This document shows positions 1-41,518 of a stretch of DNA of 41,518 nt, one piece after another. The notes below the pieces were generated by a model, which ran no database searches, was not told the DNA's origin, and saw only the letters and a program-made list of their open reading frames with translations. This DNA comes from Octopus sinensis. Lineage: Eukaryota. Both the position numbers and the translations under genes were made by a program. The stretch's first letter is position 1; each line of letters begins with the position of its first letter. The stretch lies in assembly GCF_006345805.1 (NCBI RefSeq), contig NW_021835277.1:1-41518 (forward strand), given 5' to 3'.

Positions 1-183
1 CATTCACCATGGTAGAATCGCTAGCCACTACACATTCTTTATTTTCTCTCCTTGTTTCTTTCTGTGGAAGAGCATAGGCTCGAAACATTAAAGACTTTTT
101 CACTTCCTTAGTGTTATACTAACACATCTGTTTGTTGTCTACACCACCTGTCTTCATCTTTTGTTTTTTTATGAATTCTCCCT
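1..183 (+). mobile_element. Penelope-like terminal (pLTR-like) fragment with degenerate hammerhead-like motif, copy 1
   Basis: Clear direct homology to 662-832; contains CTGTGGA-A-GAGC-atag-GCTC-GAAAC, then a T-rich tail abutting (TA)n. PLE assignment is inferred from the motif only. Confidence 0.4.
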
Positions 184-414
184 ATTATATATATATATAT
201 AATAATATAGATATATATATATATATATATAACAAATTAAAAAGGGTGACTTATTAGCAATTAGAACCTAAATGCAAAATTAATAGAGGTCACAAAAGTG
301 ACTGAGACTACTGATTAGCATCACTTTTGCTAAAAATGAGACTTGAAACAGCTCAAAAGCCACAAAAGCACTGTCTTAATGATTGACAAAGGGAGGTAAG
401 TCCTCATCGTATAT

Positions 415-470
415 AGCCAGATCGCAATTTTGGATTTTGATGTATCCTATCTTAATCCTCATCAGTAACT
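415..470 (-). ncRNA. Minimal type I hammerhead ribozyme motif, core G12 changed to A
   Basis: Minus strand reads agtta-CTGATGA-GGATT...AATCC-AAAA-T-tgcg-ATC-tggct: stems I (with G.U pairs), II and III and an AUC cleavage triplet are all present; GAAA reads AAAA. Confidence 0.55.
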
Positions 471-661
471 CTTAACACCTAGGGTTAAACTCAACTATCT
501 CTCTCAGTCTTATGAGAAGACCCTGTGAAAACATGTGCTGATTTTCAAAATGGTAAAAGTGTGTGTATATATATATATATATACTACTTTATTATTCCCA
601 CTTCTCTCTAGCTCTCCTATGTGACCCTTCTGTCCAGCATTTGGCATGATAGCTCACTAGA

Positions 662-832
662 CATTACACATTCTTTATTTTCTCTCTCTGCTTATTTCTG
701 TGTTCCTTTCTGTGGAAGAGCATAGGCTTGAAACATTAACGACTTTTTCACTTCCCAGGTGTTATACTAATACATCAGTTTGTTGTCTACACCACCTGTC
801 TTCATCTTTTGTCTTTTTTGTAGATTCTTCCT
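662..832 (+). mobile_element. Penelope-like terminal fragment, copy 2
   Basis: Direct repeat of ~28-183, bounded by (TA)n tracts. Confidence 0.4.
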
Positions 833-861
833 ATTTATATATACGTGTATATATATACAAT

Positions 862-901
<40 letters not shown>

Positions 902-2449
902 AATATATATATATATATAATGCATATATATAATATGCATATATATATAATATGCATATATATATATCTAAATTTCTAACAATAAATCAACAGAACAAAC
1001 CTCATTGAGTAATTCTATACTCAAAGGTATTCCAGCCACCATTTCTGAATACATGTACTAAGAACTGCCTTATCTATTGTGATTCTCTTTTTTTAAAACA
1101 AAGATGTGATTTAAAGAAGATTTCTCTGCTATTTCTAGGAAACTGAAAGACCACGTAAAAGAGACTCACTTTGGCAGAATATATAGGATATATAGGGAAA
1201 TCATTTTTTTTGTTTTTTGTTTTTGACTAACCATTACCAACTAAAATTTGTGGGCTGCTGCTATTCAGGTGAAATGACAAATATATAGTGTTTTATGGTA
1301 CATTTTATTGTAAGATAATGGGAAAAGTTCCTTTCTGACAGTAATTCTTCTCCGTTGTGGTTAAGGACCATGCTGTGTGGGTGACAGCTTTCTTTTAACA
1401 GTCGATAAACCAGTGAAGATGGCGGCACCAATTTCATAACAGGAAGCAATGGAAGTCGTAGCCATTTACCTCCATTTCTATTGCTAATGATGTTGAAAAT
1501 GGCATAGACGTCAAATAACTTCATTTCTCTTACACTATACATCTGACTAAGAAATCATTATTTGTTTTAACTGCAACAGTAAAAACATGTTAAGGTTTTT
1601 ATGGTACAGCTAGTAGTACTCACACAAACACTGTTACAGACATACACACACATATCCTTATATATATATATATCTATGAATGTATGCATCTAAGTGCATT
1701 AAGAATGTGTGTGTGTATAGCTGCAATAAAAAGCTAAGATATTTACAGTTATGCCTTGTTTGGTGGAGTGACTGCATAGACATTGGAGGAAAGCTAAATG
1801 TGTACAGTATAGTGTGGTCCAAAAGAATGAGGATATTCCCTTATGTTGCCAGTAAGTGCAGAAACCATTTTAATCTCAGGTCAACCATTGACAAAATGTT
1901 GCTCTAGGAGTACACACAGCTTGTCTGCAAGACATCAGACTTTACTATTCCGCTCCAACCACCAAAGGAAGTTGGCCAAGCAACCTAATCAAAGCAAAAT
2001 AGAAAAACAAAAATAAAAAAAAAATAAGCTAACAGGCGCAGGAGTGGCTGTGTGCCCTACGATCCAATCCTTTAAGATGGTAGGATAGGATTTAATGGCA
2101 GTTTCCCTCCTATTTCTAGTAAGTAAAACATACTAACCGGGACTATCCTATTAGTCCAAATGCAATAGTTTTCAATGTGGACATAGTTACTGAGTACATG
2201 TATTGATAAACATTTGAAATGGGTTCATGAAATTTAATAGGAGTTTACGTAAACTGTTAAGTTTATAACTTAACATGTAGGCATCTGAGGGTAGATTGTT
2301 CAGACTGAAGCGAGAAAGTAATTGGAAAAGAACATGAACGATGTTACTGATGTTGCTCTTTGTTATCTGTAAAACGTTCTGGCTTTATATTTCGTTTTTG
2401 GATTTGGTTTGCAAGATTCTTTATATGAGTTCGTGTGTTGAAGCATATT

Positions 2450-2733
2450 CTGTTGTGTCTGGGGAGAGTCATTTTCTTTTTCTGCCTTATTATTTAACAC
2501 ACTCACCGGTAAAATTTCCACTTTTTTCTTATTTTTACTGACCCACACACATGCGCGCAAACAAACAAAAGGAAATGCAGTGTAAATAACAGACAGAGTC
2601 AAAACTATTGAAAAGGTTGCAACACGCAACAAAAATTTTAGGAAAATAAAAATAAGAAAAAGTGGAAATTTTACTGGTGAGTGTGTTAAATAATAAGGCA
2701 CAAAAAGAAAATGACTCTCCCCAGACACAACAG
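2450..2733. repeat. Inverted repeat, ~88-bp arms (2450-2537 / 2647-2733), ~110-bp spacer
   Basis: tgttgtgtctggggagagtcattttc... is reverse-complemented at ...gaaaatgactctccccagacacaaca; direct repeat gttctggctttat at 2376-2388 and 2733-2745. Confidence 0.9.
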
Positions 2734-3368
2734 TTCTGGCTTTATGTTTTCCTCTTGGTAGTTTTCAGCACAATGTTCCTACAATCTGCTTCTTTTCCCT
2801 GACTGTAATTAAGAATACACAAAGTGAGCTTTCACTTGCCCAAGTTTATCATTCACATAAGCGGTAAGGAGAAATTATTGATTATGTGTGAAATAAATTG
2901 TTCAAGAAGAAAATATGATCTGAATACAAGAAATTAAATCCCCCACAGTATTTATGTTTTGTAGGTAGATCATTATCTTTATTGATTTACAACTATCTTG
3001 ATGAGTTGGAAGGTTTTGAATTTCAATAACTCTCCAGTTATCTCACTCTGTTTCTGCAAGTATCTCTTCTGATAAGTCAAATGTTTCCATTTCAGCTCTA
3101 ACTTACCTCCCTAGAGTAACATCTGAAATCTGAGAAAACTAATGATGGTCTACAATAGCCATATTTAATCTTTAGGAATTTGAAAAAGGGTTTGACAAGT
3201 TCAGCTGTCATAACCAAAGTGACTATACTATTTTCTACTGCTAAAGATGTTGACAATGACAGATGTAAAATAACTTTATTTCTCTCATATCAGATTCTTC
3301 TTGCCTTGCAGCAAGTGAAACTATCAAATAATCCTATAAATTCTCATATTTTCCTCTTTAAACTTTAA

Positions 3369-3588
3369 TACTCTTTTACTCTTTTACTTGTTTCAGTCAT
3401 TTGACTGCGGCCATGCTGGAGCACCGCCTTTAATCGAGCAACTCGACCCCGGGACTTATTCTTTGTAAGCCCAGTACTTATTCTATCGGTCTCTTTTGCC
3501 GAACCGCTAAGTTTCAGGGACATAAACACACCAGCATCGGTTGTCAAGCAATGCTAGGGGGACAAACACAGACACGCAAACATACACG

Positions 3589-3620
<32 letters not shown>

Positions 3621-3787
3621 CATATATACGACGGGCTTCTTTCAGTTTCCGTCTACCAAATCCACTCACAAGGCTTTGGTCGGCCCGAGGCTATAGTTAG
3701 TAGAAGACACTTGCCCAAGGTGCCATGCAGTGGGAGACTGAACCCAGAACCATGTGGTTGGTAAACAAGCTACTTTACCACACAGCC
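3369..3787 (-). mobile_element. tRNA-derived CORE-type SINE, family A (octopus OR-like)
   Basis: Reverse complement of the family A sequence (tRNA head with A/B boxes, ...ttgggcaagtgtctt..., central TA/TG microsatellite, tail ...gactgaaacaagtaaaagag). Confidence 0.85.
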
Positions 3788-3799
3788 AACTCACTTAGC

Positions 3800-4270
3800 C
3801 AGCCTCTGATCTGAGAGTCTTCACATGGAACCGTGTGGTATATTTTACCTTGTCTTTATCAGCCACTCTAATTAGCAACCCAAAATCTGAAGCAGTTATC
3901 TCTGGCTCAAATCTATCTATGCTGTTTGATGTGTAGCTCCCTCAATTTACTTGCACTTAAGCCTTCTTTTTTAACTTGACATTACAAATCTAGTACATCA
4001 TACTTAATATCTCTCTTAATTTATGCACACCTTCTGGATTCATGCTCCATTGTTCCCTGCCGTACAACATTATGCTTCATATTTCTGGCCTTTTTGTATT
4101 ATAGAGAGAAATCAAATTATGCTTCTAATGGAATATGAACATTCTCAAGCCTGCCTCCACCGTTTCTAAATAGACTTATGCATGCACAATTATTGCAGAA
4201 AGAAGGCATAGAAGAGACTCTAGCTGGTTACAATTCTCTAATTGGATGCATTAATACTTGTGTATTTTGG
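3800..4270 (-). mobile_element. Highly decayed RTE-clade LINE ORF fragment
   Basis: Frameshifted minus-strand translation gives SIMLYGREQW ... ICNVKL ... LSASKLREL, resembling RTE C-terminal motifs (MLYGSETW ... MLRWICNV). Boundaries approximate. Confidence 0.5.
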
Positions 4271-4572
4271 AAGCAATTAGTCAGTGTCTCTTCAATCATA
4301 ATATAATCTATGATCTACAGCACGAGCATTATGCATGATGAGGGCAGCAAAAAACCAAAAAAAAACAAAAAGAAGCCCAAAAAAAAAACACCCCAAAAAA
4401 CAAAGAAAAACAATAAAATTACAATCATCAATCTTTTCTTTCGTATGTAGTGTTCATTGAAAAATCTACAAATGAAGCAAAGGTTTGAAACACTATCCGA
4501 AATTTGGCTGGGATATTCAGCGATGTAGTAGCAAAACAAACATGTGAAAAGGAGATAACGAGAAATGCATAC

Positions 4573-6091
4573 TTATTTCTTTATTACCCACAAGGGGCTA
4601 AACACAGAGGGGACAAACAAGGACAGACATAGGTATTAAGTCGATTACATCGACCCCAGTGCGAAACTGGTACTTAATTTATCGACCCCGAAAGGATGAA
4701 AGGCAAAGTCGACCTCGGCGGAATTTGAACTCACAACGTTGCGCCGGACGAAATACCTATTTCTTTATTACCCACAAGGGGCTAAACACAGAGGGGACAA
4801 ACAAGGACAGACATAGGTATTAAGTCGATTACATCGACCCCGGTGCGTAACTGGTACTTAATTTATCGACCCCGAAAGGATGAAAGGCAAAGTCGACCTC
4901 GGCGGAATTTGAACTCACAACGTAACGCAGACGAAATACCTATTTCTTTATTACCCACAAGGGGCTAAACACAGAGGGGACAAACAAGGACAGACATAGG
5001 TATTAAGTCGATTACATCGACCCCGGTGCGTAACTGGTACTTAATTTATCGACCCCGAAAGGATGAAAGGCAAAGTCGACCTCGGCGGAATTTGAACTCA
5101 GAACGTAACAACAGACGAAATACCTATTTCTTTACTACCCACAAGGGGCTAAACACAGAGAGGACAAACAAGGACAGACATAGGTATTAAGTCGATTACA
5201 TCGACCCCGGTGCGTAACTGGTACTTAATTTATCGACCCCGAAAGGATGAAAGGCAAAGTCGACCTCGGCGGAATTTGAACTCACAACGTAACGCAGACG
5301 AAATACCTATTTCTTTATTACCCACAAGGGGCTAAACACAGAGGGGACAAACAAGGACAGAAATAGGTATTAAGTCGATTACATCGACCCCGGTGCGTAA
5401 CTGGTACTTAATTTATCGACCCCGAAAGGATGAAAGGCAAAGTCTACCCTGGCGGAATTTGAACTCAGAACGTAACAACAGACGAAATACCTATTTCTTT
5501 ACTACCCACAAGGGGCTAAACACAGAGGGGACAAACAAGGACAGACCTAGGTATTAAGTCGATTACATCGACCCCGGTGCGTAACTGGTACTTAATTTAT
5601 CGACCCCGAAAGGATGAAAGGCAAAGTCGACCTCGGCGGAATTTGAACTCACAACGTAACGCAGACGAAATACCTATTTCTTTATTACCCACAAGGGGCT
5701 AAACACAGAGGGGACAAACAAGGACAGACATAGGTATTAAGTTGATTACATCGACCCCGGTGCGTAACTGGTACTTAATTTATCGACCCCGAAAGGATGA
5801 AAGGCAAAGTCGACCCTGGTGGAATTTGAACTCAGAACGTAACAACAGACGAAATACCTGTTTCTTTATTAGCCACAAGGGGCTAAACACAGAGGGGACA
5901 AACAAGGACAGACATAGGTATTAAGTCGTTTACATCGACCCCAGTGCGTAACTGGTACTTAATTTATCGACTCCGAAAGGATGAAAGACAAAGTCGACCT
6001 CGGCGGAATTTGAACTCACAACGTAACGCAGACGAAATACCGCTAAGCATTTCGCCTGGCGTGCTAACGTTTCTGCCAGCTCGCCGCCAAG
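4573..6091 (-). mobile_element. Octameric tRNA-derived SINE (family B, MetaSINE-like): one head plus 8 tandem 183/184-nt bodies
   Basis: Units at 4574-4757, 4758-4940, 4941-5124, 5125-5307, 5308-5491, 5492-5674, 5675-5858, 5859-6041; head 6042-6088; 13-bp direct repeat gagaaatgcatac at 4560-4572 and 6092-6104. The body motif gcctttcatcctttcggggtcgataaattaagtaccag resembles the MetaSINE central domain (recalled, not searched). Confidence 0.92.
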
Positions 6092-6104
6092 GAGAAATGC
6101 ATAC

Positions 6105-6191
6105 CTTGGGCAAGTCTCTTCTACCATAGACTGGAGCTGACCAAAGACTAGTGAGTGGATTCAGTAGATAAGAACTGAAAGAAGCCATTTG

Positions 6192-6225
<34 letters not shown>

Positions 6226-6810
6226 CGCGTGTGTGCTTATCCCCCACCATTGCTTGACAACAGGTTTTGATGTGTTTATGTCTCGTAACTTAGTGGCTCA
6301 CCAAAAGAGACCAATAGAGTAGGAGCACTCCGTCGGTTGCAACGATGAGGGTCCCAGCTGATACGATCAACGGAACAGCTTGCTCGTGATATTAACGTGT
6401 AAGTGGCTGAGCACTCCACAGACACGTGTACCCTAAACGTAGTTCTCGAGGAGATTCAGCGTGACACAGAGTGTGACAAGGCTGGCCCTTTGAAATACAG
6501 ATACAACATGAACAGGAAGAAAGAGTGAGAGAAAGTTGTGGTGAAAGAGTACAGCAGGGTTCACCATCACCCTCTGCAGGAGCCTCGTGGAGCTTTAAGT
6601 GTTTTCGCTCAATAAACACTCACAATGCTCGGTCTGGGAATTGGAACCGCGATCCTCCGACCGCGAGTCCGCTGCCCTAACCACTGGGCCATTGCGCCTC
6701 CACAACCAATAGAGTAAGTACCAGACATAAAAAAAAATAAGTGGTGGGGTTGATTTGTTCGACTAAAATTCTTCTAGGCACTGCTCCAGCTACAGTCTGA
6801 CAACTGAAAG
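6105..6810 (+). mobile_element. Diverged, 5'-truncated family A-like SINE interrupted by a family C SINE
   Basis: cttgggcaagtctcttct...gaaagaagcc-(TG)n-...gagaccaatagagta | family C insertion | ...agtaccag...gctccagc...actgaaa. Confidence 0.7.
6322..6704 (-). mobile_element. tRNA-derived SINE, family C, full length
   Basis: Head gtggaggcgcaatggcccagtggttagggc with A/B boxes; 12-bp TSD accaatagagta at 6310-6321 and 6705-6716; second copy at 38271-38657. Confidence 0.9.
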
Positions 6811-6915
6811 ATAAAAAGATGTGTGTGTGCGTGTATGTGTGCATGTGCGCGTGTGTGTATGTGTGCATGTATACATATATATGTACATATACATACATAT
6901 ACATATGTGTATATA

Positions 6916-6965
<50 letters not shown>

Positions 6966-6990
6966 CATATATATACATACATATATATAT

Positions 6991-7380
6991 AGGCGCAGGA
7001 GTGGCTGTGTGGTAAGTAGCTTGCTAACCAGCCACATGGTTCCAGGTTCAGTCCCACTGCGTGGCATCTTAGGCAAGTGTCTTCTACTATAGCCTCGGGC
7101 CGACCAATGCCTTGTGAGTGGATTTAGTAGATGGAAACTGAAAGAAGCCTGTCGTATATATGTATATGTATGTATGTGTATGTGTGTGTGTGTTTGTACC
7201 CCTAGCATTGCTTGACAACCGATGCTGGTGTGTTTATGTCCCCGTCACTTAGCGGTTCAGCCAAAAAGACTGATAGAATAAGTACTAGGCTTACAAAGAA
7301 TAAGTCTTGGGGTCGATGTGTTCAACTAAAGGCAGTGCTCCAGCATGGCCACAGTCAAATGACTGAAACAAGTAAAAGAG
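6991..7380 (+). mobile_element. SINE family A, full length
   Basis: aggcgcaggagtggctgtgtggtaagtagc ... gactgaaacaagtaaaagag, set within TA-rich microsatellite. Confidence 0.9.
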
Positions 7381-7406
7381 CATATGTGTATATATATATG
7401 TGTGTA

Positions 7407-7452
<46 letters not shown>

Positions 7453-8178
7453 TATACATACATATATATATATCTTTATATAAATATATGAGCCAGTCCT
7501 TTTCTTGATGATGTTTCATACTAAACGAATGTGCTTATTTAAGGGTATGGAAATAATGTGATTTTCCTCACACATTTGGATTCAGATTTTGAGTGGGGGA
7601 AAAAAATAATATAAACTCAATACTGTTCAGCGTATGTAAATTTGAAATTTCCCAATTTGAAAACCTACCCTAATGAGAGATTTATGCCACGCATTATGAA
7701 GAACTTAGAATTCAATTACTGGAGGATTATATAAAATGTTTAATGAAGGCATTTTTCCCTTAGATCTCATAAATTCTTAACATGAAAGTGTTATAACATT
7801 ATGATATTATTATTATCAAATTGCATATTAATTTGCATTTGTAGTATTTTAGAAATTTCATTTCATAATTCTAAATTTGTAATACTTTCTTTTATATTTT
7901 CTTAATGCCAAATGATGAACAATAGTGCATAATGAAGGCTGTGCTAAATCCAAACTAAGCTTTTGTGATCTGAGAAAAATATTAGCATGGAATTTCATTA
8001 TTCAAGTCTAGTTCACAGAATCTATTATGTTATTTGAAATTCTAATGCATATTTTATGATTTCAAATATACGGTTGCTTTGCTATCTGTTTAAGTGAACA
8101 TCTACGTAATTTTACGTACGTGTAAATTGCATATGTGCATACCCGTGTTCACACATGTTCAGATGCACAGATTTACAA

Positions 8179-8210
<32 letters not shown>

Positions 8211-8463
8211 ACACACACACACACACTCACATTCACACACACACATACGCACACACAGAAATGCACATGAACACATTTACACATGGATACATATGCACAC
8301 ATGCATACAAGTGCGCACACACACACATATATGTGAATATATATATATATATGCATATAGATATGTACAAATATACATATACATGAAAGCATACATACAC
8401 ATACACTCATATCTGTATTCCTCTCTCTCTCTTTCTCTCTCTTTCTCTCTCTCTCTCTCTCTT

Positions 8464-8518
<55 letters not shown>

Positions 8519-8892
8519 ATTCATCAACCTATCTATTAACATCATCATTATCATCAACACCATCATTGTTTTAATGTCCACTTTTATATTCTTGCATGGG
8601 TCTGATGAATTTAATAGAGGTAGATATTCAGCAGCATCAAAACTCAACCATTTCCAAAGAAAATACCATTCCCCCATGGCCAAACATTTTTCAGGGAATT
8701 CCGGAAATGTGAGACATTTCTATGACCATGTTGCATGTTTACAAACATCATGTGATGTCAGAACAAGGGTAGACACAAACACTCCACAACATGCACACAT
8801 ATGTACAAGCACAGATATATATATATATATATATAATGATTACAGATTTAGGTAAAAAATTAGTAATTTAATAAAATTAACAAATTTCACCT

Positions 8893-9306
8893 AGGCGCAG
8901 GAGTGGCTGTGTGGTAAGTAGCTTGCTAACCAACCACATGGTTCCGGGTTCAGTCCCACTGCGTGGCATCTTGGGCAAGTGTCTTCTGCTATAGCCCCGG
9001 GCCGACCAATGCTTTGTGAGTGGATTTGGTAGACGGAAACTGAAAGAAGCCTGTCGTATATATGTATATATATATAAGTGTGTGTGTATATGTTTGTGTG
9101 TCTGTGTTTGTCCCCCTAGCATTGCTTGACAACCGATGCTGGTGTGTTTACGTCCCCGTCACTTAGCGGTTCGGCAAAAGAGACCGATAGAATAAGTACT
9201 GGGCTTACAAAGAATAAGTCCCGGGGTCAATTTGCTCGACTAAAGGCGGTGCTCCAGCATGGCCGCAGTCAAATGACTGAAACAAATAAAAGAAAGAGAA
9301 AGAGAG
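8893..9306 (+). mobile_element. SINE family A, full length
   Basis: Near-identical to the other young family A copies. Confidence 0.9.
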
Positions 9307-9353
9307 TATTTCGGTATGGAAAAGGACCATATTTGGTAAAAACTTATACAAAA

Positions 9354-9695
9354 GCTTTTTTATATATAATTATAACAATAAGGGTTTAGCAACAAGTTGC
9401 TTGACCACATACTGAAAATTTTAGAAATAGCCGCCAAAAGTCTGCTATTTCTTTTTTCTACAAAAATATGTCTCCACAGATAACAATATTTGTAACTCAC
9501 ACATGGCAATGAAGAAGAAGAAAAATAATGAAATCAAACAGTCTTCGATTAATTATGGACGCGTGGAGACATATTTCTGTAGAAAAAAGAAATAGCTATT
9601 TCTAAAATTTTTTGGCTGCTATTTCTAAAAGTTTTGGTATGTGGTCAAGCAACTTGTTGCTAAACCCTTATTGTTATAATTATATATATATAAGC
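9354..9695. repeat. Inverted repeat, ~125-bp arms (9354-9477 / 9563-9695)
   Basis: tataacaataagggtttagcaacaagttgcttgaccacatac matches the reverse complement of gtatgtggtcaagcaacttgttgctaaacccttattgttata; ~85-bp spacer. Confidence 0.9.
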
Positions 9696-9739
9696 AATAA
9701 TAAATCTCTGAACGAGATGTAAACAGTAACTCCTCGACA

Positions 9740-10185
9740 ACGTAAAGTATACTATCCATCTCAATATGGCTAACCACAAAGGGTGAGTGTTACTGTAGCT
9801 TTTAGCCCCAGGAGATCATCGTCTCCAGCTGGCTTTAAGCACGCTTTCTGTGCCCTTATGGTATTTGCTAAGGGAGGTCATCCCTCTCTCGTCAACCTGA
9901 GTGATACGCATGGACTGCAGTTTCTAGGTATTTGCCTGTCTTCGGCGTACGGCATTCGAAAACCGGTGATTGCCGTACGCCGAAGACAGGCAAATACCTA
10001 GAAACTGCAGTCCGTGTGTATCACTTAGGTTTACGAGAGAGGGATGACCTCCCTTTGCAAATACCATAAGGGCACAGAAAGTGTGTCTAAAGCCAGCTGG
10101 AGACGATGATCTCCTGGGACTAAAAGCTACAGTAACACCCACCCTTAGTGGTTAGCCATATTGAGATGGCTAGTATACTTCACGT
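9740..10185. repeat. Long palindrome/foldback: ~215-bp arms, 16-nt spacer
   Basis: Arms 9740-9954 and 9971-10185, about 13 mismatches by eye; explains the twin ORFs 9783..10001(+) and 9924..10142(-). Confidence 0.95.
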
Positions 10186-10200
10186 ATATATATATATATA

Positions 10201-10889
10201 TGAGCTCGTAGGATGAGTTCCTGGATCTTAAGAACTTTCCGGTCCAGAGAACAAGGTGTCATCATACCACTTTTTCATCCTTTGTACGGCCACACCTTGA
10301 ATACTGCTGCCCACTGTGGTCTCCTCACACAAGACAAAACATCTCCAGAATTGAGTCACCCCAGAGGGCTCTCACTAAACAAATTGAAGGCATGGCTGCT
10401 CTCGATTATTGGGATCGCCTTAAAGCCTTGAAACTTTACTCCCTCCAGCGTCGCCGTGAGTGGTACATCATTTGTATGATGTGGAAAATATACCGCCAAC
10501 TTTGCCCAAACGACCTAAACATTAGCTTCAAGGTTCATCCGAGACTTGGACCACGGGCTATACATCCCCTGCCAAATTCAAGATCACAACATACATGTAC
10601 ACTGCAACATAATTTCTTTTCCTCAACAGGCCCTGCCCTATTTAACATTGTCCCGAGGGAGATCAAAGAGGAAAAGGATCCCATCAACTTCAAACAGAGT
10701 CTGGATAGATTCCTTCAAAGAATACCAGATAAGCCACCCATAATTGGATACAACTCACCCAACAAGAACTCACTACTTGAACAAACTTGACTTAAACAGG
10801 ATTCGAATAATCCTATCAGGTGGTGCTATTAAGTTAGACATGGCCTGGACCAATCTCTGGTCGAAACATATCTAAGTTTTTATCTAAGT

Positions 10890-10895
<6 letters not shown>
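10201..10895 (+). mobile_element. 5'-truncated CR1-group LINE (3' end of ORF2 plus tail)
   Basis: WILRTFRSRE...VRPHLEYCCPLWSP...LDYWDRLKALKLYSLQRRRE, one frameshift; repeated tail tatctaagtttt; flanked by (TA)n on both sides. Confidence 0.85.
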
Positions 10896-10926
<31 letters not shown>

Positions 10927-10927
<1 letters not shown>

Positions 10928-11383
10928 TTGTTGTTGTCGATTTACGACTGCAATTGGTTCCAAATGACTAGTCATAAGTCAATAGGCCTATAGGTCTACA
11001 TAGCTTTGTTTTGTATTTTTATGCTCTTAAAGGACATTCTCAGGTAAAACTCACACACAGCATTCTATATTATACTATTATTCTGGAGTTAGTGAAAATT
11101 TCTGAGCTTCAAGCAGTTGTCTTATGAACAAATACGAGGTTGCCTCAATGTCTCTGTGACTGGATATCCATCCAGCACTTGGGATAACCATGTGGCAATT
11201 GATAACCAAACTTAAGGGAAGCATCTGTTAGCTGATATCATCCATAGTCAGGTTAATTTCTAAGAAATTAAACCCAATAGATTTCAACTGGACTATTTAT
11301 TATTGCTAACATGAGCTGGCACACTAATCATCATGATGTTGATTGGTCGTAAGTCAGATAGGCTGTAAGTTGATGATGACCTG
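10927..11383. mobile_element. Decayed Tc1/mariner (Tigger/pogo-like) MITE
   Basis: Left end TA|cttgttgttgtcgatttacgac and right-end reverse complement caggtcatcatcaacttacagc both fit a CpG-decayed caggtcgtcgtcgacttacgac TIR; internal gtcRtaagtc copies near both ends. Confidence 0.5.
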
Positions 11384-11539
11384 ATTATATATACATATAT
11401 ATATATGTATTATATGAATTAGAGATAAAACCACTATTATGCAACTCAAACAGTGATAGACATAAACCAATACATAAATAACAAATAATATAAATATAAT
11501 TAATATAATATATATAATATAATTAATATAATATATATA

Positions 11540-11797
11540 TCATCATCATCATCATCATCATCATCATCGTTTAGCGTCCGTTTTCCATGCTAGCATGGGT
11601 TGGACGGTTCTACTGGGGTCTGTGAAGCCAGAAGGCTTCATCAGGCCTAGTCAAATCTGGCAGTGTTTCTATGGCTGGATGCCCTTCCTAACGCCAACCA
11701 CTCCGTGAGTGTAGTGGGTGCTTTTTACATGCCACCCGCACAGGTGCCAGACAGAGCTGGCAAACGGCCACGAACGGATGGTGCTTTTTATGTGCCA
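11540..11797 (-). mobile_element. RTE-tailed non-autonomous element/SINE fragment (family D)
   Basis: Minus strand ...ggttggcgttaggaagggcatccagc...agcatggaaaacggacgctaaac(gat)n. Confidence 0.8.
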
Positions 11798-11827
11798 CAT
11801 ATATATATATATATATGTATATATACA

Positions 11828-12331
11828 CAACTATAAGAGAGAATCCACTATGTGGACATTCTTACGCTAGATATAGATCCGCAAAGGGAATCCACCACTA
11901 AGAATTGTTCTCAAGTAATAATTCAACACACCAAAAATGTAAGCGAGCAGGACAAATGAAAAATAATGAAAATATAGATTAACCCTATAGAATTGTTTCA
12001 TCGTTAATAAATTATGTAATTTTACTTACATAAATATCTTAGAATCTTCAGTAGAGTACGTCAAAAATATAATTTGTCAAACTGCATGGCAAATATCACC
12101 GGCAGTAAATTACTTATGCAGTATTTATATCCGGGAATTTAGCACGCCAGAACGAGGGCATTTGAATGTAACTGTGAATATAATTGGCCGAACTGTGCGT
12201 CTCTCTCTAACCTCGTGTTGATATTTGCCGTGCAGTTCGACAAATTATATTTTTGACGTACTCTACTGAAGATTCTAATATATTTATGTAAGCAAAATTA
12301 CATAATTTATTAACGATGAAACAATTGTATA
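11828..12331 (-). mobile_element. Penelope-like terminal fragment with inverted duplication (arms 11986-12098 / 12219-12331), each arm carrying a hammerhead-like motif
   Basis: ctcta-CTGAAGA-[long stem II]-GAAA-C-aatt-GTA in the + arm; the - arm (11983-12056) ends GAAACAATTCTA-taggg, which pairs with ctcta. Confidence 0.6.
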
Positions 12332-12867
12332 ACATTCCTGCTGAGATCCTCAAGCATAGTGCAAATATACTGGGGCACGCGATTCATCAAGTTATCACCC
12401 GGGTTTGGGATACGGAAACCCTCCCCCAAGACTTGGGTGACGCGACACTGGTACTTTTCTTTAAGAAAGGCGATAAACGCTGCTGCAACAACTACCGTGG
12501 CATCAGTCTGATTGACGTTTCAGTCAAAATATTTGAATCTATTCTTCTGAGACGATTCCAATGAGAACGTGACTCTAGAACAAGACCAAACCAGTGTGGT
12601 TTCCATCCAAATCGAGGCTGCACTGATCAAATCTTCACCCTAAGATGAATCCTTGAATACCGTTGGTGCTTTCAGCAAAAAACAGTCATCTGCTTTGTTG
12701 ATTTTGCTGCTGCATTCGACTCTTGAAGGTGTTGCAGGCAGATGGTATCCCACCAAAACTTCTCAATCTTATCAAAGCTTATTACCGCTCAACAAGATCC
12801 CACGTACGCGTGTATGGTGAAGTGTCAGAACCCTTCGAAATACGGTCTGGTGTTCGGCAAGGATGTT
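12332..12867 (+). mobile_element. RTE-clade LINE reverse transcriptase fragment (pseudogenised)
   Basis: IPAEILK...KKGDKRCCNNYRGISL...QCGFHPNRGCTDQIFTLR...FVDFAAAFDS...GVRQGC, with stops and a deletion. Confidence 0.92.
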
Positions 12868-12957
12868 GAAATTACAATGAAGGAGCCCTGAATCTAGATT
12901 GGAAACTGGCTTTTTTTACACACACACACACACACATATACATATACATATCTATAG

Positions 12958-13005
<48 letters not shown>

Positions 13006-13033
13006 TCTATCTATCTATCTATCTCTATTCTTC

Positions 13034-13090
<57 letters not shown>

Positions 13091-13421
13091 GTGGAACAAA
13101 CAGACGAAACAGAACTCAACACATGAATATATCTGCTTTTATATTAGTTTCAATATAATGAGTGTTGCACAAAAATACTCATGCACAGAATTTCAGCATT
13201 TGAGTAACTTCATAAAATATGTATGCCCATATATGTGTTTGTGTATGTATGTATGTATGTATACACACACACACTAATATGTATGATATACATAATATTA
13301 TGTGTATATATATATTATATATATATAACATATATAATAATATATATTATACATATATAATATATATATATATTATATATATATATACACATATATATAC
13401 ATATATACATACATCATACAT

Positions 13422-13464
<43 letters not shown>

Positions 13465-14045
13465 CATACATAAATGCACACACATATATACTTACATACA
13501 CACACATATATACTTCATACACACTTACACATATGCCCACATTTACTAGAGCCAGTAACATCTTAACATATCTTTGAATTGATCTTTCGCAGATATATTA
13601 TTTTGTAATTTCTTGTCTTTATATGGATTTAATGATTGATTCTATTCTATTCTTCATGACAGCATCTTTTTTTTTTCCACCTTGCTTGTTATCTCTCTTA
13701 ATGTTCATGTTAGAGAAATCTAATTTCTCTAAGCTTCAGTAGGAGAGATTAGCAGTAAATGAATGACATTTCTCATAGAAAATTTCAACACCTAATATTG
13801 CTAAAACATTGTCTTCCCTTTAAATTGCATTGTTGAAAGTATGGCATGCTCATAGTTAATGCTTGCAATTTTTTTTTTTTTCTTTTTGCAAAAGACAGAT
13901 TCTTCGTCAAATATTCACCTTCTCTTTCATCGACAATGTTTTTAGCTAATTTAATATGTTGGTATAGCTTTCTGAGTGGTTTATAGCCTACTTCTAACGT
14001 TAAGATTTATATTTTATTGCAACTTTATCACTGAAAAATGATTTA

Positions 14046-14113
14046 TCATTTTCTCTTTCCAAAGATTTCTTCAAAATTTACACTTAATTTGCAATTTGTT
14101 TCACTGATAATTT
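14046..14113 (-). CDS. Weak candidate terminal coding exon (xIISETNCKLSVNFEEIFGKRK*)
   Basis: Acceptor ttcctttcag, open frame to TGA, AATAAA ~28 nt downstream, in apparently unique sequence. No homolog recognised. Confidence 0.2.
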
Positions 14114-14184
14114 CTGAAAGGAATCTACATTATGCGTGTGCATATATATGAGTCAGCATGTATGTTTATATATGTATATTTATA

Positions 14185-14213
<29 letters not shown>

Positions 14214-14216
<3 letters not shown>

Positions 14217-14358
14217 TCATCATCATCATCGTTTAGCGTCCGTTTTCCATGCTAGCATGGGTTGGACGGTTCTATTGGGGTCTGTGAGCCAGAAGGCTTC
14301 ATCAGGCCCAGTCAAATCTGGCAGTGTTTCTACGGCTGGATGCCCTTCCTAACGCCAA
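14214..14358 (-). mobile_element. Family D 3' fragment
   Basis: Near-identical to 11540-11697; (CAT)n tail. Confidence 0.8.
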
Positions 14359-14418
14359 TGTATAATATAATTATATATATATATATATATATATATACCA
14401 TATATCTATATATATAGC

Positions 14419-14490
<72 letters not shown>

Positions 14491-15269
14491 CATATATATA
14501 TAGAATATACATATACACAAAAAAAACTATATAATATAACATATATATACGTATATATATACATATATATATATACATATATATATATATGCATACATAT
14601 ATATATATGTATGTTTATATATATATACATATAAATATACACACATACACACACACACATATATATATTTATGTGTGTATGTATGTATGTATGTATGTAT
14701 GTTTGTATATATATGTATGCATATGCATATGATGTGATTTGATATGACATGTATATATGCATGTGTATATGAGTAAGTATATGCACATACATACACAAGC
14801 AAATATGCTCACATAAATATATTGTAATTAGATGAATTTTGTGCGTTTCCTCACATTTTACTTGTTTAAAATGAACTAAATATAATGTTAGTTAAGCAAA
14901 ATACAATTAACAAACTGATAAAATTAATAATATATTAATAAATACTATTTGTGCAACATAAATGCCACTAAGTCGTCTACCACTCTGTCGTCTACCATTT
15001 CTGTCTCTCAGCTGTATTCATGTATATTCTAGCAACATCTAGTTTGAAAAATATTTAACAGTATAAGGGTTTCTAAGTGTGACACACTGACACACAGAAA
15101 TTAGTTTTTGCACTTATTATATTAGATTATAAGGGGTTTCATATTATGTCACTTTAAGGCTCTACATTTCTGCAATCAACCAACGAGGGAACCATTATAT
15201 TGTCATCTAAGATGCTAGTAATAGCAGCCAAATCTTCATTAACTAATCACTCCCACAGACCATTTTTTC

Positions 15270-15449
15270 TTTTATTCTTTTACTTGCTTCAGTCATTTGA
15301 CTGTGGCTACACCGGGGCATCACCTTGAAGGGTTTTAGTCGAACAAATCAACCCCAGGGCTTATATTTTTCTTAAGCCCCTTACTTATTCTATCGAGCTT
15401 TTTGCTAAACTGCTAATTACAGAGACATAAACACACCAACACTGGTTGT

Positions 15450-15480
<31 letters not shown>

Positions 15481-15635
15481 GACGGGCTTCTTTCAGTTTC
15501 CATCTACTAAATCCACTTATAAGGCTTTGGTCAACCTGAGGCTATAGTAGAAGACACTTGCCCAAGGTGTCATGCAGTGGGACTGAACTCAGAACCATGT
15601 GGTTGGGAAGCAAGCTTCTTACCACACAGCCATGC
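15270..15635 (-). mobile_element. Diverged family A-like SINE
   Basis: Colinear with family A head, body and tail, with many substitutions. Confidence 0.8.
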
Positions 15636-15654
15636 CAACACTTATGTTAAATAA

Positions 15655-16030
15655 TTCTTTCTAATTTTTGACACAAGGCCAGTAATTTGACAGGAAAGGA
15701 CCATTTAATTTCATTGATTCTAGTGCTTAACAAGCATTTTCTTTTTATTGACCCTGAAATGTTGAAAGGGAAAATTGAGCATGGCAAGGTACTAAGAACC
15801 ACTAGCATAGCTAGTGGGGCGGTAAGGGCAGCACTTTTAAAGGGGCCCTACTTTTGGGTCTGCTGGAGGCAATATGTGGTTTTTGTGTGGTCCAGGGGTG
15901 ACATACAGAAGGACTACCCCAGGCAGCACACAATTTAGCTATGCTAGTGCTAAGAACATAAAGAGCCAAAAGAAATGGTGCTAAGTATTTTGTCCAAGGT
16001 GCTAGCAATTTTGTCAGCTTACTGAATGCT
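15655..16030 (-). mobile_element. Old family B-related SINE interrupted by a MITE
   Basis: tttattgaccctgaaatgttgaaagggaaaattgag...; head remnant gctaagtattttgtccaaggtgctagcaattttgtcagct. Confidence 0.5.
15800..15949. mobile_element. hAT-superfamily MITE, 150 bp
   Basis: Perfect 14-bp TIR cactagcatagcta (15800-15813) / tagctatgctagtg (15936-15949); 8-bp TSD ctaagaac at 15792-15799 and 15950-15957. Confidence 0.88.
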
Positions 16031-16039
16031 AATTCTTTC

Positions 16040-16432
16040 CAAATTTGGCTCAAAACCAGCAATTTTTAAGGGAGGGAGCAAGTCAATAACACTGATGGCA
16101 ATTCTTGATAGGTGTTTTATTTCATTAACCCCAAAATGTTGAAAGGCGAAGTTGACCTTGGTGGAATTTGAACTCAGAGAATAACGAGACAGACTTAATA
16201 CCTATTTCTTTACTACCCACAAGGGGCTAAACACAGAGGAGACAAACAAGGACAGACAAACGGATTAAGTCGATTATATTGACCCCCAGTCCGTAACTGG
16301 TACTTATTTAATCTACCCCGAAAGGATGAAAGGCAAAGTCGACCTCGGAGGAATTTGAACTCAGAACGTAACGGCAGACCAAATACGGCTACACATTTCA
16401 CCCAGTGTACTAACATCTCTGCCAGCTCGCCA
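16040..16432 (-). mobile_element. Young family B SINE (16203-16432) joined at the canonical junction to an older related SINE body (16040-16202)
   Basis: Minus strand ...gtaaagaaata|ggtattaagtctgtc...gagttcaaattccaccaaggtcaac; the second body is much more diverged and has a different 3' end. Confidence 0.75.
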
Positions 16433-16589
16433 CAATACTCTAACCTCTCGCCCCTCATCCCCTCGAATACTGACTCTCCTTGATACAGTCAAGGGGGCTT
16501 TTTTCTTCTTCTTTTCTTCCAGCCACTCTATTTCTCCCTTCTTTTTTGCAAGCTTATTTTTCTTACTTTGCAAGTTACTTGGTAATCGT

Positions 16590-17045
16590 GTTAGTGCTCA
16601 AGGCATGTAAAAAAAAAAACGCCCAGTACACTTTGTAAAGTGTTTTTGCATTAGGAAGGACATCCAGCCATAGAAACCAGGCCAAGTCTGACCCTGGAGC
16701 TCAACGTAGCCTTATGGCTCGTCAGATCCTGTCAAACCATGCAACCCATACCAGCATAGAAAACAGATATTAAATGATGATGATGATGACAACGATAGTG
16801 ATGATGACGATGATGGTGGTAGTGGTGGTGGTGGTGGTGGTGGTGATGATGGTGATAATGATGTCAGGTTGTGATGCATTTTTTCATCGGAGTGGTTGGC
16901 ATTAGGAAGGGCATCCAGCTGTAGAAACTCTGCCAGATCAAAATTGAAGCCTGGTGCAGCCATCTGGTTTGCCAGCCCTCAGACATTCGTCCAACCCATG
17001 CTAGCATGGAAAGCGGACGTTAAACGACGATGATGATGATGATGA
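16590..17045 (+). mobile_element. Two family D fragments (16590-16800 diverged; 16888-17045) with (GAT)n/(GGT)n tracts
   Basis: gcattaggaagg(g/a)catccagc...agcatggaaagcggacgttaaacgacgatgatg. Confidence 0.75.
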
Positions 17046-17566
17046 ATGCTGAGCTAGGAATAAACACCAAGAATTGCTCATACAAACAGTGCCAAATACC
17101 CCCAGGAACTGTAAACTGGGCAAAAATCCACCACTACCACCACCACCACCTCTGCCATCATAAATAGAAAAAAAGGTAAAGCAAATGAAGTGAAATAGCA
17201 TCACACACACCACACACACACACACACACACACTATGTCGTTTGTATCATGATTGAAATTCAGGCTTAAGCAAGGCAAGTCTGCATGGCAGCCTAGCTTT
17301 GATTCTTAGTAATAACTGTCCCAGTTCCATTGCTTCTTCTTATAAAATAAAGCATAAACATAGAATAATCTCATTTCTATTGTCATATACAGTAAATATA
17401 TTAGAAATAAATATTTCCTTTAAATATCAGATTATTTATCAGATTATGGGGTACCGCTTATAATATCCCCCTTGCTACCTAATCCTGAACATGATGTATT
17501 TATCGTGTGAGTCATATTATATTCCTACCAATATGTATATTGTGTTGATTGCACCTGTTTAGTTTA

Positions 17567-17971
17567 CTCTCTTTTACTTTTACTTGTTTCAGTCATTTGA
17601 CTGCGGCCATGCTGGAGCACCGCCTTTAGTCGAGCAAATCGACCCCAGGACTTATTCTTTGTAAGCCCAGTACTTATTTTATCGGTCTCTTTTGCCGAAC
17701 CACTAAGTGACGGGGACGTAAACACACCAGCATCGGTTGTCAAGCAATGCTAGGGGAACAAACAAACTCACACAAACACACACACATACACATATATACA
17801 TATATACGACAGGCTTCTTTCAGTTTCCATCTACCAAATCCACTCACAAGGCATTGGTCGGCCCGGGGCTATAGCAGAAGACACTTGCCCAAGATGCCAC
17901 ACAGTGGGACTGAACCCGGAACCATGTGGTTGGTTAGCAAGCTACTTACCACACAGCCACTCCTGCGCCTA
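17567..17971 (-). mobile_element. SINE family A, full length
   Basis: 11-bp TSD tgtttagttta at 17556-17566 and 17972-17982. Confidence 0.92.
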
Positions 17972-18429
17972 TGTTTAGTTTAAGAACATTACTTGGATAA
18001 ATTAAATTCCTGTTTAAATTCTCTTATTGAACTGTAGTAGTTCAGGTCTTAGCATTAACAATACTTTTAACAGTCCTTTTAATTAACTATAATATTTAAT
18101 TAATTATCTGTCCAGATGATGTGTATCCCATGATGCTCCTATGTAAGAATCTACATAAAACTGCTTTCTCTAACATGACATTATGTATGTTGTACATTGA
18201 TCCTATTTCTCATCTAAAGCATCACTTAATATGCAAAATATTCTGCTCATATCTACACGGACATAAACTCCCACACGCATATACATAGACACGTAATTAT
18301 GCACCTATGTGCATGTGTATGTATGCTTGTTCATTCATATATATATGTGTATGTGTGTGATACATATGTATATATATATATATGTATGCACATATATACT
18401 GTATGCATGCATATTGTGTGTGTGTGTAT

Positions 18430-18737
<308 letters not shown>

Positions 18738-19559
18738 TCTCCAGTGAATATCATTGTAAATTAGATTCATTTACCACCAGTTTAAAATGCCATAACATTC
18801 ATCAGACAAAGACCATAATGGTTTCAAAATTTAAAAGAAATCAAAAGTAAAATTTTAATGTGTATGTTTATAAATATATATAGATAGATAATGATAGATA
18901 TTTATACACACACACACATGTATGTATGTATGTGTGTGTGTGAGTATGTGTGCGTATGAGTGTGTGTGTATAAGCACGTGTGTATATGTGTGTTTGTGTA
19001 TATGTGTGTTTGTGTATGTTTTAAATGTTTTTCTCAGTAAGTAAAACATGATGAAGAATGTGACAAGATAAACAAAAACATGTTAAGCTACTTAAAAAAA
19101 AATAAAATAAAGTTCGGACAAAAGAATAACAATTCAAAAGAAATAAAAAAAAATTTGATTGCCAAATCTATCTCGAAAATATCCCTCCAAAAATGAGTTT
19201 TAATGAATTATGTCCATAAAAACTAAAGATTCTGCGATAAAGATTCTCAGAAGAAACATTTGTTACAAGCTTCATTTGTTCTACAATGATAGATCTGAGA
19301 TTTGGTGGTTTAGATCACATCTACCTTTTATAACAGTAAACACGGTAAGATATGTTTCTACAGTGTGTATGTATATACATATTTCAATACGAATATAAAA
19401 GTATACATATACATACACAAATACATAGAAATATATCTATACATATACAATCCGCTACTCATATTTGTATATATATATATTTATGCAGATATGCATATGT
19501 ATATCATGTTATATGCATAATATTACATTGTGTATATAACATGATATACATATGAATGA

Positions 19560-19610
<51 letters not shown>

Positions 19611-19960
19611 GGTGTGTGTGTATATATATTTATGCACATATACATATGTATATCATGTTATATGCATAATATTACATTGTGTATATAACATGATATACAT
19701 ATGAGTGATATATTTTATATATATATATATAAATATATATATGAGAGAGAGAGAGTATGTGTGTGTATGAATGTATATACATACACACTCACATATATAT
19801 ATATATGTATCAACAGATAATATACATGCATACATATATCTGTGTGTGTATGAATGTATATACATACAGACTCACACATATATATATATGTATGGACAGA
19901 TAATATACACGCATACATATATCTGTGTGTGTAATTATTTTCACTCTCAGAAAATTGAAA

Positions 19961-20095
19961 AATTGTTAGTGGAAACACACATTAGATACAAAGGCAAAAC
20001 AAAGAGAGAAAGAAGCATATATATATCTATATATATATATGCTTCTTTCTCTCTTTGTTTGCCTTTGTATCTAATGTATGTTTCCACTAACAATT
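19961..20095. repeat. 135-bp near-perfect palindrome centred on a (TA)n tract
   Basis: Arms 19961-20016 / 20041-20095 differ by one substitution and one indel. Confidence 0.93.
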
Positions 20096-20804
20096 ATATA
20101 TATATATATATATATATAAGAGAAACTAAAAATCAGTGAAAATATGAACAACCATTCACTGACTGACATATTGAACAGTATGAATGATGCTATGAACATT
20201 TCTGGCTAGATGAATTTGTGCATTATTGGCTTGGGACATAAAGGTTACAGATAATTTATGTCTGTGTTAAACCTGTTTGTTTCTATTTTGAACACTATTT
20301 TCATCCCTTGACCTTTGACAATGATTGGAATATCTTAGACAATGCACAGAAGATAGTTGGTGGCAAGCTCTGAAGAGGTTAAAAATGCACGTCTTACTAA
20401 AACAGAATGAATATATTGTTCCATAAAACTGAAACACACTTGCATAATTTTATTAAGAATACTTTATATGACTTTTGCCCGAGAACAATTTCACAGAATA
20501 ATTTATCAACGCTTAAAGAAATTCTCTGTAATTCCCTAAACAGAACGAATGCTTAGCTGAAATGTAAAGTACAATATGGGATGAATAAATGTGTTTATTC
20601 CTCAGTAGATTTTCGGTATGTCACCAGACTGATAGTATAGTAAAATATTTAGTTCGCATCTAGCTATCATCCAACATTATCAGCTATTTATACTGAGAAT
20701 CATTGTACTGCTATATACACCACCGTAGGAAAGTAGTATTCGACAGTCTACTGTTAGAAGTGCTGGTTGCAATTTCATTCATACAGTGAGTTAAGAGCTA
20801 GATA

Positions 20805-21230
20805 GGCGCAGGAGTGGCTGTGTGGTAAGTAGCTTGCCTACCAACCACATGGTTCCAGGTTCAGTCCCACTGCGTGGCATCTTGGGCAAGTGTCTTCTTG
20901 CTATAGCCTCGGGCCGACCAATGCCTTGTGAGTGGATTTGGTAGACGGAAACTGAAAGAAGCCTGTCGTATATATGTATATATATGTATGTATGTATGTG
21001 TGTGTATATGTTTGTGTGTCTGTGTTTGTCCCCCTAGCATTGCTTGACAACCAATGCTGGTGTGTTTATGTCCCCGTTACTTAGCGGTTTCGGCAAAAAG
21101 AGACCGATAGAATAAGTACTGGGCTTACAAAAGAATAAGTCCCGGGATCGATTTGCTCGACTAAAGGCGGTGCTCCAGCATGGCCGCAGTCAAATGACTG
21201 AAACAAGTAAAAGAGAGAAAGAGTAAGAGA
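20805..21230 (+). mobile_element. SINE family A, full length
   Basis: Matches family A end to end. Confidence 0.9.
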
Positions 21231-21234
21231 AACA

Positions 21235-21552
21235 GTACTTATTCTATCGGTCTCTTTTTTGCCGAACGGCTAAGTTACAGGGACGTAAACACACCAGCAT
21301 CGGTTGTCAAGCAATGCTAGGGGGACAAACACAGACACACAAACATATACATACACATACATATATATACATATATACGACAGGCTTCTTTCAGTTTCCG
21401 TCTACCAAATCCACTCACAGGGCATTGGTTGGCCCGGGGCTATAGCAGAAGACACTTGCCCAAGATGCCACGCAGTGGGACTGAACCCGGAACCATGTGG
21501 TTGGTTAGCAAGCTACTTACCACACAGCCACTCCTATGCCTAGCCACTCCTG
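21235..21552 (-). mobile_element. SINE family A, 3'-truncated, tail-to-tail with the previous copy
   Basis: Reverse complement of 20805-21120; short head duplication agccactcct. Confidence 0.88.
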
Positions 21553-21689
21553 TTGTGTATCTTTGTCAGTGACATGGTGCTTTGACTGTTACAAATTGCT
21601 CAGTCTTTGGCATGCTGACTGACACTAGGTCGACTCATCTGCACATGACTCTTCCTTTCACCATTATGGTTCTTTTAATCATCTTTCAT

Positions 21690-22030
21690 CTTTCACTTGT
21701 TTCAATCATTGGATTGCAGCTATGCGGAGGTAACGCCTTGAAGGGATTTAGCTGAAAAAATTGATTTTAACCCTTTTTTTTTTAAAGTCTGGTTCTTACA
21801 TTATCGGTCTCCTTGCTGAGCTGCTGAATTATATGATATAAAGGAACCAATTCTCTGGTTGTTAAAGTATGGGACAAGCACAAGCATAAGGATATATATA
21901 CCATGAGCTTCTTTCAGTTTCCACTCATAATGCTTTGGTCAGCCAGGGGCCCTAGTAGCAGACACTTACCCAAGGTGCCATGCCATGAGACCAAACCCAG
22001 AATCATGTGGCTGGAAAGCATACTTCTTAA
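21690..22030 (-). mobile_element. Heavily diverged family A-like SINE
   Basis: cacttgtttcaatcattggattgcagc...cttctttcagtttcc...gacacttacccaaggtgcc. Confidence 0.65.
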
Positions 22031-22115
22031 ATGCTTTACTCAGTCTACTTTGCATATGAATCATTATCTTCTCTGTAAACAATCATTATTGCTTGAACTA
22101 TTTTCCTCTCCATGT

Positions 22116-22468
22116 GAACGTGGCTGATGCCAGCGCCGCCCCGACTGGCTTCTGTGCCGGTGGCGCATAAAAAGCACCATCCGAACGTGGCCGTTGCCAG
22201 CGCCGCCTTGGCTGGCTTCCGTGCCGGTGGCACGTTAAAAGCTCCAACCGATTGTGGCCGGTGCCGGACCTCCCCTGGCACCTGTGCAGGTGGCACGTAA
22301 AAAGTACCCACTACACTCGCGGAGTGGTTGGCATTAGGAAGAGCATCCAGCTGTAGAAACTCTGCCAGATCAGACAGGAGCCTGGTGCAGCCCTTGGCTT
22401 CCCAGACCCCGTTCGAACCGTCCAACCCGTGCTAGCACGGAAAACGGACGTTAAACGATGATGACGAT
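22116..22468 (+). mobile_element. Family D element with three ~60-67-nt internal tandem units and RTE-like (GAT)n tail
   Basis: Units ~22116-22182, 22183-22249, 22250-22310, each ending gtgc(c/a)ggtggcRcRtaaaa-gcacc-like. Confidence 0.8.
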
Positions 22469-22749
22469 GTGACATTGTACACTGTAATTTATTCTCTTCT
22501 TTGATGTCTATATTCCCTGCTACACAATATGAACTATGGCAGCCCAGATTGACAGGTTGTCAGTCTGTTTGTCATACCATCATTTCACACCCTATCCACA
22601 AGTGTGTTGTGTTTCTCTCAGAATCTCTAAACTGCTTAAATACAGTCAATCACAACAGTTATCACTTCTCCAAGGCCTTGGTTGTATTTCCTTAGTTTTT
22701 GATTTTGAATTCCTTTTCTTAAATTTTTTGTGAAATTTATCTAAATAAT

Positions 22750-23091
22750 CCGTAGCCAGCACCGCATCGACTGGCCTCCATGCTGGTGGCACGTAACAAA
22801 CACCATCCGATCGTGGCCGTGCCAGCCCTGCCTGGCCTTCGTGCCGGTGGCACGTAAAACACACCATCTGAGCGTGGCCATTCGCCAGCCTCGTCTGGCA
22901 CCTGTGTCGGTGGCACATAAAAAGCACCCACTACACTCACGGAGTGGTTGGCATTAGGAAGGGCATCCAGCTGTAGAAACTCTGCTAGATCTGACTGGCC
23001 TGGTGCAGCCTTCGGGCTTCCCAGACCCCAGTTAAACCGTCCAACCCATGCTAGCATGGAAAACGGACGTTAAATGATGATGATGATGATG
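22750..23091 (+). mobile_element. Family D element with three internal tandem units
   Basis: Same organisation as 22116-22468. Confidence 0.8.
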
Positions 23092-23099
23092 GTGAATCC

Positions 23100-23255
23100 T
23101 TCTATCTGTTCAGGGTTATCCACTGTTCCTTTTCTTGTTTCTCTCTCATAATCCAGGCTATTAGTTTTTGTTTTTTGTTTTGTCCACCTATTGTTCCATA
23201 TCCTCTGGACATGTCCAGCCCAAATATGTTTCATTGATTTTAGAAATTTGAACAT
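23100..23255 (-). mobile_element. Short RTE-like LINE C-terminal fragment
   Basis: KHIWAGHVQRIWNNRWTK resembles the RTE motif WAGHVxRxxDNRWT. Confidence 0.6.
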
Positions 23256-23415
23256 GGCGCAGGAGTGGCTGTGTGGTAAGTAGCTTGTTTACCAGCCACA
23301 TGGTTCCGGGTTCAGTCCCACTGCGTGGCACCTTGGGCAAGTGTCTTCTGCTATAGCCTCGGGCCGACCAAAGCCTTGTGAGTGGATTTGGTAGACGGAA
23401 ACTGAAAGAAGCCCG

Positions 23416-23464
<49 letters not shown>

Positions 23465-23684
23465 CATGTATGTTTGCATGTCTGTGTTTGTTCCCCTAGC
23501 ATTGCTTGACAACCGATGCTGGTGTGTTTATGTCCCCGTTACTTAGCAGTTCGGCAAAAGAGACTGATAGAATAAGTACTGGGCTTACAAAAGAATAAGT
23601 CCCGGGGTTGAGTTGCTCGATTAAAGGCGGTGCTCCAGCATGGCCGCAGTCAAATGACTGAAACAAGTAAAAGAGTAAAAGAGT
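23256..23684 (+). mobile_element. SINE family A, full length
   Basis: Matches family A end to end. Confidence 0.9.
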
Positions 23685-23849
23685 AATGTCATTAACATTA
23701 ATTTGTTCATGGACCCATTTCATTGTTAGCTCTCCTTCCTACAAATGAATAAGAACTATCATTTAGTCAATCAATCAACCTTCTACATTATTGAACAACC
23801 AATCCCAACCAGTTGGGATTCACAGTATAGGTTGTACTATCATTCTTTT

Positions 23850-24010
23850 GGTCACTGAATGAGGCCTCCGTTCAGGCGATTTTCCAGAGTCACCATCTTT
23901 CCCCTGAATACCCATTTACAGCTGGGTGGACTGGAAGAACATGAAATAACACAATGCACAGCCAGTCTGGGAACCAAAACCACAATTGCATGATTGTGAG
24001 AGCAACACCT
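23850..24010 (-). mobile_element. Old tRNA SINE with V-domain-like motif
   Basis: Minus strand ccagtccacccagctgtaaatgggta; decayed B-box; head interrupted by the family B copy. Confidence 0.45.
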
Positions 24011-24240
24011 AGTTCTTTACTGCCCACAAGGGGCTAAACACAGAGGGGACAAACAAGGACAGACAAACGGATTAAATCAATTATATCGACCCCAGTGCGT
24101 AACTGGTACTTATATAATCAACACCGAAAGGATGAAAGGCAAAGTCGACCTCGACGGAATTTGAACTCAGAACATAGCGACAGACGAAATACCACTAAGC
24201 ATTTCTCCCGGTGTGCTAACATTTCTGCGGTATCACCACC
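24011..24240 (-). mobile_element. Family B SINE monomer
   Basis: One head plus one body. Confidence 0.85.
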
Positions 24241-24553
24241 TTTGACCACTAGGCAATTTGAGAGCAACACCATTGACCACTAGGCAATTTACCCAGTAAC
24301 TACAGAGATACTGTATAATTGATGAGCTTTCCATGGTTTGTAGTGATAATTTTGTTCTTTGAAGAAGGGCTTTACCCAAATTGTGAATGTTCACTTATTC
24401 TAAACAAACAGAAATATTGCCTAATATAATAAATTTTATTAATGTTGACCTGAAATAATATTCTGGTAAAATTATCAGTGATAATCAAATGTCTTATTTA
24501 TGAAAAGAATTATCTCTTGTACACTTAGGGCTCCAGAAACCAATATTGCGTAC

Positions 24554-24589
24554 TTCCTTTATAAATCTGTGGGTCTGTATGACATCATA
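24554..24589 (-). CDS. Weak candidate 36-nt phase-0 exon (YDVIQTHRFIKE)
   Basis: Acceptor taatatttcag, donor gtacgc, open frame; unique AT-rich context. Confidence 0.2.
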
Positions 24590-24799
24590 CTGAAATATTA
24601 CATAATATCATAATCAATAATTTTGTAATATTTTGCATGCGATCTGAATAATGTATATTATTACTTCTAAACCATTGATATTATAGAGATGCAGTTATTG
24701 TACAATTATTGCACATAAATTGTTATACAATAACAAATATATAACAAAAACAAAAAAAAAAATCAAAGTGAGAGACATTTTGCAAATCTTCTTTTATGT

Positions 24800-25070
24800 T
24801 TTAATTGTTTCAGTCATTAGATTGTGGCCATGCTGGAGTACTGCCTTGACGGGTTTTATTCAAACAGATCAACTCCAGTATTTATTATTTTTAAAGTCTA
24901 GTATTTATCCATTTGGTTTGTTATACCAAACCACTAGGTTACAGGGATGTAAACAAACTAACACTAGCTGGGAAGGTGGACAAACACTGACAAAGACATA
25001 TATATATATATAACATGCTTCCACAGTTTTTGTCTACAAAATTCACTGACAAGGCATCAGATTGACCTAA
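24800..25070 (-). mobile_element. Heavily diverged family A-like SINE
   Basis: tgtttcagtcattagattgtggccatgctggag... Confidence 0.65.
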
Positions 25071-25351
25071 CTCATTTGACAGTACTTGAGGAAACATCTT
25101 TTTTTTTAATTTTTAATTCCTCAGATGGGTTATTTTTATGTTTTTGCAGTAGAGACTTAAGGGGGTCTATCCCATAAGTGAAATAACACCAACCAGTTGG
25201 TACCAAACCAGATTGGTTGCATTCTTTACGATGAAAACTTTCACCTTGCAAGTTTTTCCCTCGAAACGTGACATCATCCCACATTTCACTTACAAAGTGT
25301 AGTTTGTCACCCATCATGCCATGTGTATTTTTAGCTGTTTTTCTTAACATA

Positions 25352-25450
25352 GTCAACCTCGGCGGAATTTGAACTCAGAACGTAACGGCAGACGAAATAC
25401 GGCTATGCATTTCGCCCGGCGTGCTAACGTTTCTGCCAGCTCACCGCCTT
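25352..25450 (-). mobile_element. Family B SINE head fragment (followed by a family D tail at ~25455-25511)
   Basis: gtcaacctcggcggaatttgaactcag...tctgccagctcaccgcc. Confidence 0.8.
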
Positions 25451-25939
25451 CAAACCATCGAACCCATACCAGCATGGGGAGCGAACGATAATGATAACGA
25501 TGATGATGATGAAAATCATCAAAATTTTATATACTCAAGCTAAATGCTGAAAATGTTCTTCTTCAACAGAAAGACTAGTTTTGTAATTCTTTGGGAAATG
25601 GTCAGCAGCTTTGAAAGATGTATCAACTGTCAAGTCCGGAAAGAACAAATAATCATGGAATGGTCCATGCTGGAGCACCTTTAATATTAACAATATGGTT
25701 GACTGAATGTACCTCAAGGGAGTGTTTTGAATGCTAAATGCATGTTTGGTAGCATCTTATGTATGTAAAAGAGTGAGTTGAAAAAATTTGATTGATTCAG
25801 ATTATCAATGCAATTAATAGTTGAGTTTAAAATGTAAATGATAGAAGCAAGAGATATAACTTTTAAACCGATCAAATAAGGCTCAAACATTCCATCTGTT
25901 TTATGTTTGAATTATCCAGATCAGGCCTCTTACATCTTA

Positions 25940-26260
25940 CCGTGGACATGTTTACAAAGTCAGAAAACAGCACAGCTCCCATGACTTTCGGAAACATTTT
26001 TTCATGCTGAGAGTTGCTGAAGCATGGAACAAACTGCCGGCATCAGTTGTTAGTTGTCGGAGCACTGCATCCTTCAAAACTTCCATGCTTTCTGAGATTC
26101 GCCAACACTACACCTTATTTTCTCCCCTCCATACACACACAAGCATGTATCTGACTCATACACTGTTCGCTTTCCAGACATTTGTACATTACTGCATATA
26201 CTCTGACAAGTTGTGGTGCACCTGAGCACTGTATACAATAATTTCATTATTATTATTATT
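25940..26260 (+). mobile_element. CR1-group LINE 3' end with (ATT)n tail
   Basis: RGHVYKVRKQHSSHDFRKHFFMLRVAEAWNKLP; same family as 28714-29628. Confidence 0.88.
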
Positions 26261-26340
26261 TTTAAAATAAACAACTTCATCAAACTTTTGAAATTATGCG
26301 ATAATGCCTGATTAATTCAAAAACAATGTGAATAAATATA

Positions 26341-26512
26341 GGCGCAGGAGTGGCTGTGTGGTAAATAGCTTGCTAACCAACCATATGGTTCCGGGTTCAG
26401 TCCCACCGCGTGGCATCTTGGGCAAGTGTCTTCTTACTATAGCCCCGGGCCGGCCAATGCCTTGTGAGTGGATTTGGTAGACGGAAACTGAAAGAAGCCT
26501 GTCGTATATATG

Positions 26513-26549
<37 letters not shown>

Positions 26550-26760
26550 TTGTGTGTCTGTGTTTGTCCCCCTAGCATTGTTTGACAACCGATGCTGGTG
26601 TGTTTACATCCCTGTCACTTAGCGGTTCAGCAAAAGAGACCGATAGAATAAGTACTGGGCTTACAAAGAATAAGTCCCGGGGTCGATTTGCTCGACTAAA
26701 GGCGGTGCTCCAGCATGGCCACAGTCAAATGACTGAAACAAGTAAAAGAGTAAAGAGTAA
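26341..26760 (+). mobile_element. SINE family A, full length
   Basis: Matches family A end to end. Confidence 0.9.
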
Positions 26761-26917
26761 ATAAGCTTTACACTTTATTGTGTAATCTGAATGCTAAAGG
26801 GTTAATTCTTCTAATGTAGATTAATTAAAGTACCAGGCTTGTATATAGGCGTTGACATAATTGACTGCATCCATTGTCTGAGTTTAAAAACTTTACTCCT
26901 ACACTAGAAATCAATAT

Positions 26918-27390
26918 TAGCTCGGCAGAATTTCAAGAGTGGCAGATTTAGTTACGATCTTTTATGTAAAGAGTTCAAATCTTGTCAGGGTCAACTTTGC
27001 TTTCCATTTTTCTGGAGGAATCAATAAAACAAAATACTAATCAAGCCCTGAAGTTGATTTAATCCACTACATTCCTCCCCATAAAATGTGTAGACTTGTG
27101 TCTATATTAGAAATCAATACAGCATTCATAAATTTTAAGCAAGATACTGTAAGAAATCAGATAAAAGTAAAGTACATTGGCAGAAATTGTAAGCACCAGA
27201 CAAAATTTCTTACGGTATTTTGTTGAGGGCTCTATATTCCACAGTGATAACCTACTCGGGTTCACTTTACCATTCCGCTTTCAGGGGTATATAAAACAAG
27301 TACCAATCAAATACTGAAAACAGCAAAATTGATTCGTTGTCGTCTTCACCCAAATATGGGTGTTTTACTGCTATGTAAGAAACCAATATT
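26918..27390 (+). mobile_element. Two old, decayed family B-related SINEs (~26918-27118, ~27175-27390)
   Basis: gagttcaaatcttgtcagggtcaactttgctttccatt... and ...ttcaggggtatataaaacaagtacca. Confidence 0.5.
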
Positions 27391-28090
27391 AACCATCCAG
27401 TATGTTTATCTTACCTTCGAAACACGCATTGAGTCAAAACAGGGGCAGCTGATGAAGGGGAATGTTCCTTGTATTGTTTGTCTTGTACTCTGTTTTTTCG
27501 TTGTTAAAAAAAAAGTCCATTTCCTTGTTTGTTTTTATGTTTTCGTTTCTCGTTGTGTTCTACGTTTATTTGTGGTGTCCTGTACTCATATATATATATA
27601 TATATATGCATATATATATACATATAGATGTAGGTAGGTACATATATGTATGTATGTATGCATATGTTTTATTCGTTAAAATGTTTATCTTACTGACTTA
27701 GCTGTTCTCCTTGTTTAACAGACAATAATATATTCACAGAAGTGTATTTTCCTTTACTCTGTTTCTTTCTGCTTCTCTTCTCTGACTCTGCTTTCATATC
27801 TTTCTCTCTCTGCATCATGATCATCATAGTTGTTATTATCATCAATGTTATTATAATCATCATCTACATGTATATATATATATATATATATATTTTGATT
27901 CATGATTTTATTATTGAAGTCAATGTCTACCACCAGATATATTATACATACATACAACATACATACATGCAATGTATATACATACTCACAAACATATATA
28001 TATATATTTCTTTACTGCCCACAAGGGGCTAAACATAGACATACATATATACATACATGCATACATGCATGTATGTATATACGTATGTTT

Positions 28091-28130
<40 letters not shown>

Positions 28131-28164
28131 ACACACTCACACATACACATGCACATCCATAGGT

Positions 28165-28575
28165 ACAAGTGTGGCTGTGTGATGGTTAAGAAGTTTGATT
28201 TCCAAACACATGGATCTGGGTTCAGTCCTATTGCATGGCACCTTGGGGAAGAGTTTCCTGTTGAAGCCTTGTGGGTGGATTTGGTAGAGGGAAACTGAAA
28301 GAAGCTCATTATATATATGTATGTGTGTGGGAGTATAAATATGTGTCTGTCTGTGTCACCTTGTCCTGACTTTGTGTGATTGTTGTAAATGGATGGCATT
28401 TGTTTTTAATATTCTGCGGATTCATGTCAGGCCATGGGAAAATATTACCTTGTTTGAGAACAGGTAAGGGCTGACGATGAAAAGGGCATCCAACCATAGA
28501 AAATCTGATTGACTAAGTTTCACCTGACCCCTGCAAGCATGGAAAAGTGGACATTAAATTGATTATAATGATGAT
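28165..28575 (+). mobile_element. Composite SINE: family A-like head/body with RTE-derived (family D-like) 3' half
   Basis: gtggctgtgtg...gggttcagtcc...gaaactgaaagaagc, then aagggcatccaaccatagaaa...agcatggaaaagtggacattaaa-(gat). Confidence 0.65.
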
Positions 28576-28581
28576 ATATAT

Positions 28582-29725
28582 ATTTCTTTACTATTCACAA
28601 GGGGCTAAACACAGAGGAGACAAACAAGGACAGACAAACGGATTAAGTCGATTACATCGACCCCAGTGCATAACTGGTACTTAATTTATCGACCCCGGAA
28701 GGATGAAAGGCAATAATAATAATAATAATAATAATGAAATTATTGTATACAGTGCTCAGGTGCACCACAACTTGTCAGAAAGTGCATATAAAGTACATGC
28801 AGTAATGTAGAAATGTCTGGAAAGTGAACATGCTTGTGTGTGTATGGAGGGGAGAAAATCAAGTGTAGTGTTGGCGAATCTCAGGAAGCATGGAAGTTTT
28901 GAAGGATGCAGTGCTCCGACAACTAACAACCGATGCCGGCAGTTTGTTTCACGCTTCAGCAATTCTCAGCGTGAAAAAATGTTTCCTGAAGTCATGGGAG
29001 CTGTGCTGTTTTCTGACTTTGTAAATATGTCCACGGGTGTTAGATGGGTGGAGTTTGAAGAGGTGCTCAGAGTTATTGTTTGTGCGATGGTTGATAATTT
29101 TATGGGTGTCTGCCAAGTCAGCTGCCAGACGTTGGAGTCACAATGTGTCCATGCCCAGGGAAGTAAGGCGTTCAGGATATGGCAAATGCCTGATGGAGGG
29201 TATTCTTTTGGTTGCATGTCACTGAACAGCTTCCAGACGATTGATGTCCTGGGCAAGATAGGGGTTCCAGACCGGTGATGCAAATTCCAGGTGAGGTCTT
29301 ACCATAGCTATATAAAGCCGCAGATAGATAGCCGGAGAGCGGCTCACAAAGGATTTGGTGAGTGATGCCAAGACACCCTCAGCCTTCTTGACAATTTTAG
29401 CGATGTGTTTTGTCCAACGCAAATCACTGTCGACAATAACACCCAGGTCACGTTCACTTGAAGACTTTTTGAGACTAGTGTTGTGGAGGGAGTTGGTGGA
29501 CGCTGGGTTTCTCCTCCCAAAATGCATGGTGGTACATTTGTCCACAGCCAGCTTGAGTTGCCAGTCCATGATCCACTGCTGCATTTTGTCCAGGTCTGCT
29601 TGCAATAGAGATCCATAGTGTACAGGATTTGACCTCGGCGGAATTTGAACTCGGAACGTAACGGCAGACGAAATACGGCAACGCATTTCACCCGGCGTGC
29701 TAACGTTTCTGCCAGCTCGCCACCT
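28582..29725 (-). mobile_element. Family B SINE monomer split by a CR1 insertion (28582-28713 + 29629-29725)
   Basis: ...ggatgaaaggcaa | CR1 | ttgacctcggcggaatttgaactc... rejoins into the family B sequence. Confidence 0.88.
28714..29628 (-). mobile_element. 5'-truncated CR1-group LINE
   Basis: LQADLDKMQQW...ERDLGVIVDSDL...VRPHLEFASPVWNP...RGHIYKV; in-frame stops; (ATT)n tail. Confidence 0.92.
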
Positions 29726-31048
29726 TCGAAATATAATGATGATATATAAATATGTGTGTGTGTGTGTTCAATGCAGTTTGATCTGAAATTATATGCTAAA
29801 ACAGTTGATGTATTTTGGAAGAGTCATGTTTGTCAATATTAAGCATATGCACTGATAGTTTCAGTTAATAAATAACTCAGCTCTTTATAAATCACTTATG
29901 TTGTAGTCAATATCAAATCCTCTCTACATAGTGCTATGACCTGTTCACTGACCCCCTTGCAATTTGTCAGGTGGTTAAGATATTACAGTACAACTTATTA
30001 CCAAAACCTAATACTTCAGTAAGCTACACGTGCTTTTAGCATTCTGGTAATGAAATTAAGGGAAAAGAACTTTTTTTCTCAATAACCAGTTTACACCTCT
30101 CACTTGCACTCATTTCTTCAGCATTAAAAAAAAAAACACATTAATAATAATAATAAAATAACTACTGAAAAATCAAAGGCAACTTTGTTTTTGCCTTGCT
30201 TGGCAGGTAAAGAAATTCTGAGTAAAGAGAATTAATATATTTTACTTCCAGACTTTATGAATAAACTCTATTACTGAGATTGTGGCAGGGGTAAGTTTTG
30301 GGTTTATATGATTGTGTTAATGATGATAACTCCTTCAAATTCTTCTTTAAGGAATTTTGGTGGAAGGATTCAAAAATTTTGTTATTATACATATAGATTT
30401 TTCAGTTGTAGCACTAGAGTTGAAATACTTGTTTAAACTGTTGTATTAGTTGAACTGCAGCCAAATCAATAATCTGGCCAATTTGATAACCTTAGCATCT
30501 GTGTCCAGCCACTCCTGTCAATACCTTCCAGTTATTTTCCTTATGTTGAACTAATGACTGGCCCCTCCTCTATCATACAACATCACAGGACAGCTTTCAA
30601 CACAGAAAGATCAGCTTTATTACATTCTACTCCATATTTCACATTCATTGCATTCACCTTATATCTTGTGCATGACTTTCTTTACATGTATAAATTTATT
30701 ACACTTTCAGACATACACATTCAAGCAAATAACTGTACACATAATTACACACGGATAGTAGCATAAATACGTACATACATACACATACATTCACTCTCAT
30801 ACACATGTCTGCACATGTACATACATACATATATACATATATATGTATCTATACTTTCTTACATGCACAATAAATTATACATACTCATACACATAAAATA
30901 TATGCACTAACACTTGTGTAAATATAATGAAGTAAGAGAGAAAACTAGATGTGTATGTTCACATACAGAGACAAGTTGAGAGATAGATCTTTAAATATGT
31001 ATACCCACTTCTATTTTCTTTCTTTCTTTCTCTCTCTCTTTCTATTTC

Positions 31049-31065
31049 TCTATCTATCTATCTAC

Positions 31066-31158
<93 letters not shown>
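31049..31158. repeat. (CTAT)n tetranucleotide microsatellite
   Basis: Seen directly; another copy at ~12958-13028. Confidence 0.95.
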
Positions 31159-31159
<1 letters not shown>

Positions 31160-33216
31160 CTTCCTCTCTTTTTCTTGCTGTTTCACTCTTTCTTACACAT
31201 AAACACAAATATATGTAACAATATATCATGTTGAAGTAAATTCTTTGGGAGTATATTTCATATCTTTATAATCAAACATTTTCTCTCTGTCTTCTTGTGT
31301 CATATTTCTGGCATCGTAGTTGGTCAGTGCCGGTAACTACCAAAGACATCAGACACAGCGATTGCTCTCAATATATATTGCCATCACAGCAGACAATCTC
31401 TTTGTAATATTCCTCTTAAAAGAGAAACAGAAAGACAGCTAAAAGACACTTGAAAAGAAGAAAGATATCAAGAGAACTGCTGCTCACTTTCCTAAAGTGA
31501 TGCAGATAATTTAGTCGCAGCTAAAAAAGGCTACCAAAAATACAGTTGTAATTCTTGCTATTCAAATACAAAAGACTTCCTGCCATTACGGATTTTTGTA
31601 ATTAAGATATCAAAGAAAGAAGAAATGGTATTTCCGTTCAGTTGTCAAGTGAGTCACAATAAGCTCTCTATACATTCATTGCTTCAACTTTGATGAACAC
31701 TATTTCTCTATTCCATCTTTCAAATAGACCTTTGATGTCATAGGTCTGTTATTTGCCACAAAAGAAACCTTACAAACAAACTCTGTATTTATATCTCCTG
31801 ATAATTTCCTGATCAAGCATTTTATTCAAGTTTAGTTCAACACTTCAGATAAAGAAGCAATAAGCAGAATATCCTGTGTTGGGGTTATAATGAATCTGAA
31901 TCTCCGAATTACTGAATCTCTTCACTGTTTATTGGATACATCTCTTAAACTATATTTCTTTTTATGCTGTATCTTGTTTATAGCATCACCAAAAAAAAAT
32001 TGAATAAAATATGTGTTATTTAATTCCTGGTTTCTGTTAATTTTGAAGCTGAATATGTTTTATTTTTTAATGGATTGAAAAATAATTTGAAAACAAAAAC
32101 AAAAACAAAAACGAAACAAAACAAAACAAAAATAATTCTTTCGTTGGATTGATTCGTTGTTTTTCTTTGCAATCCATAAACTACAAGGTAAACAACAAAC
32201 GAATAAATATAAACGAATAAATATAAACAAATAAATAAAAATTAAACAACTTCTCTTTGATATTCGATACAGTGATATAGGTAAAGTGTAAGTTTTATTG
32301 TAATGGACAGAAATAGTTAATTATGTAGAAGATAAAAGGACAAAAATTTATGTTTGAAGTAAAGCTTTATTTTATTAACTCCTTTGGCACTTCCTAATAG
32401 TCTGCTTCTCTTCCATCTAATGAATCGATATAGACCATTAGTTCTTATACTGTTTACTACTGTTAGTGTGTTTAGTTTTGTTTCAAAAACAAAAAGAAAA
32501 GAAAAAAAAGAAGAAAAAAAAGAAAACAAAAAGTAAAAGTAAAAAGTAAAACAATTATCATTATCAATCATATTACATTTAACACAGTATTTCCAGCTTC
32601 TACATTGTATATACTTATTATATTCCTGGTGCAAAATGGTGACATATTTGCTAAATGTTACTAAATATTTCACTATGTAATGTAATTAATCTGCATATTT
32701 CTATATCTTCTATTCTGTATATTTCCATATGTAATTACACAGAATAGACAGAGACTGATCCTTATCTCGTTGCTGTCAAAATTTCTGTTCTTATCATCTA
32801 CTTTATTGGAGAGTTAAATTATTGTTAATGTATTCAATGAAATGAACATCTAAAATTCTAATTAGAAAAAGAAGAAAAAAAAATTACGTATTTAAGGAAA
32901 CGGCAATATCAAATCAATGTCTAATGTTATTTTAATAAGCTCGGCAAGTAAGGAAGACAACTTTGACTATGTTTCAGGCTGATTAAATCTCTTTAATAGA
33001 ACATAAGCTTGCTGACAGAATCATAGAATGGAAATACAATTTTGTACAGAACAAAGTAACACATGTATCATACACAATCATATTCTTCTAAAAGACAATG
33101 CTTAGCACACCACAGAAACGTGTAGGTGTACCAGATGATATGGAGTCTATTTATATATGATTATTGAAAGCTAAATAATAATAACAACAACAACAACAAC
33201 AATAATAATAATAATA

Positions 33217-33261
<45 letters not shown>

Positions 33262-33583
33262 GGGGAGCATCATGGCCCTGTGTTGAAAGGAATTCGTAGA
33301 GGTTTGGATAATTCACCTTCGGAAACATGGGTGGTTCGTTCAACATCCTTAAACAACCTTTATTCAGGGACCTTTTGAGCGGGATGGGTTACTCGACCAG
33401 AAGAAAATTCTAACTGGGCCCCCACCTGCAAGGTCATGCGATCACCATGTCGCGCACATATGGTTGTGATGCATGTGCCTGGTGTACCCTTATCAGACGG
33501 GTAGTCATGATGGGTATACTAGGCTTCGTGTATTTTACCCCAGTGTCACTTTGATGGCATCCTCTGCTCTCTCACTCAATAAA

Positions 33584-33622
<39 letters not shown>
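33262..33622 (+). mobile_element. Unclassified retroelement 3' fragment with (AAT)n tail, copy 1
   Basis: Homologous to 33865-34152; bounded on both sides by (AAT)n. Confidence 0.65.
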
Positions 33623-33623
<1 letters not shown>

Positions 33624-33729
33624 TAATGATAAGGATAATAATAATAATGATGATGATGATAATGATGGGGATGATGATGATAATAATAATAATTATAATA
33701 ATTATAATAATAATAACTCTCATTCAATA

Positions 33730-34152
33730 TTTGTGGTACAAAAGATGGGCTACAGCAAATATTCTGCTCTCTGCCACAGATTTGTTTGTCAGTTGTTTGA
33801 CCATAACCAGTTGAGTATGTCCCTTAGTAGTTGACGATATTTGCATCGCTGTTCATGAGCAGAAGTAGTGGTTGAGCATAATAACCATGTGTTGAAAGGA
33901 ATTTCTGGGGGTTTGACTAATTCACCCCTGGAAACATGGGTGTTTCATTCATCATCTTTAAACAAACCGTATTCAGGGATCTTTTGAGCAGGATGGGCTA
34001 CTCGAGCTGAAGAAAGTTCTAACTGGCCCCAACCTGCAAGGTTACATGCTGTTTATCTTCATATGATATCACCATGTCGTACACATATGATGCATCTGCG
34101 TATTGTACTCTTATCAGACAGGTAGTCATGCTGAGTATATTGGGATTTGTAT
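33730..34152 (+). mobile_element. Same unclassified element, more diverged copy 2
   Basis: Shared blocks gtgttgaaaggaatt, ggaaacatgggtg, tattcaggga(c/t)cttttgagc, cttatcagac(g/a)ggtagtcatg. Confidence 0.65.
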
Positions 34153-34308
34153 ATTTGGCAGAATTCGAAATCATAACATAAAGAACTTGAAGAAATATGT
34201 CATGAAAACAGTATCAACCCATGCTTTGTTTTCTAACCCAGGAAAAGGGTGGTGGTTAAATAATCCAAAAATCCAAAATGAAAAACTAACAAAGCAAAAA
34301 TATATATA

Positions 34309-34869
34309 TTTCACCAACGCTGTCTTCGGAAGATCCTTAACATCAGCTGGGAAGACAGAAGAACAAACATCAGCGTGCTACAAGAAGTAAAAATGACCAG
34401 CATCGAAGCCTATGTCATCAAAGGCCAACTAAGATGGAGTGACCACGTGGTTAGAATGACTGACGAACGACTTCCCAAACAGATCTTCTACTCCCAACTC
34501 AAAAACGGCAAGCGTACAAAAGGAGGCCAGAAGAAATGCTACAAGGACTCCCTGAAAACGAACCTCAAAAAGTGTGACATCGACTTCACTAACTGGGAGG
34601 AAACGGCAAAAAACAGACCACTCTGGAAAACCACCATCCATGAGGGAACGGCGACTTTCGAGTCGAAAAGGTCTGCAGAGCTGGAGGAGAAAAGACGACG
34701 ACGGAAGAAGCGCCAACAACAACCACGTGCAACTCTCCCTTCCGGCATTAGATGTCTGCACTGCGACCGATCTTTTCAAGCAAGAATTGGTCTTATCGGT
34801 CACCTACGGACTCACCAGTAAATTTGCGCGAAGACCATCATCTTCGACCTTGAGGGATTGCCATGATGA

Positions 34870-34873
<4 letters not shown>
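34309..34873 (+). mobile_element. 5'-truncated RTE-clade LINE, C-terminal ORF with C2H2 motif, (GAT)n tail
   Basis: Open frame 34309-34821: FHQRCLRKIL...QLRWSDHVVRMTDERLPKQIFY...GGQKKCYKD...CLHCDRSFQARIGLIGHLRTH*; flanked by (TA)n. Confidence 0.92.
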
Positions 34874-34909
<36 letters not shown>

Positions 34910-35442
34910 CTACACACACACACACACGTATATATATATGTATATATATATATAAATATGCATGTGTGTGTGTATATGAATCCTTCAACGAGTGTACAAA
35001 AGTAATTGCAAAAATCATAATCGAGATTTTGCGCAAGATAGAAATAGATTTCCAACATTAATTGCCTGGAATCATCAAGATCATCCTGAATAAAATAATA
35101 ATGTTTAATGAGAGCAAATTAATAGGGTACATAAATATAATTGATTGAATTTATTCCATTAAATGACTAGAACCTACTGATTCACATATTATTGAATGGG
35201 CAAAAGCTTTGATAATATCTGATTTTTCTTGAAAATTCTTAATAATTTTGGGATCAGTTTTTAAAGATAGGTTAAGACTATATTGAAGGATTATTGTTGT
35301 TCTTTATTATTAAAAAATCTAACAGAATGTATTGGCAGCACATAAGTGATGTTGTAGGTTTGGTTGTGATGTGGTGTCATTGGTTGTGGATGTATCTGCA
35401 GTGATGGTTTGGCTGGGATCAATTGGGACAAGTGGTTGAAGT

Positions 35443-35443
35443 G

Positions 35444-35496
<53 letters not shown>

Positions 35497-35673
35497 GAGA
35501 GGAGGAGGAGGAGGAGAGGGGGAGGAGAGGGGGAGGAGAAGGAGAAGGAGAAGAATAAGAATGAGGAGGGGGAGGAGGAAAAGAAGGAGGAGGAGGAGGA
35601 GGAGGAGGAAAAGAAGAAGAAGAAGAAGAAGAAAAGAAGAAGAAGAAGAAGAAGAAGAAGAAGAAGAAGAAGA
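35443..35673 (+). repeat. Polypurine (GAA)n/(GGA)n tract
   Basis: Seen directly; source of the poly-E/R/L/S ORFs. Confidence 0.95.
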
Positions 35674-35679
35674 CTGAAG

Positions 35680-35900
35680 TGGTCGTTCAATGCAGCAGCT
35701 GCAGGCTGGAAGAGATCTCGTGGTAGGCCCCACACCAGAATGTCTGGATGTGATTAAGAAAGAACTCCAGAGGCTCAACATCATCTTTGAGGATGCAGAT
35801 GTGCTGGTACATGACCACTAGCGATGGAGAGCACCGGTAGACCTGGTTAACTCTATACACATTGATGCCTCTGGAACCACTGACCTTCGATGACCCCAGC
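35680..35900 (+). mobile_element. Decayed RTE LINE 3' fragment
   Basis: AAGWKRSRGRPHTR / LDVIKKELQRLNI...D..RWRA, with a frameshift and a stop. Confidence 0.75.
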
Positions 35901-36027
35901 CCCATGAAACAAAAGAATGAAATAGTAGCTGAAGCAGGAAGGATATAAACAATCCCTTGATGAACTTCCACACATTTTCCATGACACAATAAACATTTAT
36001 AATTATTTTAGTCAACTTCATGTGCAT

Positions 36028-36400
36028 GCATGGCTGTGTGGTTAAAGACGCTTGCTTTGAAACCGCAGTTTGGTACCTTCGGAAAATGCCTTCTACTACA
36101 GCCCAGGGTTGACCAATGCTTTGTGAGTGAATTTGTAGGATGGAAACTATTGTGGAAGCCTGTTGTGTGTGTGTGTGTGAATGTGTGTGTGTGTGTGTTT
36201 GTGTGTGTGTGGTGTGTGTGTGTGATTGTGTGTGTGTGTGTGTGTGGTGTGTGTGTGATTGTGTGTGTGTGATTGTGTGTGTGTGTGTGTTTGTGTTTGT
36301 GTTTCCCCCTCACCACCACTTGACAACTGGTGTTTGGTAGTTTGCATCCTTCTTCCTTAGTTGGTCAGCTCAACAGGCTGATAGAATTAGTACCAGATAT
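36028..36400 (+). mobile_element. Diverged family A-like SINE with expanded (TG)n centre
   Basis: gcatggctgtgtggttaa...gaccaatgctttgtgagtgaatttg...ttgacaactggtg...gatagaattagtacc. Confidence 0.7.
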
Positions 36401-36889
36401 ACCCATGTTTCCGCATATTGGAATTGAACCTGCAAACATTGTAGCTATGAAACAAACTTCTTAACCACACAGCCACGGCTACTGCCAGTCTCTCCTACTA
36501 CATTATATTCCTACCATTTCTCTTGAGAGAAATAACAAAATTATGAGAAATAGGATAAAGTTATAAGAGCGTTAGTAGCTTGTCGTTGAATAGATACAAT
36601 GAATAACTTAACGAATTCTTTATTTTTTTTCCCCTCCTTCATATTTACATAATTTATTCAAATCTCCGATGATGAAGGTTAATAAAATTTATGACAACAC
36701 AGATGAGCAAATTAAAATAGGAAAGCAAAAGGACTTTGGAATTAATGGTCTGAATCTACAGTGGATGTGTTTTGTGTATCAGCTAGCAACCTAACTACTG
36801 TAAGTATATATACAATATTGCATGTGATGGGAGAATGGCAAATAATAATGGCAGGTGTATGAAAGAGTAATAATTCAATACCTTCATAC

Positions 36890-36940
36890 CAGGCCATAAT
36901 TCATCAGTCATGCAATTCAGTTTGACTGCCAATTTTACCT
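36890..36940 (-). CDS. Weak candidate 51-nt phase-1 exon (xVKLAVKLNCMTDELWP)
   Basis: Acceptor ttattcttatgatgttacag, donor gtatga (alternative gtattg would end the exon at 36882); only one open frame. Confidence 0.22.
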
Positions 36941-38034
36941 CTGTAACATCATAAGAATAAAATACAGTTGACAGTTTCTGGGTTCCATGGCAATTTTTCG
37001 ATTCTGGTATAAAATCATCTTTTGACATTTTTCGCAGCCATTGTTACGATTATGTACAGTCAAAAGAAATGGGCAGGCAATAAGAGTGCAGAGAAAAATC
37101 TCTTAAAATATCTGAACAATCCAAGATCTAGTTGCTACACAAGCTATTGATATTAATATTTCTGCTATTTATAATAAAACGAAAAAGAGCTGGTGTTCCA
37201 TTTATATTTTGACACAGTTACAACCATATTGCATATTAAAACCTGAAATTTTATACTGCATACCATTAAAACAATGATGACGATTATTTTACAGAGTTTT
37301 GTGGTTCAGAAATGAATTTTAAAATTTATGCCCAATCTACTTAAAATGGTAATTTTACATCATCTATGAATAAATATTTAATGTATTCTAAATTAGAAAT
37401 TTTATATTTAACCTCTTTTAAGAATATTAATATTCTGCAATGCATTTTTGTATTCTATATAAATGTATAGAATTTTGAGATATTTACATTATTCAGAAAA
37501 GATATTTCTGAAAGATATGTAATTGCTTATTAACAATACATATATAACTTTTTTTCTCTATTCTTTTTAAAAGTTATTATTTTTTTTTTTAAGTTTAGAA
37601 GACTTCAACATTACAAAAGATATTTAGAGAGCAATAAAGTTCAAATCCCTAGAGATATAGAAACTTCCAAGTTCTTTAATGTAAAAGGAAATTTAGTATA
37701 CAGTATTATTGTTTACAGATTTTATCCATCAAAAGAGGAGATATATAATCTCTGAGGATCTAACAATATTAAAGATTAATTATTAATTGTAAATGAGTAA
37801 AAGAAAAGAGAAAAAAAAACCTTTCATATCAAGCCAAGTTGCTGCAAAAATTAACTTTTATGACCCAAGTTAAGCATACTTAATCAAGGAGACAAGTAAT
37901 CATATTCTAAATAACATCATAAATTTTACTAGACAAAAATACAAACTTAAATGGACTTTGAAATCAAGATAATTCTTTTCTATTTTATATTCAACATGAG
38001 GCTACGGTAGAGGGTGGTGGCACAGTGGTTATAA

Positions 38035-38255
38035 TCTTGTCTACTCTAGGCACAAGGCCGGACATTTTTTTGTGGGGGTGAGGGGGCAGTTGATTAGATC
38101 AATTACAGTATGCAACTTATACTTAATTTATTGACCCCCGAAAGGATGAAAGGCAAAGTTGACCTTGGTGGAATTTGAACTCAGAACGTAAAGACAGACG
38201 AAACACTGCTAAGTATTTTGCCTGGTGTGCTAACACTTTTACCAGCTTGCCACCT
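38035..38255 (-). mobile_element. Family B-related SINE (older subfamily, different tail)
   Basis: acttaatttattgacccccgaaaggatgaaaggcaaagttgacc...ccagcttgccacc. Confidence 0.75.
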
Positions 38256-38270
38256 TCATAGTGGTTATAA

Positions 38271-38657
38271 AAGGAGGAAGCACTCCGTCGGTTACGACGA
38301 CGAGGGTTCCGGTTGATCCGATCAACAGAACAGCCTGCTCGTGAAATTAACGTGTAAGTGGCTGAGCACTCCACAGACACGTGCACCCTTAACGTAGTTC
38401 TCGGTGATATTCAGCGTGACACAGAGAGTGACAAGGCTGGCCCCTTGAAATACAGATACAACAGAAACAGGAAGTAAGAGTGAGAGAAAGTTGTGGTGAA
38501 AGAGTACAGCAGGGATCACCACCATCCCTGCCAGAGCCTCGTGGAGCTTTTAGGTGTTTTCGCTCAATAAACACTCACAACGCCCGGTTTGGGAATCGAA
38601 ACCGCGATCCTACGACCGCGAGTCCGCTGCCCTAACCACTGGGCCATTGCGCCTCCA
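38271..38657 (-). mobile_element. SINE family C, full length
   Basis: 14-bp TSD catagtggttataa at 38257-38270 and 38658-38671. Confidence 0.92.
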
Positions 38658-39050
38658 CATAGTGGTTATAATGTTGCGCTCATGAGCTTTGTTGATGATG
38701 ATGATGGTGGTGCTAACTTAAAATCTTTATGTAATAACCTTAGCCCTTGACTGGTACTTTATTTTATTGACCCTGAAAGCAAAAAAAAAAAAGTCAACCT
38801 TAGCAGGATTTGAGCTCAGGATGGAAGGGCAGCAACAAATACTGCAAAGCATTTCGTCTAAGAAAAATTAATGCATGAACAATTAATGCAAATATATAAT
38901 TATTGATAATTTGAATTCTTTTTTATAATAACAGCTTAGAAAACATCAAATCATGAAATTTATAAAATGGATTTTAAGCAAAAGAATAACAAAACAATAC
39001 AAAAAAACGAAAGTAGTTTTGTATAGAACTGAGTGTTTCATAATGTCTGA

Positions 39051-39474
39051 GGCGCAGGAGTGGCTGTGTGGTAAGTAGCTTGCTAACCAACCACATGGTT
39101 CCGGGTTCAGTCCCACTGCGTGGCATCTTGGGCAAGTGTCTTCTGCTATAGCCCCGGGCCGACCAATGCCTTGTGAGTGGATTTGGTAGACGGAAACTGA
39201 AAGAAGCCTGTCGTATATATGTATATATATATATATATATGCGTGTGTTTGTGTGTGTTTGTGTGTCTGTGTTTGTCCCCCTAGCATTGCTTGACAACCG
39301 ATGCTGGTGTGTTTACGTACCCGTCACTTAGCGGTTCGGCAAAAGAGACTGATAGAATAAGTACTGGGCTTACAAAGAATAAGTCCCGGGGTCGATTTGC
39401 TCGACTAAAAGCGGTGCTCCAGCATGGCCGCAGTCAAATGACTGAAACAAGTAAAAAAAAAAAAAAAAAAAAAA
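39051..39474 (+). mobile_element. SINE family A, ending in poly(A)
   Basis: Matches family A; an A-run replaces the usual aaagagt tail. Confidence 0.9.
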
Positions 39475-39928
39475 TTTGCCATTCTGAGTTTATGACACTC
39501 TGGGTATAGTCTTCAACATGAGTGACTACACATTAGCCATTCAATGGCTATCTTTTGAAACTGTATATATGGGGCTATGGTATTTTCTGACTTACAATTT
39601 GCATTGTCAGTCTGAAAATCTCTTGTTGTCCAGAATATCAATCTGCTGGAAAATGTCCTGAGATCTGCAATCACGCCGAATTCCCTCTGTTAGTCACTTT
39701 CTGAATTTCAAACGTCTTGCTTCTTTAGTTAGTGACATACTATAGTTTTGACATTTAGCAGTTGACTTAGTAGATGTCCACTAGATTATCTACCATCATT
39801 TTAACAACAACTTTAGCTACCTTTTTAAGTTCAATATCTCTAACACATATGGACAGGCTTCATCCTAATCATGATCATCATCATCATCATCATCACAATC
39901 ATGCAGGCATGGGTTAAATGGTATGACT

Positions 39929-40344
39929 GGCGGCGAACTGGCAGAATCGTTAGCATGCCGGACAAAATGCTGAGCGGTATTTCATCTGCCGCTATGTTCT
40001 GAGTTCAAATTCCGCCAAGGTCCACTTTGCCTTTCATCCTTTCGGGGGTCGATAAATTAGGTACCAGTTACGCACTGGGGTCGATTTAATCGACTTAATC
40101 CCTTTGTCTGTCCTTGTTTGTCCTCTCTGTGTTTAGCCCCTTGTGGGTAGTAAAGAAATAAGTATTTCGTCTGCCGCTACATTCTGAGTTTAAATTCTGC
40201 CAAGGTCCACTTTGCCTTTCATCCTTTTGGGGTCGATAAATTAAGTACCAGTTACACACTGGGGTCGATTTAATTGACTTAATCCCTTTGTCTGTCCTTG
40301 TTTGTCCTCTCTGTGTTTAGCCCCTTGTGGGTAGTAAAGAAATA
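39929..40344 (+). mobile_element. Family B SINE dimer inside a decayed minus-strand family D element
   Basis: One head plus two bodies, junction aaagaaata|agtatttcg at ~40160; direct repeat ggtatgactgg at 39920-39930 and 40345-40355. Confidence 0.9.
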
Positions 40345-40578
40345 GGTATGACTGGAGTTGGTAAACCGGAGATCTGCACCAGGCTCCAGTTATCTGTTTT
40401 GGCTTGGTTTCTATGGCTGGTTACCCTCACACCAACCATATTACAGAGTGTAGTGGGTGCTTTTTACCTGTCAGCAGCACATATGCCTTTTATGTGTCAC
40501 TGGTACTGGCCATGATCATGATTTCACGTAGTGTGATGTATCTTCTCAAGCACAGCAAATTACCAGAAGTGTTGGTCA

Positions 40579-40994
40579 AGGCGGCGAGCTGGCAGAATCG
40601 TTAGCACGCCAGGTGAAATGCTTAGTGGTATTTCGTCTGCCGTTACGTTCTGAGTTCAAATTCCACCGAGGTCGACTTTGCCTTTCATCCTTTCTGGGGT
40701 GATAAATTAAGTACCAGTTACACACTGGGGTCGATATAATCGACTTAATCCATTTGCCTGTCCTTGTTTGTCCTCTCTGTGTTTAGCCCCTTGTGGGTAG
40801 TAAAGAAATAGGTATTTCGTCTGCTGTTACGTTCTGAGTTCAAATTCCGCTGAGGTCGACTTTGCCTTTCATTCTTTCGGGGGCGATAAATTAAGTACCA
40901 GTTACGCACTGGGGCCAATGTAATCGACTTAATACTTTTGTCTGTCCTTGTCTGTCCCCTCTATGTTTAGCCCCTTGTAGGCAATAAAGAAAGA
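40579..40994 (+). mobile_element. Family B SINE dimer
   Basis: Junction aaagaaata|ggtatttcg at 40810/40811; 14-bp TSD agaagtgttggtca at 40565-40578 and 40995-41008. Confidence 0.9.
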
Positions 40995-41145
40995 AGAAGT
41001 GTTGGTCATTTGGTCATTTATAATTGGTCATTAGTGGTTGGTCATTTGTAATTGCCTCCATGTGACTCAACAACCGAAGATCATATTTGACCACCTTGTC
41101 CCATGTCTTGCTGGGATTACCTTTTTCACAGATTCGTGCCACTAA

Positions 41146-41291
41146 GTTCTGAGTTCAAATTCTGCCGAAGTCGACTATGCCTTTCATCCTTTTAGAGTCG
41201 ATAAATTAAGTACCAGTGAAACACTGGGGTCGATGTAATGGACTAGTCCAATCCCCCCAAATTTCAGGCCTTCTGCCCTTGGTAGAAATTA

Positions 41292-41347
<56 letters not shown>

Positions 41348-41349
41348 TA

Positions 41350-41405
<56 letters not shown>

Positions 41406-41407
41406 TA
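41146..41407 (+). mobile_element. Headless family B-related SINE with alternative 3' end and (TAT)n tail
   Basis: gttctgagttcaaattctgccgaagtcgac...cactggggtcgatgtaat...ggtagaaatt(att)n. Confidence 0.75.
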
Positions 41408-41518
41408 TAGTTTCCTTTCATTATAACTTTATTTTTGCTGCCTTAGTGCTGGGATACTCTGGAGGCCAAGAGTAGCAAGGGCACTTTTGTTTTGCTATGC
41501 ATGCTAAAATTATCACTA

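Follow-up and report, generated by a model that had tools for sequence, protein, structure and literature searches.

The retroposons that choose their targets, whether LINEs or the SINEs that depend on them, are known to insert into rDNA, snRNA genes, microsatellites and other transposons. In the crocodilians, SINEU-3 has inserted sequentially and in tandem at a single site of the transposon Mariner-N4, with Tx1-Mar, a Tx1 element, as its partner (Kojima 2015; PMC4494074). The octopus SINE described here resembles this system, as it is presented in that paper, in that its target preference would derive from a putative Tx1-type LINE, its target is another repeat, and its copies appear to have been laid down one after another at one site; however, the target of SINEU-3 is a Mariner transposon and its tandem copies are complete with a TSD between them, whereas the octopus SINE has its own head as target, and a single head remains with no internal TSD to be seen. 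The squamate satellites called sSats offer another parallel: like the octopus arrays, they are tandem repeats built from part of a SINE in which one terminal unit is longer than the rest, they fall in the 150-180-bp class, and they display an alternating dimeric pattern and later homogenization (Vassetzky et al. 2023; PMC10702118). In the account given there, the sSats arose through unequal recombination that duplicated the units, insertion at the same locus is only mentioned, and the sSats have a tendency toward subtelomeric positions (PMC10702118). What sets the octopus SINE apart from them is that about half of its dispersed loci are multimers, in which the joins fall at two exact sites, the ages form a gradient and nested intermediates occur. 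Rodent Dip and B2 SINEs also form multimers, which in the case of Dip in the jerboa reach eight copies; about half of the copies lie in multimers and insertion into another copy was considered (PMC8466645). The rodent units are arranged head to tail, possibly through insertion in the tail, and are described as full-length (PMC10702118), whereas in octopus the insertion falls inside the head and the downstream units are headless.

Two further systems bear on the mechanism. For R2, it has been proposed that the 5' end, being homologous to the upstream target, invades it and that the junction is resolved in this way, which provides a model for the loss of a head (PMC6895275). R2 is an autonomous RLE element of the 28S rDNA, whereas the octopus SINE is non-autonomous and is homologous to its target for the simple reason that the target is itself (PMC6895275 for R2). 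The non-LTR retrozymes of animals are, like the octopus arrays, short tandem non-coding units (PMC7229834, PMC4918200); the octopus SINE differs from them in that it has no hammerhead core but does have an apparently Pol III-type head, TSDs and a tail shared with a LINE.

Two of the SINEs known from octopus go by the names OK and Twelve. OR1 and OR2 are likewise named octopus SINEs (PMC4758252, PMC4824008). The literature that we searched (including PMC13282606, PMC4758252 and PMC4824008), in the parts of these sources that were covered, described neither a SINE that targets its own head nor multimers of the present kind; the octopus genome paper, the 1994 octopus SINE paper, repeat-database entries and supplements lay outside this search, and an existing annotation may have been missed. 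Here, we analyze one such multimer, found in a 41,518-nt stretch of Octopus sinensis DNA (assembly GCF_006345805.1, contig NW_021835277.1; hereafter the window). It lies on the minus strand and consists of one SINE head followed by eight bodies of 183 or 184 nt that extend down to position 4574. Its parts, and three other multimers of the same family in the window, are the following:

6092..6104, minus strand: 5' TSD copy, 13 bp, exact, beginning with the family's preferred GTAT target motif.
6042..6088, minus strand: single SINE head, positions 1-47, comprising the loop of the head hairpin together with its 5' arm and carrying the second target site AGAAACG at +15.
5859..6041, minus strand: body 1, 183 nt, with the odd haplotype, which in the young subfamily is found right behind a head more often than any other; its first base, G6041, is the target base at +48.
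5675..5858, minus strand: body 2, 184 nt, even haplotype.
5492..5674, minus strand: body 3, 183 nt, odd haplotype.
5308..5491, minus strand: body 4, 184 nt, even haplotype, with a 2-nt variant common to body 2.
5125..5307, minus strand: body 5, 183 nt, odd haplotype, with a tail variant common to body 3.
4941..5124, minus strand: body 6, 184 nt, even haplotype.
4758..4940, minus strand: body 7, 183 nt, odd haplotype.
4574..4757, minus strand: body 8, 184 nt, third 5' haplotype, the putative founding copy, whose tail adjoins the TSD.
4560..4572, minus strand: 3' TSD copy.
39928..40344, plus strand: head and 2 bodies of the same family with the same +48 junction; TSD starts GGTAT.
40577..40994, plus strand: head and 2 bodies of the same family with the same +48 junction; TSD starts AGAAG.
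16117..16431, minus strand: head and body, then at +48 an older partial body, which is more diverged (74% vs 87% identity to the query).

The initial annotation had described one head and eight headless bodies within one 13-bp TSD, and this anatomy is borne out: the direct repeat 4560-4572 / 6092-6104 is exact and, when extended to 4557-4573 / 6089-6105, becomes a 17-bp TSD with 2 mismatches (15/17) that adjoins the head. The bodies start at 6041, 5858, 5674, 5491, 5307, 5124, 4940 and 4757, a spacing of 183 or 184 nt, and TRF reports a period of 184 with 8.0 copies (score 2700), a 367-nt period being a slightly better fit (97% vs 95%). The same annotation held that every repeat joins the SINE 3' end to one internal base, and rightly so; in all seven internal joins the tail is followed by GGTATTTCGTC, at head position +48, with a single tail that reads GAAACA in place of GAAATA. 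The units differ from each other at 2-13 positions, and their 5' haplotypes alternate, bodies 1, 3, 5 and 7 having one, bodies 2, 4 and 6 another, and body 8 a third. All eight belong to one young subfamily of the family that we call A, and the longest T-run in each of them is 3 (there is no T4). The unit number and the variants of the array could in part be assembly artefacts.

The window is rich in other repeats. Another SINE-like family, abundant and dispersed and marked by an internal (TA)n/(TG)n tract, is present at 6965-7366, 8867-9280, 23229-23660, 26315-26736 and 39024-39445, with inverted copies near 3361-3624, 17563-17981 and 21320-21543; a truncated copy of it begins directly beside the array, at about 6102. 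There is also a near-perfect inverted repeat at 9740-10185 (218-nt arms, 94% complementary, 10-nt spacer), and GC-rich tandem units of 61-67 bp at 22116-22265 and 22771-22928 represent a further repeat family.

The structure of the array proved to be a very common one. When the 2.72-Gb genome was searched with sequence patterns, an exact 23-mer spanning the join had 6,726 matches, versus 0 for the reversed control, and a looser join pattern with a free gap of 10-40 nt had 31,256; among 100 loose-join matches listed, 90 had the standard spacing, 6 a 6-nt duplication of the tail and 4 small indels. Three successive joins were matched 3,645 times and an exact 24-mer of the head 17,783 times. Individual loci were parsed in a 1.46-Mb sample composed of three 200-kb blocks taken regardless of content, pattern-chosen loci and the window. 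They fall into two families with a common head and core: family A, which has the array's tail, and an older family B, which has another. The family A monomer is 231 nt long, and it has the attributes of a SINE: it is a short, non-coding, dispersed repeat of high copy number, it has TSDs of variable length, and its 3' tail is common to a LINE. As in the sSats, the array is a tandem repeat of part of this SINE with a longer terminal unit.

The parsed sample contains 511 core-bearing loci, 152 of them in the unselected 600 kb. Among the 511, a headless core follows tail A in 444 cases, of which 394 have zero gap and 22 the 6-nt tail duplication, and it follows tail B in 4, never at the fixed site. 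Tail A leads into a head 29 times, and 22 of these junctions are at +15, a second fixed site whose join has 1,340 exact matches in the genome. A fixed junction is supported at +48, but +48 is not the sole fixed site. The unselected 600 kb contain 85 complete A tails, of which 37 run into +48, 6 into +15 and 42 into other sequence, and 28 of the 58 A loci there carry a join. The tail-duplication variant of the join is fixed over a 15-unit array at G000:C1:171833000-171839000 (L250). At another locus (L395, G000:C3:20445000-20454900) two complete young monomers stand in tandem with head and TSD repeated, at a period of about 275; this is another route to a dimer.

The target preference of family A can be read from its TSDs. 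A TSD was recognized in 35 of the 53 A monomers and in 44 of the 78 multimers ending in A, compared with one of 400 shuffled pairs. Mostly 13-18 bp long, the TSDs begin in both copies with N-R-T-A-T. The SINE's own head has GGTAT at +48, and the +15 site is AGAAAC. The preference is sharper in the array's young subfamily, where GGTA follows the tail in 15 of 23 terminal copies, versus 26 of 150 other A copies. The motif alone cannot account for the targeting bias: the 102 SINE sites in the 600 kb make up 12% of its 855 GGTAT sites and 0.4% of its 24,740 [GAT][GA]TAT sites, yet of the founding and nesting insertions, 70 at the most, 28 fell on them (28 joined loci and 42 other ends). An RNA-templated GGTATT extension that overwrites the 3' TSD copy was also considered, but the counts (10 vs 7, p=0.63) were not significant. 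Mismatches are commoner in the outer TSDs of A-ended multimers (23/343) than in the TSDs of A monomers (5/283; p=0.003); the former are older.

Direct traces of insertion into an older copy are provided by loci with two heads. A pattern of head, GGTATTTC, short spacer and second head had 89 matches in the genome, of which 30 were taken; 7 overlapping ones were dropped, 5 could not be parsed and 18 were analyzed. At 11 of these, the sequence behind the downstream tail begins like the spacer that separates the heads, in 10 cases with non-consensus bases in common, and two of the five unparsed loci have the same spacer match. At six loci the downstream old core stands at 78-82%, versus 92-98% for the inserted core. 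The remaining seven comprise three multi-head repeats and four loci without a matching downstream body. At one locus (L311), three A bodies lie within one internal TSD. The double-headed loci with an internal TSD are products of ordinary TPRT, with position +48 of an older copy as the insertion site. Their rarity, 89 matches versus 31,256 joins, implies that a step of head loss would need to be nearly complete.

Remnants of the old head would be expected to betray such a step, and they are partly present. A B-type base at +19 occurs in 6 of 14 arrays that end in an old B unit versus 10 of 70 A monomers (p=0.02); at +36 the corresponding values, 2 of 14 and 5 of 70, do not differ significantly, and of the 22 arrays that end in the B1 subtype only 5 have the B-type base. 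We regard the loss of the second head as likely. The notion that the old target always donates its whole head and the first 15 nt can be discarded, given that in most A-B arrays both the head and the start are of the A type. A long-TSD origin of first units that bear deletions was rejected as well, the sequence being common to the next unit in only 1 of 5 cases. Some loci have multi-head repeats, in which a 65-76-bp unit of head and internal TSD occurs 2-10 times before one body (L294-L301, L320, G000:C3430, C18:40399000, C4:103048000); an identical multi-head spacer recurs at several of these loci and may mark a multi-head subfamily.

The +15 site is not the preserve of the SINE. One +15 locus is occupied by a different element, about 1.75 kb long and without ORF2, whose ORF1 has a zinc knuckle (Pfam zf-CCHC, E=0.026, below the cut-off). 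This ORF1-only element, which we take to be HAL1-like, has 99 tail matches, occurs in tandem arrays and has in common with the SINE only about 38 terminal nucleotides of the tail, 84% identical. The arrays contain up to 8-9 copies with a short TSD between them, mostly in SINE heads at +15 (L277, L351-L394, L398; for example G000:C2:193349000-193363000 and C6:70544000-70559000). At all six of their outer 5' ends seen, the flanking sequence is the beginning of a SINE head, and an 8-11-bp TSD is kept. Their terminal 3' flank is SINE +15 at 9 of 21 ends, which exceeds the 20% of flanks in one repeat type set as a criterion in the study of SINEU-3 (PMC4494074). As +15 is used by elements that have only the tail in common, the targeting follows the tail and its machinery, not homology of the SINE body. 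An incoming element without head homology would leave its duplication in place, whereas with head homology a single head would remain.

A candidate for this machinery was sought at four ORF1-related loci; three are of the ORF1 type only and one has an adjacent ORF2. The candidate itself is the element upstream of an ORF1-only array, a frameshifted full LINE (L401, G000:C6:45211400-45217400, minus strand) that has the SINE-A tail motif, is inserted at SINE +15 and has the same flanks as the ORF1-only element. It comprises ORF1 and ORF2, with Exo_endo_phos (an APE endonuclease) and zf-RVT domains, and a related ORF2 copy (L405) has RVT_1 and Exo_endo_phos, with L1 ORF2p as the closest solved structure (E 2e-34, vs R2 1e-21). 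From its motifs, the LINE presumably belongs to Tx1; a clade name appeared on none of the 120 RT homologues listed. The full LINE was seen in one copy at +15 and in none at +48. An L1/Tx1-type LINE with APE endonuclease, RT and zf-RVT, which has the SINE's tail and occurs at +15, is the likely motor and would be the partner of the SINE.

The units of one array have different sources and ages. In the 22 arrays that end in B1, the last unit is 6.5% changed versus 3.0% for the first A unit; the last exceeds the first in 20 of them and falls below it in 1, at CpG and non-CpG sites alike. In arrays that end in other B types the values are 9.8% and 4.0%, the last being higher in 12 of 14. The loci had been picked by their conserved joins, a selection that acts against such a gap. 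The A-ended arrays have only a small age gap (4.3 vs 3.8%, 83 arrays, p=0.03), and the A-A dimers have no significant one (p=0.22). The first and last units are at least 4% apart in 76 of 80 A-ended arrays, and the distance within dimers, 9.2%, approaches that between loci, 10.7%. The haplotype pairs differ in all 40 of 40 dimers; the link between first- and second-unit subfamily across them is weak (r=0.12, p=0.0065), and some multimers may accordingly have moved whole. Among the 20 arrays of at least 5 A units, distances between neighbors range from 1.0 to 9.6%, several long arrays being homogeneous at 1-2%.

Other features point to growth within the DNA. In arrays of at least 3 units, the private changes that the first pair have in common lie mostly toward the tail (38% vs 20-27%), and those of the last pair mostly in the 5' part (48-49% vs 8%); we read this pattern as the mark of duplication out of phase. 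Pol III should stop at T-runs of at least 5, and in 6 of 83 arrays of at least 3 units such runs are repeated between units. Growth of the array after insertion, which had been put forward initially as a fallback, thus gains support from the sharing patterns, the repeated T-runs and the odd/even alternation.

We consider it probable that the array arose by target-biased insertion of the SINE into its own head, likely followed by collapse of the second head and then, also likely, by expansion at the DNA level. At the level of the family, the A copies have TSDs that start with N-R-T-A-T, and their own head has GGTAT at +48. New copies do insert at +48, and less often at AGAAAC at +15, in older copies of the same or the sister SINE, and the rare loci with a head, an internal TSD, a new full copy and an old body attest to this event at +48. 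The end of the cDNA would then usually pair with the homologous old head, in the way proposed for R2 5' ends; alternatively, the 60-bp head repeat would collapse later, and in either case one head would be left inside the old outer TSD. Finally, unequal exchange or slippage, as the sharing patterns suggest, would multiply the units. At the present array, an odd/even pair would have been repeated about three times ahead of the founding body 8.

Several other explanations must be weighed against this one. Reverse transcriptase might stall at the head hairpin (+48) and jump, through GGUAU microhomology, to the 3' terminus of a SINE RNA, either the same molecule or another, so that a head and n bodies were inserted at once. 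Such template jumping has been described for L1 ORF2p, which produces concatemers in vitro (PMC10830420), and it would yield one head, a fixed join and a single TSD without any collapse step; moreover, all eight units of the array belong to one young and strongly GGTA-flanked subfamily, and the three bodies within one internal TSD at L311 are what it would produce. Yet it predicts units of equal age, and the terminal B units are about twice as mutated; the TSDs of multimers are older than those of monomers, the strict odd/even alternation is unexpected, and both the internal TSDs at double-head loci and the unrelated elements at +15 go unexplained. We therefore judge it unlikely. An origin purely at the DNA level, in which slippage between the GGTAT at +48 and that at the start of the 3' TSD duplicates the body and the array then expands, is improbable. 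It agrees with an array TSD that begins (G/A)GTAT, with the long arrays whose neighbors differ by 1-2%, and with the approximately 20% of mutations in the 5' two thirds that are common to the two units of A-A dimers; but it cannot make the 36 A-B hybrid arrays, it is at odds with the large distances between first and last units and within dimers, and the array contains three different 5' haplotypes, of which two have exact matches elsewhere and one a near match. Multimers may also be mobilized as such, as Alu retrotransposes as a dimer. A few multimeric master loci, read through by Pol III and retrotransposed as dimers to octamers, would fit the lack of any T-run above 3 in the eight units, the weak haplotype linkage between dimer halves, the prevalence of one subtype among terminal B units (B1 in 22 of 36) and the multi-head spacer that is identical at several loci. 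Against such masters stand the different haplotype pairs in all 40 dimers and the unequal ages within arrays, and the origin of the join is left unexplained, so that we hold this route to be very improbable.

The initial annotation had favored a transcript that is cut in the head loop, after which the body, a circle of about 184 nt, is reverse transcribed for several rounds. Here the structural premise is sound: G48, the join base, closes the 4-nt loop at the apex of a long head hairpin that is more stable than chance (z = -3.58; 0 of 200 shuffles equally stable). The further equation of this loop with a tRNA anticodon loop is not supported; ARAGORN found no tRNA anywhere in the window, Rfam at E<=10 matched neither a tRNA nor a self-cleaving ribozyme over the array, and the best alignment of the head to the genome's own tRNAs, a weak one to tRNA-Cys (z ~4, top of 27 distinct genes), places +48 on the GG of the D-loop. 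The head does have a conserved B-box-like GAGTTCAAATTCC. A cluster of at least 7 tRNA-Cys genes within 3 kb, one of them with an ACA anticodon, was noticed at L337 (G000:C12:22959503-22962574). A circle would account for the fixed join at the edge of a strong hairpin loop and for the homogeneous long arrays; the SINE tail and the start of the body can form a 5-bp stem, and circular RNAs have been described for the retrozymes of animals, which are tandem elements (PMC7229834, PMC4918200). On the other hand, a body-only circle cannot supply the head with which most arrays start. A retrozyme array would be expected to have equivalent units without a distinct promoter head, but 348 of the 511 core-bearing loci begin with a head, and the units differ in family, source and age. 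There are two fixed joins, one of which (+15) is used by non-homologous elements, and double-headed intermediates with internal TSDs exist. The unit was already thought to contain no ribozyme motif, and indeed the hammerhead core CUGANGA (CTGANGA) is absent from both of its strands. For these reasons the circle is hardly credible as the source of the array; nor is it necessary, insofar as self-insertion, head loss and growth within the DNA suffice. Circular RNA may possibly occur as a minor by-product.

Returning to self-insertion, we can attempt to trace the history of this particular locus. The odd haplotype is the commonest behind the head (14 loci), and a 29-mer of the even haplotype has 331 exact matches in the genome. 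The corresponding 29-mer of body 8 occurs once in the genome, which precludes a widespread subfamily, and has one near relative in the parsed sample. Apart from the haplotype with 331 matches, the other two are seen behind a head elsewhere, one as an exact and one as a near match. In the simplest history, body 8 would be the founder, two or more nested insertions would have followed, and the odd/even pair would have been repeated about three times. As all eight units come from one young subfamily, this history is tentative in the order and number of its insertions, and a one-step origin by template jumping is less improbable at this locus than for the family.

A bolder interpretation is that the SINE is part of a self-homing system, in which the machinery of the partner LINE, steered in part by the few nucleotides downstream of the tail in the source RNA, is aimed at the SINE promoter region. 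We advance this only tentatively and think it rather doubtful. If it were true, each nested source copy would pass on a guide for the same site, and self-nesting would be a main route of amplification (about half of the loci) and a genome-wide nursery of SINE-derived satellites.

SINE targeting through a Tx1 partner and satellites made of SINEs were known already; what appears new, in the light of the literature that we searched, is the target-biased mobilization of a SINE onto its own head and its self-nesting at two exact sites. If our interpretation is correct, this is a retroposon whose safe harbor is itself, with tens of thousands of joins. The path from a dispersed SINE to a satellite can be traced through intermediates within one genome, and the family offers a natural large-scale test of the homology-driven formation of 5' junctions proposed for R2. 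The subfamily-specific target motifs hint at RNA-DNA pairing in the choice of target. A TSD around a multimer is no proof of a single insertion, and if multimers are counted as single events, then the copy counts, ages and insertion markers of this dominant SINE will be biased.
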